Notes: generated by a model from the sequence alone, not told the origin. A stretch of DNA of 64,000 nt from Vampirovibrio sp. (GCA_021323475.1 JAJQJM010000001.1:141-64140); one strand, 5' to 3'; positions 1 through 64,000 are shown, counted from the stretch's first letter. Program-made: numbers and translations.

Positions 1-795
1 GATCAACTCAACGACAAGACCGTGATTGAGGTTTTTGCCTCTCAGGTGGCGAAAAAATACGACAATATTCACGTACCCAGCATTTACCAGGAGCTGGTGA
101 ACCATATTGAAAAGAAAAACACTGGCATCGTCAAAACCGATGACCTGATGCTGGAAACCATCACCTCGCTGGCAGGCGCTTTGGAAGCGAAAGATCGCTA
201 CACCCGCGGACACTCGCAGGCGGTCGCCAATTATGCGGTGGCCCTGGCCCACGCCTTGCAGATGAACGCCGCCGAAGTAGAGGAGATCCGCACGGCGGCT
301 TTCCTGCACGACATCGGTAAAATCGGCATTCCCGAGGATATTTTGTGCAAAAGCGGCCCACTGAACGAGAAAGAGTGGGAAATCATGAAACAGCATCCCG
401 TCATTGGGGCGCAGCAGATTTTATACCCGGTGGCCAGCCTGCGGCCCATTATTCCTGCCGTGGAGTGCCACCATGAAAACTGGGACGGCACCGGCCATCC
501 GCATGGCTACAAGGGCGAGAAAATTCCGCTGGGCGCACGTATTGTGTCCATCGTGGATGCGTTCCATGCGCTCACCTCGGAACGTTCTTACCGCAAAGCA
601 TTACCAGTCGCTGAAGCCCGCAAAATTTTGGAAGCAGGGGCGGATACCAAGTGGGATCCGCATCTGCTGGAGGTGTTTTTCGGCATCCTGACCGTCGCCT
701 CTCCGAAGGCGCCTTCCAATAGCAAGCCGGACGAAGCAAAACCGGACATTACCGGCATTATCAGCCCGGTGCAACTCAAGCTGCACACCACCTGA
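1..795 (+). CDS. HD-GYP domain cyclic-di-GMP phosphodiesterase, probably 5'-truncated by the window edge
   Basis: The reading frame is open from nucleotide 1. It contains an HD motif (FLHDIGKIGIPEDIL) and HHENWDGTGHP...GARIVSIVDAFHALTSERSYRKAL, which is typical of HD-GYP domains. Confidence 0.8.
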   Translation, partial: DQLNDKTVIEVFASQVAKKYDNIHVPSIYQELVNHIEKKNTGIVKTDDLMLETITSLAGALEAKDRYTRGHSQAVANYAVALAHALQMNAAEVEEIRTAAFLHDIGKIGIPEDILCKSGPLNEKEWEIMKQHPVIGAQQILYPVASLRPIIPAVECHHENWDGTGHPHGYKGEKIPLGARIVSIVDAFHALTSERSYRKALPVAEARKILEAGADTKWDPHLLEVFFGILTVASPKAPSNSKPDEAKPDITGIISPVQLKLHTT

Positions 796-952
796 ACCAG
801 GCGACGCCCGCAAGCGCAAAGCACATGCCCAGCAGCTTTTCAGCGGAACGCATGTAAATTGACTTACCCACCTGGTTTTTCTTACAATAAAGAATCCTGC
901 CGGAGATTCACGACATCCGCAGGCCATCAATTATAGGGAGCGCTTAAACCGC

Positions 953-1180
953 ATGACCACCATCACTCAGATTGCATGTGACTTGAACGAGAAAGTGGAC
1001 AACCGTTACGCCCTGGTGCTTGAGATCGCTGAACTCGGCAAGCGTCTGCTGGAAGACAGCCGGGAAAAAATGGGCCACGATCCGTTTTCCAAAGTCTCCA
1101 CCTCCTCGGAAAAAGTTATTTACCAGGCGCTGATTATGAAATCCAGCGAAATTGATATCGGCGACGGACTCATCGGTTAA
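953..1180 (+). CDS. rpoZ: putative RNA polymerase omega subunit (RpoZ-like small protein)
   Basis: 75-aa protein. LNEKVDNRYALVLEIAELGKRL resembles the RpoZ N-terminal helix (KxDxKYxLVxxxAxRARQ). An AGGGAG RBS lies 10 nt upstream, and a terminator follows. Confidence 0.45.
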   Translation: MTTITQIACDLNEKVDNRYALVLEIAELGKRLLEDSREKMGHDPFSKVSTSSEKVIYQALIMKSSEIDIGDGLIG

Positions 1181-1206
1181 GTTCGATCCCAATTCCAGAT
1201 TTTCAA

Positions 1207-1242
1207 CAAGAGTCCGCACATTGTGTGGGCTCTTGTTTTTTT
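1207..1242 (+). terminator. rho-independent terminator after the rpoZ-like gene
   Basis: The hairpin stem CAAGAG...CTCTTG is followed by a T7 run. Confidence 0.6.
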
Positions 1243-1687
1243 AAAAGCCCTGCACTTCGAAACACTTCTTAATACTGGATATACGCCTCAACCCAAGCAT
1301 GTTCATCAAAATGATAGATGAAAACGCCCTTCTCCATGCAAATTTCGCAGTATCCGTATATCCATCGCAAAGATTCGCTTCATTTTATTAACATGAGCCT
1401 ACTCATAATACGGTTGAGTTGTTATAATAGTGAATGAAAGTGCAAAGATAAAAATAAGCCCATTGAGGGGTTTTTTAGGAAAGAAAGAGGGATATGATGC
1501 CAAGTAATGGTAGGGCTTCACGTGTTCAACAGGCAACTGACTCCAACATGCATTTACGCGCAGTTAAGAGAGACTAAAGAGGCGGCTGAAGCGGCTTAGA
1601 CAGGCAATCATTCCACACTTAAAACCCAATCACCCATTCTAATGATCCATTATCCTACATCCAGAACGTAAGAGGAGATTACCCAGC

Positions 1688-1867
1688 ATGAATCGGCCCA
1701 TGAAACGCTACGTGGAAAAATTCGAGGCTCTGGATTTTGCGGCCGGCATCTACAATGCTCGCACCTTGAAGCGTGAACGTTATAACCAACGGGATTTTTT
1801 GGAATACCTCAGCGCCTATGAGCTGTTGGAGGCTGAGCCCATGTTTACCGAAGAGGCTTGGGAATAA
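1688..1867 (+). CDS. small hypothetical protein (59 aa, MNRPMKRYVEKFEALDF...)
   Basis: ATG preceded by a strong RBS (AAGAGGAGA). It falls below the ORF-track length cutoff and is followed by a perfect hairpin. Confidence 0.35.
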   Translation: MNRPMKRYVEKFEALDFAAGIYNARTLKRERYNQRDFLEYLSAYELLEAEPMFTEEAWE

Positions 1868-1897
1868 CCGAATCAGCCCAACCGGATTTCAAAATTG

Positions 1898-1936
1898 GAC
1901 TAAAGAGAGCTTGTCGCCAAGCTCTCTTTAGTCTTT
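1898..1936 (+). terminator. perfect 16-bp stem hairpin (GACTAAAGAGAGCTTG/CAAGCTCTCTTTAGTC) with a short T tract; terminator or leader structure just upstream of the TPR gene
   Basis: The inverted repeat is visible in the sequence, and TTT follows it. Confidence 0.5.
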
Positions 1937-1948
1937 GATAGACACAGT

Positions 1949-3847
1949 ATGAAAAAAGGCTTTCGTAACTTTCTGGATAAAATCGGCCACTACAATAAGT
2001 TGGTGGACGAGTATAAGCGCGCGGTAGGCAGCTCGCCCGATCATGCCATGGCCTACGTGAACTGGGGCATTGACCTGGCCCAGGAAGGCAACATGGAGGA
2101 CGCCCTATTAAAATTTGAGAAAGCCAGCGAGATAGCGCCGCATCGGTTTGAACCCTTTCTGAACTGGGGCGTGGCCCTAGCCAAGATGAACCGGCTGGAT
2201 GAGGCCATTGAGAAGTTTAAAACCGCTATCCAGAAGGACAACAAGGCGGTCAACCCTTACATTTTATGGGGCGCCGCCCTGATGGAGCAGGGAAAGTCGG
2301 ATGAAGCCAAGGAAAAATACGAGCGCGCCATCGCACTCAATCCGGAAAACCCGGAACCCTACGTAAACTGCAGCATTGCAATGGCCCGTGCCGGTCAATA
2401 CCGGGACGCCATTAAAAACCTGAAGCAGGCGCTCGCCATACACGGGTACCAGCCGCAGTTGTATTTCCTGTGGGGCGTCATTCTGGCGGAATTGCAGGAT
2501 TATGAAACGGCCATTGAAAAATTCCAGATTACCCTGCGGTTTATTCCCAAGCACTCGGAGGCCTATTACTTCTGGAGCGTGGCCTTGAACCGGCTGGGCC
2601 GTTACGAGGAAGCGCTGGAAAAATCAAAGAAAGCCCTGGGCTTGGAGCAGGAAAAACCGGAGATTTACCTGAACCAGGGGGATATTCTGGCCAACCTGAA
2701 CCGGCTGGATGTGGCGATTTCCAATTACCGGCATGCCATTACGCTGGATCCGGATTTGCCGGAAGCCTACCTGAGCTGGGGCGTTGCCTTGTGCCGCCTG
2801 GGCCAAAACGAGGAAGGCTATGCCAAACTGGCAAAAAGCCTGGAACTGGACCCGGAGCTGATTGGCGTGCAGCAGCAATGGGGACATTTCCTGCTGGAGG
2901 AAAAACGTTACGCAGAAGCGCTGGAGCATTTGCGCCAGGCCGCCCAGCAAGAGCCGGACAGCCTGGATGTGCTGCTGAATTTATCTCTGGCCCTGATTAA
3001 GACCGGCCACCAGAGTGAGGCGGTGGATCTGCTGTTTGAAATCGAGAAAAAGGATCGCTGGAACCCTCAGGCCCACTATTTATTGGGCACTCATTTTATG
3101 GGAGCGGGGAATTTGGCGAAAGCTCAGGAGCATTTATCCAAAGCGCTGGAAGAAAAGCCCGATTTTGAAGATGCCTCTGTGAATATGGCGCTGGTGCTGT
3201 GCGAAATGGGCGAAACCCTGGAAGCGGTCCGTCGGATGCGACCGGTGATTCGGCGCAACCCGGAATCCGCCCGAAACAACTTCTTTTACGGGGTTATTCT
3301 CTTCCGGCATAGCGATTACAAAGAAGCATTGACCAAGTATCAAAAAGCGCTCGCCTTGCAGCCGGAATACCCGGAAGCCCAAATCGGGCTGGGAGAAGTG
3401 CTGCTTCGCCTGGGGCACCTGGAAGAGGCCGAAACCCAGTTCCAGCAAATCCTATCAGAAAAGCCGGACTCTGTTCCGACCCTGTATTTGCTGGGCCTAT
3501 GCCAGATACGCCGGGCGGATTCAAGAACCGACCAACCGGACAAAGAATCGCTGTACCGACTTGCCTTGCAGCAATTTGAAAAAGCCGGTACGTTGGATCC
3601 GACTCACCTGGACGCCCAGGCAAACCGAGCCTTCATCCTCGGAAGACTGGAGTCGGTTCAGTCCATGAATACCGCGTTTGAGCAGCTGCTCGCAAGCAAC
3701 ACAGAGGATCTTCACCCCTTAATTCTTTATTACTGGGCCAAATCACTGGAGCAGCTAGGCGAGGTGGAGCTTGCCGCACAAAAAATGAGCCTGGCCCGTG
3801 CGGCAAACCCGGATATAGAAACCCAAATGCAGAGCGTCTCCATTTAA
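1949..3847 (+). CDS. tetratricopeptide (TPR) repeat protein
   Basis: 632 aa with many 34-residue W/LG/Y...A...F/Y..A..P repeats (e.g. AYVNWGIDLAQEGNMEDALLKFEKASEIAP). Confidence 0.8.
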   Translation: MKKGFRNFLDKIGHYNKLVDEYKRAVGSSPDHAMAYVNWGIDLAQEGNMEDALLKFEKASEIAPHRFEPFLNWGVALAKMNRLDEAIEKFKTAIQKDNKAVNPYILWGAALMEQGKSDEAKEKYERAIALNPENPEPYVNCSIAMARAGQYRDAIKNLKQALAIHGYQPQLYFLWGVILAELQDYETAIEKFQITLRFIPKHSEAYYFWSVALNRLGRYEEALEKSKKALGLEQEKPEIYLNQGDILANLNRLDVAISNYRHAITLDPDLPEAYLSWGVALCRLGQNEEGYAKLAKSLELDPELIGVQQQWGHFLLEEKRYAEALEHLRQAAQQEPDSLDVLLNLSLALIKTGHQSEAVDLLFEIEKKDRWNPQAHYLLGTHFMGAGNLAKAQEHLSKALEEKPDFEDASVNMALVLCEMGETLEAVRRMRPVIRRNPESARNNFFYGVILFRHSDYKEALTKYQKALALQPEYPEAQIGLGEVLLRLGHLEEAETQFQQILSEKPDSVPTLYLLGLCQIRRADSRTDQPDKESLYRLALQQFEKAGTLDPTHLDAQANRAFILGRLESVQSMNTAFEQLLASNTEDLHPLILYYWAKSLEQLGEVELAAQKMSLARAANPDIETQMQSVSI

Positions 3848-3909
3848 GCGGATCGGTTCGGGTATAATGGCAGGCATATCATTTTGCTGTTGCTTGGAGA
3901 ACGCCCATC

Positions 3910-4665
3910 ATGCAAAAAAGCCTTGAAACCCTGAAGGCCGCGCTAAAAGAGCGCAACGCCGTTAAAATCATTGCCGGCATCGCCAACCTGGATTTGGATA
4001 ATATCCTGCAAGTGGCCCGCGCCGCCGAAGCCGCTGGCGCACATGCCGTAGACGTTGCCGCCCATCCGCAAATCGTGGAAGCGGTTCGTGAAGTGACTTC
4101 CGCCGTTATCTTCGCTTCCAGCGTGGAACCCAAAGCATTGGCCGCCGCTGTAGCTGCCGGTGCCGATGTCGCTGAATTGGGCAACTTTGACGCCCTGTAC
4201 GATCAAGGCCTGTTCCTGAGCGCTGAAGAAGTGCTGAAACTGGCGGAAGAAACCGTTGCCCTGGTAAAAGGCCAAGCGCTGGTATCCATTACCGTTCCGG
4301 GCCACCTGACCTTGGAAAGCCAAGTGCAACTGGCTGGCCAACTGGAAGCGCTGGGCGTGGACCTGATTCAGACCGAAGGCGCCGCTCGTGTATTGTCCAG
4401 CGAACCCACGGTTAAATCCTTGACCCCGGCTGAAAAAGAAGAAGTGACGCTGCGCAACACCCGCGCACTGGTAAAAGCCACCCGTCTGCCGGTAATGACC
4501 GCAAGCGGCATGACTGCCGACAATGTGGCATTGGCCTTTGAAACCGGCGCTGCTGCGGTTGGCATTGGCGCATACATCAATCAAGCCGGAAACGAAGCCG
4601 AAATGACCCGTCGCGCCGGAGCGGTTATGACCAACCGTACCCGCGTTATCAGCCAGGTTTCCTAA
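3910..4665 (+). CDS. Ycf23/DUF561-like TIM-barrel protein
   Basis: 251 aa. The motifs KIIAGIANLDLDNI, VDVAAHPQIV and ASSVEP resemble the cyanobacterial/plastid ycf23 family, recalled from memory. Confidence 0.5.
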   Translation: MQKSLETLKAALKERNAVKIIAGIANLDLDNILQVARAAEAAGAHAVDVAAHPQIVEAVREVTSAVIFASSVEPKALAAAVAAGADVAELGNFDALYDQGLFLSAEEVLKLAEETVALVKGQALVSITVPGHLTLESQVQLAGQLEALGVDLIQTEGAARVLSSEPTVKSLTPAEKEEVTLRNTRALVKATRLPVMTASGMTADNVALAFETGAAAVGIGAYINQAGNEAEMTRRAGAVMTNRTRVISQVS

Positions 4666-4683
4666 AATCACAAACAAAATAAT

Positions 4684-4726
4684 CCGGGGTTATTGATTAA
4701 TGGATAACCCCGGATATATTTTTGTG
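4684..4726 (+). terminator. rho-independent terminator
   Basis: 10-bp perfect stem CCGGGGTTAT/ATAACCCCGG followed by ATATATTTTTGTG. Confidence 0.7.
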
Positions 4727-5052
4727 TAGAAAAATGTATCTATTTCCCCAATTTAACGGCTACTCAAAATTAATTTCAAGGAAATTTCCCATCGGGCATC
4801 TTGTTTTGCTATAATAAATTCCGCGAAAGTTAAACAAAACGAACTACTCAATTCTCCAGCTTTACCAACGAACACACCTACTACTACACTATGTCATCTC
4901 CTCTAATCAGGTAAAGCTGTTTTTCTTTAGGCGCGCTCTCTCTGCTACCTCTCTCGCCTCTAAAGAAAAACTTTGTGCCAAGAGTAAAATAAACTTAAAG
5001 CAAAACAGGCACCCTGCTTGTTTTTGGGTTTTCTTCCCCTACAATAGAAGCC

Positions 5053-5793
5053 ATGCCCACACCTTCCGCTGTAACCGATATTCCTTCCATCGTCCAAGCC
5101 AGCAGGCTTCGTCATGTGGCTATTATCATGGACGGCAATCGCCGCTGGGCCAAGCAAAAGCTGCTGCCCACCCTGATTGGACACAAGCAAGGCGTAGATG
5201 CCCTGAAACAATTGGTGCGTTACGCCGGTGATATTGGCCTGCAAGCCCTGACGGTATATGCGTTTTCCACGGAAAACTGGCAGCGCAGCGAAGAGGAAGT
5301 GGGCTACCTGATGAAGCTGTTTCTGGAAGCGCTGGCCGCGGAACTGGACGACCTGCATGAAAACAATGTGCGCATCCGGTTCATCGGTGACTTAACGTCT
5401 TTTTCTCCGGCATTATATAACCTGATCCAATCTGCCCACGCCAAAACCGAACATAACACCGGCTTGCAGTTTCAAATTGCCGCCAATTATGGCGGGCGTC
5501 AGGAAATTATTAACGCCATGAAGCAACTGGGCCAAGGCATTCAATCCGGTGAGCTATCCCCCGAGGACATTACGGAAGAAGCCATTCAGACCCGCCTGTA
5601 TACTCACGGTTTGCCCGATCTGGACTTGTTAATCCGTACCGGCGGGGAGTATCGGATCAGCAATTATTTGTTGTGGCAATGCGCCTATTCGGAAATTTAC
5701 GTCACGGAAACTTTGTGGCCGGACTTCAGCCCGGAAGCGTTTAATCAAGCCATTCAGGAATTTGCCCACCGAGAACGGCGATACGGGCAATAA
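5053..5793 (+). CDS. uppS: isoprenyl transferase / undecaprenyl-diphosphate synthase
   Basis: IIMDGNRRWAKQ and other cis-prenyltransferase motifs; 246 aa. Confidence 0.9.
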   Translation: MPTPSAVTDIPSIVQASRLRHVAIIMDGNRRWAKQKLLPTLIGHKQGVDALKQLVRYAGDIGLQALTVYAFSTENWQRSEEEVGYLMKLFLEALAAELDDLHENNVRIRFIGDLTSFSPALYNLIQSAHAKTEHNTGLQFQIAANYGGRQEIINAMKQLGQGIQSGELSPEDITEEAIQTRLYTHGLPDLDLLIRTGGEYRISNYLLWQCAYSEIYVTETLWPDFSPEAFNQAIQEFAHRERRYGQ

Positions 5794-5810
5794 GATTTTT
5801 TAATGGTTCC

Positions 5811-5853
5811 AATCAAAACGGCAGCTCCTTTTTAGAATGCTGCCGTTTTGATT
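5811..5853. terminator. bidirectional terminator hairpin between convergent uppS and ridA
   Basis: 15-bp perfect stem AATCAAAACGGCAGC/GCTGCCGTTTTGATT. Confidence 0.65.
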
Positions 5854-5881
5854 AATGCGATTAATGCAATGTGGCTTGTAA

Positions 5882-6364
5882 TTATGGATGGATTTCCACG
5901 ATTAGCTCCACTTCCACGGACGCGTTGCGGGGCAAACTGCTAACGCCGACCGCGGAGCGCACATGTTTACCCGCTTCACCAAAGCACTCCACCAAAAAGT
6001 CGGACGCGCCGTTCATCACAGCGGGCTGCTCATAGAAGCAGGATGTGCTGCTCACAAAACCGGTGACTTTCACAATGCGTTTCACACGCTCCAATTGACC
6101 GTTCAATTCATGGTTAATCAGACTCAATGCGTTCAGCACACACAATTTTGCCGCCTGCTTGCCGTACTCCGCATCCACTCCCCAGGACCCGATAGCGCCG
6201 GTATAGGCAACCTCCCCGTTCTGCATGGGCAAAACCCCGGAGGTATACAGTAAGTTATCAACACGGGTTACCGCCACATAACTGCCAATCGGCAAGGGAG
6301 GTGGGGGTAGTTGTTCCTTCAGGGCGGATAAATTTGCCGGAAGCTGCAACTCACTGGTAGACAT
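5882..6364 (-). CDS. ridA: RidA/YjgF family reactive-intermediate deaminase
   Basis: 160 aa with a YjgF/RidA-like fold signature (…KVTGFV…NASVEVELIVEI). Confidence 0.75.
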   Translation of the reverse strand: MSTSELQLPANLSALKEQLPPPPLPIGSYVAVTRVDNLLYTSGVLPMQNGEVAYTGAIGSWGVDAEYGKQAAKLCVLNALSLINHELNGQLERVKRIVKVTGFVSSTSCFYEQPAVMNGASDFLVECFGEAGKHVRSAVGVSSLPRNASVEVELIVEIHP

Positions 6365-6422
6365 AGACGTTTCCTTTCATTGGGAAGGTGCGCGGTACCC
6401 ATCATATTACAGTCAGAGACTG

Positions 6423-6620
6423 CTAGAAATCCGTCAGTAAATCTTCCAGCGTACATTCCAGCAAACGGCACATTTTAACCAAGGTGGGCAGGCGAGGATA
6501 GGAACGCCCCTGATTCCAGTACATAACAGTTTGATGGTCCAAATCCAGCTTATCCGCCAGTTTCCGCATATTCCAGCCTTTATTGCGCCGAGCGACCTCG
6601 GCAATTTTAAGACGCATAGC
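6423..6620 (-). CDS. XRE-family helix-turn-helix transcriptional regulator (start taken at MRLKIAE)
   Basis: MRLKIAEVARRNKGWNMRKLADKLDLDHQTVMYWNQGRSYP is a classic Cro/C1-type HTH. Confidence 0.7.
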   Translation of the reverse strand, partial: AMRLKIAEVARRNKGWNMRKLADKLDLDHQTVMYWNQGRSYPRLPTLVKMCRLLECTLEDLLTDF

Positions 6621-6850
6621 ATGCCCCCTACAAACAAAAACCGAAGATACACCCACTCAATCTATTGGAATTTTTGGTTTAGAATAGCTAGGCGCTTGAT
6701 GCGCGATATTTCAGCACTTTCAACCGGTCAGCTCCAACAGAATCCGTTATATTTCCTAAGAATATTCTATCATTTTTGAAAGAAAATCCATCATTAATGA
6801 AATCTACCTTAACATTTTGGTAAATGCTTACAGGCTAGGGGCTCCTATCA

Positions 6851-7267
6851 ATGAAACCTTCCGATAAAAAACTAGGTCTTGCCATTCAATTGTTCCTAAT
6901 GCGGAACGGCTTACAAATCGATGATGTGGCCAAGCAAATGGGAATTACCGGCGATGCGCTCTCCAATTTAATCCACGGTCGCCGGGGCTTTAAAAATGAA
7001 ACCCTGGAAAAACTGGCTGAAACGCCCGCTTTTAAAAACAGTCCTTTTTCCCTGAACAAGTTGCGCGCATTAAGGGCGATGGATGAATACCCTTTTGAGG
7101 AACTGATTTTAGCGCTGGTGGAATACATCAAGCAGGGTGAGATTGAGCGTCTTCCGAAAGACTTTTTTCAACGCCTGCAGGCCACTCTGGAAGGGGAGGG
7201 TTTTCCCCCGACGCTTGCAAGTAAAAAGCATGCGCTTCTCGCACTAATTCAAGAAGACCGTTCGTAA
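6851..7267 (+). CDS. hypothetical protein with an N-terminal HTH-like segment
   Basis: 138 aa. IDDVAKQMGITGDALSNLIHGRR is HTH-like. It is divergent from the XRE gene across an AT-rich 230-bp region. Confidence 0.5.
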   Translation: MKPSDKKLGLAIQLFLMRNGLQIDDVAKQMGITGDALSNLIHGRRGFKNETLEKLAETPAFKNSPFSLNKLRALRAMDEYPFEELILALVEYIKQGEIERLPKDFFQRLQATLEGEGFPPTLASKKHALLALIQEDRS

Positions 7268-7458
7268 ATTCCTCACAATCCATCAATACCTCCCCCGATT
7301 TGATTTATTGGCTTGATTCCCCTTTTAAGCCAGCCGACAGCCTAACAGTCGCAGGGCACACAGTCGGTCTGCTAGCCCAAGCGCCATAAACCCAAACTCG
7401 GCTGATGTTTATCCAATATCCCTTAGTTATATCGGAAAAGTTGCGAGCTGCAGGACGT

Positions 7459-7493
7459 AAAATATTCGGTTTTATTACAAAACCGAATATTTA
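7459..7493. terminator. bidirectional terminator (14-bp perfect inverted repeat AAATATTCGGTTTT/AAAACCGAATATTT)
   Basis: The palindrome is seen directly in the sequence, between convergent gene ends. Confidence 0.6.
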
Positions 7494-7525
7494 CATTAAA
7501 CCTTCTAAGCCAAATACCGACTGGA

Positions 7526-7804
7526 CTAAAGCCCGTAACGAAACATAGCCCAGAACATGACGACACTGTAAATTGTCATCGCAATGCCCCGCATAAAGTG
7601 GCCTTCGGGAACCAACACCAATATTAAAATGCCCAGCAGGAAGAACAGCGTGAACATAATCATCATCCGTTCCTGAGACATTTTTTTGCGTTTGCTCGGG
7701 GTTGCGTTGGATGAACTTTCAACTTTGGAGGAGTCTGGTGAGGCCATGATAAAAAGTCCTGGTGGTTGGGAATGCCACCAGTTTACCACAAGCCTAGTGA
7801 GCAC
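7526..7804 (-). CDS. small hydrophobic membrane protein
   Basis: 92 aa with two predicted TM segments. Its start overlaps the stop of the upstream TrmB-family gene by 11 nt, which implies an operon. Confidence 0.45.
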   Translation of the reverse strand: MLTRLVVNWWHSQPPGLFIMASPDSSKVESSSNATPSKRKKMSQERMMIMFTLFFLLGILILVLVPEGHFMRGIAMTIYSVVMFWAMFRYGL

Positions 7805-8606
7805 CCACTCCCAGTTCCGCGCCCAAAATTTTACGGCGCAATAACAGCATGTTGCGTCCGTACAGACGCTCGATTTCCGGCAAAAGATTCCGCTGCACTT
7901 CCAGCAGGAAGAGGTTATGCACCACCAGTTCCTTAATCACCAGCACAATGCCGGGATTACGGGTTACCACAGCCTGCGGTGGCCGATCGCCGATACCCAC
8001 CGTGCTGACCAGCCCTTCCCGGCTGTCGGCGGAAAGAATAAGCCAGCGGCCACTCATCACGGAATGCTCGATTTCCGAATGCGGATACACTTCAATGCCT
8101 TCAATCTGGCAATTGTCATAGCCCACTACTTTTACATCTACCCCACGAGCCTGGGCTTCCCGTAAGGGTTGCGCCAACCGCTCTGAGTCCACCTGCCACA
8201 GTTCCACAAACACGGATTGCTGCGCATTGCGAATCATCTCCGTGGCATGCTTGAAGATGGATTCCTCGCCCCGCATGTTGATGACCGGCTCCACCGTTTC
8301 ATCGGCCAGGCTGGGCAGGGCTTCCCGCAGATAGCCTATAGATCCTTTAAAGGAACGTTCCCAACGGTCCAGCAACTCATCGGGCCGAATGGGCATGTAT
8401 GTCACCGGCTTGCCTCCGATGGCCACTACCACATTGCTGGATTCAAGCGCTTTCAGGGTATCGTAAGCTCTTGCCTGCGGCACCCCGGATTCCTTGCTGA
8501 TTTCGTAGCCGGTAGCAGGGTGGTGCTTCAGCAGCGCAAGGTAAACTTTGGCTTCGTACGTGTTGAACCCCAACTCTTTTAATTTGTCGATGAGGTTTTC
8601 CGACAA
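7794..8606 (-). CDS. TrmB-family transcriptional regulator
   Basis: N-terminal winged HTH (YEAKVYLALLKHHPATGYEISKESGVPQARAYDTLKALE) plus a C-terminal TrmB-like domain; 270 aa. Confidence 0.7.
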   Translation of the reverse strand: MSENLIDKLKELGFNTYEAKVYLALLKHHPATGYEISKESGVPQARAYDTLKALESSNVVVAIGGKPVTYMPIRPDELLDRWERSFKGSIGYLREALPSLADETVEPVINMRGEESIFKHATEMIRNAQQSVFVELWQVDSERLAQPLREAQARGVDVKVVGYDNCQIEGIEVYPHSEIEHSVMSGRWLILSADSREGLVSTVGIGDRPPQAVVTRNPGIVLVIKELVVHNLFLLEVQRNLLPEIERLYGRNMLLLRRKILGAELGVGAH

Positions 8607-8846
8607 TGGAGGAACCCTCGGCTACCATTAATGATACTTACTACAATTAGTAGTATATAGATGACTTTCAACGAAAGTCAAGCGCGGGACGATCCCTGAA
8701 AAACAACCGTATATTTTATATCGCAGACCCGCCAACAAATAAAGCCCGTATCTCAGGTATATCCATTCCTCATGCTTGCAGGCCGGTTGTTTGTGATATA
8801 TTGTTGGGTCTAAACTCTCTGGAAAGGAATTGGAGAAAGACTCATC

Positions 8847-9362
8847 ATGCAGGTAATTTTAACCAAAGACGTGGATACGTTGGGCAATAACGGCGATATT
8901 ATCGAGGTTTCCGACGGTTACTACCGCAACTACCTCGGCCCCAAAAACCTGGCCGTTTTGGCTACTAAAGGCTCCCTGGCCGATTTACAGCGTCGCATTG
9001 AGCGCATCCGCGCCAAGGCCGAACAAAAACACCAAGAAGATTTGGCAAAAGCCGAAAAAGTAATCGCTTTGGGCTTGATCACCCTGGAAGCCAACGCTGG
9101 CGAAACCGGCAAACTGTACGGCACCATTACCACCAAGGAATTGGCAAAAGTCCTGCAAGAGAAAACCGGCTTCGAAATCGAGCGTCGCAACGTGAACGTC
9201 GATCACCCCATCAACAAAGTGGGCGAATACAACGTATACGTTAAGTTCTCTCCCAAAGTGTCCGCAAGCGTGAAATTGCAAGTCAACGCCATCAAAGCCA
9301 AGCATGAGGAATTCGTGCTGGAAGATGCTTTCGCTGGCGAAGAAGACTACGACAACGAATAA
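8847..9362 (+). CDS. rplI: 50S ribosomal protein L9
   Basis: MQVILTKDVDTLGNNGDIIEVSDGYYRNYLGPKNLA matches the L9 N-domain, and the acidic C-terminal tail is typical of L9. Confidence 0.9.
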   Translation: MQVILTKDVDTLGNNGDIIEVSDGYYRNYLGPKNLAVLATKGSLADLQRRIERIRAKAEQKHQEDLAKAEKVIALGLITLEANAGETGKLYGTITTKELAKVLQEKTGFEIERRNVNVDHPINKVGEYNVYVKFSPKVSASVKLQVNAIKAKHEEFVLEDAFAGEEDYDNE

Positions 9363-9382
9363 ATTTCTATAAAGCAAGCATG

Positions 9383-9418
9383 ATTCAGGCAGGACAATAT
9401 CCTGCCTGAATTTTTATT
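9383..9418. terminator. bidirectional rho-independent terminator
   Basis: ATTCAGGCAGGA-CAAT-ATCCTGCCTGAAT followed by TTTTTATTT. Confidence 0.75.
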
Positions 9419-10025
9419 TGGCCTTTACAGACACCCAGGGGCTATCCTTAACGTAAAACCGCCAAGGGTAATCCACCGCCTTGGTAATGCCGATTCGCGT
9501 GGTCTGGATTACACCGGCATCAGGAATAGTCTCTCCCTTTGTTAAAAACAGACCGGACCCCATAGCGGTTAAGGGCAATCCGTTAAACTCCTGTCGGGTT
9601 ATATTCAGCGCTTTGGTCAAGCGACCCGGCCCGTTGGTTTTCCAAACCGCATCATCATTCATGGGCTCCAATGCGCGGAATAAAACGGCTCCAGCTTCGC
9701 CATTCGGCTCCGTGACGACATTCAGACAGTCGTACATGCCGTAAATCAGGTACACATAAGCGGTACCCGGCTTTTCATACAGCATTTGAGCCCGGCCTGT
9801 TTTGCGGTTATAGGCATGACAGGCGGGATCATCCGCGGTATAAGCTTCCGTTTCGATGATTTTGCATGTCAGCCATTGATTTTGCTGAGGTAAAAACCTC
9901 ATCAATCGACAGCCCAGCAGTTCTCTTGCCACGGTGACGGTATCCCGCTCAAAGAAAGCTGGAGCCAGCGGCAGGCAATCCGGAAAAAAAATTGGTTTTA
10001 ATTCATTCAAATGGGGCTTACTCAT
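9414..10025 (-). CDS. mpg: DNA-3-methyladenine glycosylase (AAG/MPG family)
   Basis: The ETEAY…DPA(C)HAY…G.TYVY.IYGMY..LN.V pattern is characteristic of the MPG family. Confidence 0.85.
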   Translation of the reverse strand: MSKPHLNELKPIFFPDCLPLAPAFFERDTVTVARELLGCRLMRFLPQQNQWLTCKIIETEAYTADDPACHAYNRKTGRAQMLYEKPGTAYVYLIYGMYDCLNVVTEPNGEAGAVLFRALEPMNDDAVWKTNGPGRLTKALNITRQEFNGLPLTAMGSGLFLTKGETIPDAGVIQTTRIGITKAVDYPWRFYVKDSPWVSVKAK

Positions 10026-11390
10026 ACTTTACAATTCGTATATGCTATATTTACGAGTATCCCCCACGCAACAGTTTGGAGATTTGGGTTGACTGAAAAA
10101 TTGATCATTCACGGCGGTAAGGCACTACGCGGTGAAGTTGAGATTTCGGGTGCCAAGAACTCGGTCCTCAAGTTGATGGCAGCCGCCTTGTTGACTGGAG
10201 ACAGCATTGAACTCAGAAATGTTCCCCATCTGAGTGATGTGGGAGTCATGACCCAAGTTCTCAAACACCTGGGCTGCAACGTGGATCAGCAGGATGACGA
10301 CCGTTTATATATCCAGGCTCGGAATATTACCAGCGTGGAAGCCCCTTATGACCTAGTTCGTAAAATGCGCGCCAGTTTTGACGTGCTGGGCAGCCTGCTG
10401 GGCCGTTTCGGTGAGGCCCGCGTGGCGCTTCCCGGCGGATGCTCCATCGGCAAACGCAGCGTAGACCTGCATGTAAAAGGTTTAATGGCGCTGGGCGCCG
10501 AAGTGGAAATCAACCACGGCTACGTGGAAGCCAAAGCCAGCAAGTTGATTGGCGCGGAAATCCTGCTGGATACCCCCAGCGTGGGCGCCACCGAAAATAT
10601 TATGCTGGCAGCCACCATGGCGGAAGGCTCCACCATTATCTCCAACGCGGCGCAAGAGCCGGAGATTGTGGACTTGGCTAACTTCCTGAACGCAATGGGT
10701 GCGGATATCAGCGGTGCAGGCACCAATGAGCTGGTAATCAACGGCGTTAAACCAGGCATGTTGCATGGCACTACTTACACCGTTATGCCGGACCGCATTG
10801 AAGCCGCCACCTACCTGATGGCCGGCGTGGGCACCCGTGGCGATGTAACCGTAAACAATGTGTTGCCGGTTCATCTCAGCTCGCTGACCCACAAGTTGCA
10901 GGAAATGGGCGCGGATATTCAAATGCCGACCCCCAATACCTTGCGGATTCGTTGCGATCAGCGCCTGCAGGCTCAAAACATCGTGACCCAGCCGTTCCCC
11001 GGCTTCCCAACCGACTTGCAGGCTCCGTTCATGGCACTGCTCTGCACCGCGGATGGCGTGAGCATCGTGAAAGAAACCATTTACGAGAACCGCTTCAAGC
11101 AAGTGGGCGAACTCAAACGCATGGGCGCGGACATTTCCGTTGAGCGCGATGTGGCCGTGATTACTGGCGTTCCCAGCCTGAGTGGCGCGGAAGTGAACGC
11201 ACACGACTTGCGGGCCGGTGCCGCCATGGTGATTGCCGGTGTATTGGCCGAAGGCACGACCCAGGTGTTCGATCTGCACCACATTGACCGCGGCTACGAG
11301 CATATCGTGGAAAAAATGCAGGCCATCGGCGCGGACATTGAGCGGGTTCCCGACACATCGGAGCGTTCCGTTCCCGAAGAAGCGGTCTAA
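10011..11390 (+). CDS. murA: UDP-N-acetylglucosamine 1-carboxyvinyltransferase
   Basis: LIIHGGKALRGEVEISGAKNS and the rest match MurA along its length. The true start is probably the in-frame TTG at 10089 (LTEKLIIHGG), which would avoid overlap with mpg. Confidence 0.9.
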   Translation: MGLTHTLQFVYAIFTSIPHATVWRFGLTEKLIIHGGKALRGEVEISGAKNSVLKLMAAALLTGDSIELRNVPHLSDVGVMTQVLKHLGCNVDQQDDDRLYIQARNITSVEAPYDLVRKMRASFDVLGSLLGRFGEARVALPGGCSIGKRSVDLHVKGLMALGAEVEINHGYVEAKASKLIGAEILLDTPSVGATENIMLAATMAEGSTIISNAAQEPEIVDLANFLNAMGADISGAGTNELVINGVKPGMLHGTTYTVMPDRIEAATYLMAGVGTRGDVTVNNVLPVHLSSLTHKLQEMGADIQMPTPNTLRIRCDQRLQAQNIVTQPFPGFPTDLQAPFMALLCTADGVSIVKETIYENRFKQVGELKRMGADISVERDVAVITGVPSLSGAEVNAHDLRAGAAMVIAGVLAEGTTQVFDLHHIDRGYEHIVEKMQAIGADIERVPDTSERSVPEEAV

Positions 11391-11428
11391 AAAACTCCGG
11401 TTTTGATTCCAGGCAGTAACTTTGGATT

Positions 11429-11800
11429 TTGTGTATGAGCGAAACGTCCAATCCCACAAGTACGCCCCGACGCTGGTATGACCAGGATCCTCTGCTTGCG
11501 GAGGTGCTGGAGTTGCTGCGCTCGTATCCGAACGATGTTCGGGAGCAGGCTCAGAACTTTCTGGCCAAGATTGAAGAACAAATTGGCAAGGAAACGCTCG
11601 AAAAATTCTTTGAAATGGCCCAGCCAGAGAAAACCGGCAACCGCTGGTACGATCAGGACCCAGTGGTGTCCAAGGCCATTGAATTGCTGCGGGTGGTTCC
11701 TCCCGCCGTTCAACGCCAAGCGGCAACCCGGTTCCTGGAATCCATGAAAAAACAGGGCATTTCCCCGGATTTGCTGAAAACGGATTCCGCCAGCAGCTAA
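11429..11800 (+). CDS. hypothetical protein with an internal tandem duplication (RWYDQDP…ELLR motif, twice)
   Basis: 123 aa. The two ~50-aa halves both begin with RWYDQDPL/V. Confidence 0.5.
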   Translation: MCMSETSNPTSTPRRWYDQDPLLAEVLELLRSYPNDVREQAQNFLAKIEEQIGKETLEKFFEMAQPEKTGNRWYDQDPVVSKAIELLRVVPPAVQRQAATRFLESMKKQGISPDLLKTDSASS

Positions 11801-11821
11801 CCTATTTAAATAATCTACTTT

Positions 11822-11858
11822 TTAGGGCATCCTCCACAAAGGATGCCCTAATTTATTG
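11822..11858 (+). terminator. rho-independent terminator
   Basis: TTAGGGCATCCT…AGGATGCCCTAA followed by TTTATT. Confidence 0.7.
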
Positions 11859-11916
11859 GATTTATAGCTGGCCCATCCGCTAGGATGTGATTACGTTGCT
11901 TTAGCAGAAAGACCGT

Positions 11917-12312
11917 TTGATGACCCATCAACCACCCCGATTTGAGGATGCCGTCATGCTTTTTAACCGGCGGCAGTTCTTTGAGTGCCATGAAGTGCTG
12001 GAGGACTTGTGGCGCCCCCTGCCGCCCGGCCCGGAAAAGCAGTTTCTACAAGGGTTATTACAGGTCGGGGTCGGATTTCATCACTTGCTCAACAACAACT
12101 ACGCAGGCGCTAAAAACCTGCTGGGAGCCGGATTAGACAAACTGGAATCCGTCGAAGCCAATCCCCAGGGATATACCCCGCCCATTTCTTTGTCTCCCAT
12201 CATTAAAACGAGCCAAAAGGCATTACAAACCGTGCTTGAACTCGGCACTGAGCGTTTAAATGAATTTCCAGAGGCGCTTATGCCTGTTATCCAGCCTCAG
12301 GTTAAACCGTAA
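11917..12312 (+). CDS. DUF309 family protein
   Basis: FNRRQFFECHEVLEDLWR…QGLLQVGVGFHHLLNNNYAGAKNLL matches the DUF309 signature. Confidence 0.6.
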   Translation: MMTHQPPRFEDAVMLFNRRQFFECHEVLEDLWRPLPPGPEKQFLQGLLQVGVGFHHLLNNNYAGAKNLLGAGLDKLESVEANPQGYTPPISLSPIIKTSQKALQTVLELGTERLNEFPEALMPVIQPQVKP

Positions 12313-12350
12313 GATCGGCAGAAGGCCTAATTAATCGGACATAACCGAAT

Positions 12351-12386
12351 AAAAGCCCCTGCCGAAAGTCTACGGCAGGGGCTTTT
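12351..12386. terminator. bidirectional terminator
   Basis: 14-bp perfect stem AAAAGCCCCTGCCG/CGGCAGGGGCTTTT between convergent genes. Confidence 0.75.
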
Positions 12387-12406
12387 AAATGTAATACGCT
12401 ATATGC

Positions 12407-13003
12407 TTACTTCAAGCGGGCTTCAACAACTTTCCAGTCGATGTTGCGGAAGAAGGCATCAATGTACTTGGCGCGCTCGGTGGGTTTGTAATCCACGGTG
12501 TAAGCGTGTTCCCAAACGTCCATCACCAGAATGGGAATGAATCCAGCCGGGTGGCCGTTTTCATGGTCGGTGATCCAGAAGTTTTGCAGGCGGCCGGTGA
12601 AGGGATCCTGGTACAGAATGGCCCAGCCAATACCGCGCATTGCGCCGGTCGCGCGGAAGTCCTTCTCGAATGCTTCCACGCTGCCGAATGCTTCTTTCAG
12701 CAGGTCAGCCAGTTTACCACTGGTAGGAACGGAACCACCGTTGGCGGTCATGTTCTCGAAGTAGTATTCGTGCAGGCGCATCCCGGCATATTCGAAGCCA
12801 AAGCGACGACGCAGTTCATTATACTCGGGGGTACCGACGGTACCGGCTGCAAGCATTGCGCTCAGCTTGTCGTTCAAGGTGTTGGTATTGGTTACATAAC
12901 CTTGGTACAGCTTGTAGTGCTGTTCAAGCTGCTCGGCGGAAATGCCGTCGAGTTGCAGATTAAACGTTTTTGCCTCGTAAGGTTTCAATTGGGTCACAGG
13001 CAT
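12407..13003 (-). CDS. Fe/Mn-family superoxide dismutase
   Basis: DVWEHAYTVDYKPTERAKYIDAFFRNIDWKVVEARL is the canonical Fe/Mn-SOD C-terminus. Confidence 0.9.
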   Translation of the reverse strand: MPVTQLKPYEAKTFNLQLDGISAEQLEQHYKLYQGYVTNTNTLNDKLSAMLAAGTVGTPEYNELRRRFGFEYAGMRLHEYYFENMTANGGSVPTSGKLADLLKEAFGSVEAFEKDFRATGAMRGIGWAILYQDPFTGRLQNFWITDHENGHPAGFIPILVMDVWEHAYTVDYKPTERAKYIDAFFRNIDWKVVEARLK

Positions 13004-13150
13004 GACGCTCTCCTCTCTAAATCAGTTGAGATAATACAGAAAACCTGTTCGTTGTTAGGCGCACTATAGCACAAACACGGCCTCTTGTCCTTGCGTACGG
13101 CCGAGCTAGGACGAGCTTTTGTCCGAGAATTCGAATGACTCGTTTTAATT

Positions 13151-14026
13151 TTACTGTTGAATGCCCAAACGGCGCTTATACAGCTCTAATGTATTGGCCA
13201 TCAGGGTGGCTATCGTCATGGGGCCGACACCTCCCGGCACCGGGGTGATAAAGCTCGCGGTCTCGGCGGCGCTGTCAAAGTCCACATCCCCGACTAACTT
13301 GCCATCCAGGCGATTAATACCGACATCCACGACCACGGCCCCCGGCTTGATGAAGTCCGCCGTGACCATTTTCGGCACCCCGACCGCCGCCACCAGAATA
13401 TCCGCCTGGCGGGTAATAGCAGCCAGATCGGCGGTTTTACTGTGGCAATAGCTTACGGTGGCATTTTCTTGCAACAACAGCATGCCCATTGGCTTACCCA
13501 CAATGTTGGATCGCCCCAGCACTACCGCATGCCTGCCCGCCATTGGTATATTGTAGGCTTTTAATAGTGTAATCACGCCCGCCGGGGTGCAAGGTTTGCA
13601 GGCAGACGGATCACCGGTCATCAGTAACCCAAGGTTCAACGGGTGCAAACCGTCCACATCCTTCCTGGGATCCACGGTGGTGATAATGTCCAGCGTGTTG
13701 ATATGCTTGGGCAGCGGCAACTGCACCAAGATACCGTGTACCGTGTCATCCGCGTTCAATTTGCGAATGACGCTCACCAATTCCTCTTGACTGGTCTGGG
13801 CCGGAAAGGTCAGCACCTCGGACAACATGCCGATTTTTACGGCCATTTTGGCTTTTTTACCCACATACACCTGACTGGCCGGGTCATCCCCCACCAACAC
13901 AACCACCAGCTTGGGCAATACCGGCTGACTGGCGGCGAGCATCCGTAATTCTTCGCCTAGCGAAGTCACCAGTTGCTGGGAAGTCAGTTTTCCATCCAGA
14001 ATTTGAGCGGTGATTGATTGAGTCAT
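13151..14026 (-). CDS. folD: bifunctional methylenetetrahydrofolate dehydrogenase/cyclohydrolase
   Basis: The start is set at MTQSITAQILDGK. KLVVVLVGDDPASQVYVGKKAK and VGRSNIVGKPM are FolD motifs. The ORF extends upstream to 14143. Confidence 0.9.
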   Translation of the reverse strand: MTQSITAQILDGKLTSQQLVTSLGEELRMLAASQPVLPKLVVVLVGDDPASQVYVGKKAKMAVKIGMLSEVLTFPAQTSQEELVSVIRKLNADDTVHGILVQLPLPKHINTLDIITTVDPRKDVDGLHPLNLGLLMTGDPSACKPCTPAGVITLLKAYNIPMAGRHAVVLGRSNIVGKPMGMLLLQENATVSYCHSKTADLAAITRQADILVAAVGVPKMVTADFIKPGAVVVDVGINRLDGKLVGDVDFDSAAETASFITPVPGGVGPMTIATLMANTLELYKRRLGIQQ

Positions 14027-14179
14027 GGGCAAGTTCGTTTCCTTATGGGGATCAGGAGGGCACTCTGCAGCTATTGTCGCCGGAAGGCAAAGCCGCCGCA
14101 AGTGAGTTATGCAAGCCGGCAAATACAGAAAAGGACGGCTCATACCGTCCTTTTCCAGATATTTTATAGACCTGCCGGT

Positions 14180-15541
14180 TTAAACCGGGATTGGCTCGGG
14201 CAAGGATTCCGGGGTTTCCTCTTCCTCTTCGAACACTTCATCCTCGGTGCCGAAGACCAGCATCTTCTGGTCATCGAACACGCCTTCCCAGCGGGCGACG
14301 ACAGCGGAGGCCACACAGTTGCCCATCAGGTTGATGGAGGTACGGCCCATATCCAGGAAGTGATCGATCCCCAAGATAACGGCCACCCCTTCAATCGGCA
14401 AATTAAATGCGGTTAAAGTAGCCGCCAGCACCACCAAAGACGCTTTCGGCACCGCTGCAACCCCTTTCGTGGTCAGAATCAAGGTTACCAGCATCAGGAC
14501 TTGCTGTTGCAGGCTCATTTCAATACCGGCCATTTGGGCTACAAACAACGCGGCCAAAGCCACATACAGCGTACTGCCATCCAGGTTAAAGCTATAGCCG
14601 GTCGGCATGACAAAGCTGACCACGCTTTTAGGCACTCCAAAGCGTTCCATCACTTCCATGGCCTTGGGCAAGGCGGATTCACTGCTGGCCGTGGAGAACG
14701 CCAGCAGGAAGGGTTCCTTAATGGCTTTCATCAGGCGAATAAATGGAATTTTGGCGATGGAGCAGGCCGTAAACAGAACCATGCCGATAAACAACGCCAA
14801 CGCCAGATACAACGCGCCAACCAGCTTGGCATAAACCACCAGCACGCCCAGGCCATTGGCAGCCACGGTGGCGGATACCGCCGCCATAACCCCCAACGGG
14901 GCAAAGGCCATCACCTTGTTTACGAATTCAAACATGATATCGGAGACAGACTGAAGCAACCGCAGCACGGGCTTGGCCTTGTCTCCGGCGCTAATGATAG
15001 CCAGGGCGAAGAATACGGAGAACACCACAATCTGTAACACGTCGCCGCGCGCCATGGCATCAATCACGCTATGCGGGATCAGGTGCTGCAAAGTGTCCCA
15101 AATCGTGTGTTCCTGCACAGTGCCAATGTTATTGGTAATCGCCCCCAACTGGGCAGCCCCTTTGGCGGCCAGCGCTTTCATATCAACGCCGTCGCCCGGC
15201 CGAAGCCAATTGGCAACCGCCATACCGATAATCAAGGCCGGAATCGTTGCCAGCTCAAAATAAAGCAGGGTTTTTGCCCCCAGGCGTCCCAAGTTTTTAT
15301 GGTTTCCGGTACCCGCAATGCCAATGACCAGCGTGGCGAAAATCAAGGGCGCAATCAGCATCTTAATCATGCTGAGGAACATGCTCGATATGGTCTGGAA
15401 CATCGGGTCGGTAAACAGTCGCACCGGTGATTTCACATCCGGAAAGAAGTGCCACAGGAAGGTACCGATACCTACCCCAAGGATCATCCCGGCAATGACC
15501 TGCCCAACCAGACTTGGTTTTTTCAGTTTCGGAAATGCCAT
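14180..15541 (-). CDS. dicarboxylate/amino acid:cation symporter (DAACS/GltP family)
   Basis: Multi-TM protein with the characteristic SSESALP-like motif (STASSESALPKAMEVME). The start is set at MAFPKLKK; the ORF extends to 15667. Confidence 0.8.
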   Translation of the reverse strand: MAFPKLKKPSLVGQVIAGMILGVGIGTFLWHFFPDVKSPVRLFTDPMFQTISSMFLSMIKMLIAPLIFATLVIGIAGTGNHKNLGRLGAKTLLYFELATIPALIIGMAVANWLRPGDGVDMKALAAKGAAQLGAITNNIGTVQEHTIWDTLQHLIPHSVIDAMARGDVLQIVVFSVFFALAIISAGDKAKPVLRLLQSVSDIMFEFVNKVMAFAPLGVMAAVSATVAANGLGVLVVYAKLVGALYLALALFIGMVLFTACSIAKIPFIRLMKAIKEPFLLAFSTASSESALPKAMEVMERFGVPKSVVSFVMPTGYSFNLDGSTLYVALAALFVAQMAGIEMSLQQQVLMLVTLILTTKGVAAVPKASLVVLAATLTAFNLPIEGVAVILGIDHFLDMGRTSINLMGNCVASAVVARWEGVFDDQKMLVFGTEDEVFEEEEETPESLPEPIPV

Positions 15542-15894
15542 TCCCACAGTCTCAACTCTCCTCCGAATTGTACTGTTCATCAGTGGGTTGTTTAAAGCAG
15601 AGCGCCATGACCATCCTTTTCTAGTTCGTGCTTTATTAACGCCACTCATAAAATAAACGTGCGCCAAATTAGCCGTTTATTTTTTGTGCCTGAACAGTAG
15701 AAATACTACAAACCAAAAATTATTCCCCTTGTACCGTAACCATAAAGCTTTGTAAACAACCAATCTTGCCGAAAAGCGTTATCATGCGGGCTTTTGCCTG
15801 AAATAACACATTTGAACCCGTAAAGAATTGAAGTTCTTTTCGGAATTGCCGAAGCATTCTCTACACCGTGATCACCTGAGAGGAGACGCCTTCC

Positions 15895-17904
15895 GTGAAA
15901 CTTTGGCCATTTTCCAAAAAGTCTGAAGCGCCGATGGACTTCGAACGCAAGTTTGAGTTACCTCCAGGCGTCATGCTGGCGTCCCCGGATGAGCCCGAAC
16001 CGGCCTCTGAGCCTCCAACGACAGCACCCGGACGTTATGACGCCATGCATTCCGAAGAAGCCGCCGTTCCAAACGAACCCACCGTTCAGCAAGAAATCTC
16101 CACCGTTCTACCAGAAGAGCCGGAAGCCAAGCCAGACTTGCCACAATTTTTCGAGCAGAATCAATTGGAATTTGTCTCTCAAGCCCAGCAGGCAGAGCAT
16201 CTTACCTCCCCTACCGGGCAAACCGAGGCTCCACTTTCCATCCCACTGCCCAAAGACGCTATTTACCAGGAAATCAACAATTCCCTTACCGCCATGGCCG
16301 ATACACCGCCATCAGTGGAAGCATCTTTGTTCAGCCCTCTAAGCAATACGCCGCCCATAACGCCCCTGCCGACTGACGCGCCTTCAGTCATGGACTTTGG
16401 GCTAAGCGAGCCCGGAAAAACTTCAGCCCAAACCACCTCGCAGCCAATCCCTCAACCCGTTGCGGAAGAGGCGGACGACGCGTTCCTGTTTATGCCGGAG
16501 GGAGCGGCCCCAAAATCGCTACTGCCGGAACCTGCCCAAACGGAACCTTTCAATCTGGATATGCTGGTGCCTCCTCCGTTTAACCCCACGGAACCCATTG
16601 CCGGCCCCATGGATCCCTTTAGCCAACCAGGCACTCTAACCGAGCCAGGCACTATGACAGACTTGTTCTATCCTGCAGAGGCATCCACCCTGCCCAGGGA
16701 TGGAGAAGCAGGCGCTCTGTGCGACCTGTCCGACTCATTCCTGTCTGAAACAGCCGATCCGATGCTGCCAATGGAAATACCGGCGGATATGGATGCGTTT
16801 TTCTCTGAAGAAGCGCCGTCTCTTTCCGTATTGGACGGGGAACCCCAGAATGCGCAGGCCCTTCTGGATGAATTGCTGAAAAGCCCGGAATTTCAGCAGT
16901 CGGAACATCAAGAGGCGGAAAGCTTGTCGCAGATCCAGCCTGAATCCAGCCTGGTCGAATCAGAGCCGGAATACCAAAGCCCGACTGGAACAGTTCCGGT
17001 TCAAGAGGACTCCACGGACTTTTTCGCCGCAACGTTTGAATCCATGGATGGTTTTGATTCGTTTGCATGTACGGATAACCTGTTCATGAATCCCGACCCG
17101 GCGGCAAGCGAACCCGGTAACCTACACCGCGAAAACCCGGCCATGCCCGAAGCCGAGTTTGGATACTCCGGCCTTTCCTCCGATTTCGCTCAGGAAAACG
17201 AAACTTCATATGGTGCTTTGCCATCAGAGGAAGAAGTCTCGTTTATGGAAGAACCGGCGCAGGATTTTAATACGTACACCGAGGAAACCTATTTTGATGA
17301 AGATATGGTTGGCGATGCCGAATTGAATAGCGAAGTCTCTTCCTATGACTATGGCCACTATGACGATCCGGACGATCCGGCCAGCGTCATTTCACTGGGC
17401 GAGCCCGCCTACGGGCAGACTGATGAGGCCACAGAGGAAGACGCTCCCGATTTGGACGCTTTAATGGCCTCTTTAACCCAAGCCAGAACGCCGGAATGCC
17501 CCGAAGTCCATGAGATTGCGGCCGCTACGGCCTCCCCGCCAGAGCCGGAAATATTCATGGAAACCGCCCCGAAGGCCGAAACGTTTGCCAGAGAGGAAGC
17601 CCCCTTCAAGGAGCCCGAAGCCGCATACCATCCAGCGGCTCCCTTGCCGGTAAAGCCGCAGAGCAGGCCATTGGCCGCACCCCAAGCCGCAGCTTCCAAA
17701 AAGGCGACTCCTATGCAGACCCATTCTTCCAAACCTGCGGCAAAACCCGCTCCGCGACCCAGACACTATAATGAATCCATTGCTGATGCCCTGGAAAGTT
17801 TTGAGGAAGAAATTATGTTGCAGAACAATCGATTCTTCCGAAACAGCATCAACAACCTGGTCGATCAGTATTTTGCCCAGCAGGAACCGGAAGACTCCTA
17901 CTGA
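15895..17904 (+). CDS. large hyperacidic Pro/Glu-rich low-complexity protein
   Basis: 669 aa. GTG start with a GAGGAG RBS. Extreme D/E/P content with only a short non-repetitive C-terminal segment. Confidence 0.6.
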   Translation: MKLWPFSKKSEAPMDFERKFELPPGVMLASPDEPEPASEPPTTAPGRYDAMHSEEAAVPNEPTVQQEISTVLPEEPEAKPDLPQFFEQNQLEFVSQAQQAEHLTSPTGQTEAPLSIPLPKDAIYQEINNSLTAMADTPPSVEASLFSPLSNTPPITPLPTDAPSVMDFGLSEPGKTSAQTTSQPIPQPVAEEADDAFLFMPEGAAPKSLLPEPAQTEPFNLDMLVPPPFNPTEPIAGPMDPFSQPGTLTEPGTMTDLFYPAEASTLPRDGEAGALCDLSDSFLSETADPMLPMEIPADMDAFFSEEAPSLSVLDGEPQNAQALLDELLKSPEFQQSEHQEAESLSQIQPESSLVESEPEYQSPTGTVPVQEDSTDFFAATFESMDGFDSFACTDNLFMNPDPAASEPGNLHRENPAMPEAEFGYSGLSSDFAQENETSYGALPSEEEVSFMEEPAQDFNTYTEETYFDEDMVGDAELNSEVSSYDYGHYDDPDDPASVISLGEPAYGQTDEATEEDAPDLDALMASLTQARTPECPEVHEIAAATASPPEPEIFMETAPKAETFAREEAPFKEPEAAYHPAAPLPVKPQSRPLAAPQAAASKKATPMQTHSSKPAAKPAPRPRHYNESIADALESFEEEIMLQNNRFFRNSINNLVDQYFAQQEPEDSY

Positions 17905-17987
17905 GGAGCGGGTCATTTGCCCGGCATCCGATGATTTCCCATCTATCTTTGACCCATCGTTATATTATAATGAGCGTGTTGTAGCAG

Positions 17988-18425
17988 ATGATGGAAGGCA
18001 AACCCATGACTCCCACCGGAAACCTGACGGATACCGCCCCGCAGGATCGTTCAATTTATTCTGAGAAACCCGCCCTGGAAGTATTCAACAATCCCAACCC
18101 CAGCCGGAATTACACCAACTCCATCGAGGTCGCCGAATTCACCTCGGTGTGCCCCAAAACCGGCCTGCCGGACTTCGGCACCATCAACATCGATTACGTG
18201 GCGGATCAGACCTGCCTGGAATTGAAATCGCTGAAATATTACTTCCTCAGCTTCCGCAACCGGGGCATTTTTTATGAGGCCGTGGTCAACGAGATTCTGG
18301 ATGACCTGGTAGCCGCTTGCGAACCCCGCTTCATGGAAATTACCGGAGAATTTACCGCACGGGGCGGACTCTCCAGCACTATTACAGCCACCTACCGCAA
18401 AGAAGGTTTTGAATTCCAGCCATGA
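17988..18425 (+). CDS. queF: NADPH-dependent 7-cyano-7-deazaguanine reductase
   Basis: EFTSVCPKTGLPDFGTINIDY and the rest match type-I QueF. Confidence 0.85.
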   Translation: MMEGKPMTPTGNLTDTAPQDRSIYSEKPALEVFNNPNPSRNYTNSIEVAEFTSVCPKTGLPDFGTINIDYVADQTCLELKSLKYYFLSFRNRGIFYEAVVNEILDDLVAACEPRFMEITGEFTARGGLSSTITATYRKEGFEFQP

Positions 18426-19111
18426 ACAAGCAAAAGAAAATCCTGCTTTCGGCGCTGGCAGGGGTTCTCCTGCTAGCCTTCCTGTTTGGGGCCAATCCCT
18501 TTCAATCTCCCGGTGAAAGCGCGGCCCGCCAAAAGCTGGATCATTTGCTGGGGCAAGCGGATGAGAGCTTGCCAAACCTGGATTCCGAACAGCAAGCGGA
18601 ACAGCAATCCCAACCACCGGAGCAGGAGCCTTCAGCGGGCCTGCCCGGCCTTCAGGGGGGCAGCTTCTTCGGGATGCCTATGCCGCTTTCCGGGGCAGGT
18701 GTGGATGTGCAGGAGTTGTCCGATAAATATGTGCTGCGGGTTCCCCTGGCTGACCCGCAAGACGCCAGCAGCGTAAAGCTGAATGTCAGCCCGCACCGGA
18801 TTGAGATATCCGGCCAGACCGGTTCCAAGCGAGACGGGGCTTCCATCACATCCAGCTTCATGCAGTCGTTCAGCACGTCGCAGGAGGTTGTACCGGATCG
18901 TATCAGCAAAAGAACCGAACAAAACGGGGATGAGGCGGAACTGGTCATTACCATTCCCAAAAAGCGGAACGCCCCAGCCGATGAAGAGATTCCCGGACTG
19001 AACGGCCCTGACTCGGCAGGAAACCAGAACGAATTGCCGTCTGATGAAAACACCATTCCAAGGGATCCCAACGCCAATCCGCTGGATGGCGTGGAAAACA
19101 AAGTGATTTAG
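18422..19111 (+). CDS. secreted Hsp20/alpha-crystallin-like domain protein
   Basis: N-terminal signal peptide (KKILLSALAGVLLLAFLFGA). The central domain carries IEISG and AELVITIPK motifs like the alpha-crystallin domain. The start overlaps the queF stop (ATGA). Confidence 0.5.
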   Translation: MNKQKKILLSALAGVLLLAFLFGANPFQSPGESAARQKLDHLLGQADESLPNLDSEQQAEQQSQPPEQEPSAGLPGLQGGSFFGMPMPLSGAGVDVQELSDKYVLRVPLADPQDASSVKLNVSPHRIEISGQTGSKRDGASITSSFMQSFSTSQEVVPDRISKRTEQNGDEAELVITIPKKRNAPADEEIPGLNGPDSAGNQNELPSDENTIPRDPNANPLDGVENKVI

Positions 19112-19132
19112 ACGCTAATTCAGCCGCAAGAT

Positions 19133-20005
19133 TTAACCGACCCGCAGGGTCAGGCATTTGGATGACCCGCCGGATTTCAGGAATTCACTGAGATCCACCT
19201 GCACCACATTGAAGCCGCGCGCTTTTAAATCGTCCGTCAATTGCCCGGAGCCCTGGTTAAAGATGACGGTATCGTTTACGTTTACCGCATTGCAGGCAAA
19301 GCGGGCCGCTTCTTCCGCCGAAACGGGGATGAGTTTATCCTTGGGCACATTGGCTTCAATCACCGCCCGACCGTACTCGTCAAAGGCGTCCGGCGAGTAA
19401 ATCAAATGCCCGTCCGCCAAGGGGCATAGGCATACATCAATGTGATAATAGCGAGGGTTAATCAGCTCCATAGATAATACCGGCAAATCGGTGGCCGCCG
19501 TCAGCAGGCTATGGGATGCAATATCGGTTCTGGTTTTGTAACCGGCAAATACCCGGTCTTGCCAGGTTAACGCATCCCCGGCCCCTTCAAAAAAGATATG
19601 ATCCGGCATGCGAACCACGTTAAAGCCCTGCTTTTCAAACCACTCGGCGCACACGGGTTCTTCCGCCCGACGTTCGGCATACTTATAGTGGGCAATCACG
19701 GCAGTGTTGTTGTGCACAAACGCCGCGTTGGCAGTAAATACCAAATCCGGCAGTCCGTCCACCGGCTCCAGCAGAACCACATCCGCTCCGGCTTGTTCGG
19801 TAATCGCCTTATACAGATTCTCCCACTGGCGTTTGGCCAGCGCTTCATCGCAGGGAGACGCCTCTTCCATCCAGGGGTTAATGGCATAGGCCACCGTAAA
19901 GTAAGTGGGCGGGCACATTAAAATAGTCGGTTTGCCGCTTTTGGAAAAAGGGGTAACCCCCACCGGGGAGGTCCAGGTTTTAGCAGACGAAAGGGAACTC
20001 ATCAC
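19133..20005 (-). CDS. amidinotransferase / DDAH / arginine-dihydrolase-like enzyme (guanidino-group modifying superfamily)
   Basis: 290 aa. The C-terminal GGSSKCLT motif carries a putative catalytic Cys as in the GME superfamily, and the N-terminus has the ILMCPPTYF…INPWM pattern. Confidence 0.55.
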   Translation of the reverse strand: MMSSLSSAKTWTSPVGVTPFSKSGKPTILMCPPTYFTVAYAINPWMEEASPCDEALAKRQWENLYKAITEQAGADVVLLEPVDGLPDLVFTANAAFVHNNTAVIAHYKYAERRAEEPVCAEWFEKQGFNVVRMPDHIFFEGAGDALTWQDRVFAGYKTRTDIASHSLLTAATDLPVLSMELINPRYYHIDVCLCPLADGHLIYSPDAFDEYGRAVIEANVPKDKLIPVSAEEAARFACNAVNVNDTVIFNQGSGQLTDDLKARGFNVVQVDLSEFLKSGGSSKCLTLRVG

Positions 20006-20015
20006 AGCCTCCCAA

Positions 20016-20522
20016 TTACCATTGCAGGCCGTGAGTGCCGCTGATCAGCACATCACCCTGACGCAACTCGCTCACCGGCTTCATACGCGCTTGCCCCTGC
20101 TCCAGAATCAAGGCCCAGGCACCGCCGTTTTGCACCGGCACCCATTCCCCCCGATGATGCACCCGCTGGGGCAACTTAACGGAATAAGCAGCCTTGGGCA
20201 ACTGCCCATCCTGTTCGCAAGTCAGTATCTCCGGCTCTTCCTGATCGCCCGGCACGGCGCCATAAGGGGTAATCGCTTCCATTAACTGCGCCATCACCTG
20301 TTGATTGGGCGCCATCAAGGTCATGTTAATGGAGGAAATATCCTTCTTCAGGCTGCCCACCCGAATGTCGTTCAGGTGGTAGTCGCCGCCTAATTGCTGC
20401 ACCACATCGATCACCTTGGACAGCGTCAGGGAATCGATTAAATGCCCCTTCAGTTCCACCGTCGTACTCAACCCGACCGATCCCGATGTGCCACTCATGC
20501 GTTCAACACTCCTTCCATCCAT
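20016..20522 (-). CDS. hypothetical protein, co-transcribed with the downstream amidinotransferase-like gene
   Basis: 168-aa ORF 10 nt upstream of the amidinotransferase-like gene on the same strand. Confidence 0.45.
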   Translation of the reverse strand: MDGRSVERMSGTSGSVGLSTTVELKGHLIDSLTLSKVIDVVQQLGGDYHLNDIRVGSLKKDISSINMTLMAPNQQVMAQLMEAITPYGAVPGDQEEPEILTCEQDGQLPKAAYSVKLPQRVHHRGEWVPVQNGGAWALILEQGQARMKPVSELRQGDVLISGTHGLQW

Positions 20523-20939
20523 GTGTTCGAATCAGGTGTCCGAATCACGCAAATCTGATTCACCCGATTCGCGAATCCCCTCTATAACTCTATCTGAAAT
20601 GAGACCAATTGACCACACCGGCCCCGTTCGTCAGCGCACTACCAGCCGGACTCCAGCCCGGATTTCAGCCACCCTTCCATCGGATCATCCACATGGTCGA
20701 CCTGAAAGATCGACCCATGGATCAAGTTTTCGGGGGAAATATCGGAGGAAATATACAGAAGGTAGAGGACTCTACCGGTTCGGTTCCTGCGGATAGCGGA
20801 TGAAAAGCCCCAAGCAAACCGATACCCTGAATAAGGAAAGCCCGATTCGGTTAACCCCAACAACGAAGGGTATCCCCGGTTCATCACCCAAACCGACGCC
20901 ACAGTGGGAAAGTTCAAAAGAGTGTGTAGGTAAAGCAGA

Positions 20940-21491
20940 ATGACTCTGGAAAGTCTTCAATCCACCTTGCAGCGCATCGCGGAAATCCGCAGCCGGTTTG
21001 AGCCGGCTCCTGCCGCAATGCCCACTCAGGCTGATGGCGCGTTCGATTCCGCCTTATCTCAAGCCTTGGGCAATTATGGCTCGGCCCCAGTGCCTACCGA
21101 TTTGGACGCGCTGATTCAAGGCCAGGCTGCTGAGCAAGGCTTGGATGCCAACCTGATTAAAGCCGTTATCAAGAATGAATCCAACTTCAACCCCAAAGCG
21201 GTTTCCCCGGTGGGCGCCCAGGGATTGATGCAACTGATGCCCGGTACCGCTGCCGGACTGGGCGTCAAAAACAGCTTTGATGCGGCCCAAAACATTCAAG
21301 GCGGCTCCAAATACCTGAAGGGTCTGCTGAACAAATACAACCAGGACGTGCCGATGGCATTGGCCGCTTACAACGCCGGGCCGGGCGCGGTGGATCGCCA
21401 TCACGGCATTCCTCCGTATCAGGAAACCACCCGCTACGTGCAAAAAGTCATGCAATCTTACCAGGCGTACCAAACCGCCGAAGGGAGCTAA
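20940..21491 (+). CDS. SLT-domain lytic transglycosylase, likely flagellum-dedicated (SltF/FlgJ-C-like)
   Basis: IKAVIKNESNFNPKAVSPVGAQGLMQLMP…AYNAGPGAV is an SLT/GEWL catalytic signature. It sits immediately upstream of flgF. Confidence 0.75.
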   Translation: MTLESLQSTLQRIAEIRSRFEPAPAAMPTQADGAFDSALSQALGNYGSAPVPTDLDALIQGQAAEQGLDANLIKAVIKNESNFNPKAVSPVGAQGLMQLMPGTAAGLGVKNSFDAAQNIQGGSKYLKGLLNKYNQDVPMALAAYNAGPGAVDRHHGIPPYQETTRYVQKVMQSYQAYQTAEGS

Positions 21492-21494
21492 CGC

Positions 21495-22262
21495 ATGCTG
21501 AGAGGTTTGTACACCGCCGCCGCCGGAATGCTGGCCACCACCACCTCCGTCGATACGCTGGCCAGCAACCTGGCCAACGTAAACACCGTTGGCTTTAAAG
21601 GCAACAAGCTGAACTTCCAGACTTTCCCGCAGATGCTGATCAGCAAAATGGACGGCGAAGGCCAGACTCCCGTGGGCAGCATTATGACCGGCAGTAAAGT
21701 GTACCAGAGCTTTATGAACTTTACGGCAGGCTCCATCCACGAAACCGGCAACACCTTCGATCTAGCCATCCACGGCGACGGCTTTTTCACCGTCAAATCC
21801 GCCGCTGACGGCAAAGAATATTACACCCGCGCCGGCAATTTCACCATTAACGCCCAGGGCTTCCTGACCACCACCAACGGCGATTACGTGCAGGGCAAGC
21901 TGGGCAACATCCAGGTGAAACTGGATGACGGGCCCTTCAGCATTACCGGCCAAGGCAACATCAGCGGCAAAGGTCGCCAGATCGATCAATTGCTTATTAC
22001 CCGCTTCAAAGATAACCAATCCCTGGAAAAAGTAACGGAGAACCTGTTCCAGGCCACCCCCAACAGTGAAAAATTACCCCCCGCCCAGGTGGTTGGCTAC
22101 AAAGTCCAGCAAGGCGCGCTGGAAGGATCCAACGTAAACCCCATTTCGGAACTGGTGAACAACATTCAGGGAATGCGCCTGTACGAAGCTCTTCAGAAAA
22201 ACATCCACATGCACAATGAAGCCCTAGGCAAAGCCGTCAATGACGTCGGCAAAAGCCGTTAA
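21495..22262 (+). CDS. flgF: flagellar basal-body rod protein FlgF
   Basis: MLRGLYTAAAGMLA…SNLANVNTVGFK N-terminus and the rod C-terminal motif. Confidence 0.8.
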   Translation: MLRGLYTAAAGMLATTTSVDTLASNLANVNTVGFKGNKLNFQTFPQMLISKMDGEGQTPVGSIMTGSKVYQSFMNFTAGSIHETGNTFDLAIHGDGFFTVKSAADGKEYYTRAGNFTINAQGFLTTTNGDYVQGKLGNIQVKLDDGPFSITGQGNISGKGRQIDQLLITRFKDNQSLEKVTENLFQATPNSEKLPPAQVVGYKVQQGALEGSNVNPISELVNNIQGMRLYEALQKNIHMHNEALGKAVNDVGKSR

Positions 22263-22293
22263 GACTTGACCCACCCAGCAATCGGAGGCCCGT

Positions 22294-23085
22294 ATGCTCA
22301 GAGCACTCTACACGGCAGCGACCGGATCCCAGAGCCAACAGTTTAACATCGACATCATCGCCAACAACGTAGCCAACGTGAACACCACCGGCTACAAAAA
22401 AGCCCGCGCCGAGTTCGAGGATCTGCTCAGCCAGACCTACTCCACCGCCGGTTCCATCGGCGATCAGGGCACCACCGACCCGGTGGGTGTGCAGGTCGGT
22501 CTGGGTGTTCAGGTATCCGCTACCCAGCGCATTTTCTTGCCGGGCTCCATTCAACAGACCGGCAATCCGCTGGATATGGCCATTCAGGGCGACGGCTTTT
22601 ACCAGGTGCAAACCGACAGCGGCCTGATAGGCTATACCCGCGACGGCAGCTTCAAGCGCGACGCCAACGGCACCTTGGTTACCACCGACGGCTACCCGGT
22701 GCAACCCAACATCACTATTCCCAACGATGCCACCGATATTATCGTGGGCCTGAACGGCACCATTTCCGTCCGGCAAGCCGGCTCCAGCACCCTAAACCAG
22801 GTTGGCCAGCTTCAACTGGTACGCTTTGCCAACCCTGCCGGTCTGGAAAGTGTTGGCCGTAACCTGTTCCAGGAAACCCCCGCATCCGGTTCCGCCGTAC
22901 AAGGCACCGCCGGTCAGGGCGATTTCTCCAAGACCACCATCACCCAAGGTTACCTGGAAGGTTCCAACGTACAAATCGTAGAGGAGCTGATCAACCTGAT
23001 TAGCGCCCAACGCGCATTTGAGGCCAACTCCAAAGTGATTCAGGCCTCCGATGAATTGCTGAAAACCGCCAATAACACCGTATAA
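22294..23085 (+). CDS. flgG: flagellar distal rod protein FlgG
   Basis: MLRALYTAATGS…NNVANVNTTGYKK and the C-terminus YLEGSNVQIVEELINLISAQRAFEANSKVI. Confidence 0.9.
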   Translation: MLRALYTAATGSQSQQFNIDIIANNVANVNTTGYKKARAEFEDLLSQTYSTAGSIGDQGTTDPVGVQVGLGVQVSATQRIFLPGSIQQTGNPLDMAIQGDGFYQVQTDSGLIGYTRDGSFKRDANGTLVTTDGYPVQPNITIPNDATDIIVGLNGTISVRQAGSSTLNQVGQLQLVRFANPAGLESVGRNLFQETPASGSAVQGTAGQGDFSKTTITQGYLEGSNVQIVEELINLISAQRAFEANSKVIQASDELLKTANNTV

Positions 23086-23103
23086 ACAACCTGAAAGGCT
23101 GAT

Positions 23104-23871
23104 ATGAAATACTTCCGTACCACCTTGAATAGCCTGAGCGTCCTGCTTGCCGGAGCCACCCTGCTCTGCGGCGGCATGCCCACGGTTGCTCAAGCGGCGG
23201 AAGTGACCGAGGCCCAAGTTCGGGAAGCCGTAACGGCCCATGTGCAGGATAAAATCCAGGCGCTGGTATCCGCCAATGAGCGCAAATACGTCAGCGTTCA
23301 GGTCGTTAAAGTGCCGGCGGCCCCGTTCCACTTTCCGCAAGCGAAAACGGCAGCGGACGTGAAGATCACTGCCGAGTCCCCACTGGGCGATACCTATTCA
23401 GAGCGCAGCATCATCCGGGTACACCTGGAAGCCGTCGATGGCAGCAGCCGGGAAATCGGCGTACCGGTGCAGCTGGTGATTAAAAAGCCGGTATGGGTGG
23501 TTAAAAACATCGTTAATGCCAACCAACCGTTGCGGGCCAGCGATTTCTCGCTGCAAACCAAGAATGTGAGCCACAGCTACAGCTACGCGGTCGGCTCCGA
23601 ACGCAACCTGAGCGATTACATTGCGCGGGTCAACCTGCGTCCCGGCGAAATTCTGGACGCCCGCAAGGTTATCATCCCTCCCGCAGTCACTTACAACGAC
23701 CAGGTAACCATTTTAATCACCAACGAAAGCGGCATGACCATTACGGTGCCGGGCATCGCCTTGGCCAACGGCCGGGTCGGGGAAACCATCCGGGTTCGTC
23801 AGGCCGTGTACCAGCGCAAATACTACAGCGCCAAGGTCATCGATAAAAACCAGGTGCTAGTGGAGATCTAA
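23104..23871 (+). CDS. flgA: flagellar P-ring assembly chaperone FlgA
   Basis: Signal peptide and a C-terminal SAF-like domain, positioned between flgG and flgH. Confidence 0.65.
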   Translation: MKYFRTTLNSLSVLLAGATLLCGGMPTVAQAAEVTEAQVREAVTAHVQDKIQALVSANERKYVSVQVVKVPAAPFHFPQAKTAADVKITAESPLGDTYSERSIIRVHLEAVDGSSREIGVPVQLVIKKPVWVVKNIVNANQPLRASDFSLQTKNVSHSYSYAVGSERNLSDYIARVNLRPGEILDARKVIIPPAVTYNDQVTILITNESGMTITVPGIALANGRVGETIRVRQAVYQRKYYSAKVIDKNQVLVEI

Positions 23872-23960
23872 CCTCCGGAGATCTGACCAACAGAGATCTA
23901 ACCCCTATCCAGACAAGCGAAACGGTTCAAGAGAGAGTCAACCATCAGGGAGTAACAGAG

Positions 23961-24686
23961 ATGAAAGAACGCAATGCCAACACCGGGAAAGCGCCCAGCA
24001 GAAAAATTCGGCGTGTCCTGGCCTGCGCGCTGTTTTCCCTGATTGTGACAAGCGCAGCCCAAATGATGGAAGCCGAGGCCGAGTCCCTGTTCCGGGCCAG
24101 CACCACGTACGATGCCCAGGCCCCTTTAAGGCCCCGCTCCTTGTTCACACCGCCCATCTCCCGCGAAGTGGGCGATCTGGTGACCATTACCATCAACGAA
24201 ACCGCTACCGAAAACGTGACTTCCGAACTCAAGATTACCCGCACCCAAACCATTGAAGAGAACGGCAGCAACTTCTATAACCGCATGCTGAGCTTTATGC
24301 TCGGCAAAGTGCCCATTGCCGGCACCAAAAAGGTGGAGAACCTGCTGAAAGCACCTTCTTTCGATGGGATGGACAACGCCAACAACCTGGGCAGCAAGGC
24401 GGAAAGTAAGCGCAACACCACCATGAACGACACCGTTACCTGCCAGGTGGTGCAAGTGCTGCCCAACGGCGACCTGATGGTGCAAGGCCAGAAAACCATT
24501 ATGGCCAACAAGGAACGCGCCGATCTGATGGTGAGCGGCATTGTGAAGCCCTATTACCTGGATCGCTTCAACCAGATTCCGTCTTCTCGCGTCGGCAACT
24601 TCCAAATGTTGCAGAACGGCAAGGGCGTCATCAGCCGTCAGCAGAACGACGGCATCGCCAACAAGATTTACCAATTCTTTAATTAA
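23961..24686 (+). CDS. flgH: flagellar L-ring protein FlgH
   Basis: SLF…ARDVGDLVTI-type motif (REVGDLVTITINE) and overall FlgH similarity. Confidence 0.85.
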   Translation: MKERNANTGKAPSRKIRRVLACALFSLIVTSAAQMMEAEAESLFRASTTYDAQAPLRPRSLFTPPISREVGDLVTITINETATENVTSELKITRTQTIEENGSNFYNRMLSFMLGKVPIAGTKKVENLLKAPSFDGMDNANNLGSKAESKRNTTMNDTVTCQVVQVLPNGDLMVQGQKTIMANKERADLMVSGIVKPYYLDRFNQIPSSRVGNFQMLQNGKGVISRQQNDGIANKIYQFFN

Positions 24687-24690
24687 CGGG

Positions 24691-25836
24691 GTGCAAGCTC
24701 AGATGAACGCAAGCTTTCAACATTCGAAAAAAATTATAGCAAGCACCCTGATGCTGGTTTTGATTGCCGGGTCCGCTTGCTTTACCAGCCCGGCACAAGC
24801 CGCCAAATTGCGCGTTAAAGACATTTCCCACGTCAAAGGCGTTCGGAATAACCAGCTGGTTGGTTACGGGCTGGTCGTCGGCCTCAGCAAAACCGGCGAT
24901 AAAAGCCGTTCCACCCAAACCAGCACCGCCAACCTGATCAACAACTTCAACGGCCGTTTGAACAACGATAACGACATCCGTTCCACCAACACCGCTGCCG
25001 TGATTGTGACCGCCCTGGTTCCTCCCTTTGCGAAAGAAGGCGACCCGCTGGATGTGGTGGTTTCCTCAATGGCGGATGCCTCCAGTCTGGAAGGCGGCGT
25101 GTTAATCAGCACCGAATTACGCGCTCCCAACGGAGAAATTGTGGCATTGGCCCAAGGCGCGCTGTCTACCGGCGGCACGTCCGTCAGCGCAGGCGGCTCC
25201 TCCAAGCGTACCGCTATTACCACCTCCGCCCGCATTCCGGGTGGGGCCATTATGGAGCGTGAAATTCACACCACCATCGGCGATGAAGCCGGTATGGAGC
25301 TGGTGTTGAACAGAACCGACTTTACCCTGGCCAGCCGCATGGCCGAAGCCATTACCAAAACCGTCGGCCCGGCCAGAGCCATCGACGGCAGCACGGTGCG
25401 GGTGATCTTCCCGGATCAGTTCATTGATAACCGGGTGGCCTTCCTGTCCAAGGTTGAAAACGTTACCGTGGACGGCACCGAAGAAGTCGCCAAAGTAGTA
25501 GTGAACGAGCGTACCGGCACCATCGTAATCGGCAATAACGTAAAACTGCTGCCCGCAGCCGTGGCCCACGGCGGTATTACGGTCAGCGTCAGCACCACCA
25601 ACAGCGTGTCTCAGCCCGGCAGTTTAAGTTCCGGCGGGCAGACCGTGGGCGTAACCAATAGCGACATCAGCATCGATAAAGCCAAGGGCAGCCTGGTAAA
25701 ACTAGGCCCCAACGCCACCCTGCAAGATCTGGTAGGCGCCCTGAACGCCCTGGGTGTAACCCCTAGCGATTTAATTTCCGTGCTACAGGCGTTAAAAGCC
25801 GCCGGTAGCCTGGAAGCCGCCCTGGAAATCATCTAA
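24691..25836 (+). CDS. flgI: flagellar P-ring protein FlgI
   Basis: KLRVKDISHVKGVRNNQLVGYGLVVGL is the FlgI N-terminus, and the C-terminus ALNALGVTPSDLISVLQALKAAGSL also matches. Confidence 0.9.
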   Translation: MQAQMNASFQHSKKIIASTLMLVLIAGSACFTSPAQAAKLRVKDISHVKGVRNNQLVGYGLVVGLSKTGDKSRSTQTSTANLINNFNGRLNNDNDIRSTNTAAVIVTALVPPFAKEGDPLDVVVSSMADASSLEGGVLISTELRAPNGEIVALAQGALSTGGTSVSAGGSSKRTAITTSARIPGGAIMEREIHTTIGDEAGMELVLNRTDFTLASRMAEAITKTVGPARAIDGSTVRVIFPDQFIDNRVAFLSKVENVTVDGTEEVAKVVVNERTGTIVIGNNVKLLPAAVAHGGITVSVSTTNSVSQPGSLSSGGQTVGVTNSDISIDKAKGSLVKLGPNATLQDLVGALNALGVTPSDLISVLQALKAAGSLEAALEII

Positions 25837-25889
25837 CGCAGGACGATTTACCAGAAAGATTTACCAGAACGATTTAAAGGACTAATTCA

Positions 25890-26321
25890 ATGAACCCAAT
25901 GGACACCAACCTGCAAACCGGCAACCTGCAATGGCAGGGGCAGGCTGATGCGTCCAAAATCCAGCAAATGCAGCGCCAGTTCCTGAATCCCGGCACCGCT
26001 GACCAGAAAAAACTGAAGAAAGCGGCCCAGGAATTCGAGGCGATTTTCGTACAGCAAATGCTGGATGCGATGGATAAGACCATCGACCGGGAAAACAGCA
26101 TTTTAAGCGGCGGCAGCAGCGAACAATACTTCCGCGGCATGCTCAACCAGGAAATCGCCAAATCCATGACCACCCGTCAGGGCGGCAGCGGATTCGGGCT
26201 GGCGGAGTCCATTTACCGCCAGATGTCTCAAAACATGAAAGCCGATACAACTCAAACCAACAGCAATCAAACGGGCAACGGGATTCAGGGAACAGGGAAA
26301 ACAGGTGAGGTGAGTTTCTAA
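25890..26321 (+). CDS. flgJ: FlgJ-like rod-binding protein (N-terminal domain only, no hydrolase domain)
   Basis: AAQEFEAIFVQQMLDAMDKT is the rod-binding domain signature; 143 aa. Confidence 0.75.
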   Translation: MNPMDTNLQTGNLQWQGQADASKIQQMQRQFLNPGTADQKKLKKAAQEFEAIFVQQMLDAMDKTIDRENSILSGGSSEQYFRGMLNQEIAKSMTTRQGGSGFGLAESIYRQMSQNMKADTTQTNSNQTGNGIQGTGKTGEVSF

Positions 26322-26638
26322 TGCGTATTGATTCCGGGACACAATCCATTCAGTTGTTAAAAGCCCAGCAAGCCTGGGAAGCCCGCCGGGCCAGCAAAAC
26401 CAATGCCAACGAGCAGACTGCGCCGGCCAGCCCCAGCGCGTCCCCGGCCATTGAAGTGGCCCGCCCTACCTTGGATTCCACGCCTTCCGTATCCCAGGCC
26501 GTTGCCCCCCAATGGGCTCAAAAAGTACAGGAAATCCAGCAAGTAGCTGAAAAAGCGGGCTTTGTCGGCGTGAGCGAGCAAGACATTCGTCGCGCTTACG
26601 TCCACGGTGAAAGCCTGTTCGCGGATTATCGGGTGTAA
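26321..26638 (+). CDS. hypothetical flagellar-cluster protein, possibly an FlgM-like anti-sigma-28 factor
   Basis: 105 aa. The start overlaps the flgJ stop (TAATG), and the protein sits directly before the flgN-like gene. The C-terminus is only weakly FlgM-like. Confidence 0.35.
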   Translation: MRIDSGTQSIQLLKAQQAWEARRASKTNANEQTAPASPSASPAIEVARPTLDSTPSVSQAVAPQWAQKVQEIQQVAEKAGFVGVSEQDIRRAYVHGESLFADYRV

Positions 26639-26652
26639 AGGAGAGAACGCCA

Positions 26653-27186
26653 ATGACAGACATCAGAACCAACCCCACCCCAACCGAATGCCTGGATATT
26701 CTGCATGGCATTTTAGAGGATGAAATTCGTCAATACGCAGCGGCAGCGGAAAAAATGATCCGCAAAAACGAAATGCTGGCAGCCGGCCAGCCCCAGGGCT
26801 TAGGTAAACTAGACCGGGAACTGCTGACGCTGAGCCAAAAAGCGGCCCAGCTGGAAAAAGACCGCCGCGCCCTGATGACCCGGATGGGCCACGACGGCCA
26901 AACCCTTAGCGACCTGATACCCACCCTGCCCCAGCAGGAAATTCCCCGATTCACCGATTGCCGGGAGCGGCTGATTAGCGCCATTAAAACCGCCGACAGC
27001 CTGAACCGGGACAACCGGGATCTGCTGACGATTTCCCTGCAATGGCTGCAGGACACCATTGAAATTATCGCCAACGCCATTACCCCGGAGGCGGCGTCTT
27101 ACACTGCCCAGGGAACGAAAAACACGGCACAGCCCGCTGCCAACCCGGCCACCCTGCCCCAGTCAACCATTAACCATTCCGCATAG
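26653..27186 (+). CDS. flgN: FlgN-family flagellar export chaperone
   Basis: 177 aa with an L…LL…E…L pattern and Leu-rich helices like FlgN. It lies just before flgK and flgL. Confidence 0.6.
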   Translation: MTDIRTNPTPTECLDILHGILEDEIRQYAAAAEKMIRKNEMLAAGQPQGLGKLDRELLTLSQKAAQLEKDRRALMTRMGHDGQTLSDLIPTLPQQEIPRFTDCRERLISAIKTADSLNRDNRDLLTISLQWLQDTIEIIANAITPEAASYTAQGTKNTAQPAANPATLPQSTINHSA

Positions 27187-27306
27187 CAGTCAAGCAGGCA
27201 ACCTGCCCCCAGTTCATCAACTAACCGTTCATCAGACCAGAATCAACCCCTCAAAAAACCACCGGGAAAGTGAAAGAGGATTATTCCTCCAGAGAGGTTT
27301 CCATTA

Positions 27307-28833
27307 ATGATTACACCGGGATTTTTCGGTTTATTTAACGCTCATCGCGGCCTCGTGGCGACTCAGAACGCGTTAAGCACCATCAGCCATAACATTTCCA
27401 ACGCCAATACGCCAGGCTACAGCCGCCAGCGGGTTGATTTAGCCGCCGCCCCGGCCTATACGCCCACGTCAAGGCACGAGGTAACCGCGAATCAAATCGG
27501 TCAGGGACCGGTGGTGGAAAAAATCAGCCGCAGCCGGGATCTGTTCCTGGATACCCAGTTCCGACTGGCCAGTGGCAAGCTGGGCATGAACACGGATATG
27601 CGCGACATTCTGGCGCAACTGGAAGGCATTATGAATGAGCCTTCCACCAACAGCCTGAACAACACCCTGCAAACCCTGTTCGATTCCGCCCAGGAATTAA
27701 GCCTGCACCCGGAAAGTTCCGCCACCCGCACCAACTTCATCCAGCAATCCATGGATTTGGTGTCCATTGTGCAACTGCAAGCCACCCAGCTTTACGATCT
27801 GCGCAAGAACCTGGTTGGCGATGCGCTGGTGCCAACCAGCTTCAACACCAGCCAGTTGGCTATCAATGTATCGGAAGTGAACAGCAAGTTATCCGCCATT
27901 GCCTCCCTCAACAGCAATATCGTCACGATTAAGGCTTCCGGTGCGGAACCAAACGACTTGCTGGATCAGCGGGACAAGCTGCTGGATGACCTGTCCAAGC
28001 TGGTGGATATTAAAATTACCAACTACGACAACGGCCAGCTCGACCTTAGCATTGGTGGGGAAAATATGGTTTTGGGCGGGCGCCAGGTCGATAGCCTGGA
28101 AGTCATCCAGAATCCCGGCCCGGCACCGGACCCGGCCGACGTGCCTTCCCTGGTGCAAACCGTAACAAGCGGCGTGATTCTGAACGATGCCACCGGTTCG
28201 GAGATCACCGGCGGTAAAATCAAGGGCATCTTGGACATGGGCGGAAACGATCCGGGTCTCAGCACCGTCCAGGGCATTTTGGGCAAGCTGAACACGTTGG
28301 TGGACACCATTGCCACGGAAATCAACAATCTGCAAGCCGCCGGCCGGGACCAGAACGGAAACCTAGGCCCACCGGACCTGTTCCTGCAGAACGCGGCCAT
28401 CAATCCCGGCCAACCGCTCAACCTGTTTCACTGGGAAATAAACCCCGCCATTGTAAATGATCCCAGCCTGATTGCCGCCGCCATTGATGACCCCACGGCC
28501 ACCGGCGGATTTGCCGGCGTGGGTGACGGACGGAACGCAACCGCCATCGCCCAGCTTCGGGATCAATCCTTCGCCGCCCTGGGAACCAGCTTTGTGGATT
28601 ACCTGAACGGCACCATTTCCAAGCTTAGTATCGACAGTCAAACCTATCAGAACGGCAGCAATATCCAGGAAAACCTGACCCAGACCATCGATTTGCGCCG
28701 TCAGTCCCTGAGCGGCGTGAACGTGGACGAGGAAACCATTGACTTGCTGCGTTTCCAGCGCTCCTTCGAAGCGACCTCAAAGGCCATCAAGGTTTTCGAC
28801 GAAGTGATCCAAAGCATTATCGGCATGGTTTAA
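27307..28833 (+). CDS. flgK: flagellar hook-associated protein 1 FlgK
   Basis: GLVATQNALSTISHNISNANTPGYSRQRV at the N-terminus and a conserved C-terminal LLRFQRSFEA motif. Confidence 0.9.
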   Translation: MITPGFFGLFNAHRGLVATQNALSTISHNISNANTPGYSRQRVDLAAAPAYTPTSRHEVTANQIGQGPVVEKISRSRDLFLDTQFRLASGKLGMNTDMRDILAQLEGIMNEPSTNSLNNTLQTLFDSAQELSLHPESSATRTNFIQQSMDLVSIVQLQATQLYDLRKNLVGDALVPTSFNTSQLAINVSEVNSKLSAIASLNSNIVTIKASGAEPNDLLDQRDKLLDDLSKLVDIKITNYDNGQLDLSIGGENMVLGGRQVDSLEVIQNPGPAPDPADVPSLVQTVTSGVILNDATGSEITGGKIKGILDMGGNDPGLSTVQGILGKLNTLVDTIATEINNLQAAGRDQNGNLGPPDLFLQNAAINPGQPLNLFHWEINPAIVNDPSLIAAAIDDPTATGGFAGVGDGRNATAIAQLRDQSFAALGTSFVDYLNGTISKLSIDSQTYQNGSNIQENLTQTIDLRRQSLSGVNVDEETIDLLRFQRSFEATSKAIKVFDEVIQSIIGMV

Positions 28834-28860
28834 GGCACGGTTTAAAAGGAGTGGTTCATC

Positions 28861-29826
28861 ATGGGCATCAATCGCATCACCTCTTCGCTAATGAGCAATC
28901 AGGCATTGAACTACCTGGGCAAAAACCTGTCCCTGTTAACCAGCATGCAGGAAAAGATTTCCTCCGGGCAGAATATCAACAAGCCCTCCGATGACCCCAT
29001 CGGGCTGACCCGCATTTTGGACCTCTCCAATACCCTGAAAACCGACGCGCGGTATTCCAGCAACATTCAGGACGCCATTTCCGAAGTAAATACCGCCGAC
29101 ACGGTCATCAACAACATGGTGGAACTCGTTCAGCGGGCCCAGGAACTGGCGACGCAGGGCGCGAACTTCACCAACAACCAAGACGGCCGGAATGCGATTG
29201 CCCTGGAAATCGACCAGTTAATCAACCAAATGGTGCAACTTGGCAATACCGATATTAGCGGCAAATACCTCTTCGGAGGCTTTAGGACCGACATCCCCCC
29301 CTTTAGCCGCACCGGAGACGATATTTCCTATAACGGCACCCCCCCTACCGAAAGCTGGCAGCGCAGCGTGGATATTTCCCGTGGTGTGCAAATCACCACC
29401 AACATCAACGGAGATGACCTGCTGGGACAGGTCGGGGTCACCGCCGCCGGGCCGCCCTTGCCTTCTACCTATTCCGCCGCTTCTCACGGGGTGTTTAAAA
29501 CCTTGATTGACTTGAAACTGAGCCTCCAGGCCAGCGGCGATCCCAACCAGCTGACTGAAATCCGCAACCGCCTGGACGAATTAACCACCGACCTGAATAC
29601 CGTCCTCAGCAAACAGGCTATTATCGGCTCGGCCTCTAACCGCCTGGAAGTCACCCAGGGCCGCCTGGATGAGCGCAAGTCGGTTCTCACCAAGCAATAC
29701 GCTTCCATTCAGGACATTGACATGGCCAAAACCATTGCCGACTTGAACCAGCAACAGAACGTGTTTCAGGCATCCCTTACCGTGACGGGGCGACTGCTGC
29801 AGACCAGTCTGCTCAATTATTTATAG
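28861..29826 (+). CDS. flgL: flagellar hook-associated protein 3 FlgL
   Basis: RITSSLMSNQALNYLGKNLSLL…SSGQNINKPSDDP is the flagellin-like N-domain of FlgL. Confidence 0.85.
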   Translation: MGINRITSSLMSNQALNYLGKNLSLLTSMQEKISSGQNINKPSDDPIGLTRILDLSNTLKTDARYSSNIQDAISEVNTADTVINNMVELVQRAQELATQGANFTNNQDGRNAIALEIDQLINQMVQLGNTDISGKYLFGGFRTDIPPFSRTGDDISYNGTPPTESWQRSVDISRGVQITTNINGDDLLGQVGVTAAGPPLPSTYSAASHGVFKTLIDLKLSLQASGDPNQLTEIRNRLDELTTDLNTVLSKQAIIGSASNRLEVTQGRLDERKSVLTKQYASIQDIDMAKTIADLNQQQNVFQASLTVTGRLLQTSLLNYL

Positions 29827-30043
29827 ACGGCTTACGCACCGCCCTCGGCCGATGTTTGATCCTGCCAACCATCCCTGACGAATTTCAGGGAACATGCCCG
29901 CCTGTTTCGCATCTGGAGTAGTATCCCTTGCCAAAATCGAGACTCAGGCTGACCCGTACGGCTCCTCCGCTTTTAGGACGTGCAGCGTCTTTAACTTCGG
30001 TTACAATAAGGGGACATTCGTTAAGCTTCGAATTGAGTGAATC

Positions 30044-31081
30044 ATGCGCAAAATCGTCTTTTCTCTCTCCCTGATTACCATGCTGGCCACCTCTGCCGCG
30101 CTGCCCCTTGTGTCGCATGCGGCAAAACCGGCGCCCTCCTCTCCCATGCGGATGGAAACGCCCAAGGCCGACCTCCAGGATATGACCGCCGTACAGGAGG
30201 TTTTGCGCGATCTGATGGCCGCCTCCAACCGTCACGATATGGAAGGCGTGCTGAAGCATTACTCTCCCAATTTCATCAGCGGCGACAGCCTCAGCCTGAA
30301 GGACATTCGCGGGCTGATTCAGGACACCTGGAAAATGTTTCCCGATATCAAGTATGAAAGCCAGATCCTGGAAATTCGCATCAATGGGGATTGGACCACC
30401 GTAGAAAGTATTGATACCGCCACGGCGACCGCCAAAGTGGACCCGGTCATCAGCACCAAGCCCGGCACCATGAAAAGCCGTTCCCGCGGCATGCTGTACC
30501 TGCACCGGCTGGGCAAGCATTGGGAAATCCAGAGCGATGCCACCTTATACGAAAAAGCCACCATTACCTACGGCCCGTTTGAAAACGTGAATATTGACGT
30601 AGAGACGCCCGAACAGGTATTTTCCGGCGAGCCGTACACGGCTCGGGTAAAAGTCGGCGTCCCCTCCGGCAACATCGCGTTTGCCACCCTGTCTCAGGAG
30701 GCATTGACCTATCCGCAGCACTCCAGCAAAGACAAGTTCAGGACTTTATCTTCCGATAAAACCGATTTGGAGCGCATTTTTAAAGCCAATGCCACCAATA
30801 ACAACGAAGTGGTGACCGCCACCGTCGGCTTTACCGAAATCGGCCAGGACGAACAAGAGCGGCCCACCATTAACCTGAAGGGCATCCTGACTGTGGTGAA
30901 GCGTGTAAACGTGACACCCAAAAGCACATTTAAAGAAGAGAATCCCGCTCAACAGGTAGTGCACTACACCGCAGACGGCAAAGTAAAAGTAGAGCCAAAC
31001 ACAACCGGCAACTCGGCGGAGGACGATACGATGTCCGGCCCCAATCAGTCTGAGCCGGACATGGGCGAACCGCAAGACTAA
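30044..31081 (+). CDS. secreted protein with an NTF2-like (SnoaL/DUF4440-like) domain
   Basis: Signal peptide MRKIVFSLSLITMLATSAALPLVSHA. Residues ~45-160 resemble NTF2-fold domains. Confidence 0.5.
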   Translation: MRKIVFSLSLITMLATSAALPLVSHAAKPAPSSPMRMETPKADLQDMTAVQEVLRDLMAASNRHDMEGVLKHYSPNFISGDSLSLKDIRGLIQDTWKMFPDIKYESQILEIRINGDWTTVESIDTATATAKVDPVISTKPGTMKSRSRGMLYLHRLGKHWEIQSDATLYEKATITYGPFENVNIDVETPEQVFSGEPYTARVKVGVPSGNIAFATLSQEALTYPQHSSKDKFRTLSSDKTDLERIFKANATNNNEVVTATVGFTEIGQDEQERPTINLKGILTVVKRVNVTPKSTFKEENPAQQVVHYTADGKVKVEPNTTGNSAEDDTMSGPNQSEPDMGEPQD

Positions 31082-31084
31082 CCG

Positions 31085-31594
31085 ATGAACACCCATTCCA
31101 AATGGATTCTCTTGGGGCTGACCGCTGGGTTTACCCTGCTGGATCAGGCGTCAAAGTGGCTGGCCCAGACCTATTTAGTGCCTAAGGAGTCCTTGCCGGT
31201 TATTCCGGATGTGTTCCACCTGACCTTGGCTTACAATACCGGCGCGGCTTTCAGCCTGCTGCGAAACCAGCCGCAACTGTTAACCGGCCTGACGGCATTG
31301 CTGTTTCTGATCTTATTGGTCTATGGCTTCAGTCGTCGACAATTCCTGAAAGGCGAACTGCTGGCCACTGCCCTGGTACTGGGTGGCGCGCTCGGCAATT
31401 TGCTGGATCGGCTGCTGTTGGGGCATGTGATTGATTATTTTGACGTGGTCGCCATCCATTACCCAATCTTTAACGTGGCGGACAGCTTTATTTTTTGCGG
31501 CGTCATTGTGCTGGCCTGGCGGCAACTCACCCATCAGCCGGCAGAGGAGTCGATAAAACCCATGCCTGCTCAAGAACCGTCCGGGAATGAATGA
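31085..31594 (+). CDS. lspA: lipoprotein signal peptidase II
   Basis: NTGAAFSLL and FNVADSFIFCGV motifs. Confidence 0.85.
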   Translation: MNTHSKWILLGLTAGFTLLDQASKWLAQTYLVPKESLPVIPDVFHLTLAYNTGAAFSLLRNQPQLLTGLTALLFLILLVYGFSRRQFLKGELLATALVLGGALGNLLDRLLLGHVIDYFDVVAIHYPIFNVADSFIFCGVIVLAWRQLTHQPAEESIKPMPAQEPSGNE

Positions 31595-32582
31595 TCGACA
31601 GCCCATTATGCCCGAACAGCACAGCCGGCCCCAAGTTCCAGCCAACCAGCATCGACTGATTGTGAATGAGGAAAGCCAGGGGGAACGGCTGGATAAGTTG
31701 CTGGCCACCGAGTTGGAAGAATTTTCCCTGTCACGGGAGCGGATTCAGTCCTTAATTAAAGAAGGCATGGTTACGGTCAATCAGGCCAGGGAAACCAAGC
31801 CTTCGTTCCGGTTAAAGGAAGGGGACACACTGCAAGTCACCATTCCGGAAGCCCAACCCATTGCCCTGGAAGCGGAAGCCATACCGCTGGAAGTGGTTTA
31901 TGAGGATGATGCGCTGCTGGTGGTCAATAAACCCAGCGGCATGCTGACCCACCCCACCGGCAGAGAGCGTTACGGCACCCTGGTAAACGCCTTGCTGGCA
32001 CATTGTGGCAGCAGCCTTTCCGGCATTAATGGTATGATTCGCCCCGGCATTGTACACCGGCTGGATCGGGAAACCTCCGGCCTGCTCATGGTGGCTAAAA
32101 CCGATGCGGCCCACTTTCACATGTCGGACCAACTGAAGGAAAAAACCGCCCGCCGGGATTACCGGGCCATTGCCCAAGGACAGTTCACCACCGACCAGGG
32201 CACCGTAAACGCCCCCATTGGCCGGAATCCTAAAAACCGGGACAAAATGGCCATTATTGAAGACGGCCGGCATGCGGTCACCCACTGGAAGGTGCTGGAG
32301 CGCATTGGCGACAAATACGCCCTGCTGGAATTGAGCCTGGAAACCGGGCGAACCCACCAGATTCGGGTCCATATGAGCCATATCGGGCACCCGTTACTGG
32401 GAGATCCCTTGTACGGCAGCGGCATTGATAAAGTGATCAAGCTTAAAACCCAAGGCCAGCTTCTACAAGCGTTTCGACTCAGCTTTACCCATCCGCTGAC
32501 CGAAGAGCGCCTGACCTTTGAAATCCCCCAGGATCCGGAGCTCACCCGCGTTTGGCATTGGTTGCAAGAACTTTCAACTTAA
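31587..32582 (+). CDS. rluD: RluA-family 23S rRNA pseudouridine synthase (RluD-like)
   Basis: Catalytic motif VHRLDRETSGLLMVAKT, an S4-like N-terminus, and the classic lspA-rluD adjacency. Confidence 0.85.
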   Translation: MNDRQPIMPEQHSRPQVPANQHRLIVNEESQGERLDKLLATELEEFSLSRERIQSLIKEGMVTVNQARETKPSFRLKEGDTLQVTIPEAQPIALEAEAIPLEVVYEDDALLVVNKPSGMLTHPTGRERYGTLVNALLAHCGSSLSGINGMIRPGIVHRLDRETSGLLMVAKTDAAHFHMSDQLKEKTARRDYRAIAQGQFTTDQGTVNAPIGRNPKNRDKMAIIEDGRHAVTHWKVLERIGDKYALLELSLETGRTHQIRVHMSHIGHPLLGDPLYGSGIDKVIKLKTQGQLLQAFRLSFTHPLTEERLTFEIPQDPELTRVWHWLQELST

Positions 32583-32700
32583 CAATAAAATTGAAAGATC
32601 AATCGATTTGGGGCAAAATAAGGCAGAAATCTGTCCGATGCTGGAGGTATTCCCGCCGGGCGGTACCCGAAGGCCACTTCCCCAACAAAGGCGGAATGCA

Positions 32701-33066
32701 ATGCTTAAAGCTCAACGATTGCTCTTAAACCTAGTGGCGGTCATTTTTCTGGCCCTGACCCTGGCGTTAATCGTTCAGAATCTGGCGGTTCAAACCCCGG
32801 TCCAGTTTTTCACAGAAACCCTGTCGCCGGTATCGCTGGGCTTGCTGCTGGGCGGTTGCAGCCTGCTGCTGGGCGGAGCCATTCTGCTGAAAATGTGGGA
32901 GCGCCTGTTGATTGTGGGCGAGCAGAAGAAAAAGGCCAGCCGGGAGCTGGAACGCAAGGACGTTTCCCGTGAAGAGGCCGAAGAAAAGGTAAAAGTACTG
33001 GAAAGCAAGGTGCAAACCCTGGAAAAAGCCTTGAGCGAAGCCTTGAAAAGCAGCCAACCCCGTTAG
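32701..33066 (+). CDS. LapA/DUF1049-like inner-membrane protein with a coiled-coil tail
   Basis: Two TM segments followed by KKKASRELERKDVSREEAEEKVKVLESKVQTLEKAL. Confidence 0.45.
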   Translation: MLKAQRLLLNLVAVIFLALTLALIVQNLAVQTPVQFFTETLSPVSLGLLLGGCSLLLGGAILLKMWERLLIVGEQKKKASRELERKDVSREEAEEKVKVLESKVQTLEKALSEALKSSQPR

Positions 33067-33092
33067 TTTGAGCGAGAGATTTAGACCCGTCC

Positions 33093-33779
33093 ATGCAGGC
33101 GATTATTGAATTGATCGGAAGGCCCCGTGCCGGTAAAACCACCTTAGCCAACATTCTGGGCGATGAACTTTTCCCCGCGTCGGTATTGTATATTGATGCA
33201 TCCCCCGATCAGCGTTTGACGACCATGATGGCCCCGGAATCCCCTCAGTTGACCCTGGGAAGGATCTTCAGTCAGCAAACGGATGCGACAGGCTCCCGTG
33301 AGGCCGTGGACTGGGTATTTAGCGACTTGACCGTGGCCGTCGGCGAAGAGAATGAGCTGATTACCGTCGGCAGTTTGCCGGACGAGATTGATCTGGTCGC
33401 CCGTGAAAAGCTGCGTTACGGCTTGAACCGGCTGGCGGAAACTTATGATTACGTCATTATTGACGGCCATCACCCGCTATTGCACAACTTATTGCCGGAT
33501 GAGCGTCTTCGCTCACTGGAAATTTTAACGCCGGAAGGCTTTTCAAGCTGGATTCCACCCCAGGAGGGAGAACTCCTGCATACCCCTTCCCTGATTTTGA
33601 ACCGCTACGGTGAAGATCCTTTGCCCAAACCGCTGGATGACGCCATCACCCACCATCAGGTGCGGCTCATCGGAAAACTTCCGGCCTATCCGACTGTGGA
33701 AGATTGCATCCGCAAGCTGCCGGATGATTTCCGCAACTGCCTGCTTAAGCTGGACATTCCACTGAACCTGAAACCTTGA
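33093..33779 (+). CDS. P-loop NTPase, MinD/ParA/CooC-like with a non-deviant Walker A
   Basis: GRPRAGKTTLANILG (Walker A) and YVIIDGHH (Walker-B-like). Confidence 0.4.
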   Translation: MQAIIELIGRPRAGKTTLANILGDELFPASVLYIDASPDQRLTTMMAPESPQLTLGRIFSQQTDATGSREAVDWVFSDLTVAVGEENELITVGSLPDEIDLVAREKLRYGLNRLAETYDYVIIDGHHPLLHNLLPDERLRSLEILTPEGFSSWIPPQEGELLHTPSLILNRYGEDPLPKPLDDAITHHQVRLIGKLPAYPTVEDCIRKLPDDFRNCLLKLDIPLNLKP

Positions 33780-33855
33780 TTGCCCTGATAAGCATCCATA
33801 GAAGGAGCAACCAAAGAAGGGGCAACCGAAAAACCCCGGTGGTTTTCTTCCAATC

Positions 33856-35292
33856 ATGACGCCGACTTTAATATTGCTAATCGCTTACTTTGCCGTTGTG
33901 CTTCTGGCAGCCCGTTTCTTCTCGCGCCGGGTAAGCGATTTGAAGGACTTCTTCCTGGCAGGCCGGTCACTGGGTTCCTTCCCGGTGGCTTTGACATTGG
34001 CGGCATCGTGGTTTGGGGCCGCCTCCACGCTTGGCTCCATCAATGCCTTTCATGATCAGGGCTTAAGCGGCGCCTGGCAGATTGTGCTGCCGTCCATCCT
34101 CTCCTTCATTATCATCACCTTATTTATGGCAAAGCCGGTCGCCCGGCAGAACTTCATGTCTCAGCCGGAAGCGGTGGAGGCCCATTACGGCAAGCTAGGA
34201 CGCCTGCTACTGGCCTTGATTATTCTGGCATCGGGCACTGTTCTGATCAGTTCCCAAATGGTTGTGGCGGGCAAGTTTTTTCAACTGATGTTCGGGCTGG
34301 ACATTACCTGGGCCACTATTATCAGCACCGCTGTTGTCGTCAGTTACGCCATGTGGGGCGGGTATTTTACGGTGGTCGTCACGGATATCGCCCAAATCAT
34401 CTTCATTGTGGCCGGTTTTCTGGTTCTGCTGCTGTTTACATCATCCGAAGCCATCCCAACCCCGGCGGCATGGCAGCACTTTATTACGCAGCAGCCGCCT
34501 CATTTCTGGAATTTAACCCATCAATGGCAGCAAAACATCTTCCTGGTTTTCACCTTTGTGCTGGCCTGGTGCATTGCCCCGGAAATGTGGCAGCGCATGT
34601 CCTCCACCCGCAACGAGGAGCAGGCGTTTAGGGCCGGATGGCAAGCCCTGCTGGTGATGTTGCTGCTATTCGGCATGATTACCGCCATCGGCCTGCTCAG
34701 CACCCAGCTGCTCGGCAAGAACGACGCGGTACTAATTGCGTTAGCCCAGCGCATTCCCAATCCGTTTCTCTGTGCCTTCGTGCTGATGGGCTTTTTATCC
34801 GCCGTCACCTCCACGATGGACTCCACCATGAATGTGGGCAGCCTGACCTTAACCCGCGATATCTACCAGAGTTTTCTACGCCCCCACGCCTCAACACGGG
34901 AGCTGATTTGGGCCGGGCGGATTGCCACGGTGCTGATTGTGCTGCCCGCCATGGCCATTGCGTTGTATTTTCAGGATCTCATCAAAATCCTGTGGATTTC
35001 TGCGGATATCTACGCATCCTGCATGTTCATTCCGGTGGTTGGCATGCTGTACCTCAAACATCCGGGGCGATTAAGCGGTGTGCTGGGCATGACCTGCGGG
35101 GGCATGATCGTGCTGCTGAGCATCTTGTTCCAGAATCATCTGGTACCCGATATACTGCATTGGCCGGATTGGCCCTATTCCACCCTGCTGGGAGTCGGAT
35201 TCAGCGGGCTGGGCTTTGGCGTTGGGTATTGGCTCTCCCGCCGACAGCCCGCTCCGGCAAAATCCGCTTCCGTTATACCAGATATGGGCTAG
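33856..35292 (+). CDS. sodium:solute symporter family transporter
   Basis: 478 aa, multi-TM, with the SSS-family N-terminal pattern (DFFLAGRSLG…AASWFGA). Confidence 0.8.
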   Translation: MTPTLILLIAYFAVVLLAARFFSRRVSDLKDFFLAGRSLGSFPVALTLAASWFGAASTLGSINAFHDQGLSGAWQIVLPSILSFIIITLFMAKPVARQNFMSQPEAVEAHYGKLGRLLLALIILASGTVLISSQMVVAGKFFQLMFGLDITWATIISTAVVVSYAMWGGYFTVVVTDIAQIIFIVAGFLVLLLFTSSEAIPTPAAWQHFITQQPPHFWNLTHQWQQNIFLVFTFVLAWCIAPEMWQRMSSTRNEEQAFRAGWQALLVMLLLFGMITAIGLLSTQLLGKNDAVLIALAQRIPNPFLCAFVLMGFLSAVTSTMDSTMNVGSLTLTRDIYQSFLRPHASTRELIWAGRIATVLIVLPAMAIALYFQDLIKILWISADIYASCMFIPVVGMLYLKHPGRLSGVLGMTCGGMIVLLSILFQNHLVPDILHWPDWPYSTLLGVGFSGLGFGVGYWLSRRQPAPAKSASVIPDMG

Positions 35293-35299
35293 CGAATGC

Positions 35300-36253
35300 T
35301 TAAGACCAGGGTGACAGTCTGGGTTGAGTGCCGCCATACGCATAACCTGGGTTGAACCCGGCATTAAACACGGTGGCCTTCAATGGCAAAGACGGCATCG
35401 TTGGTTGATAAGACAGTCCTTGAAATGGAGGGCCGTTCTCTTGGCTTGGCATGTATAACGGCGCTTGGGACAAAAAGGGTGCGGGAGGATTGGGTGCTTT
35501 TCCACCCAAGAGGCGGTTCATTCCCCACAGTAAGCCGGTTAACACCGACAAGTAACCGCTCAGCAGCGCCGTAGAGTAAATGGCCGTTTTTTTCAGGTCC
35601 GGCTTTCCATCGGGAACCAGATGCTCGTCCACCTTGTGCTGAATGTAATTCATCAACCGACCGTTGGAAGGGGTGCCCAGTTCTTTAGCAGTCAGGTGCT
35701 TGATTTTTTCTTCCAACAAGAATTTTGCCTTATCCGCATGAAAAATATTGGAGATAGAATCTTTCGCCCCATCGATGATGGCTTCCGCTTCTTCTTTTTT
35801 CAGGCTGACCTGCACCCCTTCCGCCTTCAGGAATTTACAAATCAGGCTGGTGCTAATCAGTGGGCGTATAAAGGCAAAGCCTACAAAACTCATTAACACC
35901 CCGCCTACCGTCATAGCGATTTGCCGGGTGGCCTCGTCCATTCCCCGTGTTTGCCCTGTGCCCGGCATACCCTGGGTTCGCCCGAACACCATATTCAACA
36001 AGCCACGCGTCAGCTCACCGCCGCCAAAATAACTCAATAAGCCAATGGTCCCGCTGACAAATTGCCGTCCGACTTCATTGACCTGCTGATTGTACTTCAC
36101 CACGTCCGACACGTTGGTGCGGGACATTTTATAGAACACCACCAACGGCGTTACAACGTTGGTGAGAACCGGCGCCAACCCGTTCAGCCAATAAATAAAG
36201 TTCGCCTGCTTCGGAGAAAGGCTGGTGCTGTAATAAGATTCGGGGGATGACAT
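35300..36253 (-). CDS. hypothetical membrane-associated protein
   Basis: 317 aa. A GGAGGA RBS lies 8 nt upstream. Several hydrophobic segments. Confidence 0.5.
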   Translation of the reverse strand: MSSPESYYSTSLSPKQANFIYWLNGLAPVLTNVVTPLVVFYKMSRTNVSDVVKYNQQVNEVGRQFVSGTIGLLSYFGGGELTRGLLNMVFGRTQGMPGTGQTRGMDEATRQIAMTVGGVLMSFVGFAFIRPLISTSLICKFLKAEGVQVSLKKEEAEAIIDGAKDSISNIFHADKAKFLLEEKIKHLTAKELGTPSNGRLMNYIQHKVDEHLVPDGKPDLKKTAIYSTALLSGYLSVLTGLLWGMNRLLGGKAPNPPAPFLSQAPLYMPSQENGPPFQGLSYQPTMPSLPLKATVFNAGFNPGYAYGGTQPRLSPWS

Positions 36254-36547
36254 TCAGGTTCCTCCGCTGGCAATGCCCGGCAATTTGGGGCTGGGCTCAC
36301 CAACCGGCATTCAGAGAAGCGGACATCGGGTTCGGATCGGATCAAGGCGGTGAATGGTTATAAAAATACCAATTTATCGGCCAATAGGCATGGTTGACTC
36401 TACTACACATGCAAGGGATTCACAATGATCCGCGTTTTTGGTGTTCAAACGGATTTGGGGTATGATAGCGGTGTTCCAACCCTTGTCAAGCAATTTTTTT
36501 AAACACCACGCCCTCACAAACACACTAAAATTAAAGGATTTATACGC

Positions 36548-37600
36548 TTGAGCACTCCTCACTCCGCCCCCCGCCTCGTTCGTGCCTGTAGAAACGAAAT
36601 TCTGGACCGTCCGCCGGTCTGGTTGATGCGCCAGGCGGGCCGCTATATGCCGGAATATCGGGCCATTCGGGAAAAGGTCAGCTTTCTGGAACTGTGCAAA
36701 AGTCCGGATCTGGCCGCAGAGGTCAGTCTGCAACCCTTCAAGGCATTCGGCATGGATGGCGTGATTATGTTCTCGGATATCCTGATTCCGCCGGAAGCAA
36801 TGGGTATGGAAGTGGTGTTTGGCGATGGTGGCCCGTCTTTCCCGAACCCGATTCAGAATGCTGCCGATGTAGACCGGCTGATTATTCCCGACCCGGTGGA
36901 AAAAACCGGCTTCGTCATGGACATTCTGCGGAAACTGCGCTCGGAGTTAGCCTCCAGCCCGGAAACCACCCTGATTGGCTTTGCTGGCTCCCCCTGGACG
37001 CTGGCCACCTATATGATTGAAGGCGGCGGCAGCAAGCAGTTCGCTAAAATCAAGGGCATGATGTACTCCGCGCCGGACGTATTGCACCGGTTGCTGGGCA
37101 AGCTTGCCGAAACCGTCACCCTGTACCTGAACGCCCAGATTGAAGCGGGCGCCCAGGTGGTGCAATTGTTCGACACCTGGGGCGGCATCCTCTCTGAGGA
37201 AGAGTACCGCCGGTTCATCCTGCCCTATCATAAGCAGATTATTGACGGCCTGAGCCGCGAACAGGCGCCTGTCATTCTGTATGTCAACAACAGCCGGGGC
37301 TTACTCCCGTTGATGGCTGAAGCCGGGCCGGATGTCATCAGCGTGGATCCGCTGACCTCGATTTCCTCCGCACGGGATATTGTCGGCCCTCGTTTCGCCC
37401 TGCAAGGCAACCTGGACCCTACCGCCCTGTTTGTCTCACCAGAGGTATTAAAACCGATGGTACAGTCTCTCATTCGGGAAGGCGGCAACCAAGGCTATAT
37501 CTTCAACCTGGGGCACGGCATTCTTCCCCCGACGCCGGTGGACAATGTACGCCTGCTGGTCGATTTAGTCAAAGAAAGCGCACTCGCGCGCACACCTTAA
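36548..37600 (+). CDS. hemE: uroporphyrinogen decarboxylase
   Basis: PVWLMRQAGRYMPEYR signature; TTG start. Confidence 0.9.
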   Translation: MSTPHSAPRLVRACRNEILDRPPVWLMRQAGRYMPEYRAIREKVSFLELCKSPDLAAEVSLQPFKAFGMDGVIMFSDILIPPEAMGMEVVFGDGGPSFPNPIQNAADVDRLIIPDPVEKTGFVMDILRKLRSELASSPETTLIGFAGSPWTLATYMIEGGGSKQFAKIKGMMYSAPDVLHRLLGKLAETVTLYLNAQIEAGAQVVQLFDTWGGILSEEEYRRFILPYHKQIIDGLSREQAPVILYVNNSRGLLPLMAEAGPDVISVDPLTSISSARDIVGPRFALQGNLDPTALFVSPEVLKPMVQSLIREGGNQGYIFNLGHGILPPTPVDNVRLLVDLVKESALARTP

Positions 37601-37629
37601 CGCGAACTATAAATTGGAGGCATTTTCCC

Positions 37630-39030
37630 ATGGATTCCCCCGCCTCATCCATCAACAAAGAGCTATTGCAAAAATACAATACCGCCGGGCCTCGCTATAC
37701 CAGCTATCCCACCGCTCCCGTCTGGCAGGATAGTTATGACGCCCAAGCGCATGAGCTGACCATTCGGCAAACGAACCAGGGCGCCAATCCTCATCCGTTG
37801 TCACTCTATGCGCATTTGCCGTTTTGCGAACAGCGTTGCCTGTTCTGCGGCTGCAACGTGGTGATTACCAAGCAGCGCGATCAAGCGGAAAAATACCTGG
37901 GCTACCTGTTCAAGGAAATGGAAACCATTGCAGCCTGGATGGATCGCTCCCGCCCGGTGGTGCAATTCCATTGGGGCGGCGGCACACCGACCTATTTATC
38001 CGAAGAACAAATGGAGCGGCTCTTCAAGTTTCAGACCAGCCTGTTTCAACTCGCGCCGGATGCGGAAGTGGCCATTGAGGTCGATCCGCGCGTAACGACG
38101 CCAGAGCAACTGACCGTCCTCAAAGAATTGGGCTTTAACCGCATCAGCCTGGGGGTACAGGACTTTAACCCGCAGGTGCAGGAAGCCATTCACCGGGTGC
38201 AGCCGCTGGATATGACCACTCACATGGTGAAGCATTGCCGCGCGTTGGGCTTTGAAGGGTTAAACTTCGACCTGATTTACGGCCTGCCCTTCCAAACCGT
38301 GGAACGTTTTACCCAAACCGTGCAAGAGGTTATCGCCCTCAGCCCGGACCGGATTGCCCTCTACAGCTACGCGCATGTGCCGTGGCTCAGCCCGCACCAG
38401 ACCCAGATTCCTGAGGATGCCTTGCCGGAAACCGAAACCAAGTTCCGCATTTTGCAAATCGCCCTGCAATTGCTGACCGAAGCAGGCTACCTGTATATTG
38501 GAATGGACCACTTCGCCAAACCGCAGGATGAACTGGGTCAGGCATTGCAAAAAGGCACACTGCACCGGAACTTTATGGGCTATACCGTCCAGAAAGGCCA
38601 CCTGCCCAGCGATTTATACGGCTTCGGAGTCAGCGCCATCAGCGGCTTGCAAGGCCATTTTGCCCAGAACTGGCGCAAACTTTCGCAGTATTACGAGGCG
38701 CTGGATAACGATCGCATTCCGGTAATGCGTGGTTATGTGCTGAGCGATGAGGATAAATTGCGCCAACAGGTGATTCTGGCGATTTTATGCCAGGGCCGGA
38801 TTGAGTACAGCGAAATCAACAACCGGTTCGGCATTGATTTCAAAGCCCATTTCGCCGATTCCTTGCATCAACTGGAAGCGCCTGCACAAGACGGTCTGGT
38901 GGAACTGAACGAGCACCATCTGGTTTTGACACCGGTTGGGCGCATGTTCAGCCGCAATATTGCCATGCCCTTTGATGCGTATCTTCCTAAACTTAGCGGC
39001 GATAAGCCGACGTTTTCCAAAACCGTTTGA
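37630..39030 (+). CDS. hemN: oxygen-independent coproporphyrinogen-III oxidase (radical SAM)
   Basis: LYAHLPFCEQRCLFCGCN and GGGTPTYL motifs. Confidence 0.9.
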   Translation: MDSPASSINKELLQKYNTAGPRYTSYPTAPVWQDSYDAQAHELTIRQTNQGANPHPLSLYAHLPFCEQRCLFCGCNVVITKQRDQAEKYLGYLFKEMETIAAWMDRSRPVVQFHWGGGTPTYLSEEQMERLFKFQTSLFQLAPDAEVAIEVDPRVTTPEQLTVLKELGFNRISLGVQDFNPQVQEAIHRVQPLDMTTHMVKHCRALGFEGLNFDLIYGLPFQTVERFTQTVQEVIALSPDRIALYSYAHVPWLSPHQTQIPEDALPETETKFRILQIALQLLTEAGYLYIGMDHFAKPQDELGQALQKGTLHRNFMGYTVQKGHLPSDLYGFGVSAISGLQGHFAQNWRKLSQYYEALDNDRIPVMRGYVLSDEDKLRQQVILAILCQGRIEYSEINNRFGIDFKAHFADSLHQLEAPAQDGLVELNEHHLVLTPVGRMFSRNIAMPFDAYLPKLSGDKPTFSKTV

Positions 39031-39053
39031 TGGCCGTATAAGGAGATCTCCCA

Positions 39054-40109
39054 ATGCCTTCCCCGAAAACCGGTATTTTGCTCCTGAACATGGGCGGCCC
39101 GGACAGTCTGGAAAACGTCAGGCCGTTTCTCTTCAATTTATTTTCCGATCCGGATATTATTCGCCTGCCGTTTTCCAGCGTATTGCAAAAACCGCTAGCC
39201 AACCGTATTTCCACCAAACGGGAAAAAGAGGCCCAGGAAAACTACGCGCAAATGGGCGGTGCCTCACCCATCCTGCATTATACGCAAGCCCAGGCGGAAG
39301 GGCTGAAAGCGGAGTTGGCCCAGCGAGGCTACCCGAACCTGAATACTTATATCGCCATGCGCTACTGGCACCCTTTTACGGATGCAGCGGTGGATCAAAT
39401 CATGCGGGATGGCATTGAACGCCTGATTGTATTGCCCCTGTACCCACATTTTTCCTATACCACCACAGGTAGCAGCCTGAATGAGCTGAAGCGTGTATTG
39501 GAGGCCCGTGGCTTACGGTTGGAACTGTCCGTTATCCCGTCTTATTTTGATTACCCTGTGTTTGAGCGGGCGGTGGCGGAAAATATTCGCTATGCGCTGG
39601 AAAACGAGTGCTGGAGCTGCCCACCGGATGAAGTACAACTGTTGTTCACCGCGCATAGTTTGCCGTTAAAACACATCAAACGCACTCAGGACCCATACCC
39701 GGATCAGGTCTATAAAACGGCGGAACGCATTGCCAAAACTTATTTTCCCAATAACCAATGGGAATTGTCGTACCAGAGTCAGGTCGGAAAAATGCCCTGG
39801 TTGGGGCCTTACACCGATGGGGTGCTGCATTATTTTTCCGGCAAAAGAATTGATAACGTACTGATGATCGCCATCAGCTTCGTGTCGGATCACGTGGAAA
39901 CATTGGTTGAGATTGACCGCATGTTTATCCCGATTGCGAATGACCTGGAGATTACCCATTGCCACCGGGCTCCCGCCTTGAACACCAGCCCGACTTTCAT
40001 CCGGGCTTTGGCGGACCTGACAATGGAACGGCTTGAGGAGCGTTCTGCGGAAAACCCGCTGGCATTTCCCACCTTTCCGGAATTGTTAAAAGCGCAGGCT
40101 TCGTCTTAA
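39054..40109 (+). CDS. hemH: ferrochelatase
   Basis: GILLLNMGGPDSLE…YWHPF and other ferrochelatase motifs. Confidence 0.9.
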   Translation: MPSPKTGILLLNMGGPDSLENVRPFLFNLFSDPDIIRLPFSSVLQKPLANRISTKREKEAQENYAQMGGASPILHYTQAQAEGLKAELAQRGYPNLNTYIAMRYWHPFTDAAVDQIMRDGIERLIVLPLYPHFSYTTTGSSLNELKRVLEARGLRLELSVIPSYFDYPVFERAVAENIRYALENECWSCPPDEVQLLFTAHSLPLKHIKRTQDPYPDQVYKTAERIAKTYFPNNQWELSYQSQVGKMPWLGPYTDGVLHYFSGKRIDNVLMIAISFVSDHVETLVEIDRMFIPIANDLEITHCHRAPALNTSPTFIRALADLTMERLEERSAENPLAFPTFPELLKAQASS

Positions 40110-41488
40110 TGATTCAAGCGTCGCCATCCCATTGCGACACTTTAGTAATCGGTGCAGGCGTTAGCGGCCTGAGCGCCGCTTACCAGTTACATCAGGCCGG
40201 TAAAGCGGTGCGGGTCATTGAAGCGAGTCCCCATGCGGGGGGCCTTATTCGTTCCCACTGGGAGGCAGGATTTTTAACCGAAGCGGGCCCCAATACCTTT
40301 CCCAGTACCGCCACGGAAATTCTGGACCTTTGCGAACAACTCCGGTTGGAGCCCCAGGCGACACACCCGAACGCCAAAAAACGATATTTGTATTTGAATG
40401 GCAAGCTGACGGCCCTGCCCGGCCATCCTCTGCAAGCCGTAACCACTCCCGCATTATCGTTATTCGGGAAGCTAAGAGCGCTGCAAGAACCCTTCCAGCC
40501 CAGAACTCGCACCAATGACATCAGCGTGGCCGACTTTCTTGAAAATCGCGTTGGTAAAGAAGTGGTTGAGCGCTTGGCGGATCCGTTTATCAGTGGCATT
40601 TATGCCGGCAATGTGGCCGAACTCAGCCTGCCCGCCGTGTTCCCTAAATTGTGGCAGTGGGAGCAATCCGCGGGAGGTTTGCTGAAAGGGGCCAGGCAAG
40701 CAAAACGAGCTTCCCGCCATTCAAATACTCCCAAAAAGCCTATGCAGCTTTTGAGCTTTGCAGGCGGTCTGGAATCGTTCATTAGCGCTCTGGTAAACGC
40801 CCTTCCAGAAGGAACCTGTCACTTCGGGCACAGTGTGACCCAAGTGGAAGTGACCGAAACAGGCTACCAAGTACAGTTACACACCGGTGAGTTGTTGACA
40901 TGCCATCACGTAATCATCGCCACCCCGGCGTATACTGCGGCGCGTTTAATCCATTCCCTGAGTGAATCGGGCAGCAACGCCTTGCAAAATATTCCCTATA
41001 ACGGATTGGCCGTGGTGCATTTGGGCTTTAACAAAGCCGATATTCCCCATCCCCTGGACGGATTCGGCTGCCTGATTCCCCGCCGGGAAAAATTACCCCT
41101 ATTAGGCACAATTTGGGCCAGCAGCCTGTTTCCCAACCGGGCACCGGAAGGCCAGGTGCTGCTCAGCAATTTCATCGGCGGCGCGCATCACCCGGAAATT
41201 GTGGGGTGGCCACCGGCCAAGATTGAGCAATTGGTACTGCGGAATTTGCAAACCGTTTTTAAGATTCCTGAACCCATCCAGCCCACCTATAGCCAAGCAC
41301 TGATTTACGACAAGGCCATTCCGCAATACAGTCTGGGCCACTTAAACAGAATCCAAACCATTGAGGCCGAGTTGCAAAAAAATCCGCATTTGCATTTATG
41401 CGGGAACTATTTACACGGCATTGCCCTGAACGAATGCGTGAAATCCGGCCTTGCTGCCGCCAATGCGATTATCGACCCTTTAAAATAA
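40109..41488 (+). CDS. hemY: FAD-dependent protoporphyrinogen/coproporphyrinogen oxidase (HemY family)
   Basis: N-terminal dinucleotide-binding GAGVSGLSAAY and overall HemY length and pattern. Confidence 0.8.
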   Translation: MIQASPSHCDTLVIGAGVSGLSAAYQLHQAGKAVRVIEASPHAGGLIRSHWEAGFLTEAGPNTFPSTATEILDLCEQLRLEPQATHPNAKKRYLYLNGKLTALPGHPLQAVTTPALSLFGKLRALQEPFQPRTRTNDISVADFLENRVGKEVVERLADPFISGIYAGNVAELSLPAVFPKLWQWEQSAGGLLKGARQAKRASRHSNTPKKPMQLLSFAGGLESFISALVNALPEGTCHFGHSVTQVEVTETGYQVQLHTGELLTCHHVIIATPAYTAARLIHSLSESGSNALQNIPYNGLAVVHLGFNKADIPHPLDGFGCLIPRREKLPLLGTIWASSLFPNRAPEGQVLLSNFIGGAHHPEIVGWPPAKIEQLVLRNLQTVFKIPEPIQPTYSQALIYDKAIPQYSLGHLNRIQTIEAELQKNPHLHLCGNYLHGIALNECVKSGLAAANAIIDPLK

Positions 41489-43562
41489 GCGCTTGAAGCG
41501 ACTGCACCCAAGCGATTTCCGTTTCAGTCAGGCCGTAACTTTCATAAACCGAACTGTTTAATTCGCTCCAAATCGCTTCGCGCGGCTGATTCGCTTTGGG
41601 GTCAGATAATTCCTGGGCCAAAGCACTTAATTTGGATCGAACATTATCCGTCATACCGGTAGGCTTGGGAAAGCAAAGCAACACGTCTTTATCAATCTGC
41701 AGACGATGCCCTTTGCGTTTTTGCTTATAAAACCAGTACCAGCCCAACGTGGAATTTAACAGGGCACACAGTAAAAACGGATCCGCTTCCGTTCGGACGC
41801 TGTAAAACCCTTCATTTACATACGCCGGGAACTCAATCACCGCAAAGGATGGCACCATTACCTGCCGGGGGCATAGAATCTTGCGGGCGTCTTCAAACCA
41901 AATTGGCTGCCGCGCCCGATGCAGGCCATACGGCGCAAAATCGGACGTTAACACCGGACGAAACCGATCCAGGTGTTTTCTGATTTGCGGATAAGACGTG
42001 ACTGCATTTTCCATTAAAGTGCGATTTTGCGCGTTGCCGTAAATCAAGTAATAGTCGGGCTGTGTGCCTTTAAATCCCTGGAACGGTAAAAAACCGGCAG
42101 GTTGAAAATAAGGTTTTAGCAACTGCTGTTCCGTATCATTCAGAGCCAACGCCCGCACTTCCGCCGCATCCAGCAGAAAAATGCCCGCATGCTCCGGGAT
42201 ATTCTCAGCCGTTTCCCGCAACAGTCGTTCCCGATCCTGTTTTTTCAAACGCCCTTGAGGCAATACAATCCCCTGCTGGACCTGCATTTGATTTAATAAG
42301 GGCTCCAGGGCGGATAATTTATCCATGAGCCCCATTTCGATAGAATCGCCATACAACAGCTTACCGGAAGCCTGATTAAGAGTAAAAACCACCGACTTCA
42401 ATTGACGCGCATCGAGATCATGCTCGCCACAACCAAAACCCATTTGAGTCGCCTGACACGGCGGCTCGCTCGCTATCGTTTCGTTTTTGGATTCACGGTT
42501 ATTTTTTTGCCAGATTAAAAAAGAACTATGGTGTCCCGGCGCATTTTTAAACAGCCTGCTGTCCTGAAATGACCAGAATTCCCGTATAGCACCTTGCCGC
42601 CACAGGTGTTTCCGCAAGTCGGCGGTGCTGGTTCGCTGGGTCCTATATTCCGGCAATACATATACCAAATGCCCTTTGGGGGATAAATGCTCCACGCCCC
42701 ATGCTAAAAACGCGTCACATAAATCCATTTTGGGTTGATAATAACCCTGCCTATTCTGCAAGGGTTGAAACCGCCCGGATTGTTTTCGCACCTCTGATAC
42801 ATACGGCGGATTCCCCAATATAAAATCCCAGGCATGCGTGTGTGAAAACACCTCCTGCTGCATGGTATTACCCCATCGAATCTGGCTAGGCAATGAAGCC
42901 AGGGAGAGCCATGCCTCGGACGCATCCAGTCGATGCACCCACTGAAGCAGGCGACACTCGGCAATCATCACACTAAGTGGATCAATATCCACCCCATACA
43001 ATTGATGCAGAAACACATGCCTGGCAGGATTTTCCGTGACTAATTCGACATCGATTTGATTTACCTGCTGATAAAAATCGCTCAGCACCTTGAGTGCTTC
43101 CATCAAAAAAACCCCGGTCCCACAGGCCGGATCAATCACCTTCAACCCACGCACAACCTCAAGCAATGCCAATGCCGCGGCAACTTGCCCGTTCCGCATG
43201 AGCGCCTGTATATTCGCTCGCTGTTCATCCAAATACACCCCCAAGGAGCGGCGGGTTAAGTAAGCCGCCACTGGAACCGGCGTATAAAACACACCGGATT
43301 GGGGCTGACCCTGTTTACGCTGCTTTTTCGCCAGCGTTTCTAAAATATCCTGATAACGCAACACCCACTCATCGTTGGTTTGACCTATCAATTGAGAACT
43401 ACCCGGCATTTTGGAAAGCAGCAATCCGTCAGCACTGGGGGTATTCTTCAAATCTTCGCCGCACGGATATTGTGCCCGCAATGTATCCCAAGCCAGTCGG
43501 GATAATTCCGGGATAGAATCCAAAGATATATCAGAATGATCCGCAAGTAAGTGGGTACTCAT
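41469..43562 (-). CDS. N6-adenine DNA methyltransferase, Eco57I/TaqI family (gamma class), apparently orphan
   Basis: Motif I VIDPACGTGVFL and motif IV FILGNPPYV, plus a large C-terminal TRD-like region. 697 aa. No adjacent endonuclease-sized ORF. GC is lower than in the flanking genes. Confidence 0.8.
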   Translation of the reverse strand: MSTHLLADHSDISLDSIPELSRLAWDTLRAQYPCGEDLKNTPSADGLLLSKMPGSSQLIGQTNDEWVLRYQDILETLAKKQRKQGQPQSGVFYTPVPVAAYLTRRSLGVYLDEQRANIQALMRNGQVAAALALLEVVRGLKVIDPACGTGVFLMEALKVLSDFYQQVNQIDVELVTENPARHVFLHQLYGVDIDPLSVMIAECRLLQWVHRLDASEAWLSLASLPSQIRWGNTMQQEVFSHTHAWDFILGNPPYVSEVRKQSGRFQPLQNRQGYYQPKMDLCDAFLAWGVEHLSPKGHLVYVLPEYRTQRTSTADLRKHLWRQGAIREFWSFQDSRLFKNAPGHHSSFLIWQKNNRESKNETIASEPPCQATQMGFGCGEHDLDARQLKSVVFTLNQASGKLLYGDSIEMGLMDKLSALEPLLNQMQVQQGIVLPQGRLKKQDRERLLRETAENIPEHAGIFLLDAAEVRALALNDTEQQLLKPYFQPAGFLPFQGFKGTQPDYYLIYGNAQNRTLMENAVTSYPQIRKHLDRFRPVLTSDFAPYGLHRARQPIWFEDARKILCPRQVMVPSFAVIEFPAYVNEGFYSVRTEADPFLLCALLNSTLGWYWFYKQKRKGHRLQIDKDVLLCFPKPTGMTDNVRSKLSALAQELSDPKANQPREAIWSELNSSVYESYGLTETEIAWVQSLQALILKGR

Positions 43563-43976
43563 GTCCCTATGCTATCCCATTGCGCCCCGGAAGAAAAGAG
43601 TCTATATGAGTTAGCAAAAAGTGAAGAAAAAGAAAAAGATGAGAACGGAGAGCGAATGTGTTCTCATCAAAAGGAGAGGGCGAAATTAAAAATGAACCCA
43701 GTCTATATCCCAGAGAGCAGATTCCTCATCCCACCTAACGGAACCTGGCTTGAAACGGGCAATGCCTTGCAACCGGCTGCCAGCACATAGAGAGCGCAAA
43801 TGTGGCAGGCGCCTGTTTGGTTGTGGATTGCTTGATTCCGTTTCATCTCTATCTTCCTTCTACCTACTTTTCCACCACTTCCTACTCAGTTTTCCCTAGT
43901 GTTATGTCAAAACCTTCTACTCAACAAATGTATTGCCTAATTAAACATTTAAGCTGAAAACAAACCCGCAAAGCGA

Positions 43977-44207
43977 TTAGTTGGCGACTTCAACACCGGC
44001 AATGGATTGCAGTGATGCATAGTCACGCACGGCTTCGGATTTCATTTCAACCGGCTCACCTACGAAAATAGCAAAAATTTCGGAAGACACTTCATCATAA
44101 AGCGAATCATAGTCTACTAACGATTTAGGCTGCGGCATCGGCACGGACGTGGATACGAATTGCAGCTCACTATAAACCAAAGCTTTTGGATCAGGCGTGA
44201 AACTCAT
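43977..44207 (-). CDS. small acidic hypothetical protein (76 aa) in a low-GC island
   Basis: GAGGAG RBS 10 nt upstream of the ATG. Confidence 0.4.
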   Translation of the reverse strand: MSFTPDPKALVYSELQFVSTSVPMPQPKSLVDYDSLYDEVSSEIFAIFVGEPVEMKSEAVRDYASLQSIAGVEVAN

Positions 44208-45127
44208 GACAAGCGATGCTCCTCTACTAACTTCCTATTTAAACTCTACCTCGACACATCTCAAAACAAGTATTGAATCTGAAATAAAATCTACCAACGA
44301 ACTTCTCTACTAATTTCATAGTACACCATTCAAAAATAAAAACAATCTATTGGATTTCAACCCAATTCCTCCTCAATCCCAATTCATATCCTTTACACCC
44401 CATGACAACATCTACTAAAAATCCTGCTTAAATCCAAAAGCGCCAAACAGGCGTCATTCAGAAACATTTGTTAACTTAACATTCATTCATATCCCTTCTG
44501 TCAGCCGGTTAAGACCAGTAAGCGCTCTATTGGCGTATCAGCCTACTTTATTGATGCCAGGGCTTATTCCCCGCAGTTTGTATGTCAGCCTGATTTTATT
44601 ATCATGTGCTTGTTAGCATTTAACCGTCACGGGAGAATCCTCCGTGTTTCACACTGTTCATCACTCGCCACCCGTTCAGACCATACCCAAGCTCGATGGA
44701 GGCTCCAAGCCCACCGGGGCAAGCTCAGAGCTACCCCACTATAATGGCCCGTTTAATCCGTCTCTGGATCTTCTTCAAACCAAACTGGCTTCGGCAAGAG
44801 AGAAACAGGCCCAGCAAATCAAAGACGAGTTCAAACGAACAGTCCATGCCGCTGCCGAAGCGGCTAAAAAAGCGAAAAGCTGATTTTAAGCCCCCAGTCT
44901 TGGTTGACTTAGCCTGGGCTTTCTTTGAATTCAGAGAATGTATGGCCCCTCTGTTTACAAGTTTGAAATCCGTATACTCTATCAATTCCCGGTAATCATT
45001 CGGGCTTGTGAAAGTATACGGATCCAAACCACATCATCAACCAGAGGTGGGAAGCGCTTTGGCAAGCTCACCGACCGGATATCGGATGGCCATTGACGCC
45101 TGAGAGATTTTCAGTTTGATCACCGCT

Positions 45128-45445
45128 TCAGGCTACAAACGACAGCCGAAACAGCGGAGAGGTCAATGAGTTGAGAGACACGCCCTTCGTCATTGATCCT
45201 GCAGCCGTCCAATCCGTTCCCGCATTCGGACTGAACACCGCCATGGTGGGATCGGTTCCCAGCGTTATGGCTTCCAGTTCGGATACCTCATCACGGAGTT
45301 GATCCACTTGGCGTTGCGCCTCATAAACGGACGCTCCCGGGGTATAACCAACCGGCGCGCCATAAAGCGCGTTACTCTCCACAAAGTCCAGCGGGTAATT
45401 AACAGTAGACTGCCCGCCAGTTCCACTAAAGGCTAACATATTCAT
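45128..45445 (-). CDS. small hypothetical protein (105 aa) in a low-GC island
   Basis: AAGGAGA RBS 6 nt upstream of the ATG. Confidence 0.45.
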   Translation of the reverse strand: MNMLAFSGTGGQSTVNYPLDFVESNALYGAPVGYTPGASVYEAQRQVDQLRDEVSELEAITLGTDPTMAVFSPNAGTDWTAAGSMTKGVSLNSLTSPLFRLSFVA

Positions 45446-45900
45446 TCTCCTTAAATACTGCCTGTTAAAAACAGGTTAATCGCTGAACATAAGTCGCTTG
45501 CAAATGCGGCCAGGGGGAAAACTGACTCCGGTGTAATTGCGGAACGACCCTATACAAGTTTCACTAGGCTTAAACACTCTGGATAGATAATTACGCTCAG
45601 TTTTATATCTCAATATAATAAAAACATATCAACGCTTAAAATTGCCTTTTTTATATCCTAATAACATCCCAACCCCTCAGCACACGGTACATGCAGCATT
45701 CCATCTCCTTCTCAGACAACCCACCCTTCAGAAACCACGGCTTAAAACAAACGTCTATCGATTAAGGCCGAGCAACCTGGAATCGCACCTGTTTCCATAA
45801 TGAACGTTTTGTTTTCGGAGGGCTGTCTCTTTAGGCAGAAGCTATCGGCCATCCTAAATAATTCCAACCTACCGCAGCTTCTGGATCCCTCAATCGTTCC

Positions 45901-45939
45901 ATGCAAAAGACGGCCTGCTGCTCATCAGCAAGGCCGTCT
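45901..45939 (-). terminator. rho-independent terminator for repeat-protein gene 1
   Basis: 9-bp stem AGACGGCCT/AGGCCGTCT with a U run on the minus-strand transcript. Confidence 0.55.
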
Positions 45940-45972
45940 CGTTTTGTCTCCTCTAAACAACAGTAATCTTGA

Positions 45973-47166
45973 TTAGTAGCCGCCTCCAGCACCTGCCGTT
46001 GGCTTAACAACAGCTGCAGCAAGACCCGGGCCACCGCCTTTACTTGCATACCCGGCACCGGCGTTACCGGCGTTACCAGCATTGCCTGCATTTCCGGCAT
46101 TGCCTGCGTTACCTGCGTTGCCGGCGTTTCCTGCATTACCTGCGTTGCCCGCATTGCCTGCGTTGCCCGCATTGCCTGCGTTGCCCGCATTGCCTGCGTT
46201 GCCTGCGTTGCCTGCGTTGCCCGCGTTGCCGGCATTACCTGCGTTACCGGCCTGACCACCTAAGGAACCTGCGTATGGATTGCCCGCACCGGCACCGGCA
46301 CCGGCACCGCCCATCATATTGGTTAGCAATGACATCAGCATCGTCAATATCTGTAGGACAATGCCCATCATGCCACCTCCTGTGGCATCTGCGCCTGGAG
46401 CAGGTGCTGCAGCAGCTTTATTACCCGCTCCTGCATTTCCGGCATTGCCCGCATTCCCCGCGTTTCCGGCATTGCCTGCATTACCGGCACCTTTACCACC
46501 ACCAGCGCCTTTGGCTTCGCCGTTCTCAATATTGGAATCTAAATCCCCGGAGGTGACGGCATTAATGGCCCGCTGATATTTCTTATCATCTTCTACAGCA
46601 TCCTTATCGGTACTGTTGAAGACCTGCTTCAGATCCAGGTCGCCATTGCCTAACGCTTCGCCAACCGCACCGATTGTTTCCACGTCGTTTTGACCAACGC
46701 CCGGCTTTTTCGCCAAGTCGCCTCTTCCATTTTTTTCCAGTAGTTCCTTCAAACGACCATTGTTATAGTTACCACCCGCGTTTTTATAACGCGATGCCAC
46801 CAATAGGAATGTCTTTTGTGGGCCGTCCGGCAATTTAGCCAGGTTATTCATGGCTCCAGGCATTTGGCCGGCTTTTAATCGCCCTCCGGCCAAAAACTCC
46901 GCCGCATAACCGGTTACAATCCCCGCTCGGTCGCCGCCTGCTTTTTTAAGTTTATCCTGATTAACGTTACCACCCTGATCGACAGCCTCTGCATAGGCTT
47001 GAGCGGACTTCACATTACCCAAAACAAGACCGCTCAAATTCGGTCCGGCATTGGCTCCTACTGCTGGTCCGGCAGCTGCGGCAGCAGGAATTCCACCGCC
47101 ATATGCATTGAGCATATTCATCATTGTGGCATATGGATTTATTAAACTGCTATATGGACTAACCAT
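45973..47166 (-). CDS. (Gly-Asn-Ala)n collagen-like tandem-repeat protein, large paralog
   Basis: 397 aa with an AGGAGA RBS. Unique N-terminal ~215 aa. Short (GNA)n block, then hydrophobic helix GMMGIVLQILTMLMSLLTNMMGG, then ~29 uninterrupted GNA triplets, ending …VVKPTAGAGGGY. Confidence 0.7.
   Translation of the reverse strand: MVSPYSSLINPYATMMNMLNAYGGGIPAAAAAGPAVGANAGPNLSGLVLGNVKSAQAYAEAVDQGGNVNQDKLKKAGGDRAGIVTGYAAEFLAGGRLKAGQMPGAMNNLAKLPDGPQKTFLLVASRYKNAGGNYNNGRLKELLEKNGRGDLAKKPGVGQNDVETIGAVGEALGNGDLDLKQVFNSTDKDAVEDDKKYQRAINAVTSGDLDSNIENGEAKGAGGGKGAGNAGNAGNAGNAGNAGNAGAGNKAAAAPAPGADATGGGMMGIVLQILTMLMSLLTNMMGGAGAGAGAGNPYAGSLGGQAGNAGNAGNAGNAGNAGNAGNAGNAGNAGNAGNAGNAGNAGNAGNAGNAGNAGNAGNAGNAGNAGAGYASKGGGPGLAAAVVKPTAGAGGGY
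46059..46251. repeat. tandem 9-bp (GCNGGNAAY-type) repeats encoding (GNA)n, long block of gene 1
   Basis: Repeated gcctgcgttgcccgcattgcc units in the sequence. A shorter block is at 46432..46491. Confidence 0.85.
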
Positions 47167-47440
47167 CTGCTGTCTCCTAACTGTAATTTGCGCTCTCCAA
47201 AACCTGTGGGAAAATCTGGAAATTTAATTTGCTGAATTGCTGATTCGATTGAATTTGCTGTAATTAGCGATACTTAAATCTCTTTGCACCTTATTAATCT
47301 GTTTGAATCTCTCTAATCCGCTTGCTCTCTCTAAATGGAACCGGGCCTTCGGCATCCTATCCGGCATGACTAGCTGAACTTGTCAGCTATGCCATACCGC
47401 CAATAGGATGATGGATTTCTCAGTATGGCTTGCGTTAGCC

Positions 47441-47565
47441 AACCGAAATAAAACCATTACAACAATCGATTTCTCTCTGTTGTTGCCCTCCAATTTCTTC
47501 TATATAAATAAAAACATTTAACAAGGCAGAATTGCCTCTTTCCGTACATCTGTTACGTTTGGCAA
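47441..47565. promoter_or_regulatory. conserved upstream element, copy 1 (~300 bp upstream of repeat gene 1)
   Basis: Near-identical to 48921..49035; core TCTCTCTNNTGTTGCCCTCCAATTTCTTCTANNNAAATAAAAACATTTAA. Confidence 0.5.
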
Positions 47566-48202
47566 AATACACGCCATAACCAAGCAGGCAACAACCTTGG
47601 GCCGGTCATAATTCCCAACACCTGAACTAAACGCTGTAGCCACACAGTTGAGATGGCTGATTTATCTATCAGCCCCTTAATTTTTAACGCTCTAAAAATA
47701 TCAAAACCCTCCCATTCTGTGCATTCCCAGCAATTTCAAAGGTCAGCAACGCCATTTGAACCCAAGACTATCAACCGGCCTGAGCGATACATAGTCCGGT
47801 TGAAAATGGCGGTTTCTCTTTAGAGATGGACCTACCTATATTCCGTCTACGCGGGAATAATGCCCCTGAAAAAAGGTTGTAATCTGCGCATTACGGAAAT
47901 GCGTTCGAGAAAATAATCAATATTCTGTTATGGTAGACAGCCTGGTAATTAGGCATCCTTCTTACATGCTCCCTTACCGCCGACCTATGGTAGTCCGGTA
48001 ACATGATCGCTTTTATGGAGGCGATGCTCCCAATGAAATTACCTCAACAGAAAACCGGCAATTTATAAATAATTCACCCTAAGAAAAGCGCGCCAGGCTT
48101 CTCTCATGCCCTCTCAAACACTCCATAGCCTTCTTTCATATAAGGCCTTCATCTCTTCATTTATTAGACCGCCAATACAAGTCTAGCCAAGCCACTAAGC
48201 AA

Positions 48203-48230
48203 CAGGGCAGCCGTTTACACGACTGCCCTG
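48203..48230 (-). terminator. hairpin terminator downstream of repeat gene 2
   Basis: CAGGGCAG…CTGCCCTG stem immediately after the stop codon. Confidence 0.4.
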
Positions 48231-48250
48231 TAAATTTACTTGGAGTGCTA

Positions 48251-64000: not shown

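Follow-up and report, generated by a model that had tools for sequence, protein, structure and literature searches.

The window, the whole 64,000-nt (64-kb) stretch of Vampirovibrio sp. DNA that was analysed (GCA_021323475.1 JAJQJM010000001.1:141-64140), contains a real and intact gene for a gamma-class N6-adenine methyltransferase at positions 41469..43562 on the minus strand. The gene converges with the haem gene hemY at its 3' end, and upstream of it lie a promoter-like site, a candidate structured RNA and a small conserved gene, p76. The methylase ORF begins with ATG and translates to 697 aa, and its frame cannot be extended in the 5' direction because an in-frame stop codon precedes the ATG by 9 nt. 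An earlier note on this DNA, made from the sequence alone, had described a gamma-class enzyme of this length without a fusion of type IIG size, and both statements were confirmed. The motifs follow the gamma-class order, with motif X (GVFYTP, residues 90–95) preceding motif I for SAM binding (DPACGTGVF, residues 144–152), motif IV (NPPY, residues 251–254) and a C-terminal recognition domain. The previously described succession of FxGxG, NPPY and recognition domain holds as an order, with motif I present as the A-x-G-x-G variant. Alignment of 34 relatives showed that N251, P252 and P253 were invariant and the remaining motif residues invariant or nearly so. The proposed HMM comparison was run and three Pfam families exceeded their curated cut-offs: Eco57I (PF07669, 59.9 bits against 25.3), N6_Mtase (PF02384, 52.3 bits against 20.4) and MmeI_Mtase (45.5 bits against 27). 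Membership of Eco57I/N6_Mtase was found for 34 of 34 family members. TaqI_C (PF12950) was matched by 21 of the 34 aligned members (best 5.4e-7), with no match for the window protein at E<=0.01.

The protein comprises N-terminal helices (residues 1–85), a catalytic domain (~86–365), a variable insert (~352–385), a TaqI_C-like recognition domain (~386–640) and C-terminal helices (641–697). An AF2 model had a pLDDT of 88.9, and its best Foldseek match was CamA (E 5e-29, TM 0.73–0.75), aligned over the whole length, as was M.BseCI (E 3e-23, TM 0.68–0.71). The family profile also detected CamA among PDB sequences, at 7e-32, making this enzyme the best match by both sequence and fold among solved structures. 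Both CamA and the window methylase are stand-alone gamma-class proteins in which the catalytic domain is N-terminal and the domain for DNA recognition C-terminal. CamA is an orphan N6-adenine DNA methyltransferase of Clostridioides difficile with the target CAAAAA (PDB 7lni, 8cxz; PMC8187626); a further likeness is that it has no restriction partner and is kept in one lineage and rare outside it (PMC8187626). However, identity is only 17–18 %, and the window methylase is longer (697 versus 577 aa), its additional parts being ~85 aa at the N terminus and the C-terminal helices. Its conservation throughout its lineage is also less firm, as three hem loci are without the methylase.

The hemY gene, encoding protoporphyrinogen oxidase (40109..41488, plus strand; TIGR00562, 326 bits against a cut-off of 98), overlaps the methylase ORF by 20 nt at the convergent 3' ends (41469..41488), as previously described. 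Overlaps of 10–20 nt were also present in five related loci (L001, L003, L089, L091 and L092). The methylase is flanked by hemY, hemH, hemN and hemE on one side and by p76, p105, p397, p155 and mutY on the other, and the order mutY, p155, p397, p105, p76, methylase, hemY-H-N-E is conserved. The neighbourhood is housekeeping, and what had been taken for the edge of an island is a conserved chromosomal context and not mobile DNA.

The screen for partner genes in the window covered ORFs of at least 180 aa and the immediate neighbours of the methylase. The four ORFs upstream of the methylase matched no defence or nuclease family, and a further 38 window ORFs of at least 180 aa gave no nuclease or defence match. 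Neither in the ORFs screened nor in ~20 related loci did we find a nuclease, a specificity or helicase gene, a BREX or DISARM partner, PglZ, HsdS or HsdR. These results uphold the statement that the gene lacks a partner endonuclease and BREX, DISARM or type I partners, and the suggested search for a cognate endonuclease beside the methylase in relatives likewise returned none in ~20 loci. As expected of an orphan methylase, the gene has no adjacent cognate endonuclease, its neighbours being without nuclease or defence matches.

Vampirovibrionales are non-photosynthetic, predatory relatives of cyanobacteria. The methylase has ~50 full-length relatives (35–63 % identity, 630–750 aa), and among reference (species-representative) genomes only 12 carry it. 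Ten of these 12 bear the label Vampirovibrio, Vampirovibrionales or Melainabacteria, and two are named after cyanobacterial families; beyond them, the best match drops to 26 % identity. Most relatives are located between mutY and hemY, and in at least 16 of 21 loci the gene adjoins hemY, with mutY, p397 and p76 on the other side. Methylase identity correlated with hemY identity across relatives (r=0.97), with the methylase diverging faster than its housekeeping neighbours (38–63 % identity versus 48–81 % for hemY). Mean pairwise identity was 0.51 in the recognition domain and 0.48 in the catalytic domain. Synteny, co-divergence with hemY and this evenness between domains correspond to the lineage conservation, stable position and conserved specificity looked for in orphan methylases. 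Three relatives with a hemY 56–62 % identical to that of the window have the hem cluster without a methylase beside it, these loci being a biased sample picked for sharing no contig with a methylase match. In a further two loci (L090 and L009) the methylase is not adjacent to hemY. Given the three loci and the two displacements, the gene is not demonstrably universal in the order. Judged from these sequence comparisons, it is neither a pseudogene nor cargo of an island.

Taken with the absence of nearby partners, this pattern makes it probable that the gene encodes an active, stand-alone, probably monomeric gamma-class N6-adenine DNA methyltransferase that is vertically inherited in the Vampirovibrionales as an orphan. 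We infer a methylase activity, a DNA substrate, a fixed target and a housekeeping role for the protein. The N-terminal Rossmann domain (DPACGTG, acidic motif II and NPPY) would bind S-adenosyl-methionine and methylate a flipped-out adenine, while the C-terminal TaqI_C-like domain would read a fixed short target sequence. The same target is probably recognised across the lineage, since the recognition domain is as conserved as the catalytic core. As no nuclease was found in the ORFs screened or the related loci, the mark is most likely placed on the cell's own chromosome for regulation, replication or repair rather than for restriction, a role that would resemble those of CamA, Dam or CcrM. Of the readings offered in the earlier note, that of a solitary epigenetic regulator is supported as to solitude, so far as sequence can tell, by the missing partner, stable position, co-divergence, conserved recognition domain and closeness to CamA, whereas a regulatory role is one that we only infer.

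An unlikely alternative is that the methylase supplies the modification activity of a restriction or other defence system, with the nuclease or effector encoded outside the window or by a neighbour that escaped recognition. The search for a partner in this genome covered the 64-kb window, and some relatives have no methylase beside hemY. The best PADLOC matches were type IIG enzymes, type II methylases and MAD2, and the family profile aligns end to end with type IIG-like proteins of ~1000 aa. The window methylase shares the Eco57I and MmeI_Mtase Pfam domains with type IIG/IIL enzymes (Eco57I, MmeI, BpuSI), and in both a recognition domain, TaqI_C-like in the window methylase, comes after the catalytic domain. 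However, a type IIG/IIL enzyme can be rejected on length (697 aa against ~900–1300 aa, with the frame closed upstream of the ATG), on the presence of only ~85 residues before motif X and on the absence of a Pfam nuclease domain. The protein is without the N-terminal nuclease and helical part of ~300 aa found in those enzymes, its type IIG-like relatives having ~330 extra N-terminal residues, and its recognition domain is conserved where theirs are diversified. M.BseCI and M.TaqI, which have the same class and domain order and share the TaqI_C domain family with 21 of the 34 aligned members, are type II gamma-class adenine methylases of restriction-modification pairs and adjoin their cognate endonucleases, whereas the window methylase and its relatives have no neighbouring endonuclease.

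The catalytic domain also resembles those of BREX PglX/BrxX and MADS MAD2. PglX was rejected, with the best NCBIfam score of 49 bits falling far short of cut-offs of 400–900 and no BREX component among the screened window ORFs, as was MAD2 (NF047738), at 26 bits against a cut-off of 720 and with its partners absent from the same ORFs. The methylase is ~500 aa shorter than PglX and has no PglZ, BrxC, BrxL or MADS partner. In type I restriction-modification, HsdM itself is without a recognition domain and the HsdS and HsdR genes are adjacent; here neither was present in the screened ORFs and the methylase carries its own C-terminal recognition domain, so that HsdM was also rejected. In addition to the lack of partners in the screened ORFs and ~20 related loci, a defence role is opposed by the conservation of the recognition domain and by the stable synteny and hemY-like divergence. 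Mobile defence genes rarely show stable synteny together with divergence that tracks a neighbour.

The relationship to type IIG enzymes may be one of origin. The family corresponds to the methylase-plus-recognition module of type IIG/IIL enzymes minus the N-terminal nuclease part, and an ancient origin by nuclease loss is plausible because positions ~50–680 of the family profile align with residues ~330–1000 of the ~1000-aa proteins. The suggestion of a decaying remnant of a lost restriction-modification or BREX-like system is not supported, given the intact gene, the complete motifs and the length of 630–750 aa in ~50 relatives.

The orphan methylase appears to have its own promoter. A promoter-like site (43563..43598, minus strand) consists of a box, CTTTTCTTC (43590..43598), a 15-nt spacer and a -10-like TAGCAT (43569..43574), followed after 6 nt by the methylase ATG. 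The architecture CTTTTCTTC-N15-17-TAnnAT-N6-7-ATG recurs in ~19 of 21 related loci with a variable spacer sequence. The box is rare in the window, with three copies against 0.58 expected, and the combined box and -10-like pattern gave two matches against 0.08 expected. There is no Shine-Dalgarno sequence. Because of this and because the site abuts the ATG, a leaderless methylase mRNA is suggested. Transcription would start from this conserved promoter, a short distance past the terminator-like 3' end of a distinct, highly conserved RNA-like element that accompanies p76.

This element, a candidate structured non-coding RNA of ~300 nt, lies between p76 and the methylase promoter (43622..43924, minus strand) and was recognised by conservation and covariation. 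Its 5' part is rich in purines, the CU-rich loop motif GCUCUC and the motif GAUGAG occur three times each, and a hairpin closes it. Nucleotide identity was 69–99 % across relatives whose methylase proteins are only 42–63 % identical, and the element is much more conserved than its flanking genes. All six frames score alike and indels are not multiples of 3. Covariation analysis showed 97 % of cells to be paired, compared with 50–57 % in slid controls, and 10 pairs were changed on both sides, compared with one to three in the controls. A covariance model found one copy per locus in 14 loci. No Rfam family matched in the window at the gathering score; at E<=10 a search over 43500..44050 returned only noise, and at E<=1 the copies of the element in L084, L087, L005 and L013 returned nothing. 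The terminator-like hairpin at the 3' end (43622..43668, minus strand) consists of GAUGAGAAC, a 13-nt loop UUCGCUCUC and GUUCUCAUC, followed by UUUUUCUUUUUCUUC, and is located ~55 nt upstream of the methylase ATG. Its fold energy is -11.5 kcal/mol (z -5.2), and it was invariant in 12 of 12 full-length copies of the element. With a loop longer than 8 nt, it had escaped a terminator scan. In the V. chlorellavorus clade this hairpin is the only part of the element that is kept.

The upstream region had been said to hold only non-coding DNA and a possible 32-aa peptide with a ribosome-binding site; in fact it holds the conserved element of ~300 nt and the gene p76. The 32-aa ORF exists (43692..43790, plus strand), but it was rejected as a gene. 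It is antisense to the RNA-like element and not, as proposed, to the methylase 5' region, being located 130–228 nt upstream of the methylase ATG (43562), and its supposed ribosome-binding site corresponds, on the opposite strand, to a conserved CCCUCUCCUU motif. The ORF was frame-shifted, truncated or startless in nine of 11 relatives: the frame is broken in L084, which has 99 % nucleotide identity, and in L004, L087, L091 and L092, the ORF is truncated in L089 and L007, and there is no ATG in L005 and L013.

The gene p76 (43977..44207, minus strand) has the same orientation as the methylase and encodes an acidic, conserved protein of 76 aa. It was detected by tblastn at the same position in 16 loci with 43–100 % identity and always accompanies the RNA-like element. 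No match was found in Pfam, NCBIfam, PADLOC or PHROG, only close relatives were found in protein databases, and the AF2 model had a pLDDT of 60.7. Several loci that retain the methylase are missing p76. The idea of a minimal defence module using small island proteins is not supported by these results, as the 32-aa ORF is no gene, the neighbourhood is housekeeping, and p76 has no recognisable domain and is absent at several methylase loci.

It seems distinctly unlikely that p76, the RNA-like element and the methylase form one module, in which the RNA or p76 could control expression or activity of the methylase. Such an arrangement would be an RNA-governed epigenetic switch. The order p76-RNA-methylase, in one orientation, was found in 12 loci, including L090, where hemY is no longer adjacent; the element stops ~55 nt before the methylase ATG, and its purine-rich 5' segment is partly complementary to the CTTTTCTTC box and a U/C tail. 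However, three loci (L009, L011 and L014) have the methylase without p76 or the RNA, and the V. chlorellavorus clade retains the terminal hairpin only. Separate transcription units are suggested because a terminator-like hairpin closes the element and the promoter-like site of the methylase comes downstream of it, and general gene-order conservation accounts for the adjacency without a functional link. It is similarly doubtful that the element represents a novel structured RNA class, confined to the Vampirovibrionales, that works as a functional unit with p76 and the solitary methyltransferase.

NPPY enzymes include RNA and protein methylases too, and the methylase could act on a substrate other than DNA, either an rRNA or tRNA adenine or a protein glutamine (RlmL/UPF0020-type, PrmC/HemK). 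A weak Pfam match to UPF0020 (RMKL-like, 28.8 bits) points in this direction, and the location next to haem genes is reminiscent of how HemK came to be known. This is nevertheless very improbable, as the top matches by sequence and by fold are all DNA methylases whose structures include DNA (CamA, M.BseCI, MmeI, BrxX), the family has a large TaqI_C-like DNA recognition domain, and the methylase is convergent with hemY, without co-transcription. Decay of a type IIG enzyme into a truncated pseudogene, a possibility named in the earlier note and compatible with homology to type IIG-like proteins over their C-terminal two thirds, can be almost wholly discounted given an intact ORF with its own conserved promoter-like site, catalytic and recognition-domain residues invariant in 34 sequences 35–64 % identical to the window protein, a steady length in the ~50 relatives and a confidently predicted fold.

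An orphan DNA methyltransferase kept by vertical descent remains the favoured reading, and as such the methylase is of an ordinary kind. The more novel item at this locus is the stretch 43622..43924, which, from its conservation and covariation, looks like an undescribed structured RNA of very high conservation and merits an entry in catalogues of RNA families. If a functional link to the methylase were true, an RNA with three CU-rich GCUCUC loops could, for instance, govern the timing or the site of methylase production or action, and this would constitute an RNA-coupled epigenetic module in a predatory bacterium. Solitary methylases that are kept lineage-wide, such as Dam, CcrM and CamA, have repeatedly been found to control the cell cycle, development or virulence. 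The window methylase is a candidate of this type for the little-studied Vampirovibrionales, and provides a concrete gene to which any m6A motif in Vampirovibrionales methylomes may be tied.

The 697-aa ORF claimed in the earlier note was present at 41469..43562 on the minus strand, with an ATG start. The frame opens just 9 nt 5' of this ATG, which rules out its being the 3' remainder of some longer ORF. Motif X (GVFYTP) was located at residues 90–95, motif I (DPACGTGVF) at residues 144–152 and NPPY at residues 251–254, ahead of a large C-terminal domain, and the residues of all three motifs were invariant or nearly so in an alignment of 34 relatives. The gamma-class layout proposed previously (FxGxG, then NPPY, then a target-recognition domain) was retained, but motif I is an A-x-G-x-G variant of FxGxG. 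The protein scored above the curated cut-off for the Pfam families Eco57I, N6_Mtase and MmeI_Mtase, and membership tests placed it within the Eco57I/N6_Mtase superfamily. TaqI_C was found in 21 of the 34 family members, and the window protein had no match to it at E≤0.01.

Downstream, the methylase converges with a hem cluster in which hemN (37630..39030) lies upstream of hemH (39054..40109), followed by the protoporphyrinogen oxidase gene hemY (40109..41488, plus strand; TIGR00562, 326 bits against a cut-off of 98). The reported 20-nt 3' overlap with hemY was borne out at 41469..41488. Upstream, on the minus strand, are four ORFs named by length in amino acids, p76 (43977..44207), p105 (45128..45445), p397 (45973..47166) and p155 (48251..48718), with MutY (49075..50256) next after p155. 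None of the four had a match in PADLOC, and searches of Pfam, NCBIfam and PHROGs returned only low-complexity collagen-like matches from the GNA repeats of p397 and p155. Collagen and phage tail-fibre identities were rejected for these two proteins because the matches arose from these repeats only. Both proteins have long Gly-Asn-Ala tripeptide repeats either side of a hydrophobic segment and GGGY at the end, and many relatives have homologues of the N-terminal ~210 aa of p397 in the mutY–methylase interval. A further 38 window ORFs of at least 180 aa were housekeeping genes, among them those for flagellar rod and P-ring proteins, beta-oxidation enzymes and EPSP synthase. The claim that the methylase has no partner was upheld, with no restriction, BREX, DISARM or type I component among the window ORFs of at least 180 aa and the immediate neighbours, which together were the scope of the screen. 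The V. chlorellavorus genome paper makes no mention of a DNA methylase or restriction system, and a search of the literature on Vampirovibrio methyltransferases found nothing relevant.

The methylase scored 49 bits against NCBIfam PglX (cut-offs 400–900) and 26 bits against MAD2 (cut-off 720), so far under the cut-offs that it is not a member of either family. It does not show the defining features tested for type IIG enzymes, BREX PglX, MADS MAD2 and type I HsdM. Two tiers emerged when 1.84 billion representative proteins were searched with the family profile, the upper comprising ~28 representatives of the methylase family proper (at least 440 bits) and the lower a continuum of proteins mostly 850–1400 aa in length. 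In many of the latter, profile positions ~50–680 aligned to residues ~330–1000, so the family corresponds to a type IIG/IIL methylase-plus-recognition module without the N-terminal nuclease part. Mean pairwise identity was 0.51 in the recognition domain (residues 386–640) versus 0.48 in the catalytic domain. Restriction and BREX methylases usually have diversified recognition domains, the opposite of this pattern, and the conservation argues for a single fixed target sequence.

About 50 full-length relatives were identified (35–63 % identity, 630–750 aa), beneath which identity fell to ~25 % and proteins were mostly ~1000 aa. With one genome per species in GTDB, full-length members were present in only 12 genomes, and the best matches thereafter were 26 % identical. 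Ten of the 12 carriers were labelled Vampirovibrio, Vampirovibrionales or Melainabacteria and two had cyanobacterial family names, namely Coleofasciculaceae (locus L005, DATNPJ010000027.1) and Oculatellaceae (locus L012, DATNQC010000326.1). These two labels are probably wrong, because gene order (mutY in L012, then methylase and hem genes) and hemY identity (53–57 %) match Vampirovibrio genomes. A TPP riboswitch was detected near the hemE end of the cluster in L005 (7713..7824; 66 bits, above the gathering score) and in another related locus, L013 (9683..9796; 51 bits, just under it); the corresponding stretch of the window (36100..36700) yielded none.

The methylase occupies the same position in V. 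chlorellavorus and in the majority of the other relatives, convergent with the hemY that ends a hemE-hemN-hemH-hemY cluster and often overlapping it by 10–20 nt, with p76, p397 and mutY homologues on the other side. Across 13 loci, methylase identity to the window protein was closely correlated with hemY identity (Pearson r=0.97), the pattern expected under vertical descent. The earlier note had placed the gene at an island edge, but the shared gene order and this co-divergence indicate that the low-G+C 'island' is a conserved chromosomal block and not mobile DNA. Adjacency to hemY is not universal, and presence of the methylase is possibly not universal either. No hemY adjoined the methylase in two loci (L090 and L009), 3.5 kb separated the genes in L014, and the hem clusters of three relatives (L093, L094 and one located with P0153; hemY 56–62 % identical) had no methylase alongside, although these three were a biased sample, selected for having no contig in common with a methylase match. 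One such hemY 3' flank instead carried a phage-type integrase, a Phage_rep_O-like gene and a ZorA-like gene. The DNA 3' of hemY is thus variable in some lineages. That the methylase is the modification partner of a nuclease encoded elsewhere in the genome is unlikely, given the conserved recognition domain and stable synteny.

A promoter-like site was identified directly before the methylase, at 43563..43598 on the minus strand, with a CTTTTCTTC box at 43590..43598 and TAGCAT at 43569..43574. The arrangement of CTTTTCTTC, 15–17 variable nt, TAnnAT, 6–7 nt and ATG was common to ~19 of 21 loci, and no Shine–Dalgarno sequence preceded the methylase ATG. The pattern suggests a dedicated methylase promoter that would give a leaderless mRNA. 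A general −35 role for the CTTTTCTTC box was rejected since just three copies occur in the 64-kb window. The combined pattern recurs once more at 33843..33874 (plus strand), overlapping the start of another ORF (33856..35292).

Between this site and p76 lies an RNA-like element of ~300 nt (~43622..43924, minus strand), which is non-coding and conserved, with base-pair compensation. It was far better conserved than the surrounding genes (69–99 % nucleotide identity versus 42–81 % for flanking proteins). Identity of the region was 99 % in the related locus L084, and elsewhere element and methylase protein identities were, respectively, 97.5 and 63 % (L003), 90 and 53 % (L004), 84 and 50 % (L089), 80 and 45 % (L090), 78 and 48 % (L091), 77 and 46 % (L007), 76 and 46 % (L005), 70.5 and 46 % (L092) and 69 and 42 % (L013). 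All six tblastx frames scored alike, and indel lengths were not multiples of three. A possible RBS-bearing 32-aa peptide had been proposed here, antisense to the methylase 5' region. The ORF (43692..43790, plus strand) actually lies 130–228 nt upstream of the methylase ATG, inside the element, and it is not a gene, as its frame was broken or its start lost in nine of 11 relatives. The frame was shifted in L084, L004, L087, L091 and L092 and truncated in L089 and L007, and the ATG was absent from L005 and L013. What looked like its RBS, AAGGAGAGGG, complements a conserved minus-strand CCCUCUCCUU motif.

Twelve copies (about ten distinct sequences), aligned with MAFFT without regard to structure, were assessed for covariation. 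A nine-helix model had 97 % of cells paired, versus 50–57 % with partners slid by 1–3 columns, and both-side changes at 10 pairs (25 cells), versus 1–3 pairs (1–4 cells) in the slid controls. The covariation was carried by a helix (43838-43844 with 43752-43758), a hairpin (43800-43804 with 43784-43788) with a conserved UUGCGCUCUCU loop, and a CCAGRUUCC/GGAAUCUG stem wholly re-coded in L091. Three GCUCUC loop motifs were present, and the minus-strand 3' end formed a terminator-like hairpin, GAUGAGAAC-loop-GUUCUCAUC, followed by UUUUUCUUUUUCUUC (−11.5 kcal/mol, z −5.2). The single-sequence minimum free energy of the element did not improve on that of shuffled sequences (z +1.04). As RNAalifold energies were alike on both strands (−29.9 versus −29.4), strand assignment rests on the terminator, invariant G-U pairs and a higher covariance term. 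With the covariance model, the window and 13 other loci each yielded exactly one copy; matches in the V. chlorellavorus clade were confined to the terminal hairpin. The methylase of that clade is preceded by a conserved spacer of the clade's own (~7540..8000 in L001; also L006, L008 and L010; 71–85 % identity among the four), which has only the GAUGCGAAC...GUUCUCAUC hairpin and a polypyrimidine run in common with the element, and in which there is also another strong hairpin of terminator type, AACCCUUUU...AAAGGGUUUUUU. No Rfam match was obtained for the window or four relatives at the gathering score or permissive E-values, and a metagenome scan with an invariant 20-mer returned two true copies (L084 and L087) and three chance matches in unrelated DNA (L085, L086 and L088). 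Counts of two candidate methylation sites gave no informative signal: GATGAG, at 33 occurrences, slightly exceeded the 23.6 expected (a count of 33 was reached in 3 of 100 shuffles), and GCTCTC, at 18 against 20.4, was not enriched. From its sequence, the element looks like an undescribed structured RNA candidate.

The acidic p76 protein, without known domain, recurred at the equivalent position across 16 related loci (43–100 % identity). Database searches returned close relatives only, and its AF2 model was poor (pLDDT 60.7). A role as controller (C) or defence protein was rejected, with no HTH domain or other family match. Both p76 and the element were present in all 12 loci where both were scorable, and L009, L011 and L014 had the methylase with neither, which ties the element closer to p76 than to the methylase. 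A riboswitch-type methylase leader is made unlikely by the promoter-like site, which falls after the terminator-like hairpin and before the ATG; this placement also argues for an element that stands as a unit of its own or forms the 3' portion of a p76 transcript. One functional module of p76, RNA and methylase is unlikely, considering the methylase-only loci and the terminator-plus-promoter boundary.

A confident AF2 model of the methylase built on the family alignment (pLDDT 88.9, pTM 0.86) had CamA as its best solved-structure match (E 5e-29, TM 0.73–0.75, ~545 residues), followed in rank by M.BseCI, MmeI, BrxX/PglX and BpuSI; CamA was also top when the family profile was compared with PDB sequences (7e-32). 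Action on a non-DNA substrate is very unlikely, the best matches all being DNA enzymes. A decaying remnant is contradicted by the present evidence and highly improbable.

CamA is the orphan CAAAAA methylase of C. difficile, which the methylase resembles in likely mode of action and lifestyle. Lineage-restricted orphan methylases are a well-known kind, and the upstream element, without counterpart in Rfam 15, is the more novel item. The methylase is probably an active, solitary N6-adenine DNA methylase, as predicted here, which would descend ultimately from a type IIG-like module, would have been inherited vertically within the Vampirovibrionales as a solitary enzyme and, with a fixed target, would serve the cell's own chromosome and not restriction.
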